Shown: one piece after another, positions 1 to 64,000 of the stretch | Layout of the letters: every line of letters starts with the position of its first letter | Position numbering within the stretch: the first letter of the stretch is position 1 | Source: Candidatus Binatus soli | Lineage (GTDB): Bacteria; Desulfobacterota; Binatia; Binatales; Binataceae | Length of the DNA stretch: 64,000 nucleotides | Direction: 5' to 3' | NCBI GenBank assembly: GCA_002479255.1 | Contig: DLMJ01000042.1 | Location: 16,942-80,941 of the forward strand | Program-made: the position numbers and the translations under genes | Notes under the pieces: generated by a model | Database searches by the model: none | The model's input: the letters and a program-made list of their open reading frames with translations, nothing else | What the model was told of the DNA's origin: nothing

Positions 1-31
1 GCGCCGCTGGAACATTCCGGCGGCGCTTTTT
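1..31 (+). terminator. Hairpin (1-26, one mismatch) followed by T5; candidate rho-independent terminator for a plus-strand gene lying off-window
   Basis: Inverted repeat gcgccgctgg/ccggcggcgc followed by ttttt, read directly from the sequence. Confidence 0.3.
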
Positions 32-43
32 CCGGGTCTATTT

Positions 44-70
44 TTTCACTTTTCACTTTTCACTTTTTCA
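44..70. repeat. (CACTTTT)3 tandem heptamer repeat
   Basis: Direct reading: cacttttcacttttcactttttcacc. Confidence 0.5.
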
Positions 71-75
71 CCGGC

Positions 76-627
76 CTAGTAGAACCACTTGCCGTTATCC
101 CAGCGGAAAATTTCCGTGGTGTGAGTATCGCTGATGGCCCTTGGCGACGCGTGCTTGGCTTCATCCCGGGACTTGCCGGCCAGGTAATAGATGAATTCTT
201 CGTAGGTGAGCTTTCCGATCGAGTAACCGTCTTTGGATTGATGCGATTCGCAGCCGGCGACCTTGCTATAAGCGGTATAGGTCGCGGTCTCGAAACCATT
301 TTTCAAATCGAATCTCAATTTCGACAGATTGTTCGTCTCGCGCTCGCGCAAATCCTGCTCCCAATGACGGCAAAAATCCGGGAACAGCGCCGCGGCCTTC
401 TTGAATTCGAGATCGCGCTTGAGCCGATCGGGCGTATATTTCGCAACCAGCGCCGTGACCTCTTGCCGCAGCGTCTTCTTCGCCGCCGGTGAAGCGGATG
501 CCTGCGGAACGGCTGCGCTTCGCGATGCCGAGGCGGGTGATGCCTGTGCAGCCGCTTGCGATTGGGCGCGCGCCGGCGTCGCCGCGAATAGCGCCGTGAT
601 TGCGAGCGCGGCGACGGCGGCTCTCAT
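76..627 (-). CDS. Hypothetical secreted protein (signal peptide MRAAVAALAITALFAATPARA); start taken at the internal ATG at 627
   Basis: ORF track 76..699; N-terminal signal-peptide-like segment starts at the Met at 627; no recognisable family. Confidence 0.55.
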   Translation of the reverse strand: MRAAVAALAITALFAATPARAQSQAAAQASPASASRSAAVPQASASPAAKKTLRQEVTALVAKYTPDRLKRDLEFKKAAALFPDFCRHWEQDLRERETNNLSKLRFDLKNGFETATYTAYSKVAGCESHQSKDGYSIGKLTYEEFIYYLAGKSRDEAKHASPRAISDTHTTEIFRWDNGKWFY

Positions 628-710
628 CTCGACTGTTCGAATAAACATCATAGCGATGTTTTCTATAGCAAAAATACGCACCAGCGTCAGCATGAACAAC
701 GGGCGCGGGA

Positions 711-750
711 GAGAAAAAAAATGGCCGCAGCCCCCGATGGGACTGCGGCC
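711..750 (-). terminator. Rho-independent terminator of OmpA-like copy 1 (8-bp GC stem ggccgcag/ctgcggcc, 12-nt loop, then T8 on minus strand)
   Basis: Stem 723-730/743-750 with A8 on plus (T8 on minus) immediately 3' of the gene end at 780. Confidence 0.65.
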
Positions 751-779
751 GATTGCGGACGTTTCAGTCTCGGCCCGAC

Positions 780-1457
780 TTATTGATTGGGCACCAGTTC
801 GACGCGGCGGTTCTGAGCGCGGCCCTCAGCAGTGTCGTTGGTGGCTACGAAGTCGGTCTTGCCGTACCCGTGCGGAATCAACTGACTCGACGGGATTCCG
901 GCTTTCACGAGGTAATCCACCACGGCGTCTGAACGTCGATCAGACAACTTCAAGTTGTATTCCTCGCTGCCGATCGCGTCGCAGTAGCCGTTGACGTTGA
1001 TCGTGACGTTCGGATTGGCCTTAAGTGTTGATGCGGCTTCATCCAGAACGGCGGCATCACCCGGGCGAATCTTCGACTTGTTGAAGTCGAAATGCACACC
1101 GCGTAACACCAGCTTCTGCCTGATCGGCGGCGGTGGTGGCGGTGGCGGAGGAGGAGGCGGCGGTGGAGGCGGTGGCGGAGGAGGCGGTGGCACCCGTTTC
1201 GGCGCCAGCAGGTAGCCGATCGTGCCGCCGATCAGAGCGCCCCCCACAACGCCCGTGGGGCATCCGATCTCATAACCCTTTGCGGAACCACTTACCCCGG
1301 CAGCAACTCCACACCCTATCCCTCCGCCGACGAGCGCCCCGCCGGCCGCTCCGTACGCGGTGTACTCTTTCTGCTCAGGCGTCCACGACGCGCACGACGA
1401 GACCGTCAAAAGAGCGACAGACGCCGCTACGGTAATCCAACTTTTCCATCTAAACAT
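780..1457 (-). CDS. OmpA-family lipoprotein, paralogue 1: lipobox LLTVSSC, Gly-zipper N-domain, ~24-Pro linker, OmpA C-terminal peptidoglycan-binding domain
   Basis: C-terminal NRRVE OmpA/MotB signature. Start chosen at ATG 1457 (MFRWKSW), which has GGGAGGG 6 nt upstream; the track start 1505 lacks an SD. Confidence 0.85.
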   Translation of the reverse strand: MFRWKSWITVAASVALLTVSSCASWTPEQKEYTAYGAAGGALVGGGIGCGVAAGVSGSAKGYEIGCPTGVVGGALIGGTIGYLLAPKRVPPPPPPPPPPPPPPPPPPPPPPIRQKLVLRGVHFDFNKSKIRPGDAAVLDEAASTLKANPNVTINVNGYCDAIGSEEYNLKLSDRRSDAVVDYLVKAGIPSSQLIPHGYGKTDFVATNDTAEGRAQNRRVELVPNQ

Positions 1458-1580
1458 GAGCATCCCTCCCTGGGTTCCAAGTAATTCCAGAATTAAACAC
1501 CGCAAATCCTGCCATTTTTGGGAAACGAAGTCTATTGAAGAGGCGAATCTTTCGCGCTCCGAGACTCGTAATGATGAGGA

Positions 1581-1622
1581 TTCGTTACATTGGTTACATA
1601 CTGGTTATATATTGGTTACATA
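1581..1622. promoter_or_regulatory. Four tandem ~11-bp direct repeats (core GTTACAT; ATGTAAC on the gene strand) upstream of OmpA-like copy 1; candidate response-regulator operator
   Basis: Units tcGTTACATtg / GTTACATactg / GTTATATattg / GTTACATaaag with 9/11/11-bp spacing. Confidence 0.4.
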
Positions 1623-1656
1623 AAGAAGCGGCCGCAACCCCCGATGGGACTGCGGC
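1618..1656 (-). terminator. Terminator-like hairpin of OmpA-like copy 2 (ggccgcaa/ctgcggcc, one mismatch) with a T-rich tail
   Basis: Paralogous copy of the 711-750 hairpin, 3' of the gene end at 1687. Confidence 0.5.
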
Positions 1657-1686
1657 CGATTGCGGACATTTCAATCTCGGCCCCGC

Positions 1687-2367
1687 TTATTGATTGGGCA
1701 CCAGTTCGACGCGACGGTTCTGAGCGCGGCCCTTAGCCGTGTCGTTGGTGGCGACGAAGTCGGTCTTGCCGTACCCGTGCGGAATTAACTGGCTCGACGG
1801 GATTCCGGCTTTCACGAGGTAATCCACCACGGCGTCTGAACGGCGGTCGGACAGCTTCAAGTTGTATTCCTCGCCCCCGATCGCATCGCAGTATCCGTTG
1901 ACGTTGATCGTCACGTTCCGATTGGCCTTAAGCGTTGATGCGGCTTCATCCAGAACGGCGGCATCACCCGGGCGGATCTTCGACTTGTTGAAGTCGAAAT
2001 GCGCACCGCGGATCACCAGCTTCTCCTTGACCGGAGGCGGTGGTGGCGGTGGCGGAGGAGGCGGCGGCGGTGGTGGAGGTGGCGGCGGTGGTGGAGGAGG
2101 CACCGGCTTCGGCGACAGCAAGTAGCCGTTCACGCCGCCGATCAGAGCGCCCATCACAACCCCCGTGATGCATCCGATCTTATAACTCTCTAAGGAACCA
2201 CTCGTTCCCGCCGCAATTCCGCACCCCAGCCCTCCGCCGACGAGCGCGCCGCCGGTCGCTCCGACTGCGGTGTACTCTCTCTGTTCGGGCGTCCACGACG
2301 CGCACGACGAGACCGTCAAAAGAGCGACAGACGCTGCCGCGCCAATCCAATTTTTCCATCTGATCAT
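1687..2367 (-). CDS. OmpA-family lipoprotein, paralogue 2 (Gly-zipper N-domain, ~25-Pro linker, OmpA C domain)
   Basis: Near-identical C-terminal domain to copy 1. Start at ATG 2367 (MIRWKNW) with AGGGG 5 nt upstream; the track start 2373 is a GTG. Confidence 0.85.
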   Translation of the reverse strand: MIRWKNWIGAAASVALLTVSSCASWTPEQREYTAVGATGGALVGGGLGCGIAAGTSGSLESYKIGCITGVVMGALIGGVNGYLLSPKPVPPPPPPPPPPPPPPPPPPPPPPPVKEKLVIRGAHFDFNKSKIRPGDAAVLDEAASTLKANRNVTINVNGYCDAIGGEEYNLKLSDRRSDAVVDYLVKAGIPSSQLIPHGYGKTDFVATNDTAKGRAQNRRVELVPNQ

Positions 2368-2490
2368 GGGCACCCCTGCCTGGTTTCAAGTAATTCTGGA
2401 ATTAAACACCGCAAATCCTGCCATTTTTGGGAACCGAGGTCTATTGAAGAGTCGAATCTTTCGCACTCCTGAGATTCGTAATGATGAGGA

Positions 2491-2521
2491 TTCGTTACAT
2501 TGGTTACATATTGGTTACATA
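2491..2521. promoter_or_regulatory. Three tandem GTTACAT direct repeats upstream of OmpA-like copy 2 (one 11-bp unit fewer than upstream of copy 1)
   Basis: ttcGTTACATtgGTTACATattgGTTACATa. Confidence 0.4.
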
Positions 2522-2557
2522 AAAGAAGCGGCCGCAGCCCCCGATGGGACTGCGGCC
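2517..2557 (-). terminator. Terminator hairpin of OmpA-like copy 3 (perfect ggccgcag/ctgcggcc stem, then GCTTCTTTTATG)
   Basis: Paralogous hairpin 2530-2537/2550-2557, 3' of the gene end at 2587. Confidence 0.5.
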
Positions 2558-2586
2558 GATTGCGGACGTTTCAGTCTCGGCCCGGC

Positions 2587-3303
2587 TTATTGATTGGGCG
2601 CCAGTTCGACGCGGCGGTTCTGAGCGCGGCCCTCAGCAGTGTCGTTGGTGGCTACGAAGTCGGTCTTGCCGTACCCGTGCGGAATCAACTGACTCGACGG
2701 GATTCCGGCTTTCACGAGGTAATCCACCACGGCGTCTGAACGGCGGTCGGACAGCTTCAAGTTGTATTCCTCGCTGCCGATCGCGTCGCAGTAGCCGTTG
2801 ACGTTGATCGTGACGTTCGGATTGGCCTTAAGCGTTGATGCGGCTTCATCCAGAACGGCGGCATCACCCGGGCGAATTTTCGACTTGTTGAAGTCGAAAT
2901 GCACACCGCGTAGCACCAGCTTCTCCTTGACCGGAGGCGGTGGTGGCGGTGGCGGAGGAGGCGGCGGGGGTGGAGGCGGCGGCGGTGGAGGAGGTGGCGG
3001 CGGAATTAGCGGATCGCAGATGTAGTGGCCTGCCAACGCGCCGAGTCCCGCGCCTATGACTGCTCCACCCACACCGGCATAAGCCCTGGCGTCTTTGTCG
3101 CTCTGGTGACGTCCCGCGACATTGTCAGCGATGACGATTCCTGAGGCTGCACCTACCCCTGCGCCAAGCAGTCCTCCGACGACCGCGCAGGTTCCCCACG
3201 AGCGTGGCTTCTGCAAATTTGCGCAACCGCCCAAACTGGAGGCGATTAGCGCCGCACCCGCGACACCGGCGACCGCATTTAAAAACCTTGATTTCAGTCT
3301 CAT
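2587..3303 (-). CDS. OmpA-family lipoprotein, paralogue 3 (different N-terminal domain with lipobox LGGC, ~26-Pro linker, same OmpA C domain)
   Basis: Start at ATG 3303 (MRLKSRF) with GAGGAGGAG 3-5 nt upstream; C-terminal domain about 95% identical to copies 1 and 2. Confidence 0.8.
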   Translation of the reverse strand: MRLKSRFLNAVAGVAGAALIASSLGGCANLQKPRSWGTCAVVGGLLGAGVGAASGIVIADNVAGRHQSDKDARAYAGVGGAVIGAGLGALAGHYICDPLIPPPPPPPPPPPPPPPPPPPPPPPPVKEKLVLRGVHFDFNKSKIRPGDAAVLDEAASTLKANPNVTINVNGYCDAIGSEEYNLKLSDRRSDAVVDYLVKAGIPSSQLIPHGYGKTDFVATNDTAEGRAQNRRVELAPNQ

Positions 3304-3753
3304 GAACTCCTCCTCACCCAAGTGCGTCTATGCGCGAAGCGAACCCCCTCACTTGCCCCTGAGCGTCAATCGTGCCAAACGGGAACTATCCCACCCAATT
3401 GACGGGAAAATATAGTTATATTTGTAACAAGAATGCAACATCTCCGGGGGGTGAAAAGGCGAGATTTTTTGCCCGGGCTGGCGAGCGTTCTCTCGGTGCA
3501 GCCCGGGCTTTCTGTGGATAAGTGGTGGTGAAATTGCCGCGATTTCCCGGTCAAGCTCGGCTCATATAACGCGTAACGCTCTGAATGCCCGCAAAGACGC
3601 TGTTCGGAGCGGTCGTTTGAGTCGAATTAATACTGGTTTGTGTCGCCCTTATGGTGGCCATGCTTCTGCGCATTGGTCTGTTGCCTGAAACCCGTCTGAC
3701 TTGAAGGCGAATTCCGCGCGAAGCGGAAACCCTGCTAGACTGTTTCGCTCATC

Positions 3754-6017
<2,264 letters not shown>

Positions 6018-6021
<4 letters not shown>

Positions 6022-7268
6022 TGCTGCGCGCGCTCGCGGAGTTGGCGAGCGGCGCCAGCGAAAAAATTACGCGCGATAAACGATCGCTCGCCGGCCGCCA
6101 TCGCCTCCAGTATCTCCGCGTTCAACCTGATCGCTTCATTGTCGGCCGGATTCGCATTCAGCGCGATCTCGGCGATCGCCAGCGCGCGCCTGAGTTGGCC
6201 CGCATCCTTGAGTGCGCGCGCCTTTGCGACGATCGCGTCGCGGCCGCAGATCGCGACGATGTCGCCGCCGCGTTCCATCCGCGTCGCCGGAAACATTTGC
6301 GACGGCTCGCCTGACCACCATCCGGCGTAACGCCGGATAACGTCGCGCACCACGAACGCGACGCATCCGTAAATCGGTTGCAGGTACGGCTTCGCCGCGA
6401 GATCGGGCGGGATTGAAATGTCAGCCTCAACTATGTCCACCGGCCACTCGCCTGCGTTGAGCCGCCGCACGACTTCATCATGGATGAATCGGATTGCCCG
6501 CGCCGTCTCGCGCAGCACTTCGTTGCATAGTTGCTCGCCGCGGTACGCGGGTCCGTGGCCCGGCAGAATGTAACGCGGGGTGCATTTCGCGATCGCCTCG
6601 AGCGTCTCCGCCCATTCAAGCGTGTAGCGCTGCACCTTGTTGGGATTGCCCGTGTTCGGCATCGACGAGACGATCAAATCGCCGACCATCGCCAGCCGCC
6701 GCGTCGGCATCCAGACCCAGGTCGCGTCATCCGTCTCGCCCATCGCGTGATGCAGCTCGACCGGCTCGCCCACCAGGTCGAGAAATTGTTCATCCCGATA
6801 AACCAGGTCGGGGTAGCTGAACGAGTTGCGCTCGAAGAGTCCCTCCGTGGCGAACGCGCCGCCGAACTGGAGTCGATTGATATGCCGCTGCCATCCGCGG
6901 GTAAGCGCGTAGCGTTTGAAGCGGGCGGCGACGTCCTCTTGCGCCCAGATTTTCGGCCGCGCATGCCCGCGCTTGATCGCGTCGGTAATGAACGCCTGGG
7001 CGCCGAACGCGTGATCGCCGTGGCCATGCGTGTATATGAGAAAGGCGAACGGCTCCTCGCTGACCTCGCGAATCGCGCGCACCGCCATCGCGCCCATCAG
7101 CCGCGAGCTGGTATCGACGACGATCATCTCACCGCGCCCGTATGCGAACGCGACGTTGGCGAAGCCGTGGAACATCGCGATTCCCGGCTCGAGCACTTCG
7201 AGCTGTCCCATCAGCGGGTCGAAGCCCGGCATGCCGTTCGATTGCTTGAGGCTGGGCGTGGAACTCAT
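6018..7268 (-). CDS. MBL-fold metallo-hydrolase (HGHGDH motif), alkyl-sulfatase-like N-terminal and dimerisation region
   Basis: [13 protein letters not shown] metallo-beta-lactamase motif; 416 aa. Confidence 0.8.
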
Positions 7269-7326
7269 GGTCGGTCTCCTGCGGGTGCGGGTCGCTTACG
7301 ACGAATCTATCGTTTAGACTTCGCAC

Positions 7327-9534
<2,208 letters not shown>

Positions 9535-9750
9535 TGCAGCCGATCCATTCAGCCGGTCCATAAGGGTCCCACGCGGGCTTCCAGCGCGAGCACCCGTCGC
9601 ACGGCCGTCGCTTTCCGGCCCGAATCGCCTCTTTTGGGTGGCCCGCCCATCGTGTATTAAGAATCCGTCAGCGCGTCATCGCCTCCCACGAGGCTTGCTT
9701 GGGTCGAAACAGGCGGACCACCGCCTCAATCTGGCTGAGAGGAGAACTCT

Positions 9751-10065
9751 ATGCGGACAGGAAAAGTTGTCGTATCGAAAATTCGCGAACGGGGACTGCG
9801 AATCATTCCGGCAGCGGCCTTGGCCGCGTCGCTGGGGATGCTCGCGCTCGGCGGATGCTCGTCGCAGAACGCGGATGTGCCGCCGGAACATCCGATGATG
9901 GCAAATTTCGCGCTCGAAAAGTGCCAGCAGCTCGATGCGAACCTTTATAAATGTCCGGCCGTGGATCAGCCACTCTGTACGCCGGAGTTCACTCGCACCG
10001 ATATTAATTGCGTGCACATCGGACCCAAAGGCAGCGTCTTCATTCAGCGCCAGGGCGCGCTCTGA
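9751..10065 (+). CDS. Small Cys-containing lipoprotein (lipobox LGGC), hypothetical
   Basis: Strong SD (gagaggag) 7 nt upstream of the ATG; signal peptide with lipobox. Confidence 0.6.
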   Translation: MRTGKVVVSKIRERGLRIIPAAALAASLGMLALGGCSSQNADVPPEHPMMANFALEKCQQLDANLYKCPAVDQPLCTPEFTRTDINCVHIGPKGSVFIQRQGAL

Positions 10066-10285
10066 GCATAGCTGAGGGCAGCATAGGCACAAGGGTTGCG
10101 GTGAGGGTGCTCGCCTGAATCTGAACGCCCAGGCGAGGACGCCCTACCATTGCCCGCTGCTGACCGGTCCCTCGCCCTTCGTTGCGGGCGAGGCTGGCTG
10201 AGCGTTTCGCGGCGGGCACTTGCCGCGCCTCGTTGCGCATCGCGCGCTCATCTGACAATTTTCTTAAACGCCTCGGTAGCTCACG

Positions 10286-10474
10286 ATGATGTGTCCCATC
10301 TGCAAAAAGCCCGCCGACCTGTCGCCCCGAAATCGCTTTCGCCCGTTCTGCTCCGAGCGATGCCAGATGATCGACCTCGGCACGTGGGCTTCGGGCGATT
10401 ACAAGGTGGAGGGCTCGCAGGCCGCCGACAACGAGCATCATGACGATCTGAAAAAGCGCAGGCTCCTCAATTGA
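10286..10474 (+). CDS. yacG: DNA gyrase inhibitor YacG (zinc-binding)
   Basis: CPICKK...RPFCSERCQMIDLGTWASG matches the YacG zinc-finger family. Confidence 0.75.
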   Translation: MMCPICKKPADLSPRNRFRPFCSERCQMIDLGTWASGDYKVEGSQAADNEHHDDLKKRRLLN

Positions 10475-11289
10475 CGCGTGACGCGCCGCCGCGGACTCAT
10501 CCGACTTCAGTGGTAGGCCCCGAGGTCGAGCTGGCCGCCGGCGTCGAGGTCGGTCCGTTGTGCCTCCTCGACGGAAAAATTCGTGTCGGTGCGCGCACCC
10601 GTTTAATCGGTCACGTCACGATTATGGGCATCACGGAACTCGGCGCCGACAACGTGCTTCATCCGGGCGCTGTTATCGGCGACGAGCCGCAGGATCTCAC
10701 GTACACGGGTGGCGCACGCTCGGTGAAAATCGGCGATCGAAACATCTTCCGCGAACATTCCACGCTCCATAGCGGCAGCGAGCGCGGCGACGTCACCATC
10801 ATGGGCGACGACAACTTCATGATGCAGAATGCGCACGTTGCGCACGATTGCCGAATCGGCAACTCGACCATCATCGCCGGCGGCGCGCTGCTCGCCGGCT
10901 GGGTCGAGCTCGGCGACCGCGCTCTCGTCTCCGGCAACTGCGTCGTGCATCAGTACACTCGCATCGGGCGGCTCGCGATGATGCGCGGTCTGTCGCGTAC
11001 CAGTCGCGACGTGCCGCCGTTCTGCATCATGGACGGCACCCATACCCTGCGCGGGATCAATGTCGTTGGACTCAAGCGCGCGGGAATTTCGTCGAAGTCG
11101 ATTCATGCGCTCCGGCGCGCCTTCACAACGCTCTTCGGCACGCGCCAGAATCTCAAACTTGCAATCGAGAGACTCGAGAAATCCGGCGATCTTGCGCCCG
11201 AAGTAATCGAGATGCTGGATTTCATCCGCGCCTCAAAACGAGGTGTCGCCTTCGGCCCCTTGGACCGGCACTCCGATTCCGACTCCTGA
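10471..11289 (+). CDS. lpxA: Acyl-ACP--UDP-N-acetylglucosamine O-acyltransferase
   Basis: Left-handed beta-helix hexapeptide repeats plus an LpxA-type C-terminal helical domain; TTG start overlapping the yacG stop (TTGA). Confidence 0.85.
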   Translation: MTRDAPPRTHPTSVVGPEVELAAGVEVGPLCLLDGKIRVGARTRLIGHVTIMGITELGADNVLHPGAVIGDEPQDLTYTGGARSVKIGDRNIFREHSTLHSGSERGDVTIMGDDNFMMQNAHVAHDCRIGNSTIIAGGALLAGWVELGDRALVSGNCVVHQYTRIGRLAMMRGLSRTSRDVPPFCIMDGTHTLRGINVVGLKRAGISSKSIHALRRAFTTLFGTRQNLKLAIERLEKSGDLAPEVIEMLDFIRASKRGVAFGPLDRHSDSDS

Positions 11290-11370
11290 ATACTGCGCTG
11301 CCGTCGCCACGGCCGATTGCTTGCGCATCCGCCCCCTGAAACAATCATAACGAAACGGGGAAGTGAAAAA

Positions 11371-11820
11371 ATGAACATACGTCCACGATTTTTCATCGGC
11401 GCGGGACTGATCATCCTGGCGATTGGCTACCTTATCGGCAATGCGATGCGCACCACCTCGGAATACTACCTGACCGTCACTGAAGTGGCCGCGCGCCAAA
11501 GCGAGCTTGGCGGGCAGGCGCTGCGTGTTGCAGGCCGCGTCAAGCCCGGCACGACCGACTGGGACCCGAACACGCTGACCCTGAAATTTGAAATCGTGCC
11601 GATCCCCGACGTCGATGCTGGCGGCGCGCTTATCAAACCTGTCGTAGCGACCGAGCCGGTCTCGTTCCGCGTCGTATCCGCCGGCGAGCCCAAGCCCGAC
11701 ATGTTCGCGCCCGGCCGCGACGTTATCGTCGAGGGCAAGCTCGGCGCGGGCGGCGTTATCACCGCGACGCAGGTGATGACCAGTTGCGCTTCCAAATACA
11801 AGCCCAAACAATCACAATAG
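11371..11820 (+). CDS. ccmE: Cytochrome c-type biogenesis heme chaperone CcmE, CxxxY variant (SCASKY in place of HDENY)
   Basis: N-terminal TM anchor, OB-fold region, PDMFAPGRDVIVEGKL motif; C-terminal CASKY aligns to the E. coli H130xxxY134 positions. Confidence 0.85.
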   Translation: MNIRPRFFIGAGLIILAIGYLIGNAMRTTSEYYLTVTEVAARQSELGGQALRVAGRVKPGTTDWDPNTLTLKFEIVPIPDVDAGGALIKPVVATEPVSFRVVSAGEPKPDMFAPGRDVIVEGKLGAGGVITATQVMTSCASKYKPKQSQ

Positions 11821-11835
11821 CGGCTGGTCCTACTG

Positions 11836-13860
11836 ATGCCGGAACTTGGTAACCTCGCGCTCGCGATCGCGCTGATTCTGGCCGTCTATTCCATCGTCGC
11901 GAATATCTACGGCGCGCGCCGCAATGCGCCCGACTTCGTCGTCAGCGCGCGTCACGCGATATGGTCGATGTGCGCGATGGTCACGATTGCGGTCGTCGTG
12001 CTGTGGGTGGCCCTGCTGCGCAGCGACTTCTCGCTCGAGTACGTCGCCACATATTCCAGCACCACACTCCCGACCGCTTACAAAATCACCGCGCTATGGG
12101 CCGGGCAGCAGGGCTCGCTGATGCTCTGGACCTGGTTGCTGGCGATCTTCACGTCGGTAGCCGCCTTTCAGAATCGCCGCCGCAATCCCGACACCGCGCC
12201 CTACGCGCTGGCCGTGCTGGCCGGCGTCGCGATTTTCTTTCTGTTGATGCTGAATTTCGTCACCCGTCCGTTCGATCTGCTCGCGACGATTCCCGCCGAA
12301 GGTTCCGACCTCAATCCACTGTTGCAGAACTATTGGATGGCGATACATCCGCCGTCTCTCTACATCGGCTACGTCAGCGCATCTGTTCCGTTCGCATTCG
12401 GCGCCGCCGCGCTCATCACCGGCAAACTCGACGACGGATGGATTCGCTCGACGCGCCGATGGGCGATTTTTTCCTGGTTCTTTCTGACTCTCGGCAATCT
12501 GTTCGGCGCCCGCTGGGCCTACGAAGTTCTCGGCTGGGGCGGTTACTGGGCCTGGGACCCGGTCGAGAACGCAGCCTTCATGCCGTGGCTCGTGATGACC
12601 GCGTACCTGCATTCGGTGATGATCCAGGAACGCAAGGACATGCTGAAGATCTGGAACCTGTCGCTGATTGGACTCGCATTCGAACTCACGCTGTTCGGCA
12701 CTTTCATCACGCGCAGCGGCGTCATCTCGTCGGTGCATTCGTTCACGCAATCCGGCCTCGGTCCATACTTCCTCAGCTTCCTGGCAGCGGTGACGCTCGC
12801 CTACACCGCACTTTTGATTTACCGCTCGAAGCAATTGCGCAGTCCCGCCGAATTTGAGTCGTATCTGTCGCGCGAGGCCGCGTTTTTGTTCAACAACCTC
12901 ATACTGGTCGGGATCACGTTCGCCGTTTTCTGGGGCACCGTCTTTCCCGTGCTGTCGGAGGCGGTGCGTGGCGTGAAGATTACCGTCGGACCGCCGTTCT
13001 TCAATCGCGTCATCGCACCGCTGGCGCTCGGGCTGGTGTTCCTGACGGGCATCGGGCCGCTGATCGCGTGGCGGCGCACGACCACTGACAATCTTGTGCG
13101 CAGTTTCGCCGCGCCCGTCGCGATTGGCGTCGTGACCGGGATCATCGCCGCCGCTGCCGGTTTGCGCCAATGGTACGTGCTGACCGCCCTCTCTTTGGCC
13201 GCGTTCGTGATGGGCACCGTACTCGTCGAGTTTCGCCGCGGGATGAACGCGCGCCGCCACATGCTGGCCGAGCCGCCCGCCAAAGCGCTCGTCAATCTCG
13301 TTGCCAAGAACAACCGCCGCTACGGCGGCTACGTCATCCACGTCGGCGTGGTCGTCGCGTTCATCGGAATCGTCGGCTCGTCGTTCTTCCGCACCGAAGT
13401 AAAAAAGAGCGTGCACGCGGGCGACAGCTTTACGATCGGTTCGTACACTCTGCGCTTCCTGGGTCTCTCGGAGGTCGACACGCCTCATCTCGCGAGCGCG
13501 ACCGCACGCGTCGAGGTGCTGAGCGCTGACGGCCGCGAAATCACCGTGATGTCGCCGGCGAAGCTTTTCTTCATACGGGCGCAGCAGCCCGCGACCGAAG
13601 TCGCAATCCGCTCCACTCCCTTAAGCGACCTCTATGTTGTGCTCGCCGGAATCGACGACAGCGGTCAGACCGCGACCTTCGAAGTGTTTTTGACGCCCCT
13701 GGTCTTCTGGCTGTGGGCCGGCGGCCTGCTGATGGTGCTCGGCACTGTGATTGTGATGTGGCCCAACGTGCGCGAGCGCGCCGCAATCGCGACCGTGCTG
13801 AGCCGCTCGTCCACCGCCGCGCGCGAACTCAACGACGTGGCCGCTCCCGGGGGTGATTGA
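11836..13860 (+). CDS. ccmF: Cytochrome c-type biogenesis protein CcmF (heme lyase component)
   Basis: 674-aa polytopic membrane protein with WWD-family motifs typical of CcmF. Confidence 0.95.
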   Translation: MPELGNLALAIALILAVYSIVANIYGARRNAPDFVVSARHAIWSMCAMVTIAVVVLWVALLRSDFSLEYVATYSSTTLPTAYKITALWAGQQGSLMLWTWLLAIFTSVAAFQNRRRNPDTAPYALAVLAGVAIFFLLMLNFVTRPFDLLATIPAEGSDLNPLLQNYWMAIHPPSLYIGYVSASVPFAFGAAALITGKLDDGWIRSTRRWAIFSWFFLTLGNLFGARWAYEVLGWGGYWAWDPVENAAFMPWLVMTAYLHSVMIQERKDMLKIWNLSLIGLAFELTLFGTFITRSGVISSVHSFTQSGLGPYFLSFLAAVTLAYTALLIYRSKQLRSPAEFESYLSREAAFLFNNLILVGITFAVFWGTVFPVLSEAVRGVKITVGPPFFNRVIAPLALGLVFLTGIGPLIAWRRTTTDNLVRSFAAPVAIGVVTGIIAAAAGLRQWYVLTALSLAAFVMGTVLVEFRRGMNARRHMLAEPPAKALVNLVAKNNRRYGGYVIHVGVVVAFIGIVGSSFFRTEVKKSVHAGDSFTIGSYTLRFLGLSEVDTPHLASATARVEVLSADGREITVMSPAKLFFIRAQQPATEVAIRSTPLSDLYVVLAGIDDSGQTATFEVFLTPLVFWLWAGGLLMVLGTVIVMWPNVRERAAIATVLSRSSTAARELNDVAAPGGD

Positions 13861-14389
13861 ATCTGTGCGTTCGCAATTCGCATTTGCACCGTCGCTGCGG
13901 TTTGCGTTCATCGTCGTCGCACTCTTCGTTTTAGTTTCCCCTGAACTAAAAAATGTTTCACGTGAAACATTTGCAAAGGAAACCCCAACCAATGCGGAGG
14001 TTTCCGAAGGATTAACCTGCCAATGCGGATGCGGTCTCACCGTCGCCAACTGCAATATGCCGACCTGCGGCTTTTCAGTGCCGCTCCGCGCCGAGATGGA
14101 CGGCATGATCCGCAAAGGGATGAGCCGTGCGCAGATAATTGCCTTCTATCGCCACAAGTACGGCGAGAAAGTCCTGTCCTCGCCGACCACTGAGGGCTTC
14201 AATCTGCTCGCCTGGACGATGCCTTTCATCGCGCTCGTACTCGGCGGCGGCTTGATGGTGCTCGTGGTCGGGCGATGGCGCTCCAATTCGCCGTCTGCGC
14301 CGTCCGGCTCGAAACCGGCCGTGGAGCCGTCGTCATTCGATCCCGAACTCAGGCGCAGACTCGAAAACGAACTCAAGGAGCGCAGATAA
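13853..14389 (+). CDS. ccmH: Cytochrome c-type biogenesis protein CcmH (CxxC-type)
   Basis: LTCQCGCGLTVANCN redox motif and MDGMIRKGMSRAQIIAFYRHKYGEKV. GTG start overlapping ccmF by 8 nt. Confidence 0.8.
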   Translation: MIESVRSQFAFAPSLRFAFIVVALFVLVSPELKNVSRETFAKETPTNAEVSEGLTCQCGCGLTVANCNMPTCGFSVPLRAEMDGMIRKGMSRAQIIAFYRHKYGEKVLSSPTTEGFNLLAWTMPFIALVLGGGLMVLVVGRWRSNSPSAPSGSKPAVEPSSFDPELRRRLENELKERR

Positions 14390-14392
14390 CCG

Positions 14393-14923
14393 GTGTTCAT
14401 TCTTGCCGCCGCGCTGATTGTCGCCGGAGTCGCGCTGTTCGTGGCGGCTCCGCTCGGCATCGGGCTCGCCGGAGTGCGCGCCAAGTCGCCGGGCGAGCTT
14501 CAAGTGGAGCGCCACGAGCATGAACGCGCGCTGGCGGTGCAGGGTCTTCGCGAACTCGAGTTCGATCGCGAGATGGGCAAGTTGTCTGACGCGGACTACG
14601 ATTCGATGCACAAGGCGCTCGAGGAGCGGGCGCTGACCGCGATGGCCGCGGTCGAGAATTTCCGCCTCCAGACCGACAAAGCCGCAAACCCGAAGAAACT
14701 TTCCTCAACACCTTTGACGCAAGCGCCGCGCCGCGCCGACGCCGTGCCGACGCCCGTCGTGCACGCCGAACCGCCACAGCCGCCGCAATCCTCGCCGGCG
14801 CCGTCGCGCAAGATTCGCTTCTGTTCGAAATGCGGAACGCGCGCCGCGGCCGACTCGAAGTTCTGCGCGCAATGCGGCATCGCGATCAAGCCAATGGGCG
14901 GCGCGGCCGCCTGGACTGAGTGA
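14393..14923 (+). CDS. CcmI N-terminal-module-like membrane protein with a C-terminal zinc ribbon (CxxC-x10-CxxC)
   Basis: TM helix plus a leucine-zipper-like segment resembling the CcmI/CycH N-terminus; no TPR region; ends CSKCG...CAQCG. Confidence 0.6.
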   Translation: MFILAAALIVAGVALFVAAPLGIGLAGVRAKSPGELQVERHEHERALAVQGLRELEFDREMGKLSDADYDSMHKALEERALTAMAAVENFRLQTDKAANPKKLSSTPLTQAPRRADAVPTPVVHAEPPQPPQSSPAPSRKIRFCSKCGTRAAADSKFCAQCGIAIKPMGGAAAWTE

Positions 14924-15624
14924 TGTCGGCGCCCGTTGTCGAGACTCGCAGCCTGGCAAAGGCTTACGGTCTGGCGCCCGTCCTGCGCGAAGTGCAATTA
15001 CGGCTGCTGGCGGGTACGGGCGCGTTTATAGTTGGCGGCAACGGCGCCGGGAAATCCACCCTGCTGCGAATCCTGGCCGGACTCGAAGCACCGAGCGCCG
15101 GCCACGCCCTGGTCTTCGGGCAGGACACGCGCAGACTCGCGGCCCGCTATCGGCGCCGAATCGGCCTGATGGCGCATCAGAGTTTCCTCTACCCGAATCT
15201 GACCGCGCGGGAGAATCTCGAATTCTACGGTGAACTGTATTCCCTCGCCGACCCGCGTGCGTCCGCCCATCAATGGCTCGGCCGGGTCGGACTGGCCGAC
15301 GCTGCCGATATCCGGGTGCGTGCGTTCTCGCGCGGGATGGAGCAGCGCCTCTCTGCCGCGCGCGCGATGCTTGCCGAGCCTGCTCTGCTGCTGCTCGACG
15401 AGCCGTTTGCGTCGCTCGACCATGACGGCGCCGAAATCGTCGCGGCGCTGATTCGCGGCGCTATCGAACGCGGCGCCTGCGTGCTGGCAACCACTCATGG
15501 AATCCCCGAAATAGACGGCGTCGAGTTGGCGGTCTTCGAAATCTCGCGCGGCCGCCTGATGCAGCATGCGCGTAAGGAGGAGGTCCGGCGCGGCGGGCGA
15601 ATCCGCTCGCTGCTGGGCAGATAG
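14920..15624 (+). CDS. ccmA: Heme exporter ATP-binding protein CcmA
   Basis: ABC ATPase with Walker A GGNGAGKST; operon position before ccmB. Confidence 0.9.
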   Translation: MMSAPVVETRSLAKAYGLAPVLREVQLRLLAGTGAFIVGGNGAGKSTLLRILAGLEAPSAGHALVFGQDTRRLAARYRRRIGLMAHQSFLYPNLTARENLEFYGELYSLADPRASAHQWLGRVGLADAADIRVRAFSRGMEQRLSAARAMLAEPALLLLDEPFASLDHDGAEIVAALIRGAIERGACVLATTHGIPEIDGVELAVFEISRGRLMQHARKEEVRRGGRIRSLLGR

Positions 15625-15629
15625 AAGCC

Positions 15630-16301
15630 GTGTCGGGCTTTGCCGCCGTCCTGCGCAAGGACCTGCGCCTCGAGCTCCGCAGCGGCGAGAGCACGCTGGC
15701 GCTGCTTGCGCTCTCGATGCTGGTGCTGGTGGTGCTGGTCTTCGCGCTCGGCGCGGCGCGCGTGCGCAGCGTCGACGCGGCGGCGGGCGCGCTGTGGGTG
15801 GCGATGGTGTTCGCGGGGATGCTGGGCGCCAATCGCGCGCTGCTCGCGGAGCGCGACAACGGCGCGATTCGCGGTCTGCTGCTCAGCCCGCTCGATCCCT
15901 CCACACTCTACGCCGCGAAACTCTGCGCTGCGTTGATCTTCATGGCGGTGGCCGAGGTTGGCGCGGTCATCCTGATGGTGTTGTTCTTCAATCTCGACTT
16001 CGACGCATCGATGGCGCGGCTGGCTCCGATTCTGGCGCTGGGCGCGGTCGGATTTTCCGCGCTGGCCACCCTGCTCTCCGCAATCACGGGACGCACTCGC
16101 GGCGGCGATATGCTATTGCCGATTCTGGCCGTGCCGATTTTCGTGCCGGCGCTGATTGCGGGCGTCAAGGCGAGTGCAGCCGCGCTCGCCGGCGCGCCGT
16201 TTGAGTCGATGGGCGACTGGCTGAAGATCATGATCGCGTTCGACGTGCTGTTCGTCTCCGCCGGTTACCTGCTGTTCGAGCATGTGGTAGGCGGGGACTG
16301 A
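15630..16301 (+). CDS. ccmB: Heme exporter permease CcmB
   Basis: 223-aa 6-TM protein typical of CcmB; GTG start 5 nt after ccmA. Confidence 0.9.
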   Translation: MSGFAAVLRKDLRLELRSGESTLALLALSMLVLVVLVFALGAARVRSVDAAAGALWVAMVFAGMLGANRALLAERDNGAIRGLLLSPLDPSTLYAAKLCAALIFMAVAEVGAVILMVLFFNLDFDASMARLAPILALGAVGFSALATLLSAITGRTRGGDMLLPILAVPIFVPALIAGVKASAAALAGAPFESMGDWLKIMIAFDVLFVSAGYLLFEHVVGGD

Positions 16302-16325
16302 CCAAAGGAAAAGACCGGTGGCCCC

Positions 16326-17039
16326 ATGAACAACCCCACGATTCGCAACTGGCTCGGATTCTCGACGCTGGCCCTGATGCTGGCGTCACTGTTCATGGTC
16401 TTCGACTACGTTCCCCCCGATGCCGAGATGGGAATCGCCCAGTTGATCTTTTATTTTCACGTCCCGCTCGCCTGGGTCGCGTTCGCGTCGTTCGGGCTGG
16501 TCGCGATAGCCGGGATATTTTACCTGTGGCTCGGCGATCAGCTCTGGGACGATCTCGGCTACGCCGCCGCCGAAACCGGAATGGTCTTCTGCACGCTGAT
16601 GATTGTCGCGGGTTCGATTTGGGCCAAGCCGATTTGGGGCACGTGGTGGACGTGGGACTCGCGGCTGACGATGACTTTTATCCTGTGGCTGATGTACGGC
16701 GGCTACCTGATGCTGCGCGCCAGCGCCGATGACACGCCGCAGGTGGCCCGCTTCGGCGCGGTGATTGGAATCGTCGCCGCGCTGGACGTGCCGATCGTTA
16801 TCGTGTCGGTGCGGATGTGGCGCACGATACATCCCGCGGTGCTGGTTACCAAGCAGGGCACTCATGGCTTGGAGGATCCGCGGATGATCTGGACGCTGAT
16901 GGTGTGCCTGGCGGCATTTACCGCGTTGTGGGCGTGGCTCCTGATGCTGCGATTCACACAGTTGCGGACGCGAAGCAGGATGGGCAGGCTGTCCAGCAGG
17001 ATCGCGTTCGCGACCGCGGCGGCATCCGACCCCAAGTAA
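16326..17039 (+). CDS. ccmC: Heme exporter protein CcmC
   Basis: WWD domain WGTWWTWDSRLT. Confidence 0.95.
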   Translation: MNNPTIRNWLGFSTLALMLASLFMVFDYVPPDAEMGIAQLIFYFHVPLAWVAFASFGLVAIAGIFYLWLGDQLWDDLGYAAAETGMVFCTLMIVAGSIWAKPIWGTWWTWDSRLTMTFILWLMYGGYLMLRASADDTPQVARFGAVIGIVAALDVPIVIVSVRMWRTIHPAVLVTKQGTHGLEDPRMIWTLMVCLAAFTALWAWLLMLRFTQLRTRSRMGRLSSRIAFATAAASDPK

Positions 17040-17052
17040 TGGAGTTGAGTTG

Positions 17053-17244
17053 ATGGGAGCACATTTTGGATACCTGTTCGCCGCGTACAGCATCATCTTC
17101 ATCGTGATTTTCCTGTACGTAATGTTCATCTGGCGCCGCCAGGCGGCGCTTGACGCGGAACTTCGCACGCTGGAGGCGCGGATGGCGGCGCTGGCGGAGC
17201 GGTCGGCGGCCGGCGGTCCAACGGAGCCGCAATCCGAGGCTTGA
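17053..17244 (+). CDS. ccmD: Heme exporter protein CcmD (small single-TM protein)
   Basis: 64-aa hydrophobic protein directly after ccmC; GGAG 8 nt upstream of ATG 17053. Confidence 0.65.
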   Translation: MGAHFGYLFAAYSIIFIVIFLYVMFIWRRQAALDAELRTLEARMAALAERSAAGGPTEPQSEA

Positions 17245-17263
17245 ACCGGGTTCGCGCGGCGCA

Positions 17264-17287
17264 ACTTGCTAATCGAGCATAGCAAGT
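17264..17287. promoter_or_regulatory. 8-bp perfect inverted repeat ACTTGCTA-N8-TAGCAAGT between ccmD and cbpA; candidate operator or stem-loop
   Basis: Read directly; followed by a second small palindrome GTAACtgagGTTAC. Confidence 0.3.
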
Positions 17288-17334
17288 AGGGTATAGTAAC
17301 TGAGGTTACGAATGTTGCCGACTGAGTATTCCGG

Positions 17335-18468
17335 ATGGAATTTCGCGACTACTACAAAACTCTCGGCGTCGATCGGAAAGCCAGCGGGGCGGAAATCAAG
17401 AGCGCCTACCGCAAGCTCGCCCGCAAATTCCATCCCGACGTAAATCCCAACAACAAGGATGCCGAGGCCAAATTCAAGCAACTGAACGAGGCCTACCAGG
17501 TCATCGGCGACGCCGACAAGCGCAAGAAGTACGACGAGCTCGGCGCCGACTGGGAGCACGGCGTATCGCAGGAAGAGATGATGCGCCGCTATGCGCGGCA
17601 GCAATCGCCGGCCGGCGCGGGCGCGGGCGCAGACTTCGGCGGCGGCGATTTCAGCGATTTCTTTTCGCAATTCTTCGGCGGCGGCGCAGCGGCCGGTTTT
17701 GGACATAGCGCCGGCAGGCGCCGGGGTTCGTCGCGCGGATTTTCCGGCTTCGATTTCGAGACCAGCGGCGCGGGCGCCGAGCCGGCGCGCGCGCCGGATC
17801 TTCGCGCCGAAGTCAGAATCCCGCTCGTCGATGCCGTCAAGGGCGCGAAGCGGCGGCTCGATCTCGTCGCCGAGGACGAATGCGCCACCTGCCGCGGCAG
17901 CGGGATGATCGCGCGCGAGGAAAAGCAGGGCAAGGCGCGCGTGATTCGCTCCGCCGAGCCATGTCCGACCTGCGGCGGAGGTGGCGTGGTGCAGGCACGG
18001 CGCACGCTCGAAGTCACAATCCCGGCGGGCGTGGCGGACGGCACGCAGTTGCGCTTGAAGGGGCAGGGCGGCCGCGCACCGCGTCCCGATCAGAATGGCG
18101 ATCTCTTCCTGACGGTCAGAATCGAACCGAACCCGGTGTTTGCGCTTGCAGGCCGCGACCTCCGCGTCGATTTACCGGTGTGGGACTACGAAGCGGCGCT
18201 CGGCGCCGAAATCACCGTGCCGACGGTTGACGGGCGCGTGTCGCTCAAGATTCCGGCCGCAAGCCAGGCGGGACGGGTGATGCGGCTGCGCGGGCGGGGA
18301 CTGCCGGCGCACGGCAAGGAGCCGGCGGGGGACCTGCTCTACGAACTGAAGGTGCTCGCGCCGACCGACTTGAGCGCCAAGGAGCGCGAGCTCATGCAGC
18401 AATTGGCCGATAGTCTGAAGGCGCGCGGGATTGCCGATCCGCGGGCGGAACTGATGGCGTCGAAATGA
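17335..18468 (+). CDS. cbpA: DnaJ-family co-chaperone, CbpA-like (J domain, G/F-rich region, partial CxxCxGxG zinc centre, C-terminal substrate domains)
   Basis: YYKTLGV...HPDVN J-domain with HPD motif; followed by a cbpM-like gene. Confidence 0.85.
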
Positions 18469-18484
18469 TGCGGAGCTGAATACG

Positions 18485-18796
18485 GTGGCGCGGCGATCTT
18501 CATCTACAGGCTCGACTTCGATGCATCGACGCACCGATCGCGGCAAAGTGGTCCTGATGAGCAGGAGCGTGTTCTGCTCGATAGGCGGAATCAGCGAACG
18601 CGAGTTGGCGTCGTGGGAGCGCGAGGATCTGATCGCGCCGGTTCGAGTGGAGCAAGTGCGCGGACGGCCGGACGCGCTGTACGATCGCGAAGCGCTGCGC
18701 CGGGTTCGTGTGATTCGCACGCTCGGCGAGGAACTCGAAGTGAATATCCCGGGGATCGGCGTGATCCTGCATTTGCTGGATCAACTGGGGCGGTAG
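18485..18796 (+). CDS. cbpM: Chaperone modulatory protein CbpM (MerR-like HTH)
   Basis: Similarity to E. coli CbpM (FC..GIS..EL, PGIGVILHLLDQL); start could instead be the internal Met at 18521 or 18557. Confidence 0.7.
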   Translation: MARRSSSTGSTSMHRRTDRGKVVLMSRSVFCSIGGISERELASWEREDLIAPVRVEQVRGRPDALYDREALRRVRVIRTLGEELEVNIPGIGVILHLLDQLGR

Positions 18797-18919
18797 AGGC
18801 GAGGGCGAGGGGAAATCACTTTATTTGATGCGAAACCCGCCGTGGCTTTCAGCAGGGCGAAGCCCGCATGTTTATCTTAACATTGGGTGCAGGGGTCACC
18901 CCTGCTAATCTCGTCCGTG

Positions 18920-20356
18920 ATGGGTCGGGATGCTGAAAAGACAGTAGTCGGCGCGATCGAGGCGGCGCTTGCGCGGGCGGGGGTGCGTCGGGGCGCATCT
19001 ATACTGATCGGACTTTCCGGCGGGGCTGATTCGGTTGCGCTTACCTGCGCGCTGCTTGAGCTTCGCGAGAGGCTGGGACCCCGGGTTGCGGCGGCGCATT
19101 TGAACCATCGGATTCGAGGGGATGAATCCGATCGCGACGAAGCATTCGTGCGCGCTATGTGCGCGCGACTTGGTGTCGAATTGATCGTCGAACGCGCCGA
19201 GGGACTCGACGCGGCGATTTCCAGCGCGAACCTGGAGGAGCGGGCGCGCGAGGTCCGCCGCGATTTTCTTGGGCGCGTTGCGGACCGTATCGGAGCCGAC
19301 TTTCTTGCGCTCGGGCACCATCGGGACGACCAGGCCGAGACGGTGCTGATGCGCCTGATGCGCGGCGCGGGGGCGGCTGGGATGGCGGCGATGGCCGAGC
19401 GCGGGCCGGGTCGGTTGATTCGCCCGATGCTGTCGATTTCGCGCGCCGACATTCGCGGCTACCTGGACGCGCGCGCGATTGCGTTCGTGGAAGATTCGAC
19501 GAATTCGTCGCGCGACATTCTGCGCAACCGGATTCGCGCCGAACTGCTCCCGATGCTCGAGCGCGAGTACGCGCCGGGGCTTGGCGGGCGGCTGGTGGAA
19601 GTTGCGGCCGAGATGCGCTCGCTCGACGACCTCGTCGCGGCGATTGCCGCGCGCGAATTGGATGCGGCGCGTCGGCGCGGCGGCGCGCTCGACGTGTCGG
19701 GATTCAGCGGGGTGAATCGCGCGGTGCAAGCGGTTGCGATTCGGCTGTTTCTCTCCGAGCGGATGGGATCTTTGCGCAAGATTTCGCGCGCGCATATCGA
19801 GGCTGTCCGCCAACTGATACTCGAAGGCGGTCCGAGCGACTCGCTCGATCTTCCGGGCGGCTGGCGCGCCGAGCGCGAGTACAATTTTTTTCGGCTGGTT
19901 CATTCGCGGGCCGGGAGTAAAACCGGCGCCGCTGGATTCTCGGTTGCGATTGCGGCGCACGGAATCACAGTCGTCGAGGCGGCGGGTTTCAAGTTCGAGG
20001 CTTCGACGAATCCGGCCGCGGCCGGCGCCGCCGCGGACGCGTCGATGCCGGATAGTTTGCTTTCGTCTTCGTTGGTCGCAATGTTCGATGCTGCGGAAAT
20101 CGCGGACGCGGGCTTGGTCGCACGCAATTTTATGAAGGGCGACAGGATGCATCCGATGGGGATGCGTGGCACGCGGAAGGTCCATGACGTGTTTGTAGAT
20201 CGCAAGTGGCCACGGGCCAGGCGCGAGCGCTTCCCGGTCGTCACGGTCGGCGGCGAAATCGCGTGGCTGCCGGGGCTTGCGCGCGCAGACTGTGCGCTCG
20301 TGACCAAGGCCACCGAAACCGTACTGCGAGTTGAGGCGCGCGAAATCGCCGCTTAG
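18920..20356 (+). CDS. tilS: tRNA(Ile)-lysidine synthetase
   Basis: PP-loop SGGADS motif and a TilS C-terminal domain; the track ORF starts at 18887, the Met at 18920 fits the family N-terminus better. Confidence 0.85.
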   Translation: MGRDAEKTVVGAIEAALARAGVRRGASILIGLSGGADSVALTCALLELRERLGPRVAAAHLNHRIRGDESDRDEAFVRAMCARLGVELIVERAEGLDAAISSANLEERAREVRRDFLGRVADRIGADFLALGHHRDDQAETVLMRLMRGAGAAGMAAMAERGPGRLIRPMLSISRADIRGYLDARAIAFVEDSTNSSRDILRNRIRAELLPMLEREYAPGLGGRLVEVAAEMRSLDDLVAAIAARELDAARRRGGALDVSGFSGVNRAVQAVAIRLFLSERMGSLRKISRAHIEAVRQLILEGGPSDSLDLPGGWRAEREYNFFRLVHSRAGSKTGAAGFSVAIAAHGITVVEAAGFKFEASTNPAAAGAAADASMPDSLLSSSLVAMFDAAEIADAGLVARNFMKGDRMHPMGMRGTRKVHDVFVDRKWPRARRERFPVVTVGGEIAWLPGLARADCALVTKATETVLRVEAREIAA

Positions 20357-20407
20357 CGCATGCCACGTTGCGTGCGGGTCAACGCGCGTGATACTTTGTC
20401 TTATAGC

Positions 20408-22342
20408 ATGAATCAGTTTTCTCGCAGTATTGCACTGTGGCTGGTGCTGGGACTGATGTTCCTTCTGCTGTTCAATATCTTCAGCAGGCAACAGCCCAAA
20501 GAACCCGAAATAATTTTCTCGGACTTCCTTAACCAGGTTGAGAAGAACCAGGTCGTCGAGGCGACGATTCAAGGAAATCAAATCAAGGGCGATACGACCA
20601 GCGGGGAGCATTTCAAGACCTACGCGCCCGACGATCCCGACCTGGTCAAGACGCTGCGCGAAAAGGGCGTCAAGATCGCGGCCAAGGCGCCCGAGGGCGA
20701 TCCGTGGTGGATGGTCGCGCTGATACAGTGGTTCCCGGTTCTGCTGATGGTGGGGCTGTTCATGTTCTTCATGCGCCAGATGCAAATCGGCGGCGGCAAG
20801 GCGATGTCGTTTGGCAAGAGCCGCGCCAAGCTGCTGACTGAGAATACCCACAAAGTTACCTTCGCCGACGTGGCCGGAATCGACGAGGCGAAGGACGAAC
20901 TCGAAGAGATAATTCAATTTTTGCGCGACCCCAAGCGCTTCACGCGGCTGGGCGGCCGAATCCCCAAGGGCGTGCTGCTGGTCGGGCCGCCGGGAACCGG
21001 CAAGACGCTGCTCGCGCGGGCGATCGCCGGCGAAGCAGGCGTGCCGTTCTTTTCGATCTCGGGATCGGACTTTGTCGAGATGTTCGTTGGCGTTGGCGCG
21101 TCGCGCGTGCGCGACCTGTTCGTGCAGGGCAAGAAGCATGCGCCGTGTATCATTTTCATCGACGAGATCGACGCGGTGGGACGTCATCGCGGGGCCGGCC
21201 TCGGCGGCGGTCATGATGAACGCGAACAGACGCTCAATCAGTTGCTGGTCGAGATGGACGGGTTCGAGGCCAACGAGGGCGTGATCCTGGTGGCGGCGAC
21301 CAATCGCCCCGACGTGCTTGACCCGGCGTTGCTGCGCCCGGGCCGCTTCGATCGCCGCGTGGTGGTGCCGCTGCCCGACGTGAAGGGGCGCGAGGGCATC
21401 CTGAAGGTCCACACGCGCAAGGTGCCGCTGTCCGAGGACGTCGATGGGACCAAGCTCGCGCGTTCGACGCCTGGCTTCGCGGGCGCCGACCTCGAAAACC
21501 TTGTCAACGAGGCCGCGCTGCTGGCGGCGCGCCGCAACAAGGACAAGGTCGAGATGTCGGACTTCGAGCTGGCCAAGGACAAGGTGATGATGGGCGCGGA
21601 ACGGCGCTCGATGGTGATGTCGGGCTCGGAGCGCAAGATAATCGCTTATCATGAAGGCGGGCACGCGCTGGTCGCGATGCTTCAGCCCGGTGCGGATCCG
21701 GTCCACAAGGTTACGATTATCCCGCGCGGGATGGCGCTTGGCGTGACGCAGCAATTGCCGCTGGACGATCGCTACACGTATCCCCGCGACTACCTGGTGA
21801 CGCGATTGGCGGTGATGTTCGGCGGGCGCACCGCGGAAGAACTCGTGTTCGGTCAGATGACAACCGGTGCGGGCAACGATATCGAAAAAGCGACCGAGCT
21901 CGCGCGCAAAATGGTCTGCGAATGGGGCATGAGCAAGGAGCTTGGCCCGATGACGTTCGGGCGGCGCGAGGAACAGATCTTTTTGGGCCGCGACATCTCG
22001 CATCATAAGGATTACTCCGAGCAAACCGCGCTTGAGATCGATCGCGAAGTGCGCCGTATCATCGATGATTCGTATCAGAAGGCGCGCCAGATCCTGTCGG
22101 ATCATCTGCCGCTGCTCCATGCGATCGCCGCGCGGCTGCTCGAGAAGGAAGTGCTCGACGGTAGCGAAGTTGAGGCGATGGCGACGGCGTTCCGCGAAGG
22201 GCGCGAGATGCCGCCGTCGCCGGCCGCGGTGCGCAATGATTTTCCGCCGCGTCCAGGCGCGGAGCCGGGCAAGGAAAAGCGCGCCGACAACGAAAACGAA
22301 AGCCCGGTGCCCGGACTCCCGCCGAAACCCGTTCTCGTGTAG
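20408..22342 (+). CDS. ftsH: ATP-dependent zinc metalloprotease FtsH
   Basis: Two N-terminal TM helices, AAA+ module (GPPGTGKT), HEGGH zinc-protease motif. Confidence 0.95.
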
Positions 22343-22437
22343 TCGTCTTCGCCGGCGTGGTCGCGGCGCTTCAATTGACTCGATTCGCCACGGCGAGTCG
22401 GTTGCCGCGTAGGTGAGGGGGAAGTGGGGCCGGTGCG

Positions 22438-23361
22438 ATGCGACGCTCGCGGATTAAACCCAAGTCATCCAGTGATCGAGCCTTGCGCAAGCGGGCGTCT
22501 CAATCCCCATATCTCAAGCTTTACGACGGTCGCGTAATCAAGTTCCCCGCGGTGATGGGCGTGCTCAACGTCACGCCCGACTCCTTCTCCGATGGCGGTA
22601 GATACCTGGAGGCGGACCGCGCCGTCGAGCACGCGCTTGCGATGGAAGCGGCCGGCGCCGACCTGATCGACGTGGGCGGTGAATCGTCGCGTCCCGCGGG
22701 CGCGTCGGAGGTCCCGGTCGAGGTCGAGCTCGCGCGAGTCAGGCCGGTGCTCGCGCGCTTAAGCAAGCGGCTCGGCGTGCCAATCTCGATCGACACGCGG
22801 CGGGCGGAGGTCGCGCGAGTCGCGCTCGAGTCGGGCGCGGCGATAATCAACGATATCACGGCGCTCGAGCACGACTGCGAAATGGCGCCCCTTGCGGCGC
22901 GAACGAAGTGCGCGGTGGTGCTGATGCATATGCGCGGCGGTCTCGCCAATCATATCGAGTTCGCACGCTACCGCGACGTGGTGCGCGAGGTCGTCGAATA
23001 CCTGGAGGCGCGCGCGCGATTCGCCGCGGGGGCAGGAGTTGTGCGCTCGCGAATCATCGTTGACCCGGGACTGGGCTTCGCCAAGACGGCCCAGCATAAT
23101 CTGAAATTGCTGGCCGCCTTGCCCGACCTCTGTGCGCTCGGCTATCCCGTATTGGTGGGGGCGTCGCGCAAGAGCTTTGTGGCGCGAATAGCCGGAGCGG
23201 GCGAGCGGGAGCTGGAATTCGGCACGGCGGCTGCGAACGCGCTGGCAGTGGCGGCCGGCGCGTCGATCGTGCGCGTGCACGACGCAGGCGCGGCCGTCGC
23301 CGTGGTGCGGATGGCCGCGGCGATGGCGGGACGGGATCGGCGGTTCAGGCGCAATGCATAA
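22438..23361 (+). CDS. folP: Dihydropteroate synthase
   Basis: VMGVLNVTPDSFSDGG and DVGGESSRP motifs; the N-terminal 25 aa are uncertain. Confidence 0.85.
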   Translation: MRRSRIKPKSSSDRALRKRASQSPYLKLYDGRVIKFPAVMGVLNVTPDSFSDGGRYLEADRAVEHALAMEAAGADLIDVGGESSRPAGASEVPVEVELARVRPVLARLSKRLGVPISIDTRRAEVARVALESGAAIINDITALEHDCEMAPLAARTKCAVVLMHMRGGLANHIEFARYRDVVREVVEYLEARARFAAGAGVVRSRIIVDPGLGFAKTAQHNLKLLAALPDLCALGYPVLVGASRKSFVARIAGAGERELEFGTAAANALAVAAGASIVRVHDAGAAVAVVRMAAAMAGRDRRFRRNA

Positions 23362-24106
23362 CTACATACCCATGATACCGCAGCCGCGATGGCAGGACAT
23401 CGTTGACATCCTGATCGTGGCGTACGTGATCTACCGGATCGCGCTTCTGATCCGCGGTACGCGCACGATGCAGATGGTGGTCGGGATGGTGATCGTGGGC
23501 GGCGCGTTCGTGGTGTCGCAGGTGCTCGGACTGTTCACGCTCAACTGGCTCTTGAACAACTTCCTTGGTTCGTTGTTTGTGATCCTGGTGGTTATCTTCC
23601 AGGCGGACATTCGGCGCGCGCTGACCCGTGTCGGTGCGCAATCCTTCCTGGGCCGCAATGCGGCTGCCGTCACGCCTGCGGAGGAAATAGCAACCGCGGC
23701 GGCGTGGCTTTCGGCGCGTCGAGTCGGCGCGCTGATAGTGATCGAACAGGACGATGGGCTGGGTGAGTTCGTCGAAAACGGTAGAGTCGTTGACGGCAAG
23801 GTCTCGCCCGAATTGCTCGAAACGATTTTCATGAACGGCTCTCCGCTGCATGATGGCGCCGTGATCATAAACGGCGACCGGGTACTCGCGGCGGCGTGCC
23901 TGCTGCCGTTGTCGCAAAACCCCAACGTAAGCCTGTCGCTGGGCACGCGTCATCGCGCGGCGATTGGAATGAGCGAGGACAGCGACGCGGTTGTGCTGGT
24001 CGTGTCCGAGGAGGACGGGACGATTTCTCTTGCCCGCGGCGGTGTTCTGAGCCGTGGACTGGAACCAGCCGAGGTCCTGTCCACACTGAGGAAGCTGCCG
24101 GGTTAG
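23354..24106 (+). CDS. cdaA: Diadenylate cyclase CdaA (c-di-AMP synthase, DAC domain) with 3 N-terminal TM helices
   Basis: DGA/RHR DAC-domain motifs (GSPLHDGAVII, GTRHRAA); overlaps the folP end by 8 nt. Confidence 0.9.
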   Translation: MHNYIPMIPQPRWQDIVDILIVAYVIYRIALLIRGTRTMQMVVGMVIVGGAFVVSQVLGLFTLNWLLNNFLGSLFVILVVIFQADIRRALTRVGAQSFLGRNAAAVTPAEEIATAAAWLSARRVGALIVIEQDDGLGEFVENGRVVDGKVSPELLETIFMNGSPLHDGAVIINGDRVLAAACLLPLSQNPNVSLSLGTRHRAAIGMSEDSDAVVLVVSEEDGTISLARGGVLSRGLEPAEVLSTLRKLPG

Positions 24107-24142
24107 GAGCGCGGAGGCAAAAGAGCGACGGGACGACGCACG

Positions 24143-25126
24143 ATGAGGCTGGGCGACTTCAAATATATGTTCGCAGTTAGCGGCGCGCGGCGGCTCCGCG
24201 GCGGCGACATCGGGCTGCGCATATTCGCGGTGGTGCTCGCGACCGGACTGTGGATATTCGTCAACACGGCCGAGCGGAATTCACGCGAGCCGCTCACGGT
24301 GCCTATCAGCTATAGCTCGCTGCCGCCGGGGATGGTGATCGTGAACCATCCGCCGGCGTTCGTGAAAATCGAAGTCACAGGTCCGCGCAACCTGCTGTCG
24401 CTGCTGGATCCCGAGCGGCTCACGCTCAAGATCGATCTGCGCGGCGTCGCGGCGGGACAATCCGAGTTCAAGATCTATCCCGCGATGTTCAACGTAGAAC
24501 GAAATACCGCCGTGACCAGCATCTCGCCCGATCAATTGTCGCTTGATGTCGATCGCGTCGTTAGCCGCGACGTGCCGGTCCAGCTGGCGGTTCAGGGGAA
24601 GGTCGAGCCCGGCTACACGATTACCTCGGTCGATATTACGCCGCCGAGCGTCACAATCATGGGGCCGAGCCGGTTCGTCGCGCCGCTTACGTCGGTCAGC
24701 ACGGAACCCTTCGACTTGAAGGGACTCACCTCGGATACCAGCCGCTCGGTTGATATCGCGGCGCCCAATCCGGCGTTGGGATTCTCTACGGGTCACGTCG
24801 ATGCGCGCATCAGTGTCGCGGAGGCGATTACCGACCGTGAGTTTCGCGCGGTCGAGGTGGAAGTCAAGGACAGCAATTTCAAGTACCGAATCGAACCCAG
24901 GCAGGCCACGCTGACGATTCGCGGGCCCGCGGTCAAGCTCGCGGGTCTCGCGCCGAAGGGGCTAGCCTACGTTGACGCCAAGGGCGTCGCGCCGGGCTCG
25001 CACGAGTTGCCGCTGCAAGTGACACTGCCCGACGGAATGCAGTTGGTGCGCCAGTCGCCCGACAAGGTTAGACTGCGGATGTATCACCAGAAGCTGACAA
25101 CTACTGCCGATGAGCACCCATCGTAA
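24143..25126 (+). CDS. cdaR: CdaA regulatory protein CdaR (YbbR-like domains)
   Basis: N-terminal TM helix plus repeated YbbR-like beta domains; canonical position between cdaA and glmM. Confidence 0.8.
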   Translation: MRLGDFKYMFAVSGARRLRGGDIGLRIFAVVLATGLWIFVNTAERNSREPLTVPISYSSLPPGMVIVNHPPAFVKIEVTGPRNLLSLLDPERLTLKIDLRGVAAGQSEFKIYPAMFNVERNTAVTSISPDQLSLDVDRVVSRDVPVQLAVQGKVEPGYTITSVDITPPSVTIMGPSRFVAPLTSVSTEPFDLKGLTSDTSRSVDIAAPNPALGFSTGHVDARISVAEAITDREFRAVEVEVKDSNFKYRIEPRQATLTIRGPAVKLAGLAPKGLAYVDAKGVAPGSHELPLQVTLPDGMQLVRQSPDKVRLRMYHQKLTTTADEHPS

Positions 25127-26477
25127 ACTGTTCGGCACCGACGGCGTCCGCGGAGTCGCCAATCAGGAGCCGATTACCTCCGAGACCGCGCTGAAGCTCG
25201 GCCGCGCGCTCGCGCATGTGTTCCGCAATTCCACGGGTCGTCATCGCAGAATTCTTATCGGCAAGGATACCCGCCTGTCGGGCTACATGATCGAGACCGC
25301 GATTGAGTCCGGAATCTGCTCGATGGGCGTGGACGTGTGGCTGGTGGGTCCGCTGCCGACGCCTGCGATCGCGTTTCTGACGCGCAGCATGCGCGCCGAC
25401 GCGGGCGTGGTCATATCGGCCTCGCACAATCCCTTCCAGGACAACGGGATCAAGTTTTTTTCGCGCGAAGGATTCAAACTCGACGACCAGACCGAGCGCC
25501 GAATCGAAGCGCTGGTGTTCGACGAAGGCGAGGTCGGGATGCATCGCGCGCGCGCGGACGATATCGGCAAGGCGGCGCGCATCGACGACGCGCTCGGCCG
25601 TTACCTGGTATTTCTGAAGTCGTGCCTGCCGCGCTCGGTCGCATTCGACGGGCTGAAGGTCGCGATCGATTGCGCCAACGGCGCGGCCTACAAGGTCGGT
25701 CCCGAGGTGCTGGAGGAACTGGGCGCCGAGGTCTTGGCGATCGCGGCCGAGCCCGACGGCACCAACATCAATCTGAATTGCGGCGCGACGCATCTCGACG
25801 GGATTCGCGAGACCGTTTTGCGCGAGCACGCCAACGTCGGCATAGCGCTCGACGGCGACGGCGATCGCGTGATGCTGATCGACGAGCGCGGCGAAGTCTT
25901 CGACGGCGACGACATGATGGCGCTGCTCGGCCGCAAGCTCGCCGCCCAAGGCCGGCTGAGCCACAACGCCGTGGTCGCAACCGTGATGAGCAACTTCGGA
26001 CTCGAGCTCGCGCTTCGCGACGCGGGCGTGCGGCTGATCCGCACCGAGGTCGGCGACCCCGCGGTCGCGCGCGAGATGCGACTCAACTCGTACAACCTGG
26101 GCGGCGAGCAGTCGGGCCACGTGATCTTCATGGATTACTCGACCACCGGCGACGGACTGATCAGCGCGTTGATGGTGCTTGCGCAGATGGCCGAAAGTGG
26201 CCGGACGCTCGGCGAACTGCGCGCGATGCACCGCGTGCCGCAAGTTCTGGAAAACGTGCGCGTCCGAAATCGCGTGCCGCTAGCCGAGATGCCCGACGTT
26301 CAACGAATCATCGCCGACGCCGAGCGACGGCTGGCGGGCAGCGGCCGGCTGCTGGTGCGATATTCGGGGACCGAGATGCTCGCGCGCGTGATGGTCGAAG
26401 GCGAGGACGGCGTTCAGATCAAAGCGCTCGCCCAGGAAATCGGCGCCGCGATCCGCAAGTACGCCGGCACGGCGTGA
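25110..26477 (+). CDS. glmM: Phosphoglucosamine mutase
   Basis: FGTDGVRG and SASHNP phosphoserine-loop motifs. Confidence 0.95.
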   Translation: MSTHRKLFGTDGVRGVANQEPITSETALKLGRALAHVFRNSTGRHRRILIGKDTRLSGYMIETAIESGICSMGVDVWLVGPLPTPAIAFLTRSMRADAGVVISASHNPFQDNGIKFFSREGFKLDDQTERRIEALVFDEGEVGMHRARADDIGKAARIDDALGRYLVFLKSCLPRSVAFDGLKVAIDCANGAAYKVGPEVLEELGAEVLAIAAEPDGTNINLNCGATHLDGIRETVLREHANVGIALDGDGDRVMLIDERGEVFDGDDMMALLGRKLAAQGRLSHNAVVATVMSNFGLELALRDAGVRLIRTEVGDPAVAREMRLNSYNLGGEQSGHVIFMDYSTTGDGLISALMVLAQMAESGRTLGELRAMHRVPQVLENVRVRNRVPLAEMPDVQRIIADAERRLAGSGRLLVRYSGTEMLARVMVEGEDGVQIKALAQEIGAAIRKYAGTA

Positions 26478-26481
26478 CCGA

Positions 26482-27240
26482 TTAATTGCGCTTCGTGCGC
26501 TTGCGCTTCGCGGTCAGCGGCTTCGAGCCGAGCGCTTTTAGGTACGCCTTTACCGCGCGCGTCAGGCCCATATAGAGCGCGTCGGAGATCAGCGCGTGGC
26601 CGATGGAGACCTCCTGCAAGCCTTTGACCGCTTTCGCATAGGCCGGAATATTCTTGAGATCGAGATCGTGGCCCGCATTCACGCCCAGTCCGATTTCCCG
26701 CGCCAGCCGCGCGGCCTCGCGATGCGCCGCGAGAATCTCTTGACCGGCCGGCGTGCCGAACGCATTCGCATAAGGCCCGGTGAACAACTCGATTCGGTCC
26801 GCCCCGAGTTCTCGTGCGCGCCTGATCTGCCGGGCGTCGGTATCAAGGAAAAGACTCGTGCGGATGCCCGCGTTGCCGAGCCTTGCGAGCACGTCGCCAA
26901 CCCATTCCGCTCCGCTCGTCAGGTTCCATCCCGCATTCGACGTCAGCACGCCCGGCGGGTCGGGCACGAGTGTCACCTGCGTCGGCTTGACGCGCATCAC
27001 GAGGTCAAGAAACTCCGCGCCCGGGTATCCTTCGATATTGAACTCGACCGTCAGCATCGCGGCGAGATCGAACACGTCCTGAAACGTGATGTGCCGGGCG
27101 TCGGGGCGCGGATGGACCGTTATCCCGTGGCATCCCGCGGCGATGCAGGTACGCGCCGCCTCGACTACGTCGGGAATATTTCCGCCGCGCGCATTTCGGA
27201 GCGTCGCGATTTTGTTGACGTTGACGCTGAGCCGAATCAT
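26482..27240 (-). CDS. pdxJ: Pyridoxine 5'-phosphate synthase
   Basis: Similarity to E. coli PdxJ from MIRLSVNVNKIATLRNARGG onward; the track's longer N-terminal extension (to 27390) is rejected. Confidence 0.9.
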   Translation of the reverse strand: MIRLSVNVNKIATLRNARGGNIPDVVEAARTCIAAGCHGITVHPRPDARHITFQDVFDLAAMLTVEFNIEGYPGAEFLDLVMRVKPTQVTLVPDPPGVLTSNAGWNLTSGAEWVGDVLARLGNAGIRTSLFLDTDARQIRRARELGADRIELFTGPYANAFGTPAGQEILAAHREAARLAREIGLGVNAGHDLDLKNIPAYAKAVKGLQEVSIGHALISDALYMGLTRAVKAYLKALGSKPLTAKRKRTKRN

Positions 27241-27346
27241 TTCAATACCGAGGCTACCAGAGCCAGCGCGCCAGTCCAGTTTTTCACTGCCGCCCGCATT
27301 CCCGCCTCCCGCGCATGGTGTAATATTTCCCGCAGGATTGCCGACG

Positions 27347-28900
27347 ATGATTTTGCTCAACGCCGCCGAAAGCCGCCAACTCGATCGCATCAGCCAGGAA
27401 AAGTACGGAATTTCGTCCTACCTGCTGATGACGCGGGCGGGTGAGGCTGTTGCCGACGCGCTCGTCGAGCGCTTCCCCGAAGCGGCCGCCGATGTGCTCG
27501 TCGTGGCGGGCCGGGGTAACAACGGCGGCGACGGATTCGTCGCTGCAAGACGGCTGATTCGGGACGGCTTCGGCGCGCGAGCCGTTCTGCTCGGTCGCGC
27601 GGCGGACTTGAAGGGCGATGCCGCGCGCGCATACGCGGAGTTTCGCGCATCCGGTGGCAAGGCGATCGAGGCATCGGGAGAGTCCAGCCTCGAAGCCGCG
27701 CTTGGCAAACGCCCGAGCGCCGTTATCGACGCGATTTTCGGCACCGGCTTGAACGCGGAGGTCAAAGACGGGCCGCGGCGCGCGATCGAGATTGTTAATT
27801 CATTCGGATTGCCCGTAATCGCCGTCGATATCGCGTCGGGAGTGAACTCGGACACGGGTGCTGTCATGGGCGCGGCGATCCGCGCGTCTCTCACGGTGAC
27901 GTTCGGGTTCGCGAAGTTCGGCCACGTTTCATATCCGGGCGCCGGACAATCCGGCGAGTTGCGGATCGTCGATATAGGTTTCGCCGCGCGCGCGATTGAG
28001 GAGATAGCGCCCCGCGGCCGATTCCTCGAGCGCGACGACGTGCGGCATTTGATTCGCGCGCGGCCGGCGAATTCGCACAAGGGAATGTATGGACATCCGC
28101 TGGTAATCGCCGGCGGCCGCGGCAAGTCCGGCGCCGTACTGCTTGCTTCACGCGCCGCCTTGAGAGCGGGCGCGGGCCTCGTTACGGCGGCGGTGCCCGA
28201 GTCGATCCAGCCAATCGTCGCGGCGGGGCAGGCCGAACTGATGACCGAGCCGATCGCCGATCGCGACGGCCACTTTGACGGCGCTCACGCGCCCGACACG
28301 TTAAAGATCATAATCGAAGGGATGAACGCGTTGATCGTGGGGCCGGGAATGGGAGTCAGCGATGACACCAGACGCCTCGTCGAATGGCTGATCTCAGACG
28401 CGTCCGAGCGCGAGCGTCCGATGCTGATCGATGCCGACGGACTCAACGCGCTGGCCGCGATCGGTTGCGAAGCCGCCCGGCGTGCGCGCGGTCCGGTCGT
28501 GCTGACGCCTCATCCGGGAGAAGCCGCGCGCCTGCTCGGCGTGACCCCGGCGATCATCAACGACGATCGCGTGTCTGCCGCGCGCAATCTGGCGGAACGA
28601 ACCGGAGCGTCCGTGCTGATAAAGGGCGCGCGTTCCGTTATCGCCTCTCCCGACGGCGACCTCTATATCAACTCGACCGGCAATCCCGGGATGGGCACGC
28701 CCGGCATCGGTGACGCGCTGTCGGGAATCGTCGGCGCGCTGCTGGGGCAGAAGATGCGCCCGATGGACGCGCTCGCGCTTGGCGTTTTTCTCCACGGCTA
28801 CGCGGCGGATCGCGTCGCGGCGCGGATGGGGCGCGTTGGCTATATCGCCGGCGACCTCATTGACGAGTTGCCGGCGGCACTGGAAGCACTAACGCGGTAG
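27347..28900 (+). CDS. nnr: Bifunctional NAD(P)H-hydrate epimerase/dehydratase Nnr (YjeF N- and C-terminal domains)
   Basis: YjeF_N (GRGNNGGDGFV) and carbohydrate-kinase-like YjeF_C domains. Start at ATG 27347; the track start 27086 would overlap pdxJ on the opposite strand. Confidence 0.9.
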   Translation: MILLNAAESRQLDRISQEKYGISSYLLMTRAGEAVADALVERFPEAAADVLVVAGRGNNGGDGFVAARRLIRDGFGARAVLLGRAADLKGDAARAYAEFRASGGKAIEASGESSLEAALGKRPSAVIDAIFGTGLNAEVKDGPRRAIEIVNSFGLPVIAVDIASGVNSDTGAVMGAAIRASLTVTFGFAKFGHVSYPGAGQSGELRIVDIGFAARAIEEIAPRGRFLERDDVRHLIRARPANSHKGMYGHPLVIAGGRGKSGAVLLASRAALRAGAGLVTAAVPESIQPIVAAGQAELMTEPIADRDGHFDGAHAPDTLKIIIEGMNALIVGPGMGVSDDTRRLVEWLISDASERERPMLIDADGLNALAAIGCEAARRARGPVVLTPHPGEAARLLGVTPAIINDDRVSAARNLAERTGASVLIKGARSVIASPDGDLYINSTGNPGMGTPGIGDALSGIVGALLGQKMRPMDALALGVFLHGYAADRVAARMGRVGYIAGDLIDELPAALEALTR

Positions 28901-28929
28901 TTGCGCTATATTACGACTGAGTAATCGCG

Positions 28930-29442
28930 ATGGCTAATGCCGCTGCAGAATCGGAGGAATCGGGCGCGACCGTGGTCACGATGGTGATCGAGAGCCGCTC
29001 GCCGCACGAGACCAAATCGTGGGGACGGCGGCTGGCCTCGCTTCTCGAAGGAGGGGAACTGCTCGGCCTGATTGGCGATCTCGGTGCGGGCAAGACCTGC
29101 TTTATCAAAGGACTCGCGCGCGGACTAAGCCTGCGCGAAGAGGACATCCTGAGCCCCACCTTCACGATGATCCAGGAGCATCACGGGCGCTTCCCGCTCT
29201 ATCATATAGATCTGTATCGCCTCGAAGAGGCGACACTGGATGACCTGGGTCTTCGCGAATATTTGTTTTCCGAAGGTGTCGCAGCCGTCGAATGGTTCGA
29301 GTGTCTGCGCGGCGGTGCGGAGATGGAATACCTGGCGGTCCGCATCAGCTACGCCGGCGCGAACATCCGCCGAATCGAATTCAGCGCGGCGGACTCCCGC
29401 CATGCGCAAATCATTTCCAAGTTGAAGCGCCGCTTCGCCTGA
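28930..29442 (+). CDS. tsaE: tRNA threonylcarbamoyladenosine biosynthesis ATPase TsaE
   Basis: P-loop GDLGAGKT and the conserved yjeF-yjeE gene order. Confidence 0.85.
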   Translation: MANAAAESEESGATVVTMVIESRSPHETKSWGRRLASLLEGGELLGLIGDLGAGKTCFIKGLARGLSLREEDILSPTFTMIQEHHGRFPLYHIDLYRLEEATLDDLGLREYLFSEGVAAVEWFECLRGGAEMEYLAVRISYAGANIRRIEFSAADSRHAQIISKLKRRFA

Positions 29443-29483
29443 GGGCGGGAAGCTGCACCACCCTGCTGCGCGAGGGTAGTGTC

Positions 29484-29624
29484 TCAGTTTGAAATTCGAT
29501 CAATAAACCAGAAAACGAGCCCAAAGATGGCCATCAGAAGTATCGGAGCCCAGAACAGAATTATGCTCGCCATGACACGTTGACGACCCGCCATCTCGAC
29601 TTCACGCTTAAACCATCCGCTCAT
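29484..29624 (-). CDS. Possible 46-aa small membrane protein (MSGWFKREVEMAGRQRVMASIILFWAPILLMAIFGLVFWFIDRISN) inside the low-GC island
   Basis: Short ORF with a basic N-terminus and one TM helix; weak RBS; AT-richer than the flanks. Confidence 0.3.
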   Translation of the reverse strand: MSGWFKREVEMAGRQRVMASIILFWAPILLMAIFGLVFWFIDRISN

Positions 29625-29821
29625 GCGGTTTCTCTTTGGCTCGCTTCCCATTCGTCCACGATTCCAACTAAATCCTCGAACGAAAAAAGATAATCGGCAA
29701 CGCCCGACTCCATCGCAGGCGTTACTCTGAGCGTCTTGTGAATCCGAATGAAGTTGTACCAGAGCGCGTAGAGCGCCACCACGCTGCCCGCGGTACTGGC
29801 TGATTTCCGGGGACACGGCAA
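29621..29821 (-). mobile_element. C-terminal remnant of a DDE transposase (YNFIRIHKTLRVTPAM motif, resembling IS1595/ISXO2-like C-termini); no catalytic domain left
   Basis: ALYALWYNFIRIHKTLRVTPAMESGVAD matches the conserved C-terminal tail of IS transposases; only about 60 aa present. Confidence 0.5.
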
Positions 29822-29919
29822 TTCAGATTGATCGTCGGACGTGGCGGGAAGGGCACGAATATGCCACGTAGATAATGGACGTGCTTGCTTTTCCCCTCGT
29901 ATGGTAGGATGAAAGTGCC

Positions 29920-30189
29920 ATGATCTTCGCTGTCATAGCTGGCCCTGGGCATGAAAATATTCTCGACGAACGGATACGGGCGCTTTACCCGGACAAACAT
30001 ATACAATTCCACTCCAAGGGACACTGGTTCGTCGCCAGTACCGGAACGGCTGAAGAAGTCTCAGACCGATTAGGAATTTCAGCGGATAAACCGGACGATG
30101 TCAGAACTGCAATAGTTCTCGGTGTGTCCGGATACTGGGGCCGCGAGTCCGCCAATATATGGGAGTGGCTAACTGCTAATGGCGGCTAA
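29920..30189 (+). CDS. Hypothetical protein (89 aa), low-GC island cargo
   Basis: GC about 50% versus about 67% in the flanks; ATG with upstream ggtaggatgaaag; no recognisable family. Confidence 0.55.
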   Translation: MIFAVIAGPGHENILDERIRALYPDKHIQFHSKGHWFVASTGTAEEVSDRLGISADKPDDVRTAIVLGVSGYWGRESANIWEWLTANGG

Positions 30190-30484
30190 AGAGGAAACTC
30201 CCCTCCGCTTCACAACTAAGCCGCGTCGCTCACTCCGCACCGGTAGTAGCGATCCGTTAACGTCTGCCGTATTCGATTTGAGTATGGCAGTCGGGGAATT
30301 AAAAAACGCAGTAGCCACGCTCTCCGCTCAAGGACAGGATCAAACTAAGGAATTAAGAAAGATTTCTGGTGAAATCACTGGTGCAAAGGCGATTGCGAAG
30401 TTTGTTGCTTCGGTTGCGGCATTCATAGGCGTGGCGACAATCATCAAACTGTGGCCGGTCATTCACGGTTGGTTCGCTTCTTAA
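30179..30484 (+). CDS. Hypothetical coiled-coil protein with a C-terminal TM helix (101 aa); architecture reminiscent of phage XhlA-type small membrane proteins
   Basis: Overlaps the upstream ORF by 11 nt; amphipathic central region and C-terminal FVASVAAFIGVATIIKLWPVI helix. Confidence 0.55.
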   Translation: MAAKEETPLRFTTKPRRSLRTGSSDPLTSAVFDLSMAVGELKNAVATLSAQGQDQTKELRKISGEITGAKAIAKFVASVAAFIGVATIIKLWPVIHGWFAS

Positions 30485-30487
30485 ATC

Positions 30488-30538
30488 AGGACACTTCCAT
30501 CCTGAAATCCGGACACTCGGCCTGAAATTAGGACAGTA
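30488..30538. repeat. About 2.5 copies of a 22-bp direct repeat (GGACACT-N5-CCTGAAAT), immediately 3' of the island genes
   Basis: aggacacttccatcctgaaatcc / ggacactcggcctgaaattag / gacagtacc. Confidence 0.5.
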
Positions 30539-30624
30539 CCTGCCCGCGAGGGGCTGGTTTGAGGCCCATTTTCCGCACATAATACTAAATTCCCCCTTTT
30601 TCCAGGGCGGATAGGGTCATCGCG

Positions 30625-31866
30625 TTGGGATTGGTCGTTCAAAAATACGGCGGAACTTCGGTCGGATCGATCGAGCGAATCAAGGCGGTCGCCGATCGCG
30701 TGGTCAGGGCGCGCGGCGCCGGCAATCGGATGGTCGTGGTGGTCTCGGCGATGGCCGGCGAGACCAATCGGTTGTTCAAGCTAGCCTCCGAATTGAGTGA
30801 TCGCCCCAGCCCGCGCGAGACCGACGTGCTGGTCGCCACCGGAGAGCAGGTCTCGGCTGCGCTGCTCGCGATCCGGCTCCAGTCGATGGGGCATCCGACG
30901 GTTTCTTTCCTGGCTTTTCAAATGAACCTGACCACCGACTCGAATTACGGCCGCGCGCGAATCAAGTCCGTGCAATGCGATCGGGTGATGCGCGCTCTCG
31001 ACGATGGGCAGATCGTCGTGGTGGCCGGCTACCAGGGCGTCAACCCCGCCGGCGATATCACGACGCTTGGCCGCGGCGCGTCGGATCTGACCGCGGTGGC
31101 GTTGGCAGCGGCTCTCAAAGCCGACGCTTGTGAAATCTACACCGACGTGGACGGCGTCTATACCGCCGATCCCAACATCTGCCCCAAAGCAAAAAAACTC
31201 GGCCGCATCTCGTACGATGAGATGCTCGAGATGGCGGGACTCGGGGCGAAGGTCCTGCAAACCCGTTCGGTTGAACTAGCCCGCCGTTACAATGTGCCGC
31301 TCGTCGTCCGCTCCAGCTTCCGTGAAGCCGAGGGGACGTGGGTCGGACAAGAGGATTTGTCAATGGAGGACGTGCTCGTTTCGGGCGTAACGCTCGACCA
31401 GAATCAAAGCAAGATCACGATAGCCGGCGTCGAGGATCGGCCCGGTCTGGCCGCGAAGATTTTCAGCCCGATCGCCGACGCGGGAATCGTCGTGGACATG
31501 ATCATCCAGAACGCCAGCGCCGACGGCCGCACCGACATGACGTTTACCATCGGCCGCGAAGACCTTGGCCGCGCGCTCGAAATCGTTACGCGTACAGCCG
31601 CCGAAATCGGCTCGCCGGGCGTGCGGCATAACGATCAGGTCGCCAAGGTTTCGGTGGTCGGAGTTGGAATGCGCACGCATGCGGGCGTCGCGGCCACGAT
31701 GTTCCAGGTGCTGGCGGCGGAACGGATTAATATCGAGATGATTTCGACCTCGGAGATTAAGGTCTCGGTCGTGGTCAATTCGAAATACGGGGAACTCGCG
31801 ATGCGTGCGCTGCACGACGCGTTTGTCAACGGCGGCTCGAACGCCGCGCCGCGGGAGACAGTTTGA
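30625..31866 (+). CDS. lysC: Aspartate kinase (two C-terminal ACT domains)
   Basis: KYGGTSVGS and VVVVSAMAGETN motifs. Confidence 0.9.
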   Translation: MGLVVQKYGGTSVGSIERIKAVADRVVRARGAGNRMVVVVSAMAGETNRLFKLASELSDRPSPRETDVLVATGEQVSAALLAIRLQSMGHPTVSFLAFQMNLTTDSNYGRARIKSVQCDRVMRALDDGQIVVVAGYQGVNPAGDITTLGRGASDLTAVALAAALKADACEIYTDVDGVYTADPNICPKAKKLGRISYDEMLEMAGLGAKVLQTRSVELARRYNVPLVVRSSFREAEGTWVGQEDLSMEDVLVSGVTLDQNQSKITIAGVEDRPGLAAKIFSPIADAGIVVDMIIQNASADGRTDMTFTIGREDLGRALEIVTRTAAEIGSPGVRHNDQVAKVSVVGVGMRTHAGVAATMFQVLAAERINIEMISTSEIKVSVVVNSKYGELAMRALHDAFVNGGSNAAPRETV

Positions 31867-33539
31867 GTCCGATGGCGGATGCAAAACATATCCAGGTTTA
31901 CGACACCACTTTGCGCGACGGATGCCAGTCCGAAGACGTCTCGCTGACGGTTGAGGACAAGGTCACGATTGCCCAACGGCTCGACGATCTCGGTTTCGAT
32001 TACATCGAGGGCGGATGGCCGGGCTCGAACGATCGCGACGCCGCGTTCTTCAAAGAGATCAAGAAGATCAAAATTCGCCACGCCAAGATCGCAGCCTTCG
32101 GCTCGACTCGGCGCTCCGGAGTTCGCGCCGCGGCCGATCGCAATCTGCAGCTGCTGCTGCGCACCGGGACTCAAGTCGCGACCGTGGTCGGCAAGACCTG
32201 GGACATGCACGTGCGCGAGGCGCTGCGAATCCCGCTGAACGAAAATCTCGAAATTCTCAACGACACGATCGCGTTTCTGAGAAAGAACTTCGACGAGGCG
32301 ATTTTCGACGCCGAACATTTCTTCGACGGCTATTTTCACAATCCCGAGTACGCGCTTGCGTGCCTGAAAGCCGTTGACGACGCGGGCGTCACGCTGATCG
32401 CGCTGTGCGACACCAACGGCGGACGCCTGCCCGGTGAAATTGAAGCCGCGGTAACGGCGGCTCGCGCGGCGGTCAATTGCCCGATCGGAATTCACTGTCA
32501 TAACGACTCGGACGTCGCGGTCGCCAACACCCTAGCCGGCGTGCAGGCGGGCGCGGTGCAGGTGCAGGGGACGATCAACGGCTTCGGCGAGCGATGCGGC
32601 AACGCGAACCTGGTTTCGATAATCGCCAACCTGCAGCTCAAGCTGGGCTACCATTGCGTGCCCCCGGCCAAGCTCAAGACGATGCGCGAGGTTTCGCGGC
32701 TGGTGTACGAACTCGCCAACATCACGCCGTTTGCGCGCCAGCCGTACGTCGGCCGCAGCGCGTTCGCGCACAAGGGCGGGCTGCACGTCTCGGGAATCCA
32801 GCGCAACACCGCGACCTACGAGCACGTCGATCCCGCCCTGCTCGGCAACGACCGCCGCGTGCTGCTCTCCGAGCTCTCGGGCCGCGCCAATATCGTGTAC
32901 AAGGCCAAAGAATTCGGACTCGAGCTCGAAACGGCGAACGACAAGATCGGCGTATTGCTCGACGAACTCAAGCGGCTCGAGGGCGCGGGCTACACCTTCG
33001 ACGGGGCGGACGCTTCGTTCGAGCTGCTGATGCTGCGCACGCTCGGCCTGACCAAAGAACATTTCAACTTCGTCAGTTTCCGCGTCTTCGACGACAAGTG
33101 GCATGAGGACCGTGCGCCTTTCAGCGAGGCGGTGGTCGTGATCGAAGGACCCGACGGCGTGCGCACGCGCAACTCCGCCATCGGCAACGGCCCCGTCAAC
33201 GCGCTCGATTCGGCGCTGCGTCAAGCGTTGCTGCCGTACTATCCCAATCTCGAGGCGATGCAGTTGGTCGATTACAAAGTCCGCGTGCTCGACAACGGCG
33301 CCGGTACCGAGGCGCGCGTTCGCGTGCTGATCGAATCGACCGACGGCAAACGCCGATGGGGCACGGTCGGATTGTCGAGCAACGTCGTCGAGGCGAGCTG
33401 GCAGGCGCTGGTTGACTCGGTCGAATACAAGCTGCACAAGGATAACGTGAAGCCGCGCACGAAGGCGGCGAGCAAGCACAACGGCGCGCGTCCGCGCTCT
33501 GGCAGGGCCGCGGAGAATGCGCCGGCGCGTGCAAGATAG
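31863..33539 (+). CDS. cimA: (R)-citramalate synthase / 2-isopropylmalate synthase family enzyme (CimA-like; LeuA dimerisation domain present)
   Basis: DTTLRDGCQSE and HCHND(S/L)DVAVAN DRE-TIM motifs; about 530-aa architecture; adjacent to lysC as in Geobacter cimA. Confidence 0.7.
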   Translation: MSPMADAKHIQVYDTTLRDGCQSEDVSLTVEDKVTIAQRLDDLGFDYIEGGWPGSNDRDAAFFKEIKKIKIRHAKIAAFGSTRRSGVRAAADRNLQLLLRTGTQVATVVGKTWDMHVREALRIPLNENLEILNDTIAFLRKNFDEAIFDAEHFFDGYFHNPEYALACLKAVDDAGVTLIALCDTNGGRLPGEIEAAVTAARAAVNCPIGIHCHNDSDVAVANTLAGVQAGAVQVQGTINGFGERCGNANLVSIIANLQLKLGYHCVPPAKLKTMREVSRLVYELANITPFARQPYVGRSAFAHKGGLHVSGIQRNTATYEHVDPALLGNDRRVLLSELSGRANIVYKAKEFGLELETANDKIGVLLDELKRLEGAGYTFDGADASFELLMLRTLGLTKEHFNFVSFRVFDDKWHEDRAPFSEAVVVIEGPDGVRTRNSAIGNGPVNALDSALRQALLPYYPNLEAMQLVDYKVRVLDNGAGTEARVRVLIESTDGKRRWGTVGLSSNVVEASWQALVDSVEYKLHKDNVKPRTKAASKHNGARPRSGRAAENAPARAR

Positions 33540-33685
33540 GACGCGAGCGAGCATCCGACCACGCCCGCGCCAACCACGATTATGTTCGCGCTTGATGCGT
33601 CTGCGTCACGCGGAGAACCCCCATCTTTTTCCGCCGATCGGCGTAAGATAAGCTAATCGCCCACTGGTGGCGAACGAAACCGTCC

Positions 33686-34849
33686 ATGCCGATTTATCTC
33701 GATCATAATGCAGGCGCTCCTGTTCGTGTCGAGGCTGCCGCCGCGGTCTCACGCCTGCCGGCCGACATGGGTGGGAATCCCTCGTCGGTGCATCGCTCAG
33801 GCCAGCGTTCGCGCCGGATGCTCGAGGTTGCGCGCGCGCAAGTCGCGTCGATCGTCGGCGCCGAGCCGCGGCAGATCGTGTTTACCAGCGGCGGCACCGA
33901 GTCGAACAATCTTGCCATCTTCGGAGGGATCACCGCGGCCTCCCGACGCCGTAAAATTATTTCATCCCAGATCGAGCATTCATCGATCCTCGCTCCGATT
34001 GCAGAACTCGAGCGCCGCGGTTTTGAGGTAGTGCGAGTCGCGCCCGACTCCGACGGACGAGTCGATCCCGGGCGCGTGCTCGCCGCGCTCGATAGCGAGA
34101 CCGCGCTCGTCACGCTCGGACTGGCGAACTCCGAAGTCGGAACGATTCAGGATCTCGCTCCGCTCGCATCCATGTGCGGCGGGGCCGGTGCGTTGTTTCA
34201 TATAGACGCGGCGCAGGCAGTCGGCCGAATTCCGGTCGATATCGCGGCGCTGGGATGCGATCTGCTGACACTGAGCGGCCACAAGCTTGGCGCGCATTCG
34301 GGAGTTGGCGCTTTGTACGTCCGCGACTTTACGCGCGTGGCGCCGATCGTTTTTGGCGGGCCGCATGAAAGCGGCATGCGGGCGGGCACGCCGAATCTGC
34401 TTGGCGCAGTCTCCTTCGGCGCGGCGGCCGAGGCCGCGATGAATGCGATGGCGGCAGAGTCGGTCCGAATCGGTTCACTTGCCGCGTCGCTGTTCGCGCG
34501 TATCCGCGAGGCGATTCCCGGTCTTCGCTTGAACGGCCCGATTGTTGGCCGGCTTCCGAATACGCTCAACCTCACGTTTCCGGGCGTGCTTGGCGAGAGC
34601 ATGCTGATTGCGCTCGATCTCGAGGGCGTCGAAGTGTCGATGGGCTCGGCGTGCGCGGCAGGAGCCGTCGAGCCGTCGCACGTGTTGCGCGCGATGGGCC
34701 GCAGCGTTGCCGACGCGCGCAGCTCGCTCAGGATCAGCCTCGGCTGGAACAACACCGCACAGGAGATCGAAGCCGTCGCGGCGCTCATCCCCCAGGTGTG
34801 GCGGCGTGTCGCCGCCAGCGAACCTCTGTCGGAGGCGAGCGCACGATGA
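33686..34849 (+). CDS. Cysteine desulfurase (class I NifS/IscS family)
   Basis: Active-site SGHK(L)GAHSG(V)G PLP-lysine motif; 4-nt overlap with the downstream mnmA. Confidence 0.9.
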   Translation: MPIYLDHNAGAPVRVEAAAAVSRLPADMGGNPSSVHRSGQRSRRMLEVARAQVASIVGAEPRQIVFTSGGTESNNLAIFGGITAASRRRKIISSQIEHSSILAPIAELERRGFEVVRVAPDSDGRVDPGRVLAALDSETALVTLGLANSEVGTIQDLAPLASMCGGAGALFHIDAAQAVGRIPVDIAALGCDLLTLSGHKLGAHSGVGALYVRDFTRVAPIVFGGPHESGMRAGTPNLLGAVSFGAAAEAAMNAMAAESVRIGSLAASLFARIREAIPGLRLNGPIVGRLPNTLNLTFPGVLGESMLIALDLEGVEVSMGSACAAGAVEPSHVLRAMGRSVADARSSLRISLGWNNTAQEIEAVAALIPQVWRRVAASEPLSEASAR

Positions 34850-35952
34850 GGCCGCGAGTGCTGGTTGCGATGTCGGGCGGGGTGGACAGCTCGGTGGCGG
34901 CGGCGATGGTGCGCGAGCAGGGTTACGACGTGGTCGGCGTGGCGATGCGGCTTGCGCCCGAGCCGTCTGCGCCAATGGCGAACCGCCGCGGCGCCTGCTG
35001 CTCGCATGACGACTTCGAAGATGCGCGCCGGGTGGCGGAGCGGATGGATTTTCCGTTCTACGTGATTGATTTGCGCGCCGACTTCGCCGCGCGCGTGGTC
35101 GATAACTTCGTTTCCGAATATCTGGCCGGGTGCACGCCGAATCCGTGCGTGATGTGCAATCGCGAGATCAAATTCGATCGCTTGTGGAGCCGCGCCCGCG
35201 CGCTCAAGGCCGACTATGTGGCGACCGGACATTACGCCCGAATAGAGCAGGGGGCAGACGGCAGATTTCATCTGCTGCGCGCCGCCGACGACTCGAAGGA
35301 TCAGTCGTATTTTCTATTCACGCTCGGGCAGGACGAACTCTCGCGAACGATTTTTCCGGTTGGTGCGATGACCAAGACCGAAGTTCGCGCCCGCGCGCGC
35401 GCTTTGGGCCTTGCCACCGCGGACAAGCCTGAGAGCCAGGAAATCTGCTTCGTTCCCGACGGCGATTACGCGAGTTTTGTCGAGCGGCAGAGCGATCCCG
35501 CGCAACTCCGCCCCGGATCGATTATCGACAGCGACGGAAGACGCCTGGCCGCTCACTGCGGCGTGCATCGATTCACGGTAGGACAGCGGCGCGGCCTCGG
35601 TATCGCCAGCGGAGAACGCCTATACGTCCGCGAGATTCGGGCCGAGTCGGGCGAGGTCGTGGCCGGGCGGCGCGAGGAACTCAATTCTCCGGGCCTGATC
35701 GCGAATCGAGTCAGCCTGGTCGATGATTCCATTGCGTCGGGGCGCGAGCTGAACATCGAGGTGAAGATTCGCCATCGGCATCGCGCGATCCCGGCAACGA
35801 TGCGCGTCGATTCAGGGCGCTGCGCGGAGATTCGCTTCGCGTCGGGCGGTCCTGCAGTGACACCGGGACAGGCGTGCGTTTTTTACCGCGGCGAGGAAGT
35901 GCTCGGCGGCGGATTTATCGAACGGGCGATCACGGAAGAGCAAGCGAACTGA
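34846..35952 (+). CDS. mnmA: tRNA-specific 2-thiouridylase MnmA
   Basis: PP-loop SGGVDSS. ATG at 34846 overlaps the cysteine desulfurase stop (ATGA); the track's upstream extension is rejected. Confidence 0.9.
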   Translation: MRPRVLVAMSGGVDSSVAAAMVREQGYDVVGVAMRLAPEPSAPMANRRGACCSHDDFEDARRVAERMDFPFYVIDLRADFAARVVDNFVSEYLAGCTPNPCVMCNREIKFDRLWSRARALKADYVATGHYARIEQGADGRFHLLRAADDSKDQSYFLFTLGQDELSRTIFPVGAMTKTEVRARARALGLATADKPESQEICFVPDGDYASFVERQSDPAQLRPGSIIDSDGRRLAAHCGVHRFTVGQRRGLGIASGERLYVREIRAESGEVVAGRREELNSPGLIANRVSLVDDSIASGRELNIEVKIRHRHRAIPATMRVDSGRCAEIRFASGGPAVTPGQACVFYRGEEVLGGGFIERAITEEQAN

Positions 35953-35954
35953 CT

Positions 35955-37286
35955 ATGGCAACGCGCTTCGCGATCGCAACGCTCGGATGCAAGGTCAATC
36001 AGTACGATTCGGCGATTATCGAGTCGCGCCTGAGTGCGCGCGGGATGGAACGCCGCGAGTTCAGCGAGCAAGCCGACGTCTATATCGTCAACACCTGCAC
36101 GATCACCGATCGCGCGGACGCGGAGAGCCTGCGTATCGCACGGCGCGCGCGGCGGCTCAATCCGAATGCCCGCGTGATCATGACCGGATGCCTGGCGCAA
36201 GCGAGCCCCGACGTGCTCGCGAAAGCGCCGGAGGTTGATGCCGTGATCGGACTCGGGATGCTCGACGACCTCGAACGCGCAGCGGCTTCGGGAGCGGGCG
36301 AGCGTGTGATGGTCACGAATCTGCGCAAGGCGAAAGGGCCGATTGAACTGGCCGCGGTCACGCTGGACGGTCATACGCGTGCGTTTCTGAAATTGCAGGA
36401 GGGATGCGATCAATTCTGCACGTTCTGCATCGTGCCGTTTTCGCGCGGCGCCTCTCGGAGCGTCGAGCCGCGCCGGGTGATGGCGGCGCTCGACGATCTT
36501 TATGCACGCGGCTTCAAGGAAGTCGTTCTTGCCGGGGTTCATCTCGGCGGCTACGGCAGGGACCTCGAGCCGCGGGTCGATCTCGCGGATTTGCTCGAGA
36601 TGATCGCCGAGCGATGCCCGCTCGAGCGGGTGCGGATAAGCTCGCTCGATCCCGAAGAATTGAGCGACCGTATCGTGGAAATAATCTCGAGCAGCGGAAA
36701 ATTCTGCCCGCATCTGCATCTGCCGCTGCAGTCGGGCGACGACGAAACTTTGTCGCGGATGCGGCGGCGTTATCAGCGCGGCTATTTTCACGATCGCGTC
36801 GAGCGCGTTTTACGCGCGTGGCCCGATGCGGCGATTGGCACCGACCTGATTGTGGGCTTTCCCGGTGAGACAGGGGACCGTTTCGAGTCGTACTTCAATT
36901 TCGTCGAGTCGATGCCGATCGCGTATTTTCACGTGTTTCCGTATTCGGTCCGGGCCGGGACCACGGCGGCGAAGTTTTCCGGGATGGTGAAGCCGGCGGA
37001 GATCAAGCGGCGGGCCGGGCTGATGCGCGCACTGGGCGAGCGCAAGCGGGCAGAATTTGCCCGGCGATTCGTCGGAACAAAACTTAAGGTATTACTTGAA
37101 GAACGCGGGCCCAGCGGCGAGCTCCAGGGCTACAGCCGCAACTACCTGCGGGTATCGACGCAGGGGCCCGATGAACTGACAAATCGAGAAGTCGAGGTGG
37201 AGGCGGCAACCGTTGAAGGCGCGCAACTGGTTGGGAAGATTGTTCGGCCGTGGGCGGACGAGACCGCCTGCCTCCGGGCCTCCTGA
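35955..37286 (+). CDS. mtaB: Radical-SAM methylthiotransferase, MtaB-like (MTTase N domain, CxxxCxxC, TRAM)
   Basis: TLGCKVNQYDS...ADVYIVNTCTIT and EGCDQFCTFCIVP; closest to the MtaB/YqeV subfamily. Confidence 0.75.
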   Translation: MATRFAIATLGCKVNQYDSAIIESRLSARGMERREFSEQADVYIVNTCTITDRADAESLRIARRARRLNPNARVIMTGCLAQASPDVLAKAPEVDAVIGLGMLDDLERAAASGAGERVMVTNLRKAKGPIELAAVTLDGHTRAFLKLQEGCDQFCTFCIVPFSRGASRSVEPRRVMAALDDLYARGFKEVVLAGVHLGGYGRDLEPRVDLADLLEMIAERCPLERVRISSLDPEELSDRIVEIISSSGKFCPHLHLPLQSGDDETLSRMRRRYQRGYFHDRVERVLRAWPDAAIGTDLIVGFPGETGDRFESYFNFVESMPIAYFHVFPYSVRAGTTAAKFSGMVKPAEIKRRAGLMRALGERKRAEFARRFVGTKLKVLLEERGPSGELQGYSRNYLRVSTQGPDELTNREVEVEAATVEGAQLVGKIVRPWADETACLRAS

Positions 37287-37311
37287 AAGTCCCCGCACCA
37301 AACTCGAGCGC

Positions 37312-37974
37312 GTGCTCGGCTATTCGTTCGTGCGGGCGGATTTGCTGGAGACCGCGCTGACGCATCCGAGCGCTGCGGTCGGCAGCGACGTCCATTACGA
37401 GCGGCTGGAGTTCCTTGGCGACGCGGTGCTTGATCTTGCGATCGCAGACCTGCTGATGCGCAAGTTTCCGACCGCGAAGGAAGGCCCGCTGTCCAAGCAG
37501 CGCGCGTCGATCGTAAACGCGCGAACGCTGGCGCTCAAAGCGCAGGCGATTGAATTGAACGAAATGATCCGGCTGGGGAAAGGCGAAGAAAAAAGCGGCG
37601 GGCGCGAGAAGACCTCGATTCTTGCGGCCGCGTTTGAGGCGGTGATCGGCGCGATCTATACCGACGGCGGACTCACGCCTGCGCAGCAGGTGGTCGAGCG
37701 CCTGTTCACCGGCGATATCGGCGGACCGGCCGCGGAGCGCGATTACAAAACCGAATTGCAGGAAATCGCGTACCGGCAATTTCGCGCGCAGCCGGTGTAC
37801 GAACTGATCGCGACGGAAGGGCCCGATCATGCCAGGCGCTTTACGACCCGAATCAGAATCGCGGGCCGCGATCTCGGCGTGGCCGAGGGCGGCAGCAAGA
37901 AGCAAAGCGAGCAGGCGGCGGCGCGCCTCGCGCTGGATCGAATAGAAGAGGAGCGCGGTGAGCGCCATGGGTGA
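37312..37974 (+). CDS. rnc: Ribonuclease III; start uncertain (GTG 37312 or TTG 37213)
   Basis: ERLEFLGDAVL RNase III signature and a C-terminal dsRBD; the 37213 start would overlap mtaB by 74 nt. Confidence 0.8.
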   Translation: MLGYSFVRADLLETALTHPSAAVGSDVHYERLEFLGDAVLDLAIADLLMRKFPTAKEGPLSKQRASIVNARTLALKAQAIELNEMIRLGKGEEKSGGREKTSILAAAFEAVIGAIYTDGGLTPAQQVVERLFTGDIGGPAAERDYKTELQEIAYRQFRAQPVYELIATEGPDHARRFTTRIRIAGRDLGVAEGGSKKQSEQAAARLALDRIEEERGERHG

Positions 37975-38854
37975 GCATCGCGCCGGATTCGTGGCGGTCG
38001 CCGGCCGCACCAACGTCGGCAAATCGACGCTGGTGAACCGGCTGGTGGGGCACAAGGTCGCGATCGTCACACCGCGTCCGCAGACCACGCGGCGGCGAAT
38101 TCTCGGTATCCGCAGCGACGCCGACGCGCAGATTTTACTGATCGACACGCCCGGACTTCATGAGGCGAAGAAGCAACTGAATCAGCGAATGGTGCAGGTG
38201 GCGCGGCGCGCGATCGCGGAGGGCGAAGTCATTGTGGCCGTGGTAGAGGCAGGCGATCATCTGAACCCCGGCGATCGCGCCGTGCTGGTTGACATCCGCG
38301 CGCTGGGCCGTCCGACGATCGTTGCGATCAACAAGGTCGATCGCGTCCCGCGCGCTCAACTGCTGCCGCTAATCGAGGAAATCAACCGCGGATTTCCCGG
38401 CGCCGAGATCGTCCCGGTCAGCGCACTGAGCGGCGAGAATATTGACGAGCTGTTGCTGACTGTGAAGCGGATGCTCCCGGTGAGCCCGGCGCTGATGCCG
38501 CCCGATGAGTACACCGATCAGAGCGAACGAATGATCGCGGAGGAAATCATCCGCGAGAAAATTTTTCTCAAGATGCGCCAGGAGATTCCGTTCTCGACCG
38601 CCGTCAGGGTCGAGAAGTTCGAAGAGGACGCGGAGCGCAAGCTCAAGAGGATCAGCGCGACGGTGGTTGTCGATCGCGAGTCGCACAAGGGCATGCTGAT
38701 CGGCGCGGGCGGGCGCACGCTCAAGGAGATCGGCACGGCGGCGCGCCTCGAGCTCGAAGAAATTCTCGGCGCGCGCGTGTTTTTGGAAATCATCGTCAAA
38801 GTCGAGCGCGATTGGACGAGCGATCCGCGCAAGCTCGCGGAGTTCGGACTGTGA
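37958..38854 (+). CDS. era: GTPase Era (G domain plus KH domain)
   Basis: GRTNVGKSTL and DTPG G-motifs, C-terminal KH domain; overlaps the rnc stop. Confidence 0.9.
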   Translation: MSAMGEHRAGFVAVAGRTNVGKSTLVNRLVGHKVAIVTPRPQTTRRRILGIRSDADAQILLIDTPGLHEAKKQLNQRMVQVARRAIAEGEVIVAVVEAGDHLNPGDRAVLVDIRALGRPTIVAINKVDRVPRAQLLPLIEEINRGFPGAEIVPVSALSGENIDELLLTVKRMLPVSPALMPPDEYTDQSERMIAEEIIREKIFLKMRQEIPFSTAVRVEKFEEDAERKLKRISATVVVDRESHKGMLIGAGGRTLKEIGTAARLELEEILGARVFLEIIVKVERDWTSDPRKLAEFGL

Positions 38855-40302
38855 CGAGCGCACGCGGAGGGCCGGGCGCGGAGGTGCGGCGGATTGCGGC
38901 CGAAGGTCTGCCGGCGGTGGTGCTGGTTGGCCGCGCGAACGCGGGCAAGTCCACGCTGTTCAATCGAATCACCAGGGGCGGGCGCGCGATTACCAGCGCG
39001 ATTCCCGGCACTACGCGCGACCTCAATTTTGCCCGCGCGATCCACGGCGACCGCGAATTCGTCGCGGTCGATAGCGGCGGCCTGGAGCTTGGCGGGCATG
39101 AGCGGATGACCGAACGCATCGTCGGCGAGGCGCTGGCCGCGGTGGGGGTGGCCGATGTCGTGGTGTTCATCCTCGATGGCAAGGGCGGGCTGAGCGAGGC
39201 CGACGCTGAGGCGCTCGCGCTGGTACGCGAAACGGGATGCCCGCTGATCATGGCCGTCAACAAGATCGATCGGCCGGGACAGGAGGCCGAGGCGGCTGAA
39301 TTCTACGCGCTCGGCGGCGAGGAGTTGTTTTTCATCTCGGCGGCGCACGGACGCGGAATCGACGAGCTTCTCGATCAAGTCGTCGCGCGGCTGCCCGAGC
39401 GCGAAGGCGCCGTGGCCGCATCCCCTGACTTGAGGCTTGCGCTTATCGGCCGCCCCAACGTGGGGAAGTCGTCGATCCTCAACCGGCTCTCGGGTTTCGA
39501 GCGCGCGATCGTGGACGACACCCCCGGCACGACGCGCGATCCGGTGGACGTACGGCTTTGCGCACAGGGCCGCGATGTACTGTTGATCGACACGGCAGGA
39601 ATGCGCAGGCCGCCGCGCGTCGAAGGCGAGCTGGAGCATCATTCGGTGGGCCGGGCGATCGAAACGATCAGGCGCGCGAACGTTGTGCTGCTGGTGATCG
39701 ACGCGAGCGAGGGAATCACCGACCAGGACGCGCGGCTGGCGCGATTGGTGGACAGCAGCGACCGCGCGATGGTGATCGTGTGCAACAAATGGGATGTCGC
39801 CGCGAAGCAGGGGCGCAAGGTGGCGGCATTCGTCCGCGACGCGCACGAGCGCTACCCGTTCCTCGACTATGCGACGATGGTGTTCACGTCCGCGGTCACC
39901 GGCGACGGCGTGGACGGGATCATCCCGGCTGCGACCCAGGCCGGAGATTCGTGGCGTGCGGTCTTTCAGACTTCGCGGCTGAATCGGACGCTGGCCGAGG
40001 CGACGGCCGCGATGGATCCGCCGCAGGTGGATAGGCGGCGATTGAACCTGATGTACGTGACGCAGGTCGGCAGCGCACCGCCGCGGCTTCGATTCTTCAC
40101 CAACGTCGAACGCGGCATCCCGGCGCATTACATACGCTTCATCGAAACGCGATTTCGAAAGTCCCTGGGACTTGTCGGCACGCCGCTGCGGCTCGATTTT
40201 CGGCGCACCGGCCGCTCGTGGGTGCAAGGCAGTCCGCCGGGACGGCCGCGCGGCAAGCCTCGCAACCGGCCCGCGCCGCGCACCAAGCCCGCGCGCGCGT
40301 AG
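38851..40302 (+). CDS. der: Ribosome-biogenesis GTPase Der/EngA (tandem G domains plus KH-like domain)
   Basis: Two GxxxxGKS P-loops (GRANAGKST, GRPNVGKSS); GTG start overlapping the era stop (GTGA). Confidence 0.9.
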   Translation: MTSARGGPGAEVRRIAAEGLPAVVLVGRANAGKSTLFNRITRGGRAITSAIPGTTRDLNFARAIHGDREFVAVDSGGLELGGHERMTERIVGEALAAVGVADVVVFILDGKGGLSEADAEALALVRETGCPLIMAVNKIDRPGQEAEAAEFYALGGEELFFISAAHGRGIDELLDQVVARLPEREGAVAASPDLRLALIGRPNVGKSSILNRLSGFERAIVDDTPGTTRDPVDVRLCAQGRDVLLIDTAGMRRPPRVEGELEHHSVGRAIETIRRANVVLLVIDASEGITDQDARLARLVDSSDRAMVIVCNKWDVAAKQGRKVAAFVRDAHERYPFLDYATMVFTSAVTGDGVDGIIPAATQAGDSWRAVFQTSRLNRTLAEATAAMDPPQVDRRRLNLMYVTQVGSAPPRLRFFTNVERGIPAHYIRFIETRFRKSLGLVGTPLRLDFRRTGRSWVQGSPPGRPRGKPRNRPAPRTKPARA

Positions 40303-40416
40303 GGTTGCGGCTGTGGAGCATTGGCGCGATGGCGTTTCGTACGCCGCGCCGGGTCCGGTATATTTCAGTGTCAAGGCAATTCCCGTGATCTTTCAAGCAA
40401 TGGTCGAGCGGATTCA

Positions 40417-41946
40417 GTGATCCTGATTCTCGATTTCGGCAGCCAGTACACGCAGCTGATCGCGCGCCGCGTGCGCGAAGCCAACGTGTATTGCGAAATC
40501 CATCCGTTCAACTTCGCGCCCGAAAAAATCCGCGCGATGAATCCGCGCGGGATAATTCTTTCCGGCGGACCGGCCAGTCTCTACGAGCAGAATGCGCCGG
40601 ATATCGCCGACGAGGTGCTCAATCTTGGCTGTCCGGTGCTTGGGATCTGCTACGGCCTGTACGTGATCGCGCAGCATATGGGGGCGCGCAGCGTGGGCTC
40701 GCGACAGCGCGAATACGGACCCGCAACGCTGGTGATCGACGGCGACGACGTGCTGTTCGAAGGGCTCAGCGGGCGGGAGCATCGCGTCTGGATGAGTCAC
40801 GGCGACCGGGTCGAGACGATTCCGGGCACGCTATGCGCGATCGCACACAGCGACAACTCGCCCTATGCGGCGTTCAAGACGCGCGCCGGGCGCATCCGCG
40901 GCATCCAGTTTCATCCCGAGGTCGTGCACACACCGTGCGGCACGCAGGTGCTCCGCAACTTCGTGCTGAAGATCTGCGGCGAGCGCGGCGATTGGACGAT
41001 GGCGAATTTTGTCGAGACGAAACTCGCGGAGATTCGCAAGCAGGTCGGGCCGAGCGACAAGGTCCTGATGGGACTGTCGGGCGGCGTCGATTCTTCCGTG
41101 GCGGCCGCGCTGATACATCGCGCGATCGGCTCGCGGCTGCATTGCGTGTTCGTCGATACCGGCCTGCTGCGCGCGGGCGAGCGCGAGCGGATGGAGAATA
41201 CGTTCGCGCGCCAGCTCGGGATCGGTCTCAAGGTTACAGATGCGTCCGATCTTTTTCTGTCGCGACTGGCGGGCGTGCTCGACCCCGAGCAAAAGCGGCG
41301 CATCATCGGACATACTTTCATCGACGTGTTTGAATCCGAGGAAGTCGTTCAGGGCGCGAAATTTCTCGGCCAGGGAACGCTCTACCCGGACGTGATCGAA
41401 TCGGTCTCGTTCAAGGGACCGTCGGCGATGATCAAGAGCCATCATAACGTCGGCGGATTGCCGGAGCGGATGCGCCTGGAACTGGTCGAACCGTTGCGCG
41501 AGTTGTTCAAGGATGAAGTGCGAGAAGTGGGCCGGCGGCTGGGGCTGGCGGCGGAGGTCGTCGAGCGGGAACCGTTTCCCGGCCCCGGGCTTGCAGTGCG
41601 AATCGTCGGCGAGGTCACGCGCGAGCGGCTCGATCTGTTACGGCGCGCGGACGCGATCGTGATGGAAGAAACGGCGACGGCGGGCTTCGGACTCAAATTA
41701 TGGCAGGCATTCGCCGTGCTGCTGCCGCTCAAGACCGTGGGCGTGATGGGCGACGGGCGCAGCTACGAAAGCGTGATTGCGATTCGCGCGGTCGAGTCGA
41801 TGGACGGCATGACGGCGGATTGGGCGCGCCTGGATCCCGCGTTTCTTGCGCGCGTGTCCAGCCGTATCACCAACGAGGTCAAGGGCGTCAACCGCGTCGT
41901 TTACGACATCACGTCAAAGCCGCCCGCGACGATCGAGTGGGAGTGA
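40417..41946 (+). CDS. guaA: GMP synthase (glutamine-hydrolysing)
   Basis: ILILDFGSQYTQLIARRVRE class-I GATase N-terminus plus PP-loop SGGVDSS; GTG start at 40417 chosen by alignment to the E. coli N-terminus. Confidence 0.9.
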   Translation: MILILDFGSQYTQLIARRVREANVYCEIHPFNFAPEKIRAMNPRGIILSGGPASLYEQNAPDIADEVLNLGCPVLGICYGLYVIAQHMGARSVGSRQREYGPATLVIDGDDVLFEGLSGREHRVWMSHGDRVETIPGTLCAIAHSDNSPYAAFKTRAGRIRGIQFHPEVVHTPCGTQVLRNFVLKICGERGDWTMANFVETKLAEIRKQVGPSDKVLMGLSGGVDSSVAAALIHRAIGSRLHCVFVDTGLLRAGERERMENTFARQLGIGLKVTDASDLFLSRLAGVLDPEQKRRIIGHTFIDVFESEEVVQGAKFLGQGTLYPDVIESVSFKGPSAMIKSHHNVGGLPERMRLELVEPLRELFKDEVREVGRRLGLAAEVVEREPFPGPGLAVRIVGEVTRERLDLLRRADAIVMEETATAGFGLKLWQAFAVLLPLKTVGVMGDGRSYESVIAIRAVESMDGMTADWARLDPAFLARVSSRITNEVKGVNRVVYDITSKPPATIEWE

Positions 41947-41949
41947 CAG

Positions 41950-43395
41950 GTGACGGTTCGCACGCGCTTCGCGCCGAGCCCGACCGGCTCGCTGCATATC
42001 GGTAACGTCCGCTCGGGGCTGTTCGCCTACCTCTACGCGCGGCACAACGGCGGGCAGTTCATCGTGCGCATCGACGACACCGATCGCGAACGATCGACGA
42101 AGCAGTCGCTCGACGAAATCCTCGCGGACCTGAAGTGGCTCGGGATGGAGTGGGACGAAGGTCCGCCCGATGAGGCATACTTTCAGACCAATCGAGTCGA
42201 GCGGCATCGTGAAGCGGCGCTTAGATTGCTGCGCGAGCGAAAGGCGTATCCGTGCTACTGCTCGGCGGAGGAACTCGACGCCAGGCGCAAGCAGGCCGAG
42301 CGCGAGCGTCGCAGGCCCGTTTACGATCGCAAATGCCGCGGGCTCGGCTTTCCAGCGGATCTGGCGCTGCCCGACAAATCCGCCGGACGCAACTATACGA
42401 TCCGGTTCGCGATGCCGCTGGCTGGCGAGACGGTCGTCGATGATCTCGTGAAGGGCCGGATGGTCTTTCAGAACACCGAGCTCGACGACTTTATCATTGT
42501 TCGTTCGGACGGCTCGCCGATTTACAACTTCGCGAGCATTCTCGACGACGTGGACATGCGCATCACGCACATCGTTCGCGGCGACGACCACGTCTCGAAT
42601 ACCCCGCGCCAGATGCAGATGGCGTACGCGCTCGGGTTTACGCCGCCAGCCTTCGCACATTTGCCGCAAGTGCTGGGGCCCGACGGGTCTCCACTGTCAA
42701 AGCGCCACGGCGCGACTTCGGTGATCGCCTATCGCGAGAACGGCTATTTCCCGGAGGCGATGCTGAACTATCTGGCGCGCCTTGGATGGTCCCACGGCGA
42801 CCAGGAAATTTTCTCCAAGGACGAACTGATCAGTTATTTTGGCTTCGAGGCCTGCGGAAAATCAGCCGGCGTATTCAACGCCGAGAAATTGCTCTGGCTC
42901 AATTTCCATTACCTGAAGGAGCGGCCGATCCCACGGCTGGCGGCTGAGATCAAGCCATTCATCGCCAGGCGCGGATGGCCGATTCCGGGCGACGACGCGT
43001 GGCTCGAAAAGGCGGTCGCAACCCTGCACGAGCGCGCCAAGACGCTCGTCGAGCTGGTGGACTTTGCGTCGTTCTACCTGAAGGACGAGATCGAGATCGA
43101 TTCGAAAGCGGCGGCGAAATTCCTGAAGCCGGAAATCGCGGAACCAATCCGGGCGCTGGCTGCGGAGCTCGAATCGATCGAGGGCGAGGTCTCCGAGGCG
43201 TCGGTGCAGGCGGTTTTCGAATCGGTCCTCGCGCGATTCAACCTCAAGCTCGGGCAACTCGCGCAACCGGTCCGCGTCGCGCTCACCGGCGGCGCCGTCA
43301 GCCCCGGGATTTACGAGGTGATCGCGGTGCTCGGTAAACGCCGCACCGTCGATCGCCTGAACGCCGCCGTCCGCCTAATTGAGCAGCCTGCCTGA
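41950..43395 (+). CDS. gltX: Glutamyl-tRNA synthetase
   Basis: RFAPSPTGSLHIGN HIGH-region; class I fold. Confidence 0.9.
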   Translation: MTVRTRFAPSPTGSLHIGNVRSGLFAYLYARHNGGQFIVRIDDTDRERSTKQSLDEILADLKWLGMEWDEGPPDEAYFQTNRVERHREAALRLLRERKAYPCYCSAEELDARRKQAERERRRPVYDRKCRGLGFPADLALPDKSAGRNYTIRFAMPLAGETVVDDLVKGRMVFQNTELDDFIIVRSDGSPIYNFASILDDVDMRITHIVRGDDHVSNTPRQMQMAYALGFTPPAFAHLPQVLGPDGSPLSKRHGATSVIAYRENGYFPEAMLNYLARLGWSHGDQEIFSKDELISYFGFEACGKSAGVFNAEKLLWLNFHYLKERPIPRLAAEIKPFIARRGWPIPGDDAWLEKAVATLHERAKTLVELVDFASFYLKDEIEIDSKAAAKFLKPEIAEPIRALAAELESIEGEVSEASVQAVFESVLARFNLKLGQLAQPVRVALTGGAVSPGIYEVIAVLGKRRTVDRLNAAVRLIEQPA

Positions 43396-43471
43396 ACCAA
43401 CAGCGCGCCTGGTCACTGCGATCCGCTGCCCGGCACTTTCCCGCTGCTCATCCACATAGTACCTTTGTAGC

Positions 43472-44074
43472 ATGAGTGTACTTGTGCCCTACGTAGTCGA
43501 GCAGACCGGCCGCGGCGAGCGTTCTTACGATATCTTTTCGAGATTGCTCAAGGACCGGATCGTGTTCCTGGGCGGGACCGTCACCGACGACGTTGCCAAC
43601 CTGGTCACCGCGCAGCTCCTGTTCCTCGAGTCCGAGGATCCGGAGCGCGAAATAAACATGTACATCAACTCGCCGGGCGGATCGGTCACCGCCGGCCTGG
43701 CTATCTACGACACGATGCAATTCGTGAAGCCTCCTGTCTCGACGCTATGCGTGGGGCAGGCCGCCAGCATGGGATCTCTGCTGCTGGCCGCAGGAGCCAA
43801 GGGCAAAAGATACGCGCTGCCGCACTCGCGGATACTGATTCATCAGGTCTCCGGCGGGTTCGAGGGACAGGCGAGCGATATCGAGATTCACGCGCGCGAG
43901 GCGTTGCGTCTTCGCGAAATCCTCAACAACATCCTTGCTCATCATACCGGCCAAAATGCCAAGAAGGTCGAGAAGGATACCGACCGCGACAACTTCATGT
44001 CCGCGGCGCAGGCAGTCGAATACGGACTTATCGACGAAGTGATTTCCGGCCGGCCGCTCAAGGCCTCGCTCTAG
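43472..44074 (+). CDS. clpP: ATP-dependent Clp protease proteolytic subunit
   Basis: End-to-end ClpP similarity including GQAASMGS around the active-site Ser. Confidence 0.95.
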
Positions 44075-44092
44075 CCGAGGCCCGGCCTGCGC

Positions 44093-46502
44093 TTGGCCAT
44101 GGACGCGCAACATAACCTCGAAGGCCGGGCTGACCAAAAGATCGAACGGTTCCGAATTCGCGGGATGCATTGCGCGAATTGCGCGAGCATCATCGAAAAC
44201 GCCGTCGCGCCGGTTCCCGGCGTCATCGACGCCCATGTAAATTTCGCCGCCGAAACGCTCACCGCGCGCGTCAGCGACAAACTTGCTGCCGGTGAAATCG
44301 AGGCGAGGGTCGCGGCCGCCGGCTATAGCGCGATCGCCGAGTCGAACAGCATTGGCGCGGGCGAATCCGCTCTCGATCGCCAGGATGCGCGCCGCAACCT
44401 GCAGTGGGTAGTCTGCACTGCGATTGGCACGGCAGTCGTCATGTATTTGCAGCATCGCGAGAGCAGCGCCGCGCGCATCGCGACGCTCGTCGCCGCCACG
44501 ACACTGATGTTCACCGCCGGCCTGACCTTCTACCGCGGCGCATGGAGCGCCGCACGCAATCGCACCGCAAACATGGATACGCTGGTCGCGCTTGGCATCA
44601 GCGCCGCCTACTTCTACTCAATACTTACCACGTTTCCCGCTATCTTCTTCGCGGGTCCGCGATTCTTCGATACTGCCGCCGAGCTGATCCTTTTTATTCG
44701 CTTTGGCAAATTCCTCGAGGCGCGCGCTCGCGGCCGCGCGATGGCTGCGTTGCGATCCTTGCTGACCCTCGTCCCCGACGTTGCCACTGTGGTGCGCGAC
44801 GGCAAGGAGCGCGTCGTGCCCGTTTCCGAGTTGGCCGTCGGCGACATCGTGCTGGTCAGGCCCGCTTCCAGAATTCCGGTTGACGGTGTGATCGTCACCG
44901 GCGCCAGCGCCATCGACGAGTCGATGCTTACGGGCGAGTCGATGCCGGCGGACAAGTCGGCGGGCGATGAGGTCTCCGGCGGCACGCTGAACACCGCCGC
45001 TGCGATTACGCGTCGGCGCGCGATTTGTGCCGGCGGTGATCGTGACCGCGGCGCTCACCTTTTCTGTGTGGATGTGGTTCGGCCCGAGTCTCGTGATGGC
45101 GTTGACTGCGATGACCGCCGTGTTGGTGATCGCATGCCCGTGCGCGATGGGATTGGCGACGCCGACTGCGCTTATGGTCGGTAGCGGGCTCGGCCTGCGC
45201 GCGGGGATTTTGTTCAAGCGGGCATCCGCCCTCGAACTGATCACGAGAATCCGGGTCATGCTGTTCGACAAAACCGGCACGCTGACGGTCGGCCGGCCGG
45301 AACTCGAGTCGGTCGTCGCGCTCGACGGCGACGAGAATAGTGCGCTGTCCTTTGCGGCGATCGCCGCCGCCGGATCGATTCATCCGCTGTCGCGAGCCGT
45401 CACCTCCAGCGCGCAAACGCGAAACCTCGCGCCGCAATTCACTCCCGACAACTCACGCGAGATACCGGGCCTGGGCGTTACAGCCGAGCATCACGGAAAA
45501 CAGATCGCGCTTGGCAACGACCGGCTGATGACGCAGGCCGGCGCCGCTGTCGATTCTCGCGCCCGCGACGAGGCGGCTCGCATAGCAGCATCTGCGGCGA
45601 CGCCGCTGTTTCTCGCGATCGATCGCAAGGTGACGGCGGTGCTTGCTTTCCGCGATCCGGTCAAGGCCGAGGCACGCGGCGCGATCGCGGCGCTGCATCG
45701 GATGGGCATCCGCACGGTGATGATTTCCGGCGACAACGCTGAAGTCGTAAAGACCGTCGCTGCTCGATTGGGAGTCGACGAGTTCCATGCGCAACTGATG
45801 CCGGCGGACAAGATTGCGCTCGTCAAGCGGTACCAGGACTCCGGCCTGTTCACCGCGATGGTCGGCGACGGAATCAACGACGCGCCCGCAATTGCCGCCG
45901 CGGACATCGGAATCGCGATCGGCTCCGGCACCGACGCCGCCAAGGAAACCGGCGACGTCGTGCTCACCCGCGACGACTTGTACGACATCGTCCGCGCACT
46001 CGTGCTCGGCCGCGTGACGCTGAACAAGGTGAAGCAAAATCTTTTCTGGGCGTTTTTCTACAACGCGCTCGGAATTCCGATCGCGGCCGGCGTTCTGTAT
46101 CCGCGGTTTGGAATCATGCTGAATCCCGCCCTTGCCGGACTTGCGATGGCGCTGTCGAGCGTCAGCGTCGTCAGCAACGCGCTACTGCTCAATTTAACCG
46201 GCCCGCGAAAATTGCGGGCAGTGCGCGCCGAAATCGAAGCAGTGCCGGGCGCTGCTCCACCGAGTTCCTCGACTCCGCCACAAGCGCGCAGCGAGGTCCC
46301 TGAAAAGAAGGAGATCGCAATGGCAACGAAATTAAAATGCGAAAAATGCGGCTTCGAGACCGCGATGCCGACGCATTGCAATCGCCCGATGCACTCTGAA
46401 CGCGTCGGCCACGAAACCAGGCTGGTGTGCTGGATGGGTCCCGACTGCGGTGTCGCCGATGTACCCAAGCATTGCGATGCGCCCATGCGCGACGCCGCCT
46501 AG
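44093..46502 (+). pseudogene. copA: Cu(I)-translocating P1B-type ATPase (CopA-like), disrupted by a frameshift and a missing ~30-codon segment near 44990-45030; carries a Cys/His-rich C-terminal extension
   Basis: HMA domain GMHCANCAS, TGES, CPC, DKTGT, YN and MxxSS Cu-signature motifs. The frame switches from +2 to +0 between GGTLNTAAAI and FVPAVIV, and the conserved ...AQ.SKAPIQ.LAD... block is absent. Confidence 0.55.
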
Positions 46503-46595
46503 CACATACACACGACCGCTTTCATCGGGCCCATCGGGCTGCGACTATGGGCAATTGGGTGGGCATCGAGCCAGCTTCCAGCCGGGAGGATACGA

Positions 46596-47378
46596 ATGCC
46601 GAGCCGGGTTCATCAATTCTACGCGGTAGCTTTCGAGGAAAACTTTTCGCTCCGCCAGATAGCGCCCGCTTTTCCCGAGGCCAGGATATCGCCGCTCGAA
46701 ATGTTCGTGCCGATCGAACCCGACGGCGGCCTCTACGTCTTTCCCTTCGGCGCCATCGTCTCGCACGACGTTCCGGTCGAACAGCGCGAACGCATATTCG
46801 CACGCCTCACCCGCGCCATGCCAAAACTCACCACCCGGATCATTCGCGAGGATTACTCCGTGCTGGAGGATCCTGCCGCGCCGATCGGAATTTCCGGCGG
46901 GATGCTGCGGGTCGACAAGCTCACTTCCCAACGCGCAGAAATCGTCGCGCTGACGGTCGCTCAGAGCGCGGCGATGGAATACTACGAGCGAATCGTGGAC
47001 AGCCTCTTTGCGCGGACCGCACAGTTGGTCGATCGGATGGCGTCGCACGGCACCGTGCCGTATCGGATTACGCCCTTGCATCGCTTCATCGGCGAAGCGA
47101 TTTCGTCGCGCACCGAAGTTCTCGCCGTGCTCCATCTGCTCGACAAGCCCGACGCTGCATGGGAAGACCCCGCGATGGACCTCATCTACGACGACCTGCG
47201 CGATGAATTCGATCTCGTCGATCGTTACGCTGCGCTGACCAGCAAGCTGCAAAGCATCCAGGACTCGCTGGTTCTGGTCCTGGACGTCGCCCGCGACCGC
47301 CGCCTGGTATTGCTCGAAGTCGTTGTCGCGCTGCTGATTTTGCTGGAAATAATCTTGGGCGTCATTCACTTCACGTAG
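46596..47378 (+). CDS. DUF155 (RMD1/YagE-family) protein with a C-terminal TM helix
   Basis: Profile-like match to the DUF155 core (YVFPFGAIV..., KLTSQRAEIVALTVAQSAAMEYYE); GGGAGG SD 6 nt upstream. Confidence 0.65.
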   Translation: MPSRVHQFYAVAFEENFSLRQIAPAFPEARISPLEMFVPIEPDGGLYVFPFGAIVSHDVPVEQRERIFARLTRAMPKLTTRIIREDYSVLEDPAAPIGISGGMLRVDKLTSQRAEIVALTVAQSAAMEYYERIVDSLFARTAQLVDRMASHGTVPYRITPLHRFIGEAISSRTEVLAVLHLLDKPDAAWEDPAMDLIYDDLRDEFDLVDRYAALTSKLQSIQDSLVLVLDVARDRRLVLLEVVVALLILLEIILGVIHFT

Positions 47379-47494
47379 TAGGCGTTTTCGCGGCCTCCGA
47401 ATTCATATTGCCGAAACACTGGTCTGGTAGGTTCCTGGCCGCGCGAACTTTAGCCTCGCGCTGGTGCGACCCCATGCATCATCGGGGACATGTC

Positions 47495-47926
47495 ATGTCA
47501 TACGAAAAGGGAATCGACGCCGGACTCCTCCTACCCGGACAGTACGTCGATCTGGTCAGGCGAAATGAGATCATCGAGGGTGAACTGAAACTTTTGCTGG
47601 CCGTTCTGGAAGACGCGATTCGATGCTACCTGCGAAACGTGAACGCGAAGGACGGCGAGCGCCGCGGCGACTTCATCGAGGTCAGAAACTGGTTCGAAGC
47701 CGGGGGCGGTGCGGCCGTCGCCAGACGCGCGGATATTTTCAGCTTCGACAATCTTTGCGCTGCGCTTGGCATCGAGCCGCGTTGCCTGCTTGCGCGCCTG
47801 CAGATTCTCACAATCTCCGATCTGCCGTCGCGGCGTTTCCAGATGCGCCGCCATCGCCCGCTGTCGAGTCTGCAACATGCAAACGGCGCGCGTCAGCGCG
47901 GCCCGGCCCGCTCCCACGGCTCGTGA
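47495..47926 (+). CDS. Hypothetical protein (start taken at internal Met MSYEKG)
   Basis: ORF track 47408..47926; no recognisable family. Confidence 0.4.
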   Translation: MSYEKGIDAGLLLPGQYVDLVRRNEIIEGELKLLLAVLEDAIRCYLRNVNAKDGERRGDFIEVRNWFEAGGGAAVARRADIFSFDNLCAALGIEPRCLLARLQILTISDLPSRRFQMRRHRPLSSLQHANGARQRGPARSHGS

Positions 47927-48005
47927 CGCCGCGAAAAAAGCGTCGGTCCCCGTCAAACCGCCAGGAGTTGCCGTGTCGGCTACGATCTCACCAGACTAAC
48001 TCTCG

Positions 48006-48320
48006 TTAGTCACGCCATCGCACCCAGTCCGGATGATGTTTGTGGATCCATTCCGGATGGTGGTCGAACCACCAACCGCGGTCGCGCCATACGTGATGCT
48101 CGTCCCAGTCGCCGTCGACGGCGCGCCACTGGGGGTACACCTTGACCCATTCGGGATGATGGTGCCAGACCCATGCGGGGTGGTGTTCGTGCCACCAGCG
48201 CGCGTCGTGCCATACGTGATGGTTGTCCCAATCACCGTAGTTGCGCGCATGTGAAACCGCCGGCGCAGCGGCGAAGACGGCTGTCAGTGCTGCGGCGGCG
48301 AATATGGTTCGAAGTTTCAT
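48006..48320 (-). CDS. Secreted His/Trp-rich repeat protein (two ~35-aa repeats with HHVW...HHPxWV motifs); candidate periplasmic metal-binding protein
   Basis: Signal peptide MKLRTIFAAAALTAVFAAAPAVSHA, AGGAGG SD 7 nt upstream; 18 His and 14 Trp in an ~80-aa mature chain. Confidence 0.7.
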   Translation of the reverse strand: MKLRTIFAAAALTAVFAAAPAVSHARNYGDWDNHHVWHDARWWHEHHPAWVWHHHPEWVKVYPQWRAVDGDWDEHHVWRDRGWWFDHHPEWIHKHHPDWVRWRD

Positions 48321-48509
48321 TCCTGGTGCCTCCTGGATAGCCTCACGAGAATAATACGACGGATCGATAGTGGCAGTTTCAAGGCGGCCAGAAAATCGCC
48401 AAGGATCAGCAAGCTTCGGCCCGATTAGCCCCAATTCGTGGCTGCCTCGCAAAATCTACAGAATGAAGAACGCGAATGCGGTCAAGCTGCCGACGGCATA
48501 CGAGTCGGT

Positions 48510-48585
48510 TGGTGGGCAGGGAGTGAATCGAACACTCGACACAAGGATTTTCAGTCCTTTGCTCTACCGACTGAGCTACCTGCCC
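48510..48585 (-). tRNA. tRNA-Phe (anticodon GAA), CCA encoded
   Basis: Cloverleaf: acceptor GGGCAGG/CCTGCCC, D-arm TAGCTCAGTCGGTAGAGC, anticodon loop CTGAAAA, T-arm GGTTCGATTCC. Confidence 0.9.
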
Positions 48586-48660
48586 ACCGTGTTTGGTCAC
48601 GTCCGCCGTGAAGCGAACCATCATTCGTACCGATGATTGCCGCGCCTTGCAACGGCCCAT

Positions 48661-49662
48661 TCATCGCTTGAGGCCCGCCACCCGCGACTCGACGAAATCA
48701 ATCACCCGGCCTTCCAGATTCACGCCGTCGAGCCTGTCGATCTCCTGCACTCCGGTCGGACTCGTCACATTCACCTCGGTCAGGTAGTCGCCGATGATGT
48801 CGAGCCCGACAAAGTACAGCCCGTCGCGCTCGAGGCGCGGCTTCAGCATCCGGCAGATATCGCGATCGCGCGCCGTGATCGGCGCCTTGACGCAAGTGCC
48901 GCCGACGTGGATGTTGCCGCGATGCTCGTCCTCGCGCGGCACCCGCAGCGTGCATCCTAGAGGTTCTCCGTCCAGCACGATCAGCCGCTTGTCGCCGTTG
49001 CGAGCCTCAGGGATATAGCGCTGCGCCATGATTGGACGCGACTCGTATTGCGTCACCGTCTCGAGAATCGCGCCGAGGTTGCGATCCCTGGTCGTGACGA
49101 GGAACACGCCTTCGCCGCCGTGTCCGTCCAGCGGCTTCACGATCATCTCGCCGCCCTGTTCGTCAAGAAAAGCCTTCAGGCGGGGAATTTCATAGGTGAC
49201 GAGCGTCGGCGGAATCGCGTCGGGAAAATTCAGCGAGTAGAGCTTTTCGTTGGCTTCGCGAAGGCCGGCCGGATGGTTGATTACAAACGTGCGCCGGCTG
49301 TCGGCCAGGCTAAGCAGCATCGTGGCGTAGAGATAAGCCGCATCGGCGGGCGGATCCTTGCGCATGAAGATCGCATCGAAAGTCTCCAGCGGATACTCGG
49401 CGCCCTCGTCGAGGAACCGGTGATGAGGACTCCCGCGCGTCACCTCGCATTGCCGCGCCCGCGCGATCACATTCGGGCCGCGCGCGTAAAGGTCGCGAAT
49501 CCCGAGGACATAGATTTCATGGCCGCGGAATTGCGCCTCGAGAATGAACACAAACGTCGTGTCCTTGTCGACCAGAACCCGTTCCAGCGGGTCCATGACG
49601 AACGCGAACTTGCGCGCCACCCTTTTATTCCGTTTCGGCATCTTCGCTTGACCCTTGCGCAT
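48661..49662 (-). CDS. gshB: Glutathione synthetase (prokaryotic ATP-grasp type)
   Basis: Collinear with E. coli GshB (MRKDPP, GDKRLIVLDGEP, FVGLDIIGDYLTEVNVTSPTG); the start may be ATG 49641 rather than 49662. Confidence 0.85.
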   Translation of the reverse strand: MRKGQAKMPKRNKRVARKFAFVMDPLERVLVDKDTTFVFILEAQFRGHEIYVLGIRDLYARGPNVIARARQCEVTRGSPHHRFLDEGAEYPLETFDAIFMRKDPPADAAYLYATMLLSLADSRRTFVINHPAGLREANEKLYSLNFPDAIPPTLVTYEIPRLKAFLDEQGGEMIVKPLDGHGGEGVFLVTTRDRNLGAILETVTQYESRPIMAQRYIPEARNGDKRLIVLDGEPLGCTLRVPREDEHRGNIHVGGTCVKAPITARDRDICRMLKPRLERDGLYFVGLDIIGDYLTEVNVTSPTGVQEIDRLDGVNLEGRVIDFVESRVAGLKR

Positions 49663-50392
49663 CGTGAAGTAACCCCGCCGCTATGCTGACCGCGGCCACC
49701 GCCGCTGTCTCGCTCCTGAGGCGATTTGGCCCAAGTCCGGCCGCGACGAATCCGGCGTTCGCGGCTTTCGCGCGCTCCTCATCGTCGAAATCGCCCTCCG
49801 GTCCAACCGCTATCAATATCGCACGCGGACGCAAGCGTCGAATCACGCCGGCGAGCGGCTCGCCGCCCTTCGCACAGATTACGGCGAGCGTCCGGGGCGC
49901 CACGGCGCGAACCATGCCGTCAACGCCGATCGGCGATCGCACTTCCATCGCGGCCGGGGACTGGCTCTGCTTTGCGGCGGCGATCGCGAGCCTGCCCCAT
50001 CGCGCCAGCCGATCCGCTCCCGGCAAACGGACCAATCCGCGCGCACAGACGATCGGCCATAGCTCCGATGCGCCCAACTCGGCCGCCTTCTCGACCACGA
50101 AATCCATTCGCGGGCCTTTGACGATTGCGGCGGCCAGAATGATTCGAGCTCGGGCGGGCGAAGGCGACTGCGATGACGATGATTCGACGCGAATTACGGC
50201 GCGGTCGCGTTCGTAGCGCTCGATTGTGCCCCGATGCTCGACGCCCGCAGGATCGAGCAACGACACGCGCGCATCGACGGCCAGCCGCAGGACCGTGCGC
50301 ATGTGATGCAACTCCGCGCCCTCGACGTGCGCGAGGCGGGCCGCGTCCGGCGCGCGCGCGATCGAAAAACGCGGCGGCAACGAAACGCCCAT
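49625..50392 (-). CDS. rsmE: 16S rRNA (uracil1498-N3)-methyltransferase RsmE
   Basis: SPOUT-class RsmE C-terminal motifs (IAVGPEGDFDDEE, LGPNRLRSETAAVAA). ATG at 50392 overlaps the prmA stop; the track's 464-aa extension is rejected. Confidence 0.85.
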   Translation of the reverse strand: MGVSLPPRFSIARAPDAARLAHVEGAELHHMRTVLRLAVDARVSLLDPAGVEHRGTIERYERDRAVIRVESSSSQSPSPARARIILAAAIVKGPRMDFVVEKAAELGASELWPIVCARGLVRLPGADRLARWGRLAIAAAKQSQSPAAMEVRSPIGVDGMVRAVAPRTLAVICAKGGEPLAGVIRRLRPRAILIAVGPEGDFDDEERAKAANAGFVAAGLGPNRLRSETAAVAAVSIAAGLLHDAQGSSEDAETE

Positions 50393-51333
50393 CAGCGTGG
50401 CGCCCGCGCCATCACGGCCGTCGTCCATCCGCGATGCGTCTTGCGGCTGAGACATCGCAGCGGCGACCGATAGTGACCCAACACTTCGTCGGCCTCGTCG
50501 GCGAGAAAACCGCCAAGGATCAATCGTCCCCCGGGCGCGACGAGTCGCTTCAGATGCGGCGCGAGTTCGATCAATGTGTGGCTCAGAATATTCGCCGTGA
50601 TCAGATCGAAGTGGCGATGAATCGAAGCGAGCGGCACCGATGAGAATCGGATCGATTTTTCCACGCGGTTCAGGCGCGCATTGGCACGCGCGTTTTCCAA
50701 CGCCGTCGGATCGATATCGATTGCGATTATTTCGCGCTCGAAACCGTGGCGCTTGCCGAGCAGTGCCGCCGCGATCGCCAATACTCCCGAGCCCGTGCCG
50801 GCATCGAGCATCGACTTCGGCGCGCGCGCGCCTATCAGCGATTCGATCGCGCGCAGAGCGCCTGCCGTCGTGGGATGATGCCCGGTGCCGAAAGCCCGCG
50901 CGGGTTGGACGATAATGGTCATTCGGCCGCGCTCGTTCTCGCGCTTCCACGGCGGTACGATCAGCATTCGCCGCCCGACGCGAAACGGCCCAAACCGTTT
51001 CATCCAAAGCGTGGACCATCCCGGATCGACGATTCTCCTCACGCTGCCATCGCGAGCGCCGTGGCCGGTGCTGTCGCGCGCGGCGTCAGCCAGCATTCCG
51101 GCCTGCTCCATCATGAGTTTGAGCCGCAACAGCTCGGTCGTGGAGATCCGGTCGAAGTACGCTTCGAGCGCGACGGTTTTATCCTCGCGCGCCCGCGGCA
51201 ACTTCATCCCGGCGACGGCGCATCCGATGGCGCCGCCCGCCACGAGGATTCCCGCGGCTTCATCCGCGAGGTGCGCGTGGGTGCGGAAGATCGCCCTGGT
51301 GTAACTTTGCCTGGATGCGGCTGCGCGTTGCAT
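50392..51333 (-). CDS. prmA: Ribosomal protein L11 methyltransferase PrmA
   Basis: FGTGHHPTT and LDAGTGSGVLAIAA SAM-binding motifs. Confidence 0.85.
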   Translation of the reverse strand: MQRAAASRQSYTRAIFRTHAHLADEAAGILVAGGAIGCAVAGMKLPRAREDKTVALEAYFDRISTTELLRLKLMMEQAGMLADAARDSTGHGARDGSVRRIVDPGWSTLWMKRFGPFRVGRRMLIVPPWKRENERGRMTIIVQPARAFGTGHHPTTAGALRAIESLIGARAPKSMLDAGTGSGVLAIAAALLGKRHGFEREIIAIDIDPTALENARANARLNRVEKSIRFSSVPLASIHRHFDLITANILSHTLIELAPHLKRLVAPGGRLILGGFLADEADEVLGHYRSPLRCLSRKTHRGWTTAVMARAPR

Positions 51334-51566
51334 ATTCCCCGGCCTTTGACTTTGGCCCGGGAATACCACGGTTACAATGGGGATTGCTCATGGGACGGTT
51401 TTTGGATGCCGACCGTTCTGCCTCTCTGCGAGGCGGCACGATGAGGTCCGATTCGCGCGAAGATTGTTGACAAGATGAAGCGGACGCGTTTGCGCCTGCG
51501 CTCGACGAACGCGTAAACTCGCATCATTATCAGACTTCAATTGTTCCAACGTGGTGGAGGCGGGCT

Positions 51567-52271
51567 GTGCTGAACATTGCCCATCGCGGGGCGAGCGGTA
51601 CTTTTCCCGAGAACACGGTGTGCGCGTTTCGCGCCGCGATCGACGCGGGCGCGGACATGTGCGAGCTGGACGTTCAGCTCAGCCGCGACGGCGCGATAGT
51701 GGTGATTCATGATGATACCGTCGAGCGCACGACCGATGGCAAGGGCGAAGTCGCGGAGCTGACGCTCGAGGAGCTCAAGCGATTGGACGCGGGCGCGAAG
51801 TTCAAGGGCGGCCCGTTCAAGGGCGCGCGAATTCCCACGCTTGACGAAGTGTTCGCCGCCACGAGCGGCAAGTGCGGGCTCAATATCGAGCTCAAAGCGG
51901 CCGGCCTCGAGCATCAGGTCGCGCAGATTATGCAGGCGCGCAATGCACTGGGCGATAGCATCGTGTCGAGCTTCGAGTGGGAATATCTGAAAAAAATCCA
52001 GCAGCTGCATTTCAACATTCGCGTTGGTCTGCTTGCCGACGAGAAGCCGGTTGACCTGATGATGAACGCGGTTGCGATGCGCGCGCATGCAATCAATCCG
52101 CGCTGGGACATGGTGACATCCGATCTGTGCAAGGCGGCGCACGAGCGCGGCCTCAAGGTGTACACTTGGACGGTGGATGCGGACGTGCTAATGCGGGCGC
52201 TCATCGAATGCGGGGTTGACGGCATCATGACGAACTATCCCGAGCGGTTGAGGACGGTGGTGGGCGGCTGA
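51567..52271 (+). CDS. Glycerophosphodiester phosphodiesterase (GDPD family)
   Basis: IAHRGASG...PENT and ELDVQLSRDGAIVVIHDDTVERTTDG motifs; GTG start with GGTGGAGG SD. Confidence 0.85.
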   Translation: MLNIAHRGASGTFPENTVCAFRAAIDAGADMCELDVQLSRDGAIVVIHDDTVERTTDGKGEVAELTLEELKRLDAGAKFKGGPFKGARIPTLDEVFAATSGKCGLNIELKAAGLEHQVAQIMQARNALGDSIVSSFEWEYLKKIQQLHFNIRVGLLADEKPVDLMMNAVAMRAHAINPRWDMVTSDLCKAAHERGLKVYTWTVDADVLMRALIECGVDGIMTNYPERLRTVVGG

Positions 52272-54112
52272 TGGGACGTTTCGGCGACGACAAGATCGAG
52301 GAAGTCCGTTCGCGCGCCGATATCGTCGAGATTGTCGGCGCGCACGTGCGTATCCGGCGGGCGGGGCGCAACTTCGTCGGGCTGTGTCCGTTCCACAATG
52401 AGAAGACGCCGTCGTTCTCGGTGAATGCCGAGCGCGGATTCTTTCATTGCTTTGGATGCGGCGCGGGCGGCAGCGTTTTCAATTTCATAATGCGCGTCGA
52501 GGGGTTGACGTTTCCCGAAGCGGTGCGTTCGCTCGCGCGCAAGTACGGCGTGACTTTACCCGAGCACGATCAATCCGGACCGGCGGCAGGCGAGCGCGAA
52601 GCGATGCTCAAAGCCGGCGAGGTCGCCGCCGAATTCTTCGCCCACGTGCTGTGGAACTCGACCGACGGAGCGCTCGCGCGCGACTACCTGAAATCGCGCG
52701 GCATCAGCGTCGAGACGGCGCGCGCGTTCATGATCGGATTTGCGCCGAACCGGCCGGCGTCGCTTGCCAAGGCGCTGGAACGGCGTGGACTGCGCGACGC
52801 GGGCGTGAAAGTCGGGCTGGTCAGGAAAGACGGCGATGGTGCGTACGACATGTTTCGCGCGCGCGTTATGTTCCCGATTCGCGACGCGCAGGGGCGGGTG
52901 CTCGCATTCGGCGGCCGCGTGCTCGATGCGCGCTTGCCCAAGTACATCAACTCGCCCGAATCGCCGCTGTACTCGAAAGCGCGAACTCTGTACGGACTGT
53001 TCGAAGCGCGCCAGGCGATTTCGTTTTCGTTGAATGCGCCGGCGGGAAAAGACCGCGCGATTATCGTCGAGGGTTACTTCGACGTGATTGCGCTGTGGCA
53101 GGCCGGGTTTAAGGAAGCGGTGGCGGGATGCGGCACGGCGCTGACGGTCGAGCAGTTGCGCGCGCTTAGCCGATACACGAAAAATGTAATCGCGTGCTTC
53201 GACGGCGACGCGGCGGGGCGCAAAGCCTCGATGCGGGCGCTGGAGATTTTTTTGCAGGCGGGGCTGCTGGGCCGGGGGATTTTTATTCCGACGGGTTTCG
53301 ATCCCGACACGTTCATTCGCGAGCGCGGCGCGGCCGCATTCGCGGAGTTGGCGGACAAATCCGAGTTGCTGGTCGATTATTTTCTCAGCGAACAGGCCGG
53401 CGAGGCGCGCGGATCGATCGCCGAGCGGGCGCGGGCGGCGCAGCGCGTCGCCGAGATGCTCAAGCTGGTCGGTGATCCGTTTCAGTTCGATTTGCTGGCG
53501 CGTAAGGCCGCCGACCTGCTCTCGATCGGCGAGGAAGTCCTGCGCAAAGAGGCGCGCGGTCCGCAATCACGACCGACGCCGTCGCGGTTTTCGCGCGCGG
53601 GGGTCGCGGCTGGCGCCGAGAACCGGCCCGCCACGCCGGGCGGCGGTGACGCCGGCTCGAAGGCCGAGATCGGACTTGTCGCGATTGCGCTGTTGCATCC
53701 GGAACTGCGCGCCGAGATTGCACAGTCGGGCGCGACGGCGAATTTCGAGGAGGTCCGCCTGGGCGGCGTGCTCGCCGACCTGTGCCGGACCGACGAAGCA
53801 TATACCGCCCTCGAACAATGGACCGCGGAGCGGCTGTCGGCCGAGGAGCAAAGCCGAATCAGCGAGTTTGCGGTCGGTCCGCTGACCGATGACATCGGCG
53901 ACGACACTCAGAAAAATCCCAATGACCTGGAAAAATGCCGGGCGCTTGTCAACGACTACGTCGTCGCGCTCGATCGGCGCCGCCGTGCGCGCGAACTGGG
54001 GCGACTGCGCCAGAGCGCAGCCGAAGTGTCGGCGCGCGAGTCCGAACCTGGCGAGGCGGCGGCGGCTGCGCAGGCCGTGATCGCACACAGACGCGAGGGC
54101 CGCGGCGCGTGA
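52271..54112 (+). CDS. dnaG: DNA primase
   Basis: CPFHNEKTPSFSV zinc-binding motif, TOPRIM domain; ATG overlaps the preceding stop (TGATG). Confidence 0.95.
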   Translation: MGRFGDDKIEEVRSRADIVEIVGAHVRIRRAGRNFVGLCPFHNEKTPSFSVNAERGFFHCFGCGAGGSVFNFIMRVEGLTFPEAVRSLARKYGVTLPEHDQSGPAAGEREAMLKAGEVAAEFFAHVLWNSTDGALARDYLKSRGISVETARAFMIGFAPNRPASLAKALERRGLRDAGVKVGLVRKDGDGAYDMFRARVMFPIRDAQGRVLAFGGRVLDARLPKYINSPESPLYSKARTLYGLFEARQAISFSLNAPAGKDRAIIVEGYFDVIALWQAGFKEAVAGCGTALTVEQLRALSRYTKNVIACFDGDAAGRKASMRALEIFLQAGLLGRGIFIPTGFDPDTFIRERGAAAFAELADKSELLVDYFLSEQAGEARGSIAERARAAQRVAEMLKLVGDPFQFDLLARKAADLLSIGEEVLRKEARGPQSRPTPSRFSRAGVAAGAENRPATPGGGDAGSKAEIGLVAIALLHPELRAEIAQSGATANFEEVRLGGVLADLCRTDEAYTALEQWTAERLSAEEQSRISEFAVGPLTDDIGDDTQKNPNDLEKCRALVNDYVVALDRRRRARELGRLRQSAAEVSARESEPGEAAAAAQAVIAHRREGRGA

Positions 54113-54211
54113 CCGGACGCGTGTACATGAGTTGAACGAATGTTCCGACCGTCAGCCCTTAAGTCTTCTGCCCGAACTTGCTACCATCAGGGCAGCCTGA
54201 TGCATTTCAGA

Positions 54212-54287
54212 GGGCCCATAGCTCAGCCAGGTTCAGAGCTGCCGGCTCATAACCGGCTGGTCCCAGGTTCAAATCCTGGTGGGCCCA
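54212..54287 (+). tRNA. tRNA with CAU anticodon (elongator Met or Ile2/lysidine type); CCA not encoded
   Basis: GGGCCCATAGCTCAGCCAGGTTCAGAGCTGCCGGCTCATAACCGGCTGGTCCCAGGTTCAAATCCTGGTGGGCCCA; acceptor C4:G69 and C5:G68 as in E. coli tRNA-Ile2. Confidence 0.85.
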
Positions 54288-54394
54288 TACCATTCGTTTC
54301 CGTTTTCCGCGGCGCCGCCCGACGGCTTTTGTCACCGTATGACGATGTCGAACAAAAACTTTGCGCAACGCGCACAACCTGACGGAGGGAAGAA

Positions 54395-55120
54395 TTGCGT
54401 GAAGAGATAAACCGGCTGATGGACCTCCAGGTCATCGACCGGCAATTGCAAGAGTTGGAGCAATCGCTGACGTCGATTGCCGGGCGAGTTGACCAACTTC
54501 GCGATGAGACCCAGAGCAACCGGGCCGAACTCGAACGCCTGACCGAACAAGACAAGGAACTGACCGCGGCCCGAAAAAAGGCTGAGCGTGAACTGGCCGA
54601 GGGCGAAGTCAGAATCCGCAACAAGCGGATGCGATTGACGCTGGTGCGCAACGACAAGGAATTGCAGGCGCTGACCCACGAGATCGAGTCGTTGAAGGAG
54701 ACCAATCAGCGGCTCGAAAGCGAGATGCTCACGTCGATGGAAGGCGCGGACGCGCGGACCGCGCGAATCAAGGATCTCACCGAAGCGATCACAAAGGGAC
54801 GCACCGATCTGGCGGCGGCGGAAAAGGAAATCGCGGCGGAAGTCGAAGAGCTCAAGAGCAACATCAGCAAGCATCGCAAGTCACGCGAGAAGGTCGCCGA
54901 GCATGTCGATGCGAATCTGCTCGCGCGCTACCAGATGATTTTCAGCCGGCGCGCGGGCGTCGCGGTTGCGCTGGCGAAGGGCGGAACCTGCCAGGGATGC
55001 AGGATGCGGCTGCCGCCACAGTTGTACAACGAGATCCAGAAGCATCTGCAGATACATTTCTGCCCGAACTGCCAGCGCGTTTTGTACTACGAGGACGCGG
55101 CAGAGAAACCGAGCTCGTAG
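54395..55120 (+). CDS. Coiled-coil protein with a C-terminal C4 zinc ribbon (COG1579/zf-RING_7-like)
   Basis: Long heptad-rich region then CQGC-x19-CPNC; TTG start with GGAGGG SD 5 nt upstream. Confidence 0.75.
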   Translation: MREEINRLMDLQVIDRQLQELEQSLTSIAGRVDQLRDETQSNRAELERLTEQDKELTAARKKAERELAEGEVRIRNKRMRLTLVRNDKELQALTHEIESLKETNQRLESEMLTSMEGADARTARIKDLTEAITKGRTDLAAAEKEIAAEVEELKSNISKHRKSREKVAEHVDANLLARYQMIFSRRAGVAVALAKGGTCQGCRMRLPPQLYNEIQKHLQIHFCPNCQRVLYYEDAAEKPSS

Positions 55121-55204
55121 CAGGCCCCCTCAGCCGCGGCGCCCTGCCTTGGGCGCGGCAGGTCTCGGACCAGCAGAAGGCATTACGCTAAGATTCTGCG
55201 CATC

Positions 55205-56503
55205 ATGCGGCTCGTCGGTCGAATCGCTTTTTTCTCGATTGCCGCGGCAGTGTTAGCAACGGAGCGAGTCGAGTTGCGCGCGCAACCTGCTGTTCCGGAT
55301 TCGCGGGCCGCATCGTCGAGTCCCGAAGCTGCTGCGGCATTGAAGCCCGGGACGATTATCGGCGCGGACAATATCGACCAGTACTTGCGCTATGTTCCTT
55401 CGGCAGCCAAGTTTGCCGTCGCGCATGGCTTTCGCATGCGAATTATCCCCGATCGCCGCGTCGAATGGTCCCAGGGCTTTCAGCACGCGACCGAAAAATA
55501 CGCCGCGCAAGTCACGCTCGACAACGACGATTACATCAAGAACTATGTCGCTGGCATGCCGTTTCCTCTGATCGACGCAATCGACCCGAAGGCTGCGGTG
55601 AAGATCGCCTACAACTGGCATATGGGACCGTTCATGCCGGACGATTTTTCGATTGCGCCATGGCGCAGCAACGGCTACGCCGCCGATCCCGCCAACGCTC
55701 TGAAAATAGTTCCGAACAGCGATTCCGACTACGGCTGCGAGCAGTTCGAGTTCCTGCGCTTTGCCCATCGCACCGACGTCGATCCACGCCCGACGATCGG
55801 CGGCAATGCGATGGGCTTCGAGTGGAAGGCGAGATGCAATCGATGGATGAGCGATCTCACCGGCACCCCGAGCGAAGGCGCCGGCATCTGGGTGCGTTAT
55901 CTCGACCCGAAGCATCCCGACGAGTTTTTCTCGTTCAGTGAAACGTCGCGCCGCGTGCGGCGTATCGCTGTGAATCTGGACTATCCCAATGAAGGCTGCC
56001 GCGGATGCCATCAGCCGTTTTGGGCCTATGCGCTGCCCAAGACCGAGAACTATCTGTATCGCTTGCTCGGCAGCACGGCACTGCTGGGTTGTTTGGCGGC
56101 CGATCAAGAGCCGGCGGGATTCAAGACCGGCGGCGAAGGATTGACGCTTGGCGAGGAACCGTTCGCAGTTCGCCACGCATACATTCTCGAGATGCGGCCG
56201 CGATTCCCCGATGAAGCGTCGGCGGGACTGCGCACTATCATCTATATCGACAGCGAGGTGTACGTTTGGCTGGCCGCGGAATTTTACGACTCGGGCGGTC
56301 TGACTGCGACGGCGATGCCGCTGTGGCGAATGCGGCCGTCGTCAGAGGGCGGAAGTCTGTTCGATCTCGCGGGCAGCTTTTATCATCCCCAGAACCGCGG
56401 ATCGTTCTTCCGCTCGCTCGTTCCCGCGCACATTGAATTCAAGCAGGCAATCAACAACGGCAGTGTCGGGGAAGGCGCGTTCAATCCGCAAATGATGCGC
56501 TGA
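55205..56503 (+). CDS. Secreted hypothetical protein, possibly DUF1329/LolA-like family
   Basis: Signal peptide MRLVGRIAFFSIAAAVLA; 432 aa; the family assignment is from memory of DUF1329 architecture and is low-confidence. Confidence 0.7.
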   Translation: MRLVGRIAFFSIAAAVLATERVELRAQPAVPDSRAASSSPEAAAALKPGTIIGADNIDQYLRYVPSAAKFAVAHGFRMRIIPDRRVEWSQGFQHATEKYAAQVTLDNDDYIKNYVAGMPFPLIDAIDPKAAVKIAYNWHMGPFMPDDFSIAPWRSNGYAADPANALKIVPNSDSDYGCEQFEFLRFAHRTDVDPRPTIGGNAMGFEWKARCNRWMSDLTGTPSEGAGIWVRYLDPKHPDEFFSFSETSRRVRRIAVNLDYPNEGCRGCHQPFWAYALPKTENYLYRLLGSTALLGCLAADQEPAGFKTGGEGLTLGEEPFAVRHAYILEMRPRFPDEASAGLRTIIYIDSEVYVWLAAEFYDSGGLTATAMPLWRMRPSSEGGSLFDLAGSFYHPQNRGSFFRSLVPAHIEFKQAINNGSVGEGAFNPQMMR

Positions 56504-56684
56504 AGCCCTGATCTTTCGCGGGCGCGGCGGTTTTCCCCACTAGATTCGAATGCTGAGGCGCGGCTTGCCGGGGCTTCGGCTACCAGCGTAGTGTCCGCAT
56601 TGACAGGATAGGGTTGCCGTCCCAGGCGTTTTTTTTCGTTTCGATTGCTTCAATACCGACTAACCAGCCCCACGGGAGGATTTT

Positions 56685-58391
56685 ATGAGTGAAATTACCG
56701 GAGCAGAGCTTCTTCTACGATGTCTCGTCGGCGAGGGAGTCAGGTTCGTGTTTGGAATTCCCTGTCCGGAAGTCGACCCGCTGCTCGCCAAGTTGGAGCA
56801 GTACGAAGTGCGATTCGTCCCCGTTCGCCACGAGGCCGCTGCCGTCCACATGGCGGAAGGGCTATACAAGACGACCGGCCAGGTGGCGGCGGTGCTTGGC
56901 AACCCCGGTCCCGGGTCTGCGAATCTGATCCCCGGCGTGATCACGGCGCGGCACGAGGGCGTACCCGTTGTCGTTATCACCGCGCAGCACCGCCTGGGGA
57001 TCGTTTATCCGTCGTCACCCTCAACGTTCCAGGGTCAGGATCAGCTCGAAGTCTTCAAGCCCGTGGTCAAATGGAGCGGTCCGATTCTGTCGTGGGAGCG
57101 CATCCCGGAAGTGATGAGGATTGCCTTTCGCGAAATGTGGATCGGGAGGCCGGGACCGATTCATATCGAGATACCGGCGCCCGTGATGTACGCGATGGGT
57201 GACGACGCAAAGGTCCGGCTGCTGAGGCCGGATGAGTACCGAGCGGCCGGTCCGCGGCCCTCGGAAGCTCAGCTCGAGGAGGCGGCGCGGATGCTCGCCG
57301 GCGCCAAGCGGCCGATTGTGATCTCGGGCGCCGGAGTCGATCGCGCCGGAGCGAACGAAGCGATCCTGGCGGTCGTCGAGCTGCTCAACTGTCCCGTCAT
57401 CGGTACGATAGCCGGGCGGTCATCGGTGCCGCTCGATCATCCGAACTTCCTCAACGGCTACGGCCCTGGTGCGGACCTCGCGCGCCGCGAGTCAGACGTC
57501 ATCCTGGTCGTGGGCTCGAGGATGGGCAACCTTGACATTCCTTACGACAAGTACTGGGGCGATCCCGCCAATAAGAAGCTCATCCAGGTGGATATCGATC
57601 AGCGCAACATGGGCGTCACGCGGCCGCTTGCGCTCGGGATCGTTTCCGACGCGAAAAGCGCGCTCGAGGGCTTGTTGCGCATGCTCAAGACGGAGCGAGC
57701 CCGGCCCAAGGGCGGGGAGGACACGCAGCGCTATCGAGAGGTTGCCCGCAAATGGTGGGAGGAGCGATTCGCACCGGTCGCCGCCTGGCGCGGACCCGGA
57801 ATCCATCCGGCGCTCGCGATGCAAACAATCGGCAAGGTCTTCGGCTCGGACAGCATCTATGTCGCCGACGGCGGCAACACTTCGTTGTGGGCAGCCTGGT
57901 TTCTGCCATCGACCAAGCCGCGGTCGTACCTGAACATTCTTGAACTAGGCATGCTCGGCACGGGAATCCCTTCTGCCATTGGAGCGAAGCTTGGCAACCC
58001 GGCGCGCGAGGTGGTGTGCGTGAGCGGCGACGGAGCTGCGGGGTTCAACTTCATGGAGATGCAATCGGCTGCGCGCGAAGGCCTGAAGGTCAGGACCGTC
58101 GTGTTCGCCGAAGGTTCATGGACGATGGAGGAGCCGAATGAACGGATGCTCTACGGTCGGACGTTCGGCACCGAGATGGGGACAGTGCGATGGGACCGGG
58201 TCGCCGAGGGCCTGGGCTGCCAAGCGTTTTACGTCGATCGCATGGAAGACCTCGAAGCGGCGCTGAAGGGCGCGAAGGGATCGGACGGACCGGCAGTGGT
58301 TTGCCTGAAGACCAATCGCGACGCCAACCTCGCGATCCCTATGGAACTCGGCCTTCGCTTCGCCGAGGTGTACCAAGGTCCGATGGGATGA
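56685..58391 (+). CDS. Thiamine-diphosphate-dependent enzyme (acetolactate synthase large subunit-like family)
   Basis: TPP_enzyme N, central and C domains, with the ThDP-binding GDG...N motif (VSGDGAAGFNFME) in the C-terminal part. Confidence 0.85.
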   Translation: MSEITGAELLLRCLVGEGVRFVFGIPCPEVDPLLAKLEQYEVRFVPVRHEAAAVHMAEGLYKTTGQVAAVLGNPGPGSANLIPGVITARHEGVPVVVITAQHRLGIVYPSSPSTFQGQDQLEVFKPVVKWSGPILSWERIPEVMRIAFREMWIGRPGPIHIEIPAPVMYAMGDDAKVRLLRPDEYRAAGPRPSEAQLEEAARMLAGAKRPIVISGAGVDRAGANEAILAVVELLNCPVIGTIAGRSSVPLDHPNFLNGYGPGADLARRESDVILVVGSRMGNLDIPYDKYWGDPANKKLIQVDIDQRNMGVTRPLALGIVSDAKSALEGLLRMLKTERARPKGGEDTQRYREVARKWWEERFAPVAAWRGPGIHPALAMQTIGKVFGSDSIYVADGGNTSLWAAWFLPSTKPRSYLNILELGMLGTGIPSAIGAKLGNPAREVVCVSGDGAAGFNFMEMQSAAREGLKVRTVVFAEGSWTMEEPNERMLYGRTFGTEMGTVRWDRVAEGLGCQAFYVDRMEDLEAALKGAKGSDGPAVVCLKTNRDANLAIPMELGLRFAEVYQGPMG

Positions 58392-58425
58392 TGCTTGAGG
58401 CCGACGTCCGAAGTTTTTTCGACTC

Positions 58426-58465
58426 GGTTGACCATCCGGAGTAATCACTCGTGGTTACTCCGGAT
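58426..58465. terminator. Perfect 15-bp inverted repeat (gaccatccggagtaa / ttactccggatggtc, 10-nt loop) between convergent genes; candidate bidirectional terminator
   Basis: Read directly; lies between the stops at 58391 (+) and 58504 (-). Confidence 0.6.
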
Positions 58466-58503
58466 GGTCGCGCATCGGATTGCCGACCGGAGGATTCTGC
58501 GGC

Positions 58504-59601
58504 TCATCCGCCCGGCGTCGCGGTCGCCGTAGGAGTCGCGCTCAGGGTTGCGGTTGCGGTTGCCGTTCGGGTTGCCGTCGCGGTTGCGGTTGCCGTTGGG
58601 GTTGCAGTCGTAGTTGCCGTCGCGGTCGCGGTAGCGGTTGGGGTTCCCGTTCGGGTTGCCGTCGCGGTAACGGTTACCGTCGCGGTTGCGGTTGTCGTTG
58701 GGGTTGGAGTCGTAGTTTGAGTCGCGGTCGCGGTAGTGGTTGGTGTTGCCGTTCGGGTTGCCGTCGCGGTAGCGGTCGCCGTCGCGGTAGCGGTCGCCGT
58801 CGCGGTAGCGGTTGCAGTCGCGGTAGCGGTTGCCGTTGGGGATGCCGTTGGGGTTGCCGTCACGGTCGGGGTCGGGGTCGCGGTCGGCGCTACGAAGATG
58901 CAGGCGCAGGAGCCTTGTCCGCTACCCAGCCGTGTGATGTCGGCGCACGTTTCCGGCAGTCCGTCATTGAGTTCGTCCGCAGCCGGAACATCGGCTTGGA
59001 ACACGTCTTCGGTGATCTGGGTATTCTGAACGTGAGATGCCCAAGCCATTAGTTCGCTATTGGTGGCCAGTATGAAGCTGGTGCCCGCCGCGGTTGGATC
59101 GCAGCAGACGCCGGTGCTGGGGTCGCAAGCTGCATATGTGGGCTGCGAATCCCCGTATGGAGCTGGAGTGCCATTTGGCAAGGTCGATATGATACGGACC
59201 GAGCCGTCGTGGAGGAGGCCCCCTGTCACCGGGTTCCCCGCCAAACTGCCACTGATGCTGAGGGTCAACAGACCATCCGCGGTCAGCGGGCATCCGCAGC
59301 AGGCCTGCATCGATTGCTCGGTATTGAAGACGTAGATCATCGCGCAGATTTCGCCCTCTCGCGAGGCGGGGGTGGCGCCCGTTGCATCTCCCTCGAGGGG
59401 AGCCGTGATATTGACGGAGGCCTGTCCCCCCTTGGTGTTGGCGTTGCTGAAATAATTCTGCAACTCAGTCCCGTACTCTTCGGACTCTGCCGCCGCCCTG
59501 CCTGACAACGCGAACGTCGCGAGGGCCACGGCCAGCAGAATCATCGTGCTTGTGCTCAGGACTCTCTTACCTAAAGGCGCTAAGGCCCATACACCATTCA
59601 T
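58504..59601 (-). CDS. Secreted Cys-rich protein with a ~115-aa C-terminal (Thr-Ala)n / TATP low-complexity tail
   Basis: Signal peptide, then a ~200-aa domain with 10 Cys (ACCGCP, CDPSTGVCCDP, CACIF), then TATATATA...PGG. Start at ATG 59601 (MNGVW) with GGGAG upstream. Confidence 0.7.
   Translation of the reverse strand: MNGVWALAPLGKRVLSTSTMILLAVALATFALSGRAAAESEEYGTELQNYFSNANTKGGQASVNITAPLEGDATGATPASREGEICAMIYVFNTEQSMQACCGCPLTADGLLTLSISGSLAGNPVTGGLLHDGSVRIISTLPNGTPAPYGDSQPTYAACDPSTGVCCDPTAAGTSFILATNSELMAWASHVQNTQITEDVFQADVPAADELNDGLPETCADITRLGSGQGSCACIFVAPTATPTPTVTATPTASPTATATATATATATATATATATATATATRTATPTTTATATQTTTPTPTTTATATVTVTATATRTGTPTATATATATTTATPTATATATATRTATATATLSATPTATATPGG
58507..58870. 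repeat. Coding hexanucleotide microsatellite (GCSGTM)n, ~360 bp, encoding the (Thr-Ala)n tail on the minus strand
   Basis: gtcgcggtagcggtcgccgtcgcggtagcggt... read directly. Confidence 0.7.
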
Positions 59602-59685
59602 GGTGGAATTTTTTCTCCCTGTCTCGCTGAAAACGGCGTAACCGTTAGCATCCCTCAACTAGGCTTTCAAGCGGCGTTCGGGTTG

Positions 59686-59714
59686 AATATCATGAATACC
59701 CTTATTGCTGTCAA
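59686..59714 (-). promoter_or_regulatory. Candidate sigma-70 promoter for the TA-repeat protein gene (TTGACA-N17-GATATT on the minus strand)
   Basis: Read on the minus strand: tttgacagcaataagggtattcatgatattc; about 78 nt upstream of ATG 59601. Confidence 0.35.
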
Positions 59715-59836
59715 ACGGATGCCAAGATGTAGGGGAAAGTGCCGGCTGGTTTAGCAGTCTGGCGCCGAGTTCTTGCCGGGTTCGGACGAGTTCGGATTTG
59801 TCCAAAAGTGTCCGACCGTCGCTGGCGGTGGCCAAA

Positions 59837-59852
59837 TGGCATCTCGCTTGCA
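59837..59852 (+). promoter_or_regulatory. Candidate sigma-54 (-24/-12) promoter TGGCATctcgcTTGCA, oriented toward the Wza-like gene
   Basis: Matches TGGCAC-N5-TTGCW with the exact GG-to-GC spacing; about 355 nt upstream of ATG 60208. Confidence 0.5.
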
Positions 59853-60207
59853 ATCTCCTGATTTCGATGTTACGTTCGCGCCCGAACTGTCAGCGAACGC
59901 GGGGGAGACTGACAAGAGATTCCGCGTTCTCAAGCTTGGTGCCGCTGGTTCGGCGATGAGTTTTGCACCGACCAGAGTGGTAAAACGTAACCAAAGCTAT
60001 GCCTGAGCTGCATGGCTGGGCGGACGCGTGTGCGCCAATCCCCACGGTTCTTGCGGTCCAGTTGGGCCCGAGATAGCGGCGGTCGCGGAGCGCGATCGAA
60101 CTTTGCGATGGCTGGGGAGATGGGCCGAAAGGTCGCTATTTGCCGAGCCCCGTCTCCGAGACTCGGCGCGCCATTCTCGTCCGGTTCGGTATGCGGGAAA
60201 TACGATC

Positions 60208-62988
60208 ATGAAGATGGGCAATCATTCGATCCGGGTCACTAAGCGGACTGCGAGCCTGTTCGGCGCGTTAGCAACGGTTGCGGCGCTTGTCTGGTTCGCA
60301 AGCACACCTGTAGAGGCTCAGTTTTTGCCGACAGCACCAGCGCCGCCCCCGGGGTCATCCTCGACGAGCGACGAACCGGTAATCGCTCCGCCCGACACGG
60401 CCAGTTCGGGAACAGTCGACAGCGGGGCCGCTCCGGGCGCACCTATATCCCTTTCCCCGGCACAGATTGAGCAGGCACGCTCGATGATTGGAAATGGCGC
60501 CGCTTCGCCGGAGGCGATACAGCGTCTGTGCGCGGGAGTGGCGGCCAAGCACTTGACTGCCGACCAGATAGACTCCACCGCCGCGTCCCTGGGACTATCG
60601 GGCGAGCAAATTGCGGAACTCAAAAACTGTGCATCCTCTGCGAGCACGGCGCCGCCGGAGGCGAGTCCGCGCGCGAACTCTTCAAGCTCAAGTCAGACTC
60701 CGGGAGGTCCGGTCGGCACTGCGGCGAGTGCGAACGGCGAGAGTCTGTCATCGATCGAAGGCTCCTTTCGTTCGCTCGCCGCCCCATCGCAACAGGTGCA
60801 CAATCCGACTCCCTCAAATCTGCGCCAGTTCGGCTACGCCTTGTTCAGCGGCCCGGTCTCAACCTTCGCACCGCTCGGTGACGTGCCGGTTGGTGCGGAT
60901 TACGTATTGGGTCCTGGCGACGAGCTCAATTTGCTGATGTGGGGCCGCGTCAACCGCACCTCGCGTCTCAAGGTCGAGCGGGACGGCAGCGTGCTGATTC
61001 CGGAGATCGGGCCGGTGGAAGTGTCCGGCCTGACTTTCGAGCAAGCGAAGAAGCTTATCGAGAGCCGTGCCGGACAGATCACGGGTGTGCAAGTGGACGT
61101 GACGATGGGTTCGATCCGCACCATTCAGGTGTTCGTGATCGGCAAGGTTGAGCATCCGGGGCTTTTCACGGTCAGCGCGCTGTCGCACGTGTCTAACGCG
61201 TTGGTCGCGTCGGGCGGCATCAGCAAGATCGGCACGCTGCGAAGGGTCGAGCTACGACGGGGCAATCAGCTGATCCGCGAGATCGATCTCTATGACATGC
61301 TCCTGCATGGCAAAACGTCGGCTGACGTGCGCCTGGAGCAGGGCGACGTAATCTTCGTGCCGGTAATCGGCAACGTAGTAGGGGTGACCGGGGATGTGAA
61401 AGACCCCGCCATTTACGAGCTGCGCGGCCAGGAAGATTTGGCAGCGGTGCTCCGTATGGCGGGTGGAGTCGGCGCCTTCGGCTATTCGCAACGCCTGCAG
61501 GTTGAGCGCATCAACAACCACGAACATCGGGTTGACATCGACGTGGCATTGTCGAGCCGGCAGTTCAGCAGTTTCGCGGTGCGCGATGGCGATCTGGTCA
61601 AGGTCTACACCGTGCTGCCGGAGCGCAACAACGTCGTGACACTTAAGGGCAACGCACGACGCCCAGGGGTCTACGAGTGGCGGCCTTATATGCGGGTGTC
61701 GGATTTGATCGGCGAAGGCGAGGGCGTCGCCGATCATACCTATTTCGGCTATGCGCTCATCCGTCGGATCGAGGGTCCCGATCGCCGCGTTCACTATCTG
61801 CCGGTCGACCTCAGCGCCGCGCTGCGCAGCCCCGCTTCGGGACAGGTCAACCTCGTCCTTGAGCCGCGCGACGAACTGACGGTTTATGCAGAGACCGACA
61901 TTGGCGATCTCCCCCATGTGAGCATCACCGGCTCCGTCCGCAAGCCCGGCAGCTACGTGCTGAGCTCGGGGATGCGCGTAAGTGATCTGGTTTATGAGGC
62001 TGGGGGTATCAAGGAGAGCGCCTACCTGAACAAGGCCGAACTCGCGCGCGTTAAAGTCGTCGATGGCACTGCGCGGTTCCTGTACCAGGACATTGCGCTC
62101 GGTAGCGCGCTCGATGGCGTAGGGGGCGAGGATCCGGCGCTGGAGACCGGCGATCACCTTTTCGTCGCCGAAGCGTCCAACTGGCACCAACCGTGGACCG
62201 CGGTGGTCGAGGGAGAAGTAATGCGGCCCGGGCCCTACGTGATTCGCGAAGGTGAGCGGCTGAACTCCTTGCTGGAACGTTGCGGCGGGCTGAGAGCTGA
62301 CGCCTATCTTGAGGCCACGGTATTCGTCCGCGAATCGGTTCAGGACTTGGAGCAGAAGGAGCTGGACGACAGCCGCCGCCGGCTCCAGGCAGACGCCGCG
62401 CGGCTCGCGATGATGCCGAAGCAGCAGTCCGCAAATAACAATACGGCGCAGACCCTTGAGGTAGTGCAGCGGGTGCTCACAGAGACCCAGTCGCAGCAAG
62501 CAACCGGGCGCGTGATTCTGCACTTGCAGTCACTGGACCGACTGCCCTCCTCGCAGGACGACATCGTTCTCCAGCAGGGGGACAAAGTCATAGTTCCCAA
62601 GCGTCCCTCGACCGTGGCGATCCTGGGCCAGGTCTTCAATCCAAGTGCGATCGTCTACGAACGGGGCCGCTCGGTGAGCGACTACCTGCAGCGCTCGGGC
62701 GGACCGACGCAGTGGGCCGACACGGACCACATCATGCTGATCCGCGCCAGCGGCGACATCGTCACCGACCAGAGTATACGCCATAGCGGGAAAGCGGCGT
62801 TGTTTCCGTTGCTGCCGGCGATCTCGGGCGGCCTGATGGGCGTCGAGGTCGAACGCGGCGACACGATCTATGTGCCGGAGACCCTGCGGTACGTTGACGA
62901 GATGCAGGAAGCCAAGGACATCACGCAGATCATCGTCAACGCCGCGACCTCGCTCGCGGTGCTTGGAATTCTGGCGACCAATCTTTAA
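60208..62988 (+). CDS. Large polysaccharide export outer-membrane protein (Wza/KpsD family: Poly_export domain plus multiple SLBB beta-grasp repeats), 926 aa
   Basis: Signal peptide; GADYVLGPGDELNLLMWG Poly_export motif; repeated GDVIFVP / GDTIYVP SLBB-type segments. Start at ATG 60208; the track's upstream extension is rejected. Confidence 0.85.
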   Translation: MKMGNHSIRVTKRTASLFGALATVAALVWFASTPVEAQFLPTAPAPPPGSSSTSDEPVIAPPDTASSGTVDSGAAPGAPISLSPAQIEQARSMIGNGAASPEAIQRLCAGVAAKHLTADQIDSTAASLGLSGEQIAELKNCASSASTAPPEASPRANSSSSSQTPGGPVGTAASANGESLSSIEGSFRSLAAPSQQVHNPTPSNLRQFGYALFSGPVSTFAPLGDVPVGADYVLGPGDELNLLMWGRVNRTSRLKVERDGSVLIPEIGPVEVSGLTFEQAKKLIESRAGQITGVQVDVTMGSIRTIQVFVIGKVEHPGLFTVSALSHVSNALVASGGISKIGTLRRVELRRGNQLIREIDLYDMLLHGKTSADVRLEQGDVIFVPVIGNVVGVTGDVKDPAIYELRGQEDLAAVLRMAGGVGAFGYSQRLQVERINNHEHRVDIDVALSSRQFSSFAVRDGDLVKVYTVLPERNNVVTLKGNARRPGVYEWRPYMRVSDLIGEGEGVADHTYFGYALIRRIEGPDRRVHYLPVDLSAALRSPASGQVNLVLEPRDELTVYAETDIGDLPHVSITGSVRKPGSYVLSSGMRVSDLVYEAGGIKESAYLNKAELARVKVVDGTARFLYQDIALGSALDGVGGEDPALETGDHLFVAEASNWHQPWTAVVEGEVMRPGPYVIREGERLNSLLERCGGLRADAYLEATVFVRESVQDLEQKELDDSRRRLQADAARLAMMPKQQSANNNTAQTLEVVQRVLTETQSQQATGRVILHLQSLDRLPSSQDDIVLQQGDKVIVPKRPSTVAILGQVFNPSAIVYERGRSVSDYLQRSGGPTQWADTDHIMLIRASGDIVTDQSIRHSGKAALFPLLPAISGGLMGVEVERGDTIYVPETLRYVDEMQEAKDITQIIVNAATSLAVLGILATNL

Positions 62989-62995
62989 GGCGAGC

Positions 62996-63676
62996 ATGAG
63001 TCGCACTGCGATTATTCTGGTTGCGGCGTTTGGCCTGATGGCGATGGCCGGTACGGCCTACTGCGGCGCCTTACAAACCACTGTCGCTGGAAGCGACGGC
63101 CCGATCGACGATCGTGCGCTGATGGTCGCCGTGGGCGCGATGTTCCGGATCGATCCCGACTTGCTCGCGGCCATCGCGGTGGCCGAATCGGCCGGACGCG
63201 CCGACGCGGTTTCGCCGCGCGGCGCAATTGGGATTATGCAGTTGATGCCCGCAACCGCACAGAAATTTCGTGTCGACGATCCTTACGATCCGATCGATAG
63301 CGCGTTGGGCGCGGCCCGCTTCATCGACTTCATCCGTCTGCGTCAGGCTGCAGCTCTGCCCGACGGCAGCCTCGCCGATCTGCTGGCGGCGTACAACGCC
63401 GGCGAAGGCGCCGTCGAGCGCTACGGCGGTGTGCCGCCCTATGACGAGACCCGCGAATACGTCCGGCGGGTCTTGTGGCTGTATCTGGCGGGCATGCCAC
63501 CTCCGCGGGACGGGCCGAAAGTATCAGTATCAAAGATCACGCATAGGAAAGTCGCGCCGCATGTGCTGGTAAAGCGCGATGCCGATGCTGATGCACGCGC
63601 GCGCCTGGCCGAGCTCCGTCATGAGCGTGCCATGGCTCAATCGGCGCCACCCGCAACATCATTCGTCCAACGCTGA
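62996..63676 (+). CDS. Lytic transglycosylase (SLT domain) with a signal peptide
   Basis: AESAGRADAVSPRGAIGIMQLMPATA catalytic motif; AAGG SD 5 nt upstream. Confidence 0.8.
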   Translation: MSRTAIILVAAFGLMAMAGTAYCGALQTTVAGSDGPIDDRALMVAVGAMFRIDPDLLAAIAVAESAGRADAVSPRGAIGIMQLMPATAQKFRVDDPYDPIDSALGAARFIDFIRLRQAAALPDGSLADLLAAYNAGEGAVERYGGVPPYDETREYVRRVLWLYLAGMPPPRDGPKVSVSKITHRKVAPHVLVKRDADADARARLAELRHERAMAQSAPPATSFVQR

Positions 63677-64000
63677 CTCGTCGCCTCAAATTCGTCCCTG
63701 CCGCTTTGCTCGCGAGCCTGATACTCGCGATCGTCGCGGACGCGCGAGCGTCCACCTACGTGGTGTACATCCCGCTGGACAGCCCCATCTACGATCAGCT
63801 CGATACCCTTGACGGACTTGGTTACCTCGACGATTACCTGAGCGAAGTACGGCCGATCAGCCGCGTCGAGGCGGCCCGTCTCACGCGCGAGGCCGAGCGC
63901 AATGTGGATGACTCCGAGCGCAAAGATCCACTGGCGCGCGAGATGGTCTCGTCGCTCGATGCGCAACTCGCCGATGAAATCGGCTGGCTGCGCGCCAATC
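63673..64000 (+). CDS. Partial gene (runs off the window): secreted protein, N-terminus resembling capsule-assembly Wzi family (YIPLDSPIYDQLDTLDGLGYL); start codon unresolved
   Basis: Open frame from 63673 to the window end with a signal-peptide-like segment; no canonical ATG/GTG in frame (CTG/ATT/TTG candidates). Confidence 0.4.
   Translation, partial: MTRRLKFVPAALLASLILAIVADARASTYVVYIPLDSPIYDQLDTLDGLGYLDDYLSEVRPISRVEAARLTREAERNVDDSERKDPLAREMVSSLDAQLADEIGWLRAN

What the first reader, a model, noticed from the sequence alone, without database searches (positions are those of the whole stretch)
46250..46502. Cys/His-rich C-terminal module of the Cu-ATPase with its own Shine-Dalgarno and ATG
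After the last TM helix the ORF continues into MATKLKCEKCGFETAMPTHCNRPMHSERVGHETRLVCWMGPDCGVADVPKHCDAPMRDAA, which has 7 Cys and 5 His. This segment is more AT-rich than the surrounding DNA. It is preceded in-frame by a near-ideal RBS (AAGAAGGAGatcgcaATG). It could therefore be made independently as a ~60-aa metallochaperone-like peptide even though copA upstream is broken. Alternatively it is a fused C-terminal metal-binding domain.
Basis: seen in the sequence. Interest (0 to 1): 0.5.

Follow-up and report, generated by a model that had tools for sequence, protein, structure and literature searches.

The report
New Cys/His module of copper pumps
The 60-residue cysteine/histidine/methionine-rich tail of this (broken) copper-export pump gene belongs to a conserved, unnamed family of small metal-binding-type modules that bacteria and Asgard archaea fuse to either end of copper pumps or encode as a separate 60-residue protein; here it keeps its own ribosome-binding site and start codon, so it can probably be made on its own.

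Summary
The sequence is as described: a 60-aa ORF segment (46320-46502), in frame with the 3' part of copA and preceded by AAGGAG-N6-ATG. The residue counts were wrong (6 Cys and 4 His, not 7 and 5), and the AT-richness is not unusual. copA is broken by a 104-nt frameshifting deletion at 45010|45011.

The module belongs to a real, conserved family with no Pfam, NCBIfam or PDB match. It consists of two homologous about 28-aa repeats, C-x2-C…HC-x2-PM and LVCWMG-x2-CG…H[C/H]-x2-PM. Relatives were found in 229 species genomes, including Binatia (the window's lineage), other bacteria and many Asgard archaea.

In 70 of 88 loci it lies in or next to a P1B ATPase, almost always of Cu(I) type. It is fused C-terminally in most Binatus relatives and in Loki, and N-terminally in Heimdall/Hod. 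It also occurs free-standing, for example after clpP in Binatia that lack copA there.

In the Binatus clade the linker varies, but RGGAG and the ATG/GTG start are invariant. Single-nucleotide indels switch between fused and separate genes without harming the module (dN/dS about 0.16).

Best reading: an accessory cytosolic metal-binding or chaperone-like module of Cu pumps, translatable independently. Metal binding and internal initiation are inferred, not shown.

The parts
46320..46502 (+). 60-aa Cys/His/Met-rich module ('X'), ATG to TAG. In frame with the copA 3' fragment and also a complete cistron of its own.
   Evidence: Translation. Homologues 93-95% identical, many called as 60-aa genes. 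AF2 pLDDT 87.9, all-beta. dN/dS 0.158.
46308..46313 (+). Shine-Dalgarno AAGGAG, 6 nt upstream of the ATG at 46320. It is encoded inside the linker as Lys-Glu.
   Evidence: Duplex energy with the anti-SD is -8.8 kcal/mol, the best of 36 in-frame start codons in the ORF. The RGGAG core is invariant in 21 Binatus-clade sequences although the encoded residue varies K/R/G.
46323..46403 (+). Repeat 1 (residues 2-28): LKC-x2-CG-x5-P-x-HC-x2-PMH. Conserved C7, C10, P17, H19, C20, M24.
   Evidence: hhalign of half 1 against half 2: probability 81%, E 1.4e-6, 38% identity. Conservation in 72 unbiased representatives.
46413..46499 (+). Repeat 2 (residues 32-60): LVCWMG-x2-CG-x5-P-x-H[C/H]-x2-PM. Conserved C37, W38, M39, G40, C43, P49, H51, M56.
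46200..46307 (+). Pro/Ser/Ala-rich linker between the last TM helix of CopA and the module.
   Evidence: Junction alignment: 40-80% column identity, with indels mostly in multiples of 3. Single-nt indels in L003-6 and L026 uncouple the two reading frames.
45011..46199 (+). copA 3' part (frame 0): TM4 CPC, DKTGT P-domain, N-domain, TM5 NX6YNX4P, TM6 MXXSSX5N. This is a P1B-1 Cu(I)-ATPase signature.
   Evidence: The same motifs were checked in the relatives.
44093..45010 (+). copA 5' part (frame 2): N-terminal HMA domain (GMHCANC), TM helices and the first part of the A domain.
45010..45011 (+). Junction of a 104-nt deletion relative to intact relatives. It causes a frameshift, so copA is a pseudogene unless this is an assembly error. 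There is short similarity (CGGTyCGC) at both borders in the intact relatives.
   Evidence: Alignment with L010, L014, L003 and L011. The junction 28-mer is absent from metagenome contigs.

Best explanation
Window 46320-46502 encodes a member of a conserved, so far unnamed family of about 55-60-aa cytosolic modules. Each module is built from two homologous zinc-ribbon/rubredoxin-knuckle-like repeats, and each repeat offers Cys-x2(5)-Cys plus His-Cys(His)-x3-Met.

The family is an accessory partner of Cu(I)-exporting P1B-1 ATPases. It occurs as a C-terminal tail, as an N-terminal head, or as a separate small gene beside the pump. This parallels the way HMA domains and CopZ chaperones relate to each other.

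Inferred mechanism:
- The module binds a soft metal, Cu(I) or possibly structural Zn, through its Cys/His/Met ligands on the cytosolic side.
- It then delivers, buffers or senses metal for the pump.

In the Binatus clade, to which this window belongs, the module sits in frame behind CopA yet keeps a strong SD and an ATG/GTG start. One gene can therefore give full-length CopA-X and, by internal initiation, free X. One-base indels in the linker convert the arrangement into two genes without loss of X.

In this window copA itself is inactivated by a 104-nt frameshifting deletion. The only plausible functional product of the locus is therefore the free 60-aa protein started at 46320.

Shown: family membership, architecture, association with Cu-ATPases, conservation of the SD and start, purifying selection, and the copA lesion.
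Inferred: metal binding, chaperone or sensor role, and internal initiation.
For: - Family and distribution: about 50 clusters at 90% identity, mostly 58-63 aa; 229 species genomes; Binatia, other bacteria, Heimdall/Hod/Loki/Hel/Odin and Bathyarchaeota; 114 representative hits.
- Association with pumps: a P1B ATPase lies in or next to the module in 70 of 88 loci. There are C-terminal fusions (834-1019 aa), N-terminal fusions (928-1027 aa) and free genes.
- Pump type: almost all are CPC / NX6YNX4P / MXXSSX5N with 1-2 HMA domains.
- Co-occurrence with known copper and metal modules: YHS in a Loki CopA tail, TRASH-X proteins, and a CopR-like HTH+TRASH regulator beside the Heimdall loci. Other neighbours are an RND pump plus an HMA protein, and an FTR1 permease.
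- Conserved ligand-type residues: C7, C10, H19, C20, M24, C37, C43, H51 and M56 at 85-100% in an unbiased set.
- Fold: confident all-beta model, with only weak zinc-ribbon/desulforedoxin-like structural neighbours.
- Independent translation: free-standing orthologues lie at the same locus without copA.
- Fused and unfused states: an unfused state with an intact 769-aa CopA is seen in four independent assemblies.
- SD strength: the SD+start is the top-ranked in-frame site in 12 of 15 Binatus-clade fused ORFs, and also in L030, L033, L044, L082 and L083.
- SD conservation: RGGAG and (A/G)TG are invariant while the linker varies.
- Control: in N-terminal fusions no relic start is kept before the pump part.
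- Purifying selection on X: median dN/dS 0.158.
- copA lesion.
Against: - No experiment or metal-site geometry is available. Coordinates of the model could not be inspected.
- Each repeat could simply hold structural Zn.
- SD and start conservation is partly confounded by shared ancestry and by GC-rich codon preference (GAG, AAG).
- M/V is also a conservative amino-acid change.
- The SD is weak or absent in some fused lineages (L028, L032-L042, L066, L073, L085), so internal initiation is not a universal family feature.
- Linker indels are mostly multiples of 3. This argues that the fused protein is itself selected.
- Some free-standing members sit next to unrelated genes, for example an alpha/beta hydrolase.
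- The window's X differs from L010 by 3 nonsynonymous and 0 synonymous changes. The numbers are tiny but are compatible with relaxed constraint.
- The 104-nt deletion might be an assembly artefact.
Confidence: 0.7

Rival explanations
1. The module is only ever a fused C-terminal domain of CopA in this clade. The SD-like AAGGAG and the ATG are relics of an older two-gene arrangement, or are just Lys-Glu…Met codons. No free peptide is made. In this window it is then simply the tail of a dead gene.
For: - Most close relatives have one continuous 834-844-aa ORF.
- Linker indels are mostly in multiples of three, so the reading frame is preserved.
- Some fused lineages have lost the SD or the start (L066, L073, L028, L032-42).
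- GAG and AAG are the preferred codons in a GC-rich genome.
Against: - Free 60-aa genes with the same N-terminus MATKLKC exist at the same locus in Binatia without copA.
- Frame-uncoupled versions keep X intact.
- RGGAG is invariant while the encoded residue changes K/R/G.
- Only ATG or GTG occur at the start position over dS up to about 1.
- In N-terminal fusions the relic start of the pump was not retained.
Confidence: 0.3
2. The module is a structural zinc ribbon pair that does not handle the transported metal. It would act as a protein-protein docking or autoregulatory tail, for example pump oligomerisation, partner binding or redox sensing. The link to copper is indirect.
For: - JGI's automatic name for one member is a DUF1610 Zn-ribbon protein.
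- Each repeat has exactly four Cys/His candidates.
- Terminal extensions of P-type ATPases are often autoregulatory (PMC11970713).
Against: - Three invariant Met residues and the H-C-x2-P-M loops are unusual for structural Zn sites and typical of Cu(I) ligand sets (established knowledge of CusF/CopC/cupredoxin sites).
- The module recurs with HMA, YHS and TRASH modules and with Cu-type pumps, RND+HMA and FTR1.
- Free and fused paralogues coexist side by side (L047, L079 and others), as for chaperone/MBD pairs.
Confidence: 0.25
3. The copA lesion is an assembly or consensus artefact. The organism then has an ordinary intact CopA-X fusion like L010, and nothing is special about this copy.
For: - There is a single lesion in an otherwise intact gene that is 90+% identical to intact relatives.
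- The borders share a short repeat, which favours mis-assembly or slippage.
- The junction was not seen in any other assembly.
Against: Nothing in the sequence marks an assembly break. Deletions between short repeats are also a normal mutational outcome. Read-level data are not available.
Confidence: 0.25

Closest known systems
HMA metal-binding domains of P1B ATPases and their free homologues CopZ/Atox1 (PF00403)
   Same: - Small cytosolic Cys-containing module found fused to Cu(I) pumps (N- or C-terminal, sometimes in tandem).
- Also found as a free-standing gene beside the pump.
- Free and fused copies coexist.
   Different: - No sequence relation (no Pfam hit).
- Predicted all-beta knuckle fold instead of the beta-alpha-beta-beta-alpha-beta ferredoxin fold.
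- Ligand set is Cys/His/Met in two repeats instead of one GMxCxxC.
- The pumps carrying X also carry HMA domains, so X is additional, not a replacement.
E. coli CopA(Z): pump and chaperone from one gene by programmed -1 frameshifting (Meydan 2017; Drees 2017; cited via PMC7558416)
   Same: One copA gene could yield both the pump and a small soluble metal-binding protein identical to one of its terminal domains.
   Different: - Here the small product would be the C-terminal module, made by internal initiation at a conserved SD+ATG/GTG.
- In E. coli it is the N-terminal HMA domain, made by frameshift-induced termination.
- The mechanism proposed here is inferred only.
TRASH / YHS domains (PF08394, PF24273, PF04945), e.g. 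archaeal CopR/CopT/CopM of Sulfolobus-type cop loci
   Same: - Small Cys-based metal modules of copper-resistance loci, found free, in regulators, or fused to P1B pumps.
- X co-occurs with them: Loki CopA has YHS followed by X, there are TRASH-X proteins, and a TRASH regulator lies next to X-copA in Heimdall.
   Different: - X does not match these models.
- X lacks the C-x19-22-C-x3-C spacing.
- X is a duplicated unit with invariant His and Met.
Zinc-ribbon / rubredoxin-knuckle modules (YfgJ two-Zn ribbon, RPB9/RPC10, desulforedoxin)
   Same: - Short beta-hairpin knuckles with CxxC.
- A tandem pair in about 60 aa.
- Desulforedoxin also uses two adjacent residues (Cys-Cys) as ligands (from memory), comparable to the HC pair here.
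   Different: - The second 'knuckle' is HC-x2-PM, not CxxC.
Cys/His-rich C-terminal tails of plant Zn/Cd pumps (HMA2/HMA4)
   Same: A C-terminal Cys/His-rich cytosolic extension of a P1B pump, with metal-binding and regulatory roles (PMC6255694, listed).
   Different: - The plant tails are long and low-complexity (di-Cys and His stretches), belong to P1B-2 pumps and are not found as free genes.
- X is a compact folded domain on P1B-1 pumps.

Membership tests
The new X family (as defined here) | Two-repeat signature C-x2-C-x8-HC-x3-M … LVCWMG-x2-C-x7-H[CH]-x3-M in about 55-60 aa | tested here: met
   The window peptide has every conserved residue except that position 57 is R instead of the commoner H. 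Profile hits of the closest members have E 1e-34 to 1e-42.
The new X family (as defined here) | Located in or next to a heavy-metal pump gene | tested here: met
   It is in frame behind copA in the window. A P1B ATPase is present in 70 of 88 related loci.
HMA / CopZ (PF00403) | Match to the HMA profile, GMxCxxC loop, ferredoxin-like fold | tested here: not met
   There is no HMA hit for the 60 aa at E<=1. The model is all-beta. The HMA domain of this copA is at the N-terminus.
TRASH / YHS | Match to PF08394/PF24273/PF04945; C-x19-22-C-x3-C spacing | tested here: not met
   No hit. The Cys spacings are 2, 9, 16, 5 and 8 residues.
Classical zinc ribbon (e.g. Zn_ribbon_LapB, DUF1610) | Two CxxC knuckles; match above the family threshold | tested here: inconclusive
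   [not shown]
P1B-1 Cu(I)-ATPase (host gene copA) | TM4 CPC, TM5 N-x6-YN-x4-P, TM6 M-x2-SS-x5-N, DKTGT, HMA N-terminus | tested here: met
   VIACPCAMGLAT, DKTGT, NLFWAFFYNALGIP, MALSSVSVVSN and GMHCANC are present (translation; the same in relatives). TIGR01525 scores 390 bits and TIGR01511 scores 346 bits on the 3' fragment.
P1B-1 Cu(I)-ATPase (host gene copA) | Intact reading frame | tested here: not met
   A 104-nt deletion and frameshift lie at 45010|45011.
One-gene-two-products copA (CopA(Z)-like logic) | A second, small product demonstrably made from within copA | not testable with these tools
   Only indirect evidence is available: the SD+start is conserved and top-ranked, and free-standing orthologues exist.
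Metallochaperone / metal-binding domain in general | Binds the transported metal | not testable with these tools
   This is inferred from conserved Cys/His/Met and from genomic and domain context.

The most novel reading that the evidence does not exclude
X is a previously unrecognised Cu(I) chaperone/sensor fold shared by Bacteria and Asgard archaea. In Binatia and Lokiarchaeia a single copA ORF is proposed to yield two proteins: the pump with a C-terminal X domain, and a free X protein made by internal translation initiation. This would be a second, mechanistically different solution to the 'pump plus chaperone from one gene' problem known from E. coli CopA(Z). The broken copA in this window would then be a natural experiment in which only the chaperone survives.
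Probability: 0.35. Interest if true: 0.7.

Novelty: new variant of a known kind. Interest (0 to 1): 0.55.

Why it matters
Accessory metal-binding domains and chaperones decide how P1B copper pumps are loaded and regulated, yet only a few types are characterised (HMA, His-rich, TRASH/YHS, cupredoxin-like, hemerythrin-like).

This module is a compact, confidently folding, cross-domain conserved candidate for another type. It is currently annotated only as 'hypothetical protein', or it is hidden inside 'Cu+-exporting ATPase'. It is abundant in soil Binatia and in Asgard archaea.

It is small enough for direct biochemistry and NMR. The conserved internal SD and start give a simple, testable case of two products from one transporter gene. 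Naming the family would also improve annotation of several hundred genomes.

Tried and rejected
- Base composition: the tail is not compositionally distinct, so there is no support for a foreign or AT-rich insert.
- Pfam, NCBIfam, PDB sequence and PDB profile searches on the module found nothing significant.
- Foldseek against PDB gave nothing with E<2. The AFDB library was not available.
- Desulforedoxin kinship: hhalign probability 23% over the first knuckle only.
- Promoter and terminator scans and Rfam over 43.0-47.5 kb gave nothing useful.
- RNA folding around the SD showed no special structure, z -0.68.
- The deletion junction was searched in JGI metagenome contigs with no match, so whether the lesion is real stays open.
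- Literature: no paper contains the motif strings, and no paper links P1B pumps with a zinc-ribbon-type MBD in the searchable library.
- P0006 and P0052-55 share only 'LKCEKCG' with the family and are not homologues. P0006 looks like a chimera on a 628-nt contig.
- Context clusters c2 and c13 are antisense shadow ORFs in GC-rich DNA and were ignored.
- L001, L007, L016 and L018 (long-read assemblies) carry several frame errors and were not used to judge fused versus unfused state.
- The 'invariance' is partly circular because it used regex-selected sequences. I replaced it with the unbiased set.
Full report
**1. What is in the sequence**

Window 46320-46502 (+) translates to MATKLKCEKCGFETAMPTHCNRPMHSERVGHETRLVCWMGPDCGVADVPKHCDAPMRDAA*. 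It is the last part of ORF 45027-46502.

That ORF carries the HAD/P-domain and the C-terminal half of the E1-E2_ATPase profile. It scores 390 bits on TIGR01525, heavy-metal P-type ATPase. The P1B-1 Cu(I) signatures are all present: CPC, DKTGT, NLFWAFFYNALGIP and MALSSVSVVSN.

The peptide is preceded by GAAAAGAAGGAGATCGCA-ATG. This is a canonical AAGGAG at 46308-46313 with a 6-nt spacer.

- There are 6 Cys, 4 His and 5 Met, not 7 Cys and 5 His.
- GC is 0.60 against 0.63 for the window, which is the 26th percentile and therefore unremarkable.

The statement that copA is broken is right. Compared with four intact relatives, the window lacks 104 nt between 45010 and 45011. This removes about 35 codons of the A-domain/TM3 region (Pfam profile positions 82-123 are missing) and shifts the frame. 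It is the only lesion. Its junction was not found in any other metagenome contig, so I cannot tell a real deletion from an assembly error.

**2. The tail is a member of a real family**

- A word-indexed search with the 60 aa returned 14 proteins of 67-95% identity. Nine of them are free-standing 60-61-aa genes.
- A profile search widened this to about 50 clusters, nearly all 58-63 aa.
- An exhaustive HMMER search of 1.84 billion cluster representatives found 114 proteins at E<=1e-3.
- A scan of one genome per species found relatives in 229 genomes.

The closest genomes are 'Candidatus Binatus/Binataceae' and unclassified 'deltaproteobacteria' MAGs, which is the window's lineage. More distant members come from other bacteria and, prominently, from Heimdall-, Hod-, Loki (Prometh-), Hel- and Odinarchaeota and from Bathyarchaeota.

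No Pfam or NCBIfam model matches the module, and neither a sequence nor a profile search finds a PDB chain. Sources call the free proteins 'hypothetical protein' and the fused ones 'Cu+-exporting ATPase'. I found no paper containing the motif.

**3. Anatomy of the module**

The two halves are homologous: hhalign probability 81%, E 1.4e-6, 38% identity. Repeat 1 is LKC-x2-CG-x5-P-x-HC-x2-PMH. Repeat 2 is LVCWMG-x2-CG-x5-P-x-H[C/H]-x2-PM.

I checked conservation in 72 near-full-length domains from the unbiased representative search:

| Residue | Conservation |
|---|---|
| C7 | 100% |
| C10 | 97% |
| P17 | 93% |
| H19 | 100% |
| C20 | 97% |
| M24 | 99% |
| C37 | 99% |
| W38 | 88% |
| M39 | 94% |
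| G40 | 96% |
| C43 | 99% |
| P49 | 88% |
| H51 | 85% (otherwise mainly C, 11%) |
| M56 | 88% |

Position 52 is C or H.

AlphaFold2 on a 37-sequence alignment gives a confident (pLDDT 87.9) all-beta model with five short strands.

The fold class is therefore a tandem pair of zinc-ribbon/rubredoxin-type knuckles, with no close solved relative. Invariant Met residues next to His-Cys are typical of Cu(I) ligand sets rather than structural Zn sites. That point rests on general knowledge and is not tested here.

**4. What it is attached to**

I clustered the ORFs within +/-5 kb of the module in 88 loci. The one dominant neighbour, present in 70 loci, is a P1B ATPase.

- In most Binatus-clade relatives (L010-15, 17, 19, 20, 22-25, 27) a single 834-844-aa ORF runs from the HMA domain through the pump into the module, exactly as the window's frame does. 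Several of these come from short-read assemblies. A member named 'Cu+-exporting ATPase' of 836 aa occurs on six contigs.
- The same C-terminal fusion occurs in other bacteria (L028, L030-33, L035, L036, L042, L044) and in Loki/Hel archaea (943-1019 aa).
- One Loki pump reads HMA-ATPase-YHS-X.
- In Heimdall/Hod archaea the module is at the N-terminus, X(-X)-HMA-HMA-ATPase. It often has an extra free copy just upstream and a divergent Lrp/AsnC-HTH+TRASH (CopR-like) regulator.
- Almost all these pumps carry the Cu(I) signatures and 1-2 HMA domains.
- Other architectures and contexts also point to metals. There are about 220-260-aa proteins with TRASH followed by X. X lies after an RND pump and an HMA protein in L059 and L064. 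X lies before an FTR1 permease in L069 and L088.
- A minority sit beside an alpha/beta hydrolase.

Both ends of a P1B pump are cytosolic (established topology), and the free proteins have no signal peptide. The module therefore works in the cytosol.

**5. Fused or separate?**

Both states occur, even among close relatives.

- In L003-L006 an intact 769-aa CopA ends at a TGA 16 nt before the module's ATG. This is one sequence type seen in four independent assemblies, both short-read and long-read. The only difference from the window in that stretch is one extra base in the linker.
- L026 is uncoupled by a 1-nt deletion between the SD and the start, and L009 also reads in different frames.
- In many other Binatia (L002, L008, L029, L038-41, L043, L045, L046, L052-54) there is no copA at the locus. 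The 60-aa gene then directly follows clpP, with its own SD or a 4-nt overlap-type junction.

The module is under purifying selection throughout, with a median dN/dS of 0.158 over 205 pairs with dS>0.2.

**6. Evidence for an internal start in the fused genes**

- In an alignment of 21 Binatus-clade junctions the roughly 90-nt linker is variable (40-80% identity, with indels). RGGAG and the TG of the start codon are invariant.
- The codon before GAG changes AAG/AGG/GGG (Lys/Arg/Gly). This preserves the purine run but not the amino acid.
- The start position is only ever ATG or GTG, over synonymous divergences up to about 1.
- I scored every in-frame ATG/GTG/TTG of each fused ORF for anti-SD pairing. 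The module's start ranks first in 12 of 15 Binatus-clade genes (including the window), second in two and sixth in one.
- It also ranks first in L030, L033, L044, L082 and L083, and 2nd-4th of about 35 in most Loki genes.
- As a control, the N-terminal fusions keep no start codon at the X-to-HMA junction.
- Internal second copies of X have L/S/R at the 'Met' position. The Met is therefore not a structural requirement.

Counter-evidence:
- Linker indels are mostly multiples of three, so the fused frame is also selected.
- The SD is weak or gone in L028, L032-42, L066, L073 and L085.
- The sequences are not phylogenetically independent.
- GC-rich codon bias favours GAG and AAG.

I therefore rate internal initiation in fused genes as plausible (about 0.5), not shown.

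**7. Interpretation for this window**

The segment is the local copy of this module, in the fused frame that is usual for its clade. It has a complete SD/ATG cistron structure and no defect. All signature residues are present. R57 replaces the commoner H but also occurs in other members.

Because copA upstream has lost 104 nt, full-length CopA-X cannot be made. What can be made is the free 60-aa protein. An N-terminally truncated 491-aa fragment from the GTG at 45027 is also possible, but it would lack TM1-3 and most of the A domain.

Versus its nearest relative L010 the module has three nonsynonymous and no synonymous differences. This is too few to call relaxed selection.

**8. Comparison with known systems**

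Functionally the nearest analogue is the HMA-domain/CopZ pair: the same module fused to the pump and free beside it. For the possible dual expression the nearest analogue is E. coli CopA(Z), where frameshifting yields a chaperone from the pump gene (references in PMC7558416).

The module is not a member of HMA, TRASH or YHS. The tests were made and not met. Its relation to classical zinc ribbons is only a weak fold resemblance.

I classify it as a new variant of a known kind: a new family of accessory metal-binding module or small partner protein of copper pumps.

**9. Limits**

- No metal-binding, expression or read-level data are available.
- The model coordinates could not be inspected.
- AFDB could not be searched.
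- Only the best 80 of 229 genomic loci were examined.

Noticed in passing
window 45010|45011 (copA): The 104-nt deletion lies between two short similar strings in the intact relatives (…ACGGTTCGCGC… and …GCGGTCGCCGC…). This pattern fits slippage or recombination, or mis-assembly. It is the only lesion in the gene.
   Followed up: partly
L003-L006 junction (L003 5975-6003) and L026 about 5990-6003: Single-base indels in the linker toggle copA and the module between one ORF and two genes. In L003-type strains the copA stop TGA is followed directly by an A7 run and the SD (CCCTGAAAAAAAGGAG). I did not test whether any recoding happens there.
   Followed up: partly
L003 2443-3027 (-), L002 3772-4359 (-), L018 2412-3302 (-); absent between gltX and clpP in the window (43396-43471): Many Binatia carry a ~190-aa gene between gltX and clpP with a sub-threshold Cupredoxin_1 hit (E 0.0033) and a C-x2-H-x3-M loop (…FYCAVHQPEM…). 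This is a possible blue-copper-type protein in the same conserved locus as the module. The window, L010, L012 and L013 lack it.
   Followed up: partly
window 48006-48452 (-): This ORF has a signal-peptide-like start (MKLRTIFAAAALTAVFAAAPAVSHA) followed by His/Trp-rich repeats (HHVWHD…WWHEHHPAWVWHHHPEW…HHPEWIHKHHPDW). It is conserved in at least five related loci (cluster c28) and has no Pfam hit. It may be a secreted metal-binding protein.
   Followed up: partly
window 48510-48585 (-): tRNA-Phe (GAA).
   Followed up: yes
window 41950-47378 and L002-L029: Conserved Binatia synteny: guaA, gltX, (cupredoxin-like gene), clpP, [copA]-X, then either DUF155 (RMND1-like, window 46596-47378) or DUF885. 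The clpP here is not next to clpX. X directly follows clpP when copA is absent, which raises a possible clpP-X operon.
   Followed up: partly
L047, L048, L051, L055, L056, L060, L061, L068, L070, L072 (about 4750-5400, - strand): Heimdall/Hod loci carry a divergent Lrp/AsnC-HTH + TRASH regulator (CopR-like) next to X and X-copA. This gives a Sulfolobus-type cop locus layout, with X in the place of the small TRASH protein.
   Followed up: partly
L069 6019-7356; L088 6019-7352; L059 2967-6160; L064 1616-6159: Free-standing X genes lie next to FTR1-family permeases (two Asgard loci) and downstream of AcrB/CusA-type RND pumps. In L064 an HMA-domain protein sits in between.
   Followed up: partly
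P0006 (103 aa) and P0052-P0056: A separate ~130-aa Cys-rich family (…CA.PGCPGP…LKCEKCG…CFYCGR…) shares only the 'LKCEKCG' string with X. P0006 joins its N-terminus to X at exactly that string on a 628-nt contig, so it is probably a chimeric assembly.
   Followed up: no
window 46320-46499 vs L010 6001-6180: There are three amino-acid differences and no synonymous difference between the window's module and its closest relative (dN 0.021, dS 0). This may hint at relaxed constraint after copA loss, but the counts are too small to judge.
   Followed up: partly

What the first reader, a model, noticed from the sequence alone, without database searches (positions are those of the whole stretch)
48006..48320. 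Secreted His/Trp-rich tandem-repeat protein near the Cu-ATPase
The ~80-aa mature protein is about 22% His and 17% Trp. It is built from two ~35-aa repeats (DWDxHHVWxDxxWWxxHHPxWxxxHHPxWV). It has a clean Sec signal and a strong SD. Clustered His pairs of this kind are typical of periplasmic Cu, Ni or Zn buffering proteins. It lies two genes from copA and next to a DUF155 protein and an uncharacterised protein. I do not recognise the repeat as a described family.
Basis: partly seen in the sequence, partly recalled or inferred. Interest (0 to 1): 0.6.

Follow-up and report, generated by a model that had tools for sequence, protein, structure and literature searches.

The report
Secreted Trp/His-rich repeat protein, Binataceae-only
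This is a real, conserved gene for a small exported protein built from two copies of an undescribed tryptophan- and histidine-rich repeat found only in the uncultured soil family Binataceae; it may bind metals in the periplasm, but nothing ties it to the neighbouring copper pump, and its function is unproven.

Summary
Window 48006..48320 (-) encodes a 104-aa protein with a Sec-type signal. The ~79-aa mature part is 20% His, 19% Trp and 13% Asp, and consists of two ~31-aa repeats. It is a real gene: 23 orthologs, third-codon-position variation, dN/dS ~0.13.

The copper reading is not supported. copA adjacency is seen only in the closest relatives. copA is broken by a 104-nt deletion in this window. 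Mature orthologs contain no Met or Cys.

Generic divalent-metal binding remains the best guess (~0.4). His positions are conserved, and 27 paralogs carry (HG)n/(HD)n tails.

New finding: all 22 ortholog loci have a conserved sigma-54 -24/-12 promoter, and a paralog class shares one with a Gly-zipper lipoprotein gene. In this window's species both core dinucleotides are mutated.

A pH or envelope-stress role is a serious rival. Interest is moderate.

The parts
48006..48320 (-). ORF of 104 codons plus stop: the Trp/His-rich repeat protein
   Evidence: Translation. Purifying selection and third-position variation over 23 orthologs. The exact protein is indexed in 177 blocks of the public assembly collection.
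48246..48320 (-). Sec-type signal peptide, residues 1-25 (MKLRTIFAAAALTAVFAAAPAVSHA)
   Evidence: By inspection: K2/R4 n-region, hydrophobic core, S-H-A at -3..-1, no lipobox Cys, no twin-Arg. Nearly invariant across orthologs.
48147..48239 (-). Repeat 1, residues 28-58 (YGDWDNHHVWHDARWWHEHHPAWVWHHHPEW)
   Evidence: Repeat HMM hit at E 1.1e-12. The AF2 model shows a beta-hairpin plus short helices.
48024..48116 (-). Repeat 2, residues 69-99 (DGDWDEHHVWRDRGWWFDHHPEWIHKHHPDW)
   Evidence: Repeat HMM hit at E 8.3e-13. Same predicted secondary structure as repeat 1.
48329..48334 (-). Shine-Dalgarno AGGAGG, ending 8 nt before the ATG
   Evidence: Sequence. GGAGG is conserved in 22 of the 23 aligned sequences; L002 has GGCGG.
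48360..48375 (-). Degenerate sigma-54 -24/-12 element: TGCCACTATCGATCCG here, versus TGGCAT-N5-ATGC[AT] in orthologs
   Evidence: Alignment of upstream regions. 19 of 22 loci match the strict pattern, against 25 hits in 1.75 Mb of background. The window's GG>GC and GC>CC changes are reproduced in three independent assemblies.
48447..48462 (-). Conserved upstream block TCTGTAGATTTTGCGA (orthologs: TCTGTAGATTTTGCAGA, an inverted repeat TCTG-N9-CAGA). Candidate enhancer-binding-protein site; the right arm is altered in the window.
   Evidence: Upstream alignment. The function is inferred, not tested.
48392..48417 (-). Second conserved upstream block (GAAGMTTGCTGATYYTTSGCGATTTT) between the candidate enhancer site and the -24 element
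   Evidence: Upstream alignment. Role unknown.
47934..47960 (-). Terminator-like hairpin plus T-run, about 45 nt after the stop codon
   Evidence: Consensus scan. One site was found against 0.8 expected in shuffles, so on its own this is weak evidence.

Best explanation
**What is shown.** The gene encodes a Sec-exported, soluble periplasmic protein of ~79 residues (~10.5 kDa). It is made of two copies of a previously undescribed ~31-residue repeat.

**What the model predicts.** Each repeat is predicted to fold as a beta-hairpin (GDWD..HHxW) followed by three short helices. Each helix is opened by an His-Pro cap (HHPxW). Five near-invariant Trp per repeat supply almost the whole hydrophobic core.

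**Inferred mechanism.** About a dozen position-conserved His, plus the GDxD Asp residues, sit around this Trp scaffold. I infer that they bind borderline divalent cations (Cu2+, Ni2+, Zn2+ or Co2+, not Cu+). The protein would then act as a periplasmic metal buffer or chaperone. It would be a functional analogue of SmbP or ZraP, but not a homologue of either.

**Regulation.** In the ortholog group the gene is a monocistronic unit fired from a sigma-54 promoter. It is therefore switched on by a still unidentified enhancer-binding protein in response to a specific signal. In the species of this window the -24 GG and -12 GC are both mutated, so that control is probably lost or replaced.

**Confidence.** The anatomy, export, family membership and sigma-54 element rest on sequence evidence. 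Metal binding, and which metal, are inference. The confidence figure applies to the metal-binding mechanism. That the gene and the family are real is above 0.95.
For: - **Real gene.** Codon-position entropy is 0.29/0.29/0.84 and dN/dS is 0.13.
- **Repeat definition.** From 494 unique repeats: G 100%, D 95%, Trp 92-100% at five positions, His 96% (the HHP motif) and His 74% (the HxW motif).
- **Conserved His.** 11 His positions are at least 87% conserved in 23 orthologs. His count is held at 14-18 per mature protein.
- **His-rich tails.** 27 of 137 family members with tails of at least 8 aa carry (HG)n, (HD)n or HHHH tails of the kind known to bind Ni/Zn/Cu. One paralog, L026, has PPMHRMPP repeats; P0036 is the same sequence with a longer N-terminus.
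- **Structure model.** pLDDT is about 85 across the mature part, with a repeated hairpin-plus-helices pattern.
- **Sigma-54 element.** GG-N10-GC is kept in 22/22 GTDB ortholog loci. A second paralog class has its own sigma-54 element.
- **Weak context hint.** The giant paralogs lie 1.5-5 kb from a NicO-like membrane protein with a His-rich loop. That Pfam match is below the curated cut-off.
Against:
- **His is not the invariant feature.** In the multi-repeat paralogs His falls to about 9% while Trp stays at about 21%. Most His are therefore not needed for the fold. Only two per repeat are family-wide, and one of those looks like a helix N-cap.
- **No support from context.** Genomic context gives no metal signal. 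copA linkage is not conserved, and there is no enrichment of metal families among 134 neighbours of paralogs.
- **Sigma-54 is unspecific.** Sigma-54 control fits many stresses, not only metals.
- **Damaged promoter here.** The promoter is damaged in this very window.
Confidence: 0.4

Rival explanations
1. It is a pH-switched envelope-stress protein. With 16 His, 14 acidic and 9 basic residues, the mature protein goes from net negative near pH 7 to strongly positive below about pH 6. Protonation would drive the Trp-rich surface onto anionic membranes, lipopolysaccharide or unfolded envelope proteins, protecting the envelope in acid soils. Any metal binding would be incidental.
For: - Composition: 16 His, 14 Asp+Glu, 9 Lys+Arg, calculated pI 6.3.
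- Class (b) paralogs sit about 45 nt downstream of a Gly-zipper outer-membrane lipoprotein gene (Pfam Gly-zipper_Omp, E 4e-8). That gene lies behind a shared sigma-54 promoter in 8 of 8 such loci. From my own knowledge, the Gly-zipper lipoproteins OsmB and SlyB are envelope-stress proteins.
- Sigma-54 regulons include envelope-stress genes (psp from my own knowledge; zraP per PMC4987338).
- Source MAGs come from palsa mire, Danish (MFD-labelled) samples and Centralia, by their record names.
Against: - (HG)n/(HD)n tails are more typical of metal binding than of pH sensing.
- No experiment exists.
- The ortholog class itself is monocistronic, with no lipoprotein partner.
Confidence: 0.25
2. It is a Trp-core scaffold or ligand-binding repeat with no ion role. 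The repeat would be a structural or adhesive module that binds peptidoglycan, exopolysaccharide or another protein through exposed aromatic residues. The small two-repeat protein would be a soluble version of the long envelope proteins.
For: - Trp, Gly, Asp and Pro, not His, are the family-wide invariants.
- Paralogs have at least 11 repeats, followed by Q/E-rich, coiled-coil-like regions and Gly-rich tails, as in envelope fibres.
- The architectures are highly modular, with extra N-terminal modules.
Against: - Two His per repeat are conserved in 74-96% of 494 repeats, and 11 His positions are conserved in orthologs.
- There is no similarity to known carbohydrate- or cell-wall-binding repeats in Pfam.
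- Tight sigma-54 control is unusual for a structural protein.
Confidence: 0.2
3. The protein is a periplasmic copper-buffering partner of the adjacent CopA P-type ATPase and receives the Cu+ that CopA exports.
For: - copA (HMA + E1-E2_ATPase + Hydrolase domains) lies two genes away in the window and in L001, L002 and L004.
- The protein is His-rich and exported.
Against: - copA is further away in L003, L011, L016 and L018. No copA match lies between DUF155 and clpP in L005, L007, L009, L013-L015, L020, L021 and L023.
- The gene is convergent to the copA-DUF155-unknown block and has its own promoter and terminator.
- copA here carries a 104-nt frameshifting deletion, while the repeat protein stays intact and identical across samples.
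- There is no Met or Cys in any mature ortholog. From my own knowledge, CusF, CopC and PcoE use Met.
Confidence: 0.05
4. It is not a gene. The ORF would be open by chance in GC-rich DNA, or the true product would be one of the overlapping ORFs on either strand.
For: Three other frames are also open across the region: 47996..48250 (-), 48010..48231 (-) and 48033..48254 (+). My crude ORF caller sometimes chose the antisense ORF.
Against: - Variation is concentrated at the third codon position of the proposed frame, and dN/dS is 0.13.
- The signal peptide and SD are conserved.
- 188 diverged relatives share the same repeat.
Confidence: 0.01

Closest known systems
[quoted passage not shown]
   Same: A ~10-kDa Sec-exported periplasmic protein, very His-rich, built from short internal repeats, and used as an IMAC tag because it binds divalent metals (PMC7137794 and PMC8929023, listed; details of its repeats come from my own knowledge).
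   Different: No sequence relationship: the profile search of all PDB chains gave only two chance-level hits. From my own knowledge, SmbP is all-helical without a Trp core. This protein has 19% Trp and a predicted hairpin-plus-helices repeat. Its taxonomic range is restricted to Binataceae.
ZraP (CpxP/Spy family), the sigma-54-dependent zinc-binding periplasmic chaperone of enterobacteria
   Same: A small periplasmic protein expressed from a sigma-54 promoter in response to zinc or envelope stress (PMC4987338). This regulatory logic parallels the conserved -24/-12 element of the orthologs.
   Different: No Pfam CpxP-like/LTXXQ match and no PDB sequence match. No adjacent two-component or enhancer-binding-protein gene: no GAFTGA motif in the window or in any locus. 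The promoter core is mutated in this window.
CusF / CopC / PcoE-SilE periplasmic copper and silver proteins
   Same: Small exported metal handlers, sometimes encoded near copper pumps. From my own knowledge, CusF uses a Trp cation-pi contact.
   Different: From my own knowledge, those proteins rely on Met (and His) for Cu+/Ag+. This family has no Met or Cys in the mature ortholog, no Pfam hit and no conserved linkage to cop or cus genes.
His-rich low-complexity metal tails, (HG)n/(HD)n, as on HypB, UreE, SlyD and ZinT
   Same: 27 paralogs end in such tails, for example HGHGHGHGHD and HDHDHDHD. The comparison with the named proteins comes from my own knowledge.
   Different: The window protein itself has no such tail. 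Its His are embedded at fixed positions in a folded repeat.

Membership tests
Trp/His-rich 31-aa repeat family (defined here; no public name) | Match to the repeat profile [WD]-G-D-[YWF]-D-x2-H-x-W-[HR]-[DP]-x2-W-W-x5-P-x-W-V-x2-[HN]-H-P-[ED]-W | tested here: met
   Two hits at E ~1e-12 in the window, and none elsewhere in the 64 kb. The profile was built from 550 repeats in 234 proteins.
Trp/His-rich 31-aa repeat family (defined here; no public name) | N-terminal Sec signal peptide | tested here: met
   Present and conserved in orthologs and in most paralogs. Judged by inspection only.
Sigma-54-dependent genes | -24 GG and -12 GC separated by 10 nt (TGGCAC-N5-TTGCW; consensus cited from PMC12316311) | tested here: not met
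   The window has TGCCAC-N5-ATCCG, with both dinucleotides changed. This is reproduced in L062-L064. All 22 GTDB ortholog loci do keep GG-N10-GC.
Sigma-54-dependent genes | A cognate enhancer-binding protein (AAA+ with GAFTGA) and rpoN in the genome | tested here: inconclusive
   No GAFTGA-containing ORF in the window or in 61 flanking loci. Whole genomes were not available to me.
SmbP-like small metal-binding proteins | Sequence or fold homology to SmbP | tested here: not met
SmbP-like small metal-binding proteins | Binds several divalent metal ions per chain | not testable with these tools
   Needs ITC or ICP-MS on purified protein.
CpxP/Spy/ZraP family | CpxP-like fold with LTXXQ motifs (Pfam LTXXQ/CpxP-like) | tested here: not met
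   No Pfam or NCBIfam hit at E<=1. There is no LTXXQ motif in the sequence.
Periplasmic Cu(I) proteins (CusF, CopC, PcoE/SilE) | Met/Cys-based Cu(I) ligand set and a family HMM match | tested here: not met
   Zero Met and zero Cys in all 23 mature orthologs. No Pfam hit.
Periplasmic Cu(I) proteins (CusF, CopC, PcoE/SilE) | Conserved linkage to copper resistance genes | tested here: not met
   copA adjacency occurs only in the nearest relatives. copA is disrupted in the window.

The most novel reading that the evidence does not exclude
The repeat is a new mini-fold whose core is made almost entirely of tryptophan: five invariant Trp per 31 residues, with no structural neighbour in the PDB. It would display His/Asp sites that sense or buffer metal ions or protons in the periplasm under sigma-54 control. 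That would make it a new, Binataceae-specific class of envelope homeostasis proteins. Its members would range from 8-kDa soluble units to ~570-aa multi-repeat proteins that could span the periplasm.
Probability: 0.3. Interest if true: 0.65.

Novelty: new variant of a known kind. Interest (0 to 1): 0.45.

Why it matters
If the metal or proton-binding reading is right, this would be a structurally new solution to periplasmic ion buffering, in a globally common but uncultured soil lineage (Binataceae). Its 15 Trp give it a built-in fluorescence read-out, which makes it an easy biophysical target.

A fold held together mainly by Trp would also interest protein designers.

The conserved sigma-54 promoter gives a handle for finding the signal and the regulator.

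The practical value is limited. The organisms are uncultured, the family is narrow, and no long-standing question hinges on it.

Tried and rejected
- **Family libraries.** Pfam and NCBIfam scans of the protein and of seven diverse paralogs found no family. The only hits were sub-threshold MHB (haemophore) matches, E 0.018-0.048, to an N-terminal module of L035 and L039. That module is absent from the window protein.
- **copA guilt by association.** Rejected after the synteny table, the deletion analysis and the population check.
- **Neighbours of paralogs.** 134 non-redundant neighbours of paralogs were scanned against Pfam in one batch. Only miscellaneous metabolism and PAS/His-kinase genes came up, with no metal enrichment.
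- **Nearby regulator.** A search for an enhancer-binding protein by the GAFTGA motif in the window and 61 loci found none.
- **Other promoters and RNAs.** There is no sigma-70-like promoter in 47700..48700. Rfam found only tRNA-Phe.
- **5' leader hairpin.** RNAalifold on a MAFFT alignment of 18 leaders predicted no consensus structure. The hairpins seen by eye are therefore unconfirmed.
- **Palindromic operator instead of sigma-54.** I considered that the -24/-12 block is a palindromic operator (GCAT-N5-ATGC). In class (b) only 3 of 8 sites are palindromic, yet all keep TGGCA[CT]-N5-[AG]TGC[CT]. I therefore prefer sigma-54, at about 0.8 confidence.
- **Literature.** Searches for His-rich plus Trp-rich periplasmic proteins returned only antimicrobial-peptide reviews.

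Full report
**1. The observation**

Window 48006..48320 on the minus strand is an ORF of 104 codons.
- The first 25 residues (MKLRTIFAAAALTAVFAAAPAVSHA) look like a Sec signal peptide. They have a basic n-region, an Ala/Leu/Val core and S-H-A before the cut, with no lipobox Cys and no twin-Arg. This is by inspection.
- The 79-residue mature part has 16 His (20.3%), 15 Trp (19.0%) and 10 Asp (12.7%). Its calculated pI is 6.3 and its mass 10.5 kDa.
- It is an internal duplication. Residues 28-58 and 69-99 align with each other (BLOSUM62 score 163), and each matches a 31-position repeat profile at E ~1e-12.
- AGGAGG ends 8 nt before the ATG.
- A hairpin plus T-run follows the stop codon at 47960..47944.

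**2. Is it a gene?**

Three other reading frames are also open across the region, so I tested the frame. I used the window plus 22 orthologous loci from GTDB genomes.
- Per-codon-position entropy is 0.29/0.29/0.84.
- Median pairwise dN is 0.13, dS is 1.02 and dN/dS is 0.13.
- The exact protein sequence is indexed in 177 blocks of the public assembly collection.

It is a real gene under purifying selection.

**3. The family**

*Size and range.*
- A word-indexed search of 5.8 billion proteins found only 29 clusters. All are unnamed or 'hypothetical', and one comes from 'Candidatus Binatus sp.'.
- An exhaustive profile search of 1.84 billion representatives found 188 clusters at 50% identity with E<=1e-3.
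- A scan of one genome per GTDB species gave 61 loci. Most records are labelled Candidatus Binatus or Binataceae, or carry generic 'uncultured delta proteobacterium', 'Deltaproteobacteria' or 'Proteobacteria' names.
- Two short contigs labelled Terriglobales or Acidiferrales carry typical Binataceae synteny and are probably mis-binned.

*The repeat.* I built a repeat HMM iteratively from 234 family proteins, giving 550 repeats of which 494 are unique. The unit is [WD]-G-D-[YWF]-D-x2-H-x-W-[HR]-[DP]-x2-W-W-x5-P-x-W-V-x2-[HN]-H-P-[ED]-W.
- Gly is 100% and Asp 95% conserved.
- Five Trp are 92-100% conserved.
- One His is 96% conserved (the second His of HHP).
- One His is 74% conserved (in HxW).

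*Architectures*.
- (a) The 104-108-aa two-repeat orthologs.
- (b) Two-repeat paralogs, several ending in HGHGHG-type tails.
- (c) 91-97-aa forms.
- (d) ~570-aa secreted proteins with at least 11 repeats, then a Q/E-rich region and a Gly/His tail.
- (e) Forms with an extra N-terminal 'xxHPxxAxxL..NPxYxxxHPxLxxFLxxHP' module.
- (f) Single-repeat forms.

Only one member lies in the window.

**4. Relation to known families and folds**

- Pfam-A and NCBIfam give nothing at E<=1 for the window protein.
- Pfam gives nothing significant for seven diverse paralogs.
- A profile search of all PDB chain sequences gives only chance-level hits.
- The AlphaFold2 model was built from a 17-sequence alignment. 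It has pLDDT 74.7 overall, about 85 over the mature part, and pTM 0.53.
- In the model each repeat is a beta-hairpin followed by short helices that start at the His-Pro motifs.

The repeat is an undescribed sequence family. As far as a medium-confidence model allows, its fold has no solved neighbour. I could not inspect coordinates, so no binding-site geometry is claimed.

**5. Genomic context**

The local order in the window is:
- gltX, clpP and copA on the plus strand;
- then DUF155 (46596..47378) and a 143-aa unknown (47495..47926), both plus;
- then the repeat gene, tRNA-Phe (48510..48585) and gshB, all minus.

The repeat gene is convergent with the copA-DUF155-unknown block.

Across 23 syntenic loci (L001-L018, L020, L021, L023, L027), unk172 is detected in all and DUF155 in all but one short contig (L010). 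This is ordinary synteny inside one bacterial family.

copA is not constant.
- It abuts DUF155 only in L001, L002 and L004.
- It lies several kb away in L003, L011, L016 and L018.
- No copA match lies between DUF155 and clpP in L005, L007, L009, L013-L015, L020, L021 and L023.

Most loci also have a PNPOx-family gene between the repeat gene and the unknown.

In the window, copA is split into two overlapping ORFs.
- Alignment with L002 shows a 104-nt deletion between short direct repeats, which shifts the frame.
- Independent assemblies of the same population carry either the split form (L062, L064) or an intact 835-aa copA (L063).
- All three encode the identical repeat protein.

The batch Pfam scan of 134 non-redundant neighbours of the paralogs shows no metal-related enrichment. 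The one hint is a NicO-like membrane protein with a His-rich loop, 1.5-5 kb from the giant paralogs. It scores below Pfam's cut-off and could be plain synteny.

**6. A conserved sigma-54 promoter, broken in this window**

Aligning 260 nt upstream of the orthologs reveals a sharply conserved block, CTGAAAC-TGGCAT-N5-ATGC[AT]-TCGTA. Its first base lies 55-105 nt before the ATG.
- It fits the sigma-54 consensus TGGCAC-N5-TTGCW (PMC12316311).
- 19 of 22 loci match a strict pattern that occurs only 25 times in 1.75 Mb of both-strand background. 19 of those 25 hits are these same sites.
- The other three loci still keep GG-N10-GC.

Further upstream are two more conserved blocks: the inverted repeat TCTGTAGATTTTGCAGA and an A/T-rich block. 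These are plausible enhancer elements, but this is inference.

Class (b) paralogs have their own TGGCA[CT]-N5-[AG]TGC[CT] element with different upstream palindromes (GGTAA..TTACC). It lies in front of a Gly-zipper lipoprotein gene (Pfam Gly-zipper_Omp, E 4e-8). That gene is followed after about 45 nt by the repeat gene in 8 of 8 such loci. Sigma-54 control is therefore an old feature of the two-repeat branch.

No enhancer-binding protein (GAFTGA) is encoded in the window or in any flank.

The window itself reads TGCCAC-TATCG-ATCCG. Both the -24 GG and the -12 GC are changed, and the right arm of the upstream inverted repeat is altered as well. The same sequence is present in three independent assemblies, so it is not an error. 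In this species the gene has probably lost sigma-54 control. No sigma-70-like promoter was detected, so how it is transcribed is open.

**7. What it most likely does**

*Points bearing on metal binding.*
- 11 His positions are at least 87% conserved among orthologs. The His count is held at 14-18.
- 27 of 137 family members with a C-terminal tail end in (HG)n, (HD)n or poly-His tracts.
- L026 (P0036 is the same sequence with a longer N-terminus) carries PPMHRMPP repeats.
- The GDxD turn adds carboxylates.
- There is a precedent for a sigma-54-driven periplasmic metal-binding protein in ZraP (PMC4987338).
- No mature ortholog has a single Met or Cys. That argues against Cu+ chemistry and for borderline divalent ions.

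*Points against.*
- Trp, not His, is the invariant feature of the family.
- His falls to about 9% in the multi-repeat paralogs.
- The 96%-conserved His precedes a Pro at a helix start and may simply cap the helix.
- Genomic context gives no support.

I therefore put periplasmic divalent-metal binding or buffering at about 0.4.

*Rivals.*
- The main rival, at about 0.25, is a pH or envelope-stress role. The charge of the protein flips around pH 6. Trp-rich cationic surfaces bind membranes. One paralog class is co-transcribed with a Gly-zipper lipoprotein. The source names point to mire and soil samples.
- A purely structural or adhesive Trp-scaffold role is at about 0.2.
- The CopA-partner reading is at about 0.05.

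**8. Novelty and verdict**

The family is new as a sequence family, and probably as a fold. If it is a metal buffer, it is a new variant of a known kind (SmbP, ZraP), not a homologue of either.

It is unusual in having five invariant Trp per 31 residues. It is lineage-restricted and has an interesting regulatory story. But it is a single small protein of unproven function in uncultured bacteria. Interest is 0.45.

Noticed in passing
window 44093..46502 (+), breakpoint near 45008..45020: copA (HMA + E1-E2_ATPase + Hydrolase) is split into two overlapping ORFs by a 104-nt deletion between short direct repeats, relative to L002. Other assemblies of the same population carry either the split gene (L062, L064) or an intact 835-aa gene (L063). 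This looks like a real polymorphic pseudogene.
   Followed up: yes
window 48360..48375 (-) and 48447..48462 (-): The sigma-54 -24 GG and -12 GC, conserved in all 22 GTDB ortholog loci, are both mutated in this species (TGCCAC..ATCCG). The upstream inverted repeat has also lost its right arm. The same sequence appears in three independent assemblies. How the gene is transcribed here is unexplained.
   Followed up: partly
L038, L044, L047-L053, L055, L056 (e.g. L047:8001-9728): Secreted paralogs of ~460-580 aa have at least 11 copies of the repeat (WGDFDDxHxWRPAGWWWQxxPDWVRxNHPDWW). These are followed by a Q/E-rich region and a GGGGGGHxEAPHGGGG tail. They are syntenic with a GST gene and a NicO-like membrane protein that has a His-rich loop.
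   Followed up: partly
L019, L022, L024, L025, L028, L029, L034, L036 (about 7480..8400): A two-repeat paralog class is encoded about 45 nt downstream of a Gly-zipper outer-membrane lipoprotein gene. Both sit behind a separate sigma-54-like promoter with GGTAA..TTACC palindromes upstream. Several members of the class end in HGHGHG tails.
   Followed up: partly
L026:1611-2657, L035:8001-8639, L039:8001-8522; P0036, P0047, P0080, P0087, P0107: Some family members carry one to several copies of a second N-terminal module (..FLxxHPxxAxxLxxNPxLxYxPxxxxxHPxLxxFLxxHPxxW..). It gives only sub-threshold hits to Pfam MHB, the mycobacterial haemophore family (E 0.018-0.048). L026 (and P0036, the same sequence) also has PPMHRMPP(V/A) repeats at the C-terminus.
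   Followed up: no
L003, L005-L018, L020, L021, L023: 5' leader between the -12 element and the SD: Most orthologs have a short inverted repeat in the leader, for example GGTGAGGC-TGTT-GCCTCACC in L003 and GTGGGGC-ATTTT-GCCCC in L008. The stems differ between species. It is deleted in the window, L001, L002 and L004. RNAalifold on a MAFFT alignment found no consensus structure.
   Followed up: partly
window 59837..59852 (+): This is the only strict sigma-54-pattern match in the window (TGGCATCTCGCTTGCA). It lies about 190 nt upstream of a 986-aa Wza-like polysaccharide export gene (60028..62988; Poly_export + SLBB domains). 13 of 100 shuffles give at least one such match, so it may be chance.
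   Followed up: partly
window 58504..59658 (-): A 384-aa ORF with a signal-like N-terminus, a Cys-rich middle and a long C-terminal (Thr-Ala/Thr-Pro)n low-complexity tract. No Pfam family.
   Followed up: no
window 47996..48250 (-), 48010..48231 (-), 48033..48254 (+); P0023, P0024, P0025, P0028: Because the gene is built from CAC/CAT/TGG/GAC codons, other frames on both strands stay open across it. Several database 'proteins' are chimeras that switch into the alternative frame (..TTITYGTTRAGGT..), probably from frameshifted assemblies.
   Followed up: partly
window 46596..47378 (+) and 47495..47926 (+): The DUF155 (RMND1/Sif2-like) protein has a weak CorA-like match over its C-terminal half (E 3.4e-4, below the cut-off). 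The adjacent 143-aa protein has no family. Both are conserved next to the repeat gene across Binataceae, but in the convergent orientation.
   Followed up: no
L010 (JBAWBE010000539.1) and L027 (DASQHV010000347.1): Contigs of 3.8 and 6.3 kb assigned to Terriglobales and Acidiferrales MAGs carry the Binataceae-type gene order (repeat gene, PNPOx, unknown, DUF155). They are probably binning errors rather than transfer.
   Followed up: no
L006, L011, L012, L015, L017, L020: between gshB/tRNA-Phe and the repeat gene, or between it and the unknown gene: Insertions of 2-6 kb of unrelated genes occur at this spot in several species, next to tRNA-Phe. This suggests an integration hot-spot.
   Followed up: no

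What the first reader, a model, noticed from the sequence alone, without database searches (positions are those of the whole stretch)
58504..59601. Secreted Cys-rich protein ending in a ~115-residue (Thr-Ala)n tail encoded by a hexanucleotide microsatellite
The N-terminal ~200 aa after the signal peptide contain 10 Cys in paired motifs, so the domain is probably disulfide-bonded. The C-terminal third is almost pure TATATA... interspersed with TPT/TRT. It is encoded by about 60 tandem GCSGTM hexamers (58507-58870). Such a repeat is prone to length variation by slipped-strand mispairing. It resembles PT/TA-rich extended linkers that are O-glycosylated or act as cell-surface stalks. Here the linker is terminal, with no anchor domain after it. 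It is transcribed divergently from the polysaccharide export locus.
Basis: seen in the sequence. Interest (0 to 1): 0.6.

Follow-up and report, generated by a model that had tools for sequence, protein, structure and literature searches.

The report
Secreted cysteine-rich protein with Thr-Ala tail
An uncultured Binataceae soil bacterium makes a secreted, disulfide-rich protein of an undescribed family, ending in a floppy 128-residue threonine-alanine tail whose length varies between near-identical strains in steps of six residues.

Summary
Window 58504-59601 (-) is a real 365-aa gene with three parts: a signal peptide (aa 1-38), a 10-Cys domain (aa 39-237) and a 128-aa tail (aa 238-365). The tail is 50% Thr and 30% Ala, with Thr at every second position for 97 residues.

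The domain has no Pfam or NCBIfam model. It defines a large unannotated family (about 1,800 clusters at 50% identity) in Binataceae and Acidobacteriota. A DsbA-like gene lies just downstream in 39 of 78 loci. The predicted fold is a beta-sandwich closest to TM1070/ASRT.

The tail is predicted disordered and has no anchor or sorting signal. Its DNA is a degenerate repeat, not a pure hexamer microsatellite; the only perfect tract is an 18-nt unit x 2.9. Contigs otherwise 99.8-100% identical carry -18 nt and +18 nt alleles, so slippage is real but modest and in frame.

Orthologues have tails of 118 and 67 aa. Paralogues use the same TA/TP repeats as terminal tails or as interdomain linkers. Between orthologues the domain has dN/dS of about 1, against 0.13-0.57 for its neighbours.

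Function is inferred only: a probably glycan-binding module on an extended, possibly O-glycosylated spacer next to a capsule export locus.

The parts
58504..59601 (-). Complete coding sequence, 365 aa plus stop
   Evidence: ORF list and translation. The exact protein is called on 12 contigs. There are 203 homologues, and 1,806 clusters by profile search.
59488..59601 (-). Signal peptide, aa 1-38: basic n-region GKR, hydrophobic core MILLAVALATFAL, then AAA|ESEE. No lipobox Cys and no twin-Arg.
   Evidence: Read from the sequence. Maximum hydropathy 2.26. AF2 models a single helix at 17-35. The N-terminus is conserved in orthologues.
58891..59487 (-). Cys-rich beta-sandwich domain, aa 39-237. 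Motifs: NYFSNA, CAMIYVF, CCGCP, CCDPT, W187-x2-H190, GSGQGxCxC. No Pfam or NCBIfam model.
58507..58890 (-). 128-residue (Thr-X)n tail, X mostly Ala, then Pro/Val/Arg/Thr. Ends ...TLSATPTATATPGG.
   Evidence: Composition and codon counts. TRF. AF2 pLDDT 33-50 with no secondary structure. No hydrophobic segment.
58761..58813 (-). Only perfect tandem tract: 18-nt unit (ACC GCT ACC GCG ACG GCG) x 2.9. One unit is lost here in the -18 nt allele.
   Evidence: Self-match scan. The deletion is placed at about 58760 in L093 and L098, and is the only difference over 9.7 kb and 7.6 kb respectively.
58660..58695 (-). Neighbourhood of the +18 nt allele. The insertion is placed at 58678 and duplicates TTTATA in the protein.
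   Evidence: L094 compared with the window.
58430..58469 (-). 15-bp-stem hairpin between the two convergent genes. Terminator-like, but without a clear U-run.
   Evidence: RNA fold of 58392-58506 (-): -46.6 kcal/mol, z -3.8, 0 of 200 shuffles fold as well.
59686..59714 (-). Sigma-70-like promoter, TTGACA-17-GATATT, about 85 nt upstream of the ATG
   Evidence: Consensus scan, 10 of 12 matches. The block is invariant in three orthologous loci while the sequence further upstream does not align.
60208..62988 (+). Context: divergently transcribed Wza-like polysaccharide export gene (Poly_export + SLBB), followed by SLT and Wzi
   Evidence: Pfam scan. Called genes in L001. The same arrangement occurs in L010 and L013.

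Best explanation
The gene encodes a Sec-exported protein made of two parts.

Part 1 is a roughly 190-residue beta-sandwich. It is stabilised by four family-wide disulfides plus one subfamily-specific pair. It belongs to a large, undescribed family of extracellular modules in Binataceae and Acidobacteriota.

Part 2 is an intrinsically disordered (Thr-Ala/Pro)n tail. The tail is a lineage-typical low-complexity segment. In paralogues the same kind of repeat links this domain to other extracellular domains; in this orthologue group it is terminal.

The tail is made and resized by slippage or unequal recombination of 18-nt (six-codon) units. Near-identical strains therefore differ by +/-6 residues, and orthologues by tens of residues.

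Shown here: the gene, its parts, the family, the DsbA linkage, the fold class, the predicted disorder, the length polymorphism and the fast protein evolution.

Inferred: the beta-sandwich binds a glycan or another extracellular ligand. The Thr-rich tail acts as an extended, hydrophilic, probably O-glycosylated spacer or brush. That spacer would hold or embed the domain in the capsule/EPS layer exported by the adjacent Wza-Wzi locus.
For: Gene reality: homologues, a conserved promoter, and only in-frame indels.

Export and disulfides: signal peptide. Eight Cys are conserved in at least 84 of 88 members. A DsbA-like gene lies directly downstream on the same strand in 39 of 78 loci.

Extracellular module: the domain is fused to Big_2, NHL propeller, Ice_binding-like, Stig1-like and DUF7933 domains.

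Tail: disordered, pLDDT 33-50. Terminal TA tails recur in L010 (67 aa), L013 (118 aa), L011 (161 aa) and L012 (170 aa). The end LS.TPTAT.TPG is shared by the window and L013.

Slippage: -18 nt alleles (L093, L098) and a +18 nt allele (L094) occur in contigs otherwise 99.8-100% identical. Five of 11 differences fall in the 4% of sequence that is the tail.

Synteny: the arrangement with Wza-SLT-Wzi is kept in both orthologues.
Against: No ligand, glycosylation or localisation evidence exists.

The fold match is only moderate. Foldseek found nothing below E 1e-3, and no sequence-level link to ASRT or any solved structure was found.

No anchor ties the tail to the cell, so a stalk role needs a non-covalent attachment that has not been shown.

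Most family members (133 of 207) have no tail at all, so the tail is dispensable for the domain's basic function.

No protein-specific glycosyltransferase was identified within +/-10 kb.

A gene-wide dN/dS of about 1 could also mean relaxed constraint.

The length alleles come from metagenome assemblies, not reads.
Confidence: 0.55

Rival explanations
1. Vestigial linker. The tail is what remains of an interdomain TA linker after the C-terminal domain was lost. It persists neutrally and drifts in length.
For: Paralogues carry the same repeats as true linkers to Ice_binding-like (L015, L020), NHL (L019), Cys-rich (L021, L023) or Stig1-like (P0012) domains. Most family members need no tail. The L010 tail is partly scrambled.
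Against: Terminal tails of 67-170 aa occur in at least five separate genes. The window and L013 share the tail's last residues, so growth is internal. All observed indels are in frame. No domain remnant fits in the 112 nt before the next gene.
Confidence: 0.2
2. Arms-race surface or secreted protein. The domain is a target or weapon in an antagonistic interaction, such as a phage receptor or decoy, an effector or a bacteriocin-like protein. The variable tail adds antigenic or steric variation.
For: dN/dS is 0.90-1.17 for the domain, against 0.13-0.57 for the three neighbouring genes in the same genome pairs. Several paralogues per genome and tandem copies exist. P0001 and P0003 differ in blocks, a mosaic pattern. 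The tail is the most variable site locally.
Against: The domain is 100% identical across all near-identical strains sampled. No toxin, immunity or phage genes lie nearby. The pairwise dN/dS is gene-wide, with no site test. Gene conversion among paralogues could inflate dN.
Confidence: 0.15
3. Antifreeze-glycoprotein-like or water-structuring polymer. The glycosylated Thr-Ala array is itself the functional part, by analogy with fish AFGP (Ala-Ala-Thr)n.
For: Thr sits on a strict period with small Ala spacers. Paralogues fuse the domain to Ice_binding-like PF11999 domains. Some family MAGs carry names suggesting peat or palsa sources. AFGP repeats are disordered, glycosylated Ala/Thr arrays (PMC6628104).
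Against: The period is 2, not 3. Glycosylation is not shown. PF11999 is widespread in proteins with no ice function. Most family members lack tails.
Confidence: 0.04
4. Artefact or wrong strand. The repeat is an assembly error, or the plus-strand (Val-Ala)n ORFs are the real products.
For: All six frames are open across the GC-rich repeat. Frameshifted database versions of such repeats exist: P0020, P0092, L022.
Against: Identical repeat DNA occurs in at least 10 independent assemblies. Orthologues and paralogues on contigs of 0.3-3.7 Mb carry similar tails. The tail is in frame with a domain that has about 1,800 homologue clusters. The promoter is conserved on the minus strand.
Confidence: 0.02

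Closest known systems
Staphylococcal Ser-Asp dipeptide-repeat (SDR) proteins (ClfA, SdrC-G)
   Same: An N-terminal ligand-binding domain is followed by a long dipeptide repeat carrying a hydroxy-amino acid at every second position. The SDR region holds 25-275 repeats, is proposed to span the cell wall, and is heavily O-glycosylated, which protects it from proteases (PMC3794999). From my own knowledge, not checked here: the SD repeat is also built from 18-nt DNA units and varies in length between strains.
   Different: The dipeptide is Thr-Ala, not Ser-Asp. The organism is a diderm Binataceae, not a Firmicute. No LPXTG or any other anchor follows the repeat. No SdgA/B-like transferase gene lies next to it. 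The N-domain is unrelated.
Pro/Thr-rich (PT-box) interdomain linkers of secreted bacterial glycoside hydrolases
   Same: Extended, low-complexity Thr/Pro/Ala segments in secreted proteins, often O-glycosylated (my knowledge). Paralogues here use (TP)n and (TA)n as linkers in just this way.
   Different: In this gene the segment is C-terminal and links nothing. It is Ala-rich rather than Pro-rich and very long, at 128 aa.
ASRT / TM1070 beta-sandwich superfamily (predicted sugar-binding; PMC2739507)
   Different: No sequence-level relation was found. The domain here is about 190 aa, against about 110. It carries 8-10 Cys and extra loops.
Simple-sequence contingency loci (in-frame repeat variation in surface proteins)
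   Same: A coding repeat changes copy number between otherwise identical strains.
   Different: The array is degenerate. Only +/-1 unit of 18 nt was seen, always in frame, so there is no on/off switching.
Fish antifreeze glycoproteins (Ala-Ala-Thr)n
   Same: A disordered Ala/Thr array with regularly spaced Thr (PMC6628104).
   Different: The unit is a dipeptide, not a tripeptide. The protein is bacterial. No glycan has been shown. The array is appended to a folded domain.

Membership tests
Unnamed Cys-rich secreted domain family (Binataceae/Acidobacteriota; no Pfam model) | Eight conserved Cys plus the motifs NYFSNA, CAMIYVF, CCGCP, W-x2-H and GSGxGxCxC, preceded by a signal peptide or another extracellular domain | tested here: met
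   All of these are present in the window protein. Alignments A1 and A2 and the Cys counts support this. The profile finds 1,806 clusters.
Unnamed Cys-rich secreted domain family | Adjacent DsbA-like oxidoreductase gene | tested here: not met
   It is present in 39 of 78 family loci. It is absent within +/-10 kb of this gene. This is a frequent but not universal feature.
ASRT/TM1070 superfamily | Beta-sandwich fold superposable on 1nc7 and 2ii7 | tested here: met
ASRT/TM1070 superfamily | Sequence-profile membership | tested here: not met
   There is no Pfam or NCBIfam hit. A profile search against PDB sequences found nothing.
ASRT/TM1070 superfamily | Binds sugars or other small molecules | not testable with these tools
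   This is only a prediction for the superfamily itself (PMC2739507).
SD-repeat-type stalk proteins | Long dipeptide repeat with a hydroxy-amino acid at alternate positions, C-terminal to a folded domain | tested here: met
   There are 49 alternate Thr over 97 residues, after the domain. The dipeptide differs, though: TA rather than SD.
SD-repeat-type stalk proteins | Repeat followed by a cell-wall or membrane anchor (LPXTG) | tested here: not met
   The protein ends ...TATATPGG. Maximum hydropathy in the tail is 0.62.
SD-repeat-type stalk proteins | Repeat O-glycosylated by dedicated transferases | not testable with these tools
   No dedicated transferase lies next to the gene. The modification itself needs glycoproteomics.
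Interdomain PT/TA linkers | Low-complexity segment joining two folded domains | tested here: not met
   The segment is terminal here. The stop is at 58504, and the next gene is convergent, 112 nt away. The feature is met in paralogues L015, L019-L021, L023 and P0012.
C-terminal sorting signals (PEP-CTERM, GlyGly-CTERM, LPXTG, T9SS CTD) | Motif plus hydrophobic helix plus basic cluster, or a folded CTD, at the C-terminus | tested here: not met
   There is no hydrophobic stretch or basic cluster in the last 128 residues. No Pfam or NCBIfam domain was found.
Simple-sequence contingency locus | Repeat copy number differs between closely related strains | tested here: met
   -18 nt alleles (L093, L098) and a +18 nt allele (L094) sit in contigs otherwise 99.8-100% identical. 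This is assembly-level evidence only.
Simple-sequence contingency locus | Variation switches the reading frame or expression on and off | tested here: not met
   All indels are multiples of 18 nt and in frame.
Fish-type AFGP | Ala-Ala-Thr tripeptide period with a glycan on each Thr | tested here: not met
   The period is 2. The glycan is not testable.

The most novel reading that the evidence does not exclude
The domain is a new class of extracellular glycan-binding module with its own DsbA partner. The terminal (Thr-Ala)n array is a densely O-glycosylated, mucin- or AFGP-like polymer that is functional in itself, for example by integrating into or organising the capsule/EPS, or by structuring water or ice in cold peat soils. 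Its length would be tuned in the population by 18-nt slippage, as an in-frame contingency mechanism.
Probability: 0.1. Interest if true: 0.75.

Novelty: new variant of a known kind. Interest (0 to 1): 0.42.

Why it matters
The finding points to a large protein family with no annotation: about 1,800 clusters at 50% identity, with several copies per genome. It occurs in two abundant and mostly uncultured soil and peat lineages, Acidobacteriota and Binataceae. The family has a dedicated disulfide-forming partner gene and evolves fast.

One cultured organism carries a copy, Paracidobacterium acidisoli 4G-K13 (L044), so the family can be studied experimentally.

The Thr-Ala tail is a clean natural case of a templated dipeptide-repeat tail. 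It shows measurable in-frame length polymorphism within one population. That makes it useful for studying how low-complexity linkers arise, expand and are co-opted, and as a candidate substrate for an unknown O-glycosylation system in these phyla.

If the tail is only a spacer, the result is ordinary biology in an unfamiliar lineage.

Tried and rejected
- Pfam and NCBIfam scans of the whole protein found no real hit. ThsA_Macro at E 0.084 is noise.
- A profile search against PDB sequences found nothing.
- Foldseek against PDB found nothing below E 1e-3.
- The afdb50 fold library was not available.
- An exact-sequence cluster look-up reported the protein as not in that collection, although the contig index holds it. 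It gave no information on cluster members.
- The window has no second copy of the domain (tblastn).
- An Rfam scan of the gene and its flanks found only a sub-threshold spurious miRNA hit on the hairpin.
- A literature search for Thr-Ala or Ala-Thr repeats found no bacterial case. It returned only AFGP, eukaryotic CAT tails and viral proteins. CAT tails are non-templated and unrelated.
- The apparent 346-aa 'alleles' are a different start-codon call, not length variants.
- Plus-strand Val-Ala ORFs were rejected as shadows of the repeat.
- I could not read model coordinates, so disulfide pairing and the location of conserved residues on the fold were not determined.

Full report
**1. What is in the sequence**

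Window 58504-59601 on the minus strand is an open reading frame of 365 codons plus stop. The ATG at 59601 gives an N-terminus, MNGVWALAPLGKRVLSTSTMILL..., that is conserved at protein level in orthologues. Some gene callers start at Met20, which yields a 346-aa product. That version lacks the basic n-region and is only a calling difference.

Residues 1-38 look like a Sec signal peptide. They have a GKR n-region, a hydrophobic core with maximum hydropathy 2.26, and AAA|ESEE at the likely cleavage site. There is no lipobox Cys.

Residues 39-237 contain 10 Cys.

Residues 238-365 (window 58507-58890) form the tail. It has 128 residues: 64 Thr, 39 Ala, 12 Pro and a few Val/Arg/Gly/Ser. Thr occupies 49 consecutive alternate positions over 97 residues.

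**2. The repeat DNA**

Tandem Repeats Finder reports period 6 with 52 copies, but only 68% matches. It also reports higher-order periods of 42 and 102 nt. The longest perfect hexamer run is three copies.

The only sizeable perfect tract is an 18-nt unit (ACC GCT ACC GCG ACG GCG) x 2.9 at 58761-58813. Thr is encoded by four codons and Ala by three. GCC is absent from the tail, although it is the commonest Ala codon in the N-domain.

So the array is an old, degenerate repeat kept at the amino-acid level. It contains one young 18-nt sub-array and is not a pure hexanucleotide microsatellite.

**3. The gene is real and on the minus strand**

A search with the N-domain found 203 homologues. A profile of 66 members found 1,806 cluster representatives at E <= 1e-3, of which 1,459 are at E <= 1e-10, among 1.84 billion representatives.

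A sigma-70-like promoter, TTGACA-17-GATATT, lies at 59714-59686. This block and the 5' leader are invariant in three orthologous loci, while the sequence further upstream does not align.

A 15-bp-stem hairpin follows the stop codon, between this gene and the convergent TPP-enzyme gene (z -3.8). The plus-strand Val-Ala ORFs are shadows of a repeat that is open in all frames.

**4. Not an assembly artefact, and the organism**

The exact protein is called on 12 contigs from different metagenomes. In six of them the gene DNA is identical to the window. Further contigs found through the neighbouring gene also carry it.

The closest genome is a Candidatus Binataceae MAG (L013). Its neighbouring genes are 96% (TPP enzyme), 85% (Wza) and 90% (SLT) identical in protein to those of the window. 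The window therefore comes from an uncultured Binataceae bacterium.

**5. Length polymorphism**

I fetched contigs that encode the identical 568-aa TPP enzyme next door and compared about 7.6-9.7 kb with the window.

| Locus | Differences from the window |
|---|---|
| L091, L092, L096 | none |
| L093, L098 | one 18-nt deletion at the perfect 18-nt tract (about 58760); nothing else |
| L094 | one 18-nt insertion at 58678 (duplicating TTTATA) plus three SNPs elsewhere |
| L095 | three SNPs, one in the tail (58646) |
| L097 | two SNPs, one in the tail (58737) |

Of the 11 differences in total, five fall in the tail: all three indels and two SNPs. The tail makes up about 4% of the compared sequence. 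The N-domain is invariant in all these contigs.

The tail is thus the local hot spot. It changes in frame by six-codon units, as slipped-strand mispairing would predict. The variation is modest, at +/-1 unit. This is assembly-level evidence; reads were not available.

**6. Orthologues and paralogues**

Two syntenic orthologues have the same divergent arrangement with Wza-SLT-Wzi. Their tails are 118 aa (L013) and 67 aa (L010 = P0001).

The window and L013 share the extreme C-terminus: TLSATPTATATPGG against TLSPTPTATPTPG. This indicates that expansion happens inside the tail.

Paralogues in Binataceae MAGs show two uses of the same repeats:
- Terminal tails of 161 aa (L011) and 170 aa (L012, about 75 uninterrupted Thr-Ala).
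- (TA)n or (TP)n linkers of up to several hundred residues, leading to Ice_binding-like PF11999 (L015, L020), an NHL propeller (L019), Cys-rich domains (L021, L023) or a Stig1-like domain (P0012).

Among 207 family members with a recognisable domain end, 133 stop within 10 residues of it. About a tenth carry T/P/A/S-rich extensions. The tail is therefore a lineage-typical, optional add-on. In the Binataceae loci fetched it is found mostly on this family.

**7. The N-domain**

It has no Pfam or NCBIfam model and no sequence relative in the PDB.

The family occurs in Binataceae and widely in Acidobacteriota (Terriglobia). This includes the cultured Paracidobacterium acidisoli 4G-K13. Several paralogues occur per genome, sometimes as tandem copies.

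Eight Cys are conserved in at least 84 of 88 aligned members. An extra pair is present in 42 of 88. F51, G133, W187 and H190 are invariant in alignment A1. In the larger alignment A2 the invariant columns are C101, C102, C104, G133, W187 and H190.

I clustered neighbouring ORFs over 78 genome loci. This showed two recurrent neighbours (also seen):
- A DsbA-like oxidoreductase (SurA_N + Thioredoxin_4/DSBA) directly downstream on the same strand in 39 loci.
- A LuxR/GerE regulator upstream in 28 loci.

The window locus itself has no DsbA within 10 kb.

Partner domains are Big_2 arrays, DUF7933, NHL, Ice_binding-like and Stig1-like. All are extracellular types.

**8. Structure**

AlphaFold2 with a 66-sequence alignment gives pLDDT 82.7 and pTM 0.76, and a mostly beta fold.

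With the full-length protein, the domain stays above pLDDT 90. The tail has pLDDT 33-50 and no secondary structure.

Foldseek finds nothing below E 1e-3. [quoted passage not shown] The resemblance is at fold level only.

**9. Evolutionary rate**

| Gene | Pairwise dN/dS, window vs L013 / L010 |
|---|---|
| N-domain | 0.90 / 1.17 |
| Wza | 0.37 / 0.57 |
| SLT | 0.24 / 0.20 |
| TPP enzyme | 0.13 (L013 only) |

These values are Nei-Gojobori estimates.

All family-defining residues are retained in the window protein, and the ORF is intact in every copy. I therefore read this as fast, possibly diversifying, evolution of surface loops rather than decay. Relaxed constraint or gene conversion among paralogues cannot be excluded. 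P0001 and P0003 differ in blocks, which would fit gene conversion.

**10. Interpretation**

Shown: this is a secreted, disulfide-rich beta-sandwich of an undescribed family. It carries a disordered, anchorless Thr-Ala tail that expands and contracts by 18-nt units.

Inferred: the domain binds an extracellular ligand, most plausibly a glycan. The tail serves as an extended, hydrophilic, probably O-glycosylated spacer or brush in the capsule/EPS layer produced by the neighbouring Wza-Wzi locus.

The closest functional analogue is the staphylococcal SD-repeat proteins. In these, a dipeptide repeat follows the ligand-binding domain, is thought to span the wall, and is glycosylated for protease protection (PMC3794999). 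The defining anchor of that group is absent here, so this is an analogy and not membership.

Rivals, in order of weight:
1. A vestigial linker left after domain loss.
2. An arms-race surface or secreted protein.
3. An AFGP-like functional polymer.
4. An artefact or wrong strand (effectively excluded).

**11. Verdict**

'Microsatellite' is too strong a word for the repeat, and glycosylation and a stalk function are unproven.

The added value lies in three results: the large unannotated family with its DsbA partner, the direct evidence for in-frame length polymorphism, and the fast evolution of the domain.

Interest is moderate. Low-complexity Thr/Pro/Ala tails and in-frame repeat variation are known kinds of thing, found here in a new lineage, with a new dipeptide and on a new domain.

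Noticed in passing
window 780-1505 (-), 1687-2373 (-), 2587-3321 (-): Three tandem paralogous genes encode small proteins with a lipoprotein-like N-terminus. Each has a 22-26-residue poly-proline linker, encoded by the GGN-rich tandem repeats at 1125-1191, 2032-2101 and 2932-3004. Each ends in an OmpA-C-like peptidoglycan-binding domain, recognised by eye. This is another case of low-complexity linkers in this genome.
   Followed up: no
L025-L088 (Acidobacteriota loci), e.g. L037 2323-11229: A conserved locus holds, in order: a Big_2-repeat protein ending in the Cys-rich domain, a LuxR/GerE regulator, a Gln-rich protein of about 282 aa, one or two tandem 192-aa family members, a DsbA-like gene, and a roughly 1,120-aa protein (unannotated; not scanned against Pfam).
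   Followed up: partly
P0001 vs P0003: Two close homologues have identical tails. Their N-domains differ in blocks (aa ~115-130 and ~145-158). This suggests mosaicism or gene conversion among paralogues.
   Followed up: no
P0020, P0092, L022 6900-7059: Some database proteins read TA/TP repeats out of frame, giving stretches such as NRNRDCN or PRRLPQRRHQQQRRRR. These are likely frameshift errors or real frameshift alleles in such repeats.
   Followed up: no
L007 8883-9578 and 9815-10753: The paralogue P0002 lies on a contig (Ga0427919_0000075) that carries housekeeping proteins identical to the window's. On that contig it sits about 25 kb away from this gene's position. It lies in a second glycan-related locus (GT2, DegT, GT9, polysaccharide deacetylase, methyltransferases) with its own DsbA-like gene.
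   Followed up: partly
window 59836-60006 (+): A 56-aa ORF is called in some assemblies, in the divergent intergenic region between this gene and the Wza-like gene. It has no Pfam hit.
   Followed up: no
L013 9416-11842 (-): In the orthologous Binataceae locus, an 808-aa ORF with a 36-residue TA linker sits beyond the TPP gene. The window has DUF1329 at that position. This may be a locus rearrangement or a further family member.
   Followed up: no

What the first reader, a model, noticed from the sequence alone, without database searches (positions are those of the whole stretch)
59659..60207. 550-bp divergent control region with a near-perfect sigma-54 promoter aimed at the Wza-like exporter gene
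TGGCATctcgcTTGCA (59837-59852) matches the -24/-12 consensus TGGCAC-N5-TTGCW with exact spacing. It points toward the polysaccharide export gene and implies a bacterial enhancer-binding protein controls export. A sigma-70-like TTGACA-N17-GATATT on the opposite strand (59686-59714) could drive the TA-repeat protein gene. The long leader (~355 nt) before the Wza-like ATG leaves room for further regulation.
Basis: seen in the sequence. Interest (0 to 1): 0.55.

Follow-up and report, generated by a model that had tools for sequence, protein, structure and literature searches.

The report
Exopolysaccharide operon promoter and antitermination leader
The flagged motif is a real, perfect sigma-54-type promoter match in front of a polysaccharide-export operon of an uncultured Binataceae bacterium, but relatives conserve it only patchily, whereas they do conserve an RfaH/ops-like antitermination signal further down the long leader.

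Summary
TGGCATctcgcTTGCA lies at 59837-59852 (+) and is the only such match in 64 kb (0.10 expected). The opposite-strand TTGACA-N17-GATATT is also present and is conserved in relatives.

The window comes from a Candidatus Binataceae bacterium. The gene downstream starts a wza-slt-wzi-...-wzx polysaccharide operon of at least 12.8 kb.

Support for sigma-54 is mixed. Correct GG-N10-GC spacing survives only in the closest relatives. Sister lineages have 1-2 extra bases or no GG, although the flanking CTTGCAAT...GATGnTA block is invariant. That block also reads as a sigma-70 -35 plus extended -10. Three unalignable lineages carry their own sigma-54-like motif upstream of the operon (combined p about 0.02 without the window). 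No enhancer-binding protein or rpoN is in reach.

The stronger result lies in the leader. The 12-mer GGCGGACGCGTG (60019-60030) is conserved in every orthologous locus down to about 50% Wza identity. It matches E. coli ops GGCGGTAGCGTG at 10 of 12 positions. Related Binataceae loci carry GGCGGTAGC or GGCGGACGC in the same place, next to an RfaH-like NusG paralog gene.

Best reading: initiation is possibly sigma-54-gated (about 0.55), and elongation is controlled by an RfaH-like factor loaded at an ops variant (about 0.75).

The parts
59837..59852 (+). Sigma-54-type -24/-12 motif TGGCAT-N5-TTGCA. The predicted start is near 59863.
   Evidence: 15.0 bits on an approximate PWM, p=0.007 against a Markov null of the same intergenic region. 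The spacing is kept in L010 (GGGCAT) and L009/L066 (GGGGAT). It is broken or lost in L074, L014, L008, L044, L011 and L061.
59848..59876 (+). Alternative sigma-70-type promoter: -35 TTGCAA (59848-59853), 17-nt spacer, extended -10 TG-t-TACGTT (59868-59876). The predicted start is near 59883.
   Evidence: Read directly from the sequence. CTTGCAAT and GATGnTA are kept in all 10 close relatives, and the 'n' after TG varies (T or C). The match is weak by consensus (4/6 and 3/6) and the standard scan did not call it.
59796..60045 (+). Strongly conserved non-coding block covering the promoter region and the first ~190 nt of the leader.
   Evidence: Most positions from the promoter block to just past the ops-like element are invariant across five loci whose Wza proteins are only 75-100% identical. 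1-2 nt indels exclude coding on either strand. There is no Rfam match, the fold z-score is 0.24, and the covariation term is -0.3.
60019..60030 (+). ops-like element GGCGGACGCGTG on the non-template (coding) strand. The extended conserved core ATGGCTGGGCGGACGCGTG spans 60012-60030.
   Evidence: It is present upstream of the operon in all 13 distinct window-type loci, down to ~50% Wza identity. It matches E. coli ops12 GGCGGTAGCGTG at 10/12 positions. Related loci have GGCGGTAGC or GGCGGACGC in the same position next to RfaH-like genes. The chance of the 9-mer per leader is 0.7-2.8%.
60208..62988 (+). Wza-like outer-membrane polysaccharide export gene (926 aa; Poly_export plus five SLBB stretches). 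It is the first gene of the operon, followed by SLT (62996-63676) and Wzi (from 63706, cut by the window end).
59686..59714 (-). Sigma-70-type promoter TTGACA-N17-GATATT for the divergent TA/TP-repeat protein gene.
   Evidence: It is identical in L010. In L009 the -35 is kept and the -10 reads GATATG.
58504..59604 (-). Divergent gene for a secreted Cys-rich protein with a (TA)n/(TP)n tail.
   Evidence: It has no Pfam or NCBIfam hit. Its N-domain is homologous to the upstream neighbours in relatives.

Best explanation
The 600-bp intergenic region is the control region of a Wzx/Wzy-type exopolysaccharide or capsule operon (wza-slt-wzi-initiating transferase-...-wzx, at least 12.8 kb) in an uncultured Candidatus Binataceae bacterium from peat. 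It has two regulatory layers.

(1) Initiation. A promoter block at 59837-59876 contains a perfect sigma-54 -24/-12 motif. In this lineage it probably gives enhancer-binding-protein-dependent initiation near 59863. This is inferred, with probability about 0.55. A sigma-70-like -35/extended -10 overlaps the same block.

(2) Elongation. About 155 nt into a ~345-nt leader, the non-template strand carries GGCGGACGCGTG, a variant of the ops element. By analogy with E. coli RfaH, RNA polymerase would pause at T11/G12. The exposed strand would form the small C3:G8-closed hairpin. An RfaH-like NusG paralog would load there and keep transcription of the long operon processive. This is inferred from sequence and from association in relatives, with probability about 0.75.

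In relatives the paralog gene heads the operon. In this organism it is not within 60 kb upstream or 12.8 kb downstream, so it would have to act in trans.
For: Organism and operon.

Sigma-54 motif: it is unique and perfect in the window. Independent lineages show sigma-54-like motifs as the best hit of their operon-upstream regions: L007 p=0.011, L012 p=0.031, L129 p=0.043. The Fisher combined p is 0.003 for 10 lineages and about 0.02 without the window.

ops-like element: it is the only sequence shared by all window-type leaders down to ~50% Wza identity. RfaH-like genes sit at the head of polysaccharide loci in 5 of 5 contexts examined, with one more about 5 kb away. Their best family match is RfaH: TIGR01955 E=1.4e-28, and PDB RfaH 3e-24 against NusG 2e-14. 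All five RfaH-linked loci were found through proteins, not through the DNA pattern, and all five carry GGCGGTAGC or GGCGGACGC on the coding strand of the leader. The chance per locus is 0.7-2.6%. The positions E. coli RfaH needs (G2, C3:G8, G4, G5, T11-G12) are kept. Paralogs at TA-type loci keep T72-R73 of the T6 pocket, while those at AC-type loci have M-A or M-Q.
Against: The sigma-54 spacing or GG is lost in L074, L014 and the L008 clade, although the neighbouring bases stay invariant. No EBP, rpoN or conserved upstream activator site was found. No RfaH-like gene or remnant was found in the window organism's available 77 kb. Positions 6 and 7 of the ops core differ from E. coli ops, and in E. 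coli A7T abolishes RfaH action. L126 and L127 have no recognisable ops-like element in the sequence held. The sigma-54 PWM and the E. coli RfaH and NusG sequences used were written from memory. No transcription data exist.
Confidence: 0.55

Rival explanations
1. The working promoter is a sigma-70-type promoter: -35 TTGCAA 59848-53, 17-nt spacer, TG-extended -10 TACGTT 59871-76. The invariant TTGCA is conserved because it is the -35 element. The upstream TGGCAT is then a lineage-specific coincidence that completes a sigma-54 look-alike.
For: CTTGCAAT and GATGnTA are invariant in all 10 close relatives, while the -24 hexamer and its distance vary (0, +1, +2, or no GG). The variable base falls exactly at the 'n' of TGn. 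RfaH-linked relatives have good sigma-70-like promoters ahead of the operon, read by eye: L125 TTGACA-N17-CACAAT and a TTGACA in L129. No EBP or rpoN is in reach.
Against: Both hexamers are weak (4/6 and 3/6) and the consensus scan did not call them. Given a fixed TTGCA, a TGGCAY at the exact spacing has a chance of only about 5e-4. Three unalignable lineages also have sigma-54-like motifs upstream of the operon. The whole block is so conserved that conservation of the -35/-10 hexamers is not specific evidence.
Confidence: 0.35
2. The conserved 19-nt core is not an RfaH-type loading site. It could instead be the start of a regulatory upstream ORF (ATG GCN GGG CGG ACG CGT = MAGRTR), a binding site for an unrelated protein, or a plain pause site.
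For: The only variable base of the 19-mer is the wobble position of the Ala codon. The uORF stop overlaps the wza ATG in L008 (ATGA) and L012 (TAATG). No RfaH-like gene is known in this organism.
Against: The uORF length runs from 10 to 76 codons with no conservation after residue 7 and no consistent coupling. The reading frame and the peptide are not kept in L129, L136, L125, L128 or L133, which share only the GGCGGnnGC core. The core co-occurs with RfaH-like genes.
Confidence: 0.12
3. The ~190-nt ultra-conserved leader (about 59860-60045) is a structured cis-regulatory RNA, such as a riboswitch or attenuator, and that RNA is the main regulator. This does not exclude the other readings.
For: Conservation far exceeds that of the adjacent coding sequence. 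Perfect 8-bp arms GAACGCGG/CCGCGTTC lie at 59895-59929, and a hairpin followed by a T-run lies at 59940-59965.
Against: There is no Rfam hit even at E=10. The fold energy is no better than shuffles (z=0.24). The covariation term is -0.3, with one compensatory pair among 49. L074 deletes half of the 8-bp stem, and the T-run is lost in the L008 clade. Only the ops-like core survives in distant lineages.
Confidence: 0.15

Closest known systems
E. coli RfaH / ops (JUMPStart) operon-polarity suppression
   Same: A 12-nt element sits on the non-template strand in the 5' leader of a long polysaccharide operon. It matches ops at 10/12 positions and keeps the pause-determining G2 and T11-G12 and the C3:G8 pair. 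The associated NusG paralogs in relatives match RfaH better than NusG, UpxY or LoaP.
   Different: Positions 6-7 are AC instead of TA, the bases read by the RfaH pocket. The phylum is Binatota, not Proteobacteria. The paralogs score below NCBIfam's RfaH equivalog cut-off (99.9 against 144.5 bits). Pocket residues H20, R23 and Q24 are not conserved, and R73 is replaced in paralogs at AC-type loci. In relatives the paralog gene heads its target operon, whereas E. coli rfaH is unlinked. Function is untested.
Bacteroides UpxY and Myxococcus TaA (operon-encoded NusG paralogs)
   Same: In Binataceae relatives the NusG paralog is encoded as the first gene of the polysaccharide operon it presumably controls. 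This matches the arrangement described for UpxY and TaA (PMC7593976).
   Different: The recruitment signals of UpxY and TaA are reported as unknown. Here a clear ops-type sequence is present. The UpxY profile fits much less well than the RfaH profile (E 1.7e-13 against 1.4e-28). The window organism itself lacks the adjacent paralog gene.
Sigma-54/EBP-dependent exopolysaccharide promoters (for example Burkholderia bep with BerB, Vibrio vps with RpoN; the general link is in Francke et al. 2011, PMC3162934)
   Same: A TGGCAC-N5-TTGCW type motif lies in front of a polysaccharide export and biosynthesis operon.
   Different: No EBP gene, activator site or rpoN has been identified. The motif is not conserved across the clade. 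Combination with an RfaH/ops-type leader is not, to my knowledge, a described arrangement.

Membership tests
Sigma-54 (RpoN)-dependent promoter | GG at -24 and GC at -12 with fixed spacing (TGGCAC-N5-TTGCW) | tested here: met
   The site matches 11/11 consensus positions at 59837-59852 and is unique in the window.
Sigma-54 (RpoN)-dependent promoter | Intergenic position, oriented toward a downstream gene | tested here: met
   The motif starts 371 nt upstream of the wza-like ATG on the same strand.
Sigma-54 (RpoN)-dependent promoter | Motif and spacing maintained in orthologous promoters | tested here: inconclusive
   It is kept in L010, L009 and L066. It is broken in L074 (+1) and L014 (+2) and absent in L008, L044, L011 and L061. 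Independent sigma-54-like motifs occur in L012, L007 and L129.
Sigma-54 (RpoN)-dependent promoter | Enhancer-binding protein (AAA+ with GAFTGA) and an upstream activator site | tested here: not met
   There is no GAFTGA or Walker A EBP signature in the window or in about 250 kb of related loci. No conserved palindrome lies upstream. An EBP could be encoded elsewhere in the genome, so this only shows none is local.
Sigma-54 (RpoN)-dependent promoter | rpoN present in the genome; transcription start about 12 nt downstream of the GC; RpoN dependence | not testable with these tools
   Only 64 kb plus 12.8 kb of the genome are accessible. There is no RpoN-box in them. No transcript data are available.
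RfaH/ops antitermination | ops-type 12-mer on the non-template strand in the leader of a long operon | tested here: met
   GGCGGACGCGTG at 60019-60030 matches ops12 at 10/12 positions. It is conserved in all 13 window-type leaders. The TA or AC version is in 8 of 10 lineages, with a chance of 0.7-2.8% each.
RfaH/ops antitermination | Identity of the bases read by RfaH (G4, G5, T6, A7) | tested here: not met
   G4 and G5 are kept, but T6 is A and A7 is C. This is therefore not a canonical E. coli-type ops. Relatives L125, L128 and L133 do have the canonical GGCGGTAG.
RfaH/ops antitermination | RfaH-like NusG paralog encoded in the genome | tested here: inconclusive
   It is present next to the orthologous operon in L125, L128, L129, L133 and L136. 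It was not found in the window or 12.8 kb downstream.
RfaH/ops antitermination | Autoinhibited alpha-hairpin C-terminal domain that refolds to a KOW barrel | tested here: inconclusive
   The AlphaFold2 model of the relative P0192 has a confident N-terminal domain (pLDDT about 85-95) but a low-confidence C-terminal domain (37-72) with mixed strand and helix.
RfaH/ops antitermination | Pausing at U11 and factor-dependent read-through | not testable with these tools
   This needs in vitro transcription or genetics.
Known structured RNA families (Rfam 15) | Covariance-model match | tested here: not met
   There is no hit at gathering score or at E up to 10.

The most novel reading that the evidence does not exclude
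Binataceae may use a second specificity class of the RfaH/ops system. In this class the ops hairpin loop reads GGAC instead of GGTA, and the cognate NusG paralogs (subfamily KY[ML]xGV) have replaced the T72-R73 part of the thymine pocket. In the window lineage this paralog would act in trans on an operon whose initiation is gated separately by sigma-54. The result would be an exopolysaccharide operon needing both an enhancer-binding protein and a dedicated elongation factor.
Probability: 0.3. Interest if true: 0.65.

Novelty: new variant of a known kind. Interest (0 to 1): 0.45.

Why it matters
Recruitment signals for NusG paralogs outside the enterobacterial RfaH/ops pair are largely unknown (PMC7593976). 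Here an uncultured phylum supplies natural ops variants (TA and AC types) paired with two paralog subfamilies that differ at a pocket position. That gives a testable case of co-evolving DNA-hairpin and factor specificity. For Binatota biology it points to how a major cell-surface polysaccharide locus is switched on. For annotation, it shows that a perfect sigma-54 consensus match can sit in a block conserved for other reasons, and should be checked against orthologous promoters before an EBP regulon is inferred.

Tried and rejected
- Rfam search at gathering score and at E up to 10 found nothing in the region.
- Single-sequence folding (z=0.24) and RNAalifold on 9 leaders (covariation -0.3) gave no evidence for a structured RNA.
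- The uORF MAGRTR idea was rejected. Lengths run from 10 to 76 codons with no conserved tail, and the frame is lost in L129 and L136.
- The metagenome scan with the 19-mer gave 112 hits. Only about 17 lie upstream of Wza-like genes. The rest lie mostly in coding sequence or unrelated contexts, such as an IS transposase, so the 19-mer is not a general element.
- A search for a NusG/RfaH paralog or its remnant in the window and the window-clade loci found nothing.
- A search for EBP or RpoN signatures found nothing.
- A search for a shared activator site upstream of the sigma-54-like motifs found only short shared words: GCCGA(G)TTCTTGCCG at about -73/-75 in the window and L007, and TCTGGCGCCG in the window and L012. 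These are compatible with chance.
- The listing of cluster members was tried to place an RfaH-like gene on the window's contig. It returned no accessions.
- The AlphaFold2 prediction of the paralog's C-terminal domain had too little confidence to classify.
- A literature search on Binatota found no information on sigma-54 or polysaccharide regulation.

Full report
**Observation.** The sequence TGGCATctcgcTTGCA is at 59837-59852 on the + strand. It is the only match to TGGCAY-N5-TTGCW on either strand of the window, with 0.10 expected from shuffles. On an 11-position consensus count it scores 11/11. In 1.7 Mb of fetched loci the only 11/11 hit was this same site in the same-species copy L001. 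The opposite-strand TTGACA-N17-GATATT (59714..59686) is also real and is the only sigma-70-like hit in the region. The downstream gene starts at ATG 60208 and encodes 926 aa with Poly_export plus five SLBB stretches. The upstream gene on the minus strand encodes a secreted Cys-rich protein with a (TA)n/(TP)n tail and has no family match.

**Context.** The identical Wza-like protein occurs on many peat metagenome contigs. Those contigs show the operon continuing as SLT, Wzi, an initiating sugar transferase, a methyltransferase, two transketolase-like subunits, two aminotransferases and a Wzx flippase, at least 12.8 kb on one strand. Genome relatives are named Candidatus Binataceae/Binatia. I assembled 13 distinct orthologous upstream regions with Wza identity from 100% down to about 50%. 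I later added seven more distant or RfaH-linked loci.

**Is the sigma-54 motif conserved?** Ten close relatives (75-100% Wza identity) share a non-coding block from about 59796 to 60045 that is better conserved than the coding sequence.
- CTTGCAAT, which holds the -12 element, is invariant in this block.
- The -24 hexamer and its distance are not. The window has TGGCAT, L010 has GGGCAT and L009/L066 have GGGGAT, all with correct spacing.
- L074 has AGGCAT with one extra base. L014 has TGGAAA with two extra bases. L008, L044, L011 and L061 have no GG.
- Spacing in sigma-54 promoters is strict (established knowledge), so those promoters would be dead.

The loci that keep GG all have the divergent TA-repeat gene upstream, including L074, whose spacing is broken. 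Most loci that lost it have same-strand genes upstream and could be read through; L014 keeps a GG at wrong spacing. The invariant TTGCAA can also be read as a -35 element. It is followed after 17 nt by a conserved TG-extended -10 (TGtTACGTT at 59868-59876). The only variable base near it is the 'n' of TGn.

Some evidence points the other way. Three lineages whose leaders cannot be aligned to the window carry their own sigma-54-like motif upstream of the operon: L012 CGGCATGGATTCTGCT, L007/L038 TGGCATGTTTCATGCG and L129 TGGCCTGTGCCTTGCT. I scored these with an approximate PWM written from memory of the Barrios consensus, against a first-order Markov null of each intergenic region. The best-hit p-values are 0.007 (window), 0.011, 0.031 and 0.043, and six other lineages are not significant. 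The Fisher combined p is 0.003, or about 0.02 when the pre-selected window is left out. No GAFTGA-type enhancer-binding protein and no RpoN box occur in the window or in about 250 kb of related loci. No conserved activator site was found. I therefore rate a working sigma-54 promoter in this organism at about 0.55 and the sigma-70-type alternative at about 0.35.

**What is conserved in the leader?** The only sequence shared by all window-type leaders, including the distant L012 and L007/L038, is ATGGCnGGGCGGACGCGTG at window 60012-60030. L012 and L007 were found through the protein, so this conservation was not selected for.
- A metagenome scan with the 19-mer returned 112 loci. Only about 17 are upstream of Wza-like genes. 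The others lie mostly in coding sequence or unrelated contexts.
- The inner 12-mer GGCGGACGCGTG matches E. coli ops12 GGCGGTAGCGTG at 10 of 12 positions.
- According to Zuber et al. 2018 (PMC5995543), ops needs the C3:G8 pair, G4, G5 and A7. T6 flips into a pocket formed by H20, R23, Q24 and R73. T11-G12 make the pause.
- The window element keeps G2, C3, G4, G5, G8, T11 and G12. It changes T6 to A and A7 to C.

**Link to RfaH-like proteins.** More distant Wza orthologue loci turned out to encode a NusG-family protein at the head of the operon. These are L125 (168 aa, immediately upstream of wza), L128 (149 aa, then a 186-aa secreted protein, then wza) and L126 (about 5 kb upstream).
- The best NCBIfam match of the L125 protein is RfaH (TIGR01955, E=1.4e-28, full length, below the equivalog cut-off). 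UpxY, NusG and LoaP follow.
- A profile of 50 homologues hits PDB RfaH at 3e-24 and NusG at 2e-14.
- At least 161 homologues exist, many labelled RfaH and several from Candidatus Binataceae.
- Three further family members, looked up by sequence, also sit at the head of polysaccharide loci: L129-132 (rfaH-like, wza, slt, wzi, wzz), L133-135 (rfaH-like, wzz, wzx, glycosyltransferases) and L136-138 (rfaH-like, 189-aa gene, wza, slt, wzi).

Each of these five loci carries an ops-type sequence on the coding strand of its leader:

| Locus | Sequence | Type |
|---|---|---|
| L125 | GGCGGTAGCGCG | TA |
| L128 | GGCGGTAGCCCG | TA |
| L133 | GGCGGTAGCCCA | TA |
| L129 | GGCGGACGCATG | AC |
| L136 | GGCGGACGCGCA | AC |

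The chance of the 9-mer GGCGG(TA|AC)GC in each set of intergenic regions is 0.7-2.8%, and 8 of 10 lineages have it. The window's core is therefore the AC version of an ops-type element that accompanies RfaH-like genes in this family.

In a small sample, paralogs at TA-type loci keep T72-R73 (L125, L133), while those at AC-type loci have M-A or M-Q. The 120 listed homologues split into RY[TA]RGVR and KY[ML]xGV groups. This is a hint of co-evolved specificity, not a demonstration.

**Gaps.**
- The window organism's own paralog was not found in the 64-kb window, in the 12.8 kb downstream, or as a decayed remnant in the leader. I could not reach the rest of the genome. It would have to act in trans, as E. 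coli RfaH does.
- The AlphaFold2 model of a relative has a confident N-terminal domain but an unclassifiable C-terminal domain.
- The reason for the extreme conservation of the first ~190 nt of the leader remains unexplained. There is no Rfam match, no unusual stability and no covariation, and indels exclude coding.
- The uORF reading of the core was rejected.

**Divergent promoter.** TTGACA-N17-GATATT is identical in L010. In L009 the -35 is kept and the -10 reads GATATG. Both lie within a conserved 5' block of the TA-repeat gene.

**Comparison and novelty.** RfaH-type proteins have been reported by HMM in 23 of 117 phyla, 95% of them in Proteobacteria, sometimes next to polysaccharide genes. 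Recruitment signals of operon-encoded NusG paralogs are described as unknown (PMC7593976). The present case works like RfaH/ops. It fails strict membership on the two bases read by the E. coli factor and on the equivalog score. It is best filed as a new variant of a known kind. The sigma-54 motif taken alone is an ordinary kind of feature whose function here is unproven.

**Verdict.** The more solid and more interesting feature of the region is the ops-like antitermination element at 60019-60030.

Noticed in passing
window 58504-58900 (- strand); L001-L005: The (TA)n/(TP)n tail of the secreted Cys-rich protein differs in length between populations that share an identical Wza protein. Gene calls give 340-365 aa, and the central TA run varies by several units. 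This looks like a contingency-type repeat polymorphism or an assembly effect.
   Followed up: partly
window 59777-59796; L009 about 5070-5500; L010 about 3470-3765: The window has a tandem direct repeat CGGGTTCGGA/CGAGTTCGGA exactly where L009 and L010 carry 430-500 extra bases between the TA-repeat promoter block and the wza promoter block. This suggests a deletion between short repeats, or insertions in the relatives.
   Followed up: partly
window 59764-59778; L007 3111-3124: GCCGA(G)TTCTTGCCG lies 73-75 nt upstream of the sigma-54-like motif in both the window and the unalignable L007 leader. It could be an activator site or chance (BLAST E 0.46 before allowing for position).
   Followed up: partly
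proteins P0121-P0240; alignment A2: Binataceae RfaH-like proteins fall into two groups at the position matching E. coli T72-R73: RY[TA]RGVR and KY[ML]xGV. In five loci this tracks the ops type of the adjacent leader (TA or AC).
   Followed up: partly
L127 509-733: There is weak translated similarity (E 4.6e-4) to an RfaH-like protein just upstream of wza in a locus with no called paralog and no ops-like element. It may be a decayed paralog gene.
   Followed up: no
L128 1499-2059; L126 4201-4779: A conserved secreted Gly/Thr-rich protein of 186-192 aa with no family match (77% identical between the two loci) sits directly upstream of wza, between the rfaH-like gene and wza in L128. L007/L038 and L136 have unrelated small secreted proteins in the same slot.
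   Followed up: partly
L011 5359-5865; L001 9629-9799; L010 3564-3716: Metagenome gene calls of 168, 56 and 50 aa lie in the wza upstream non-coding region; the L011 and L001 calls overlap the conserved block. The L011 and L001 calls are probably spurious, because 1-2 nt indels between relatives break any frame in the conserved block.
   Followed up: yes
window 59940-59965: A terminator-like hairpin GCCGctggttCGGC followed by GATGAGTTTTG lies inside the leader. The hairpin is conserved, but the T-run is lost in the L008 clade, so it is not a conserved intrinsic terminator.
   Followed up: partly
window 48513-48585 (-) and 54212-54287 (+): There are two tRNA genes. A primase gene (dnaG, 52271-54112) lies between them and the polysaccharide locus.
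   Followed up: no
L011 1049-2695 and 2984-5389; L008; L014; L044: In the clade that lost the -24 element, the upstream neighbours are same-strand genes. These include a homologue of the TA-repeat protein's N-domain and NHL-repeat proteins that share a duplicated 250-aa C-terminal module.
   Followed up: partly
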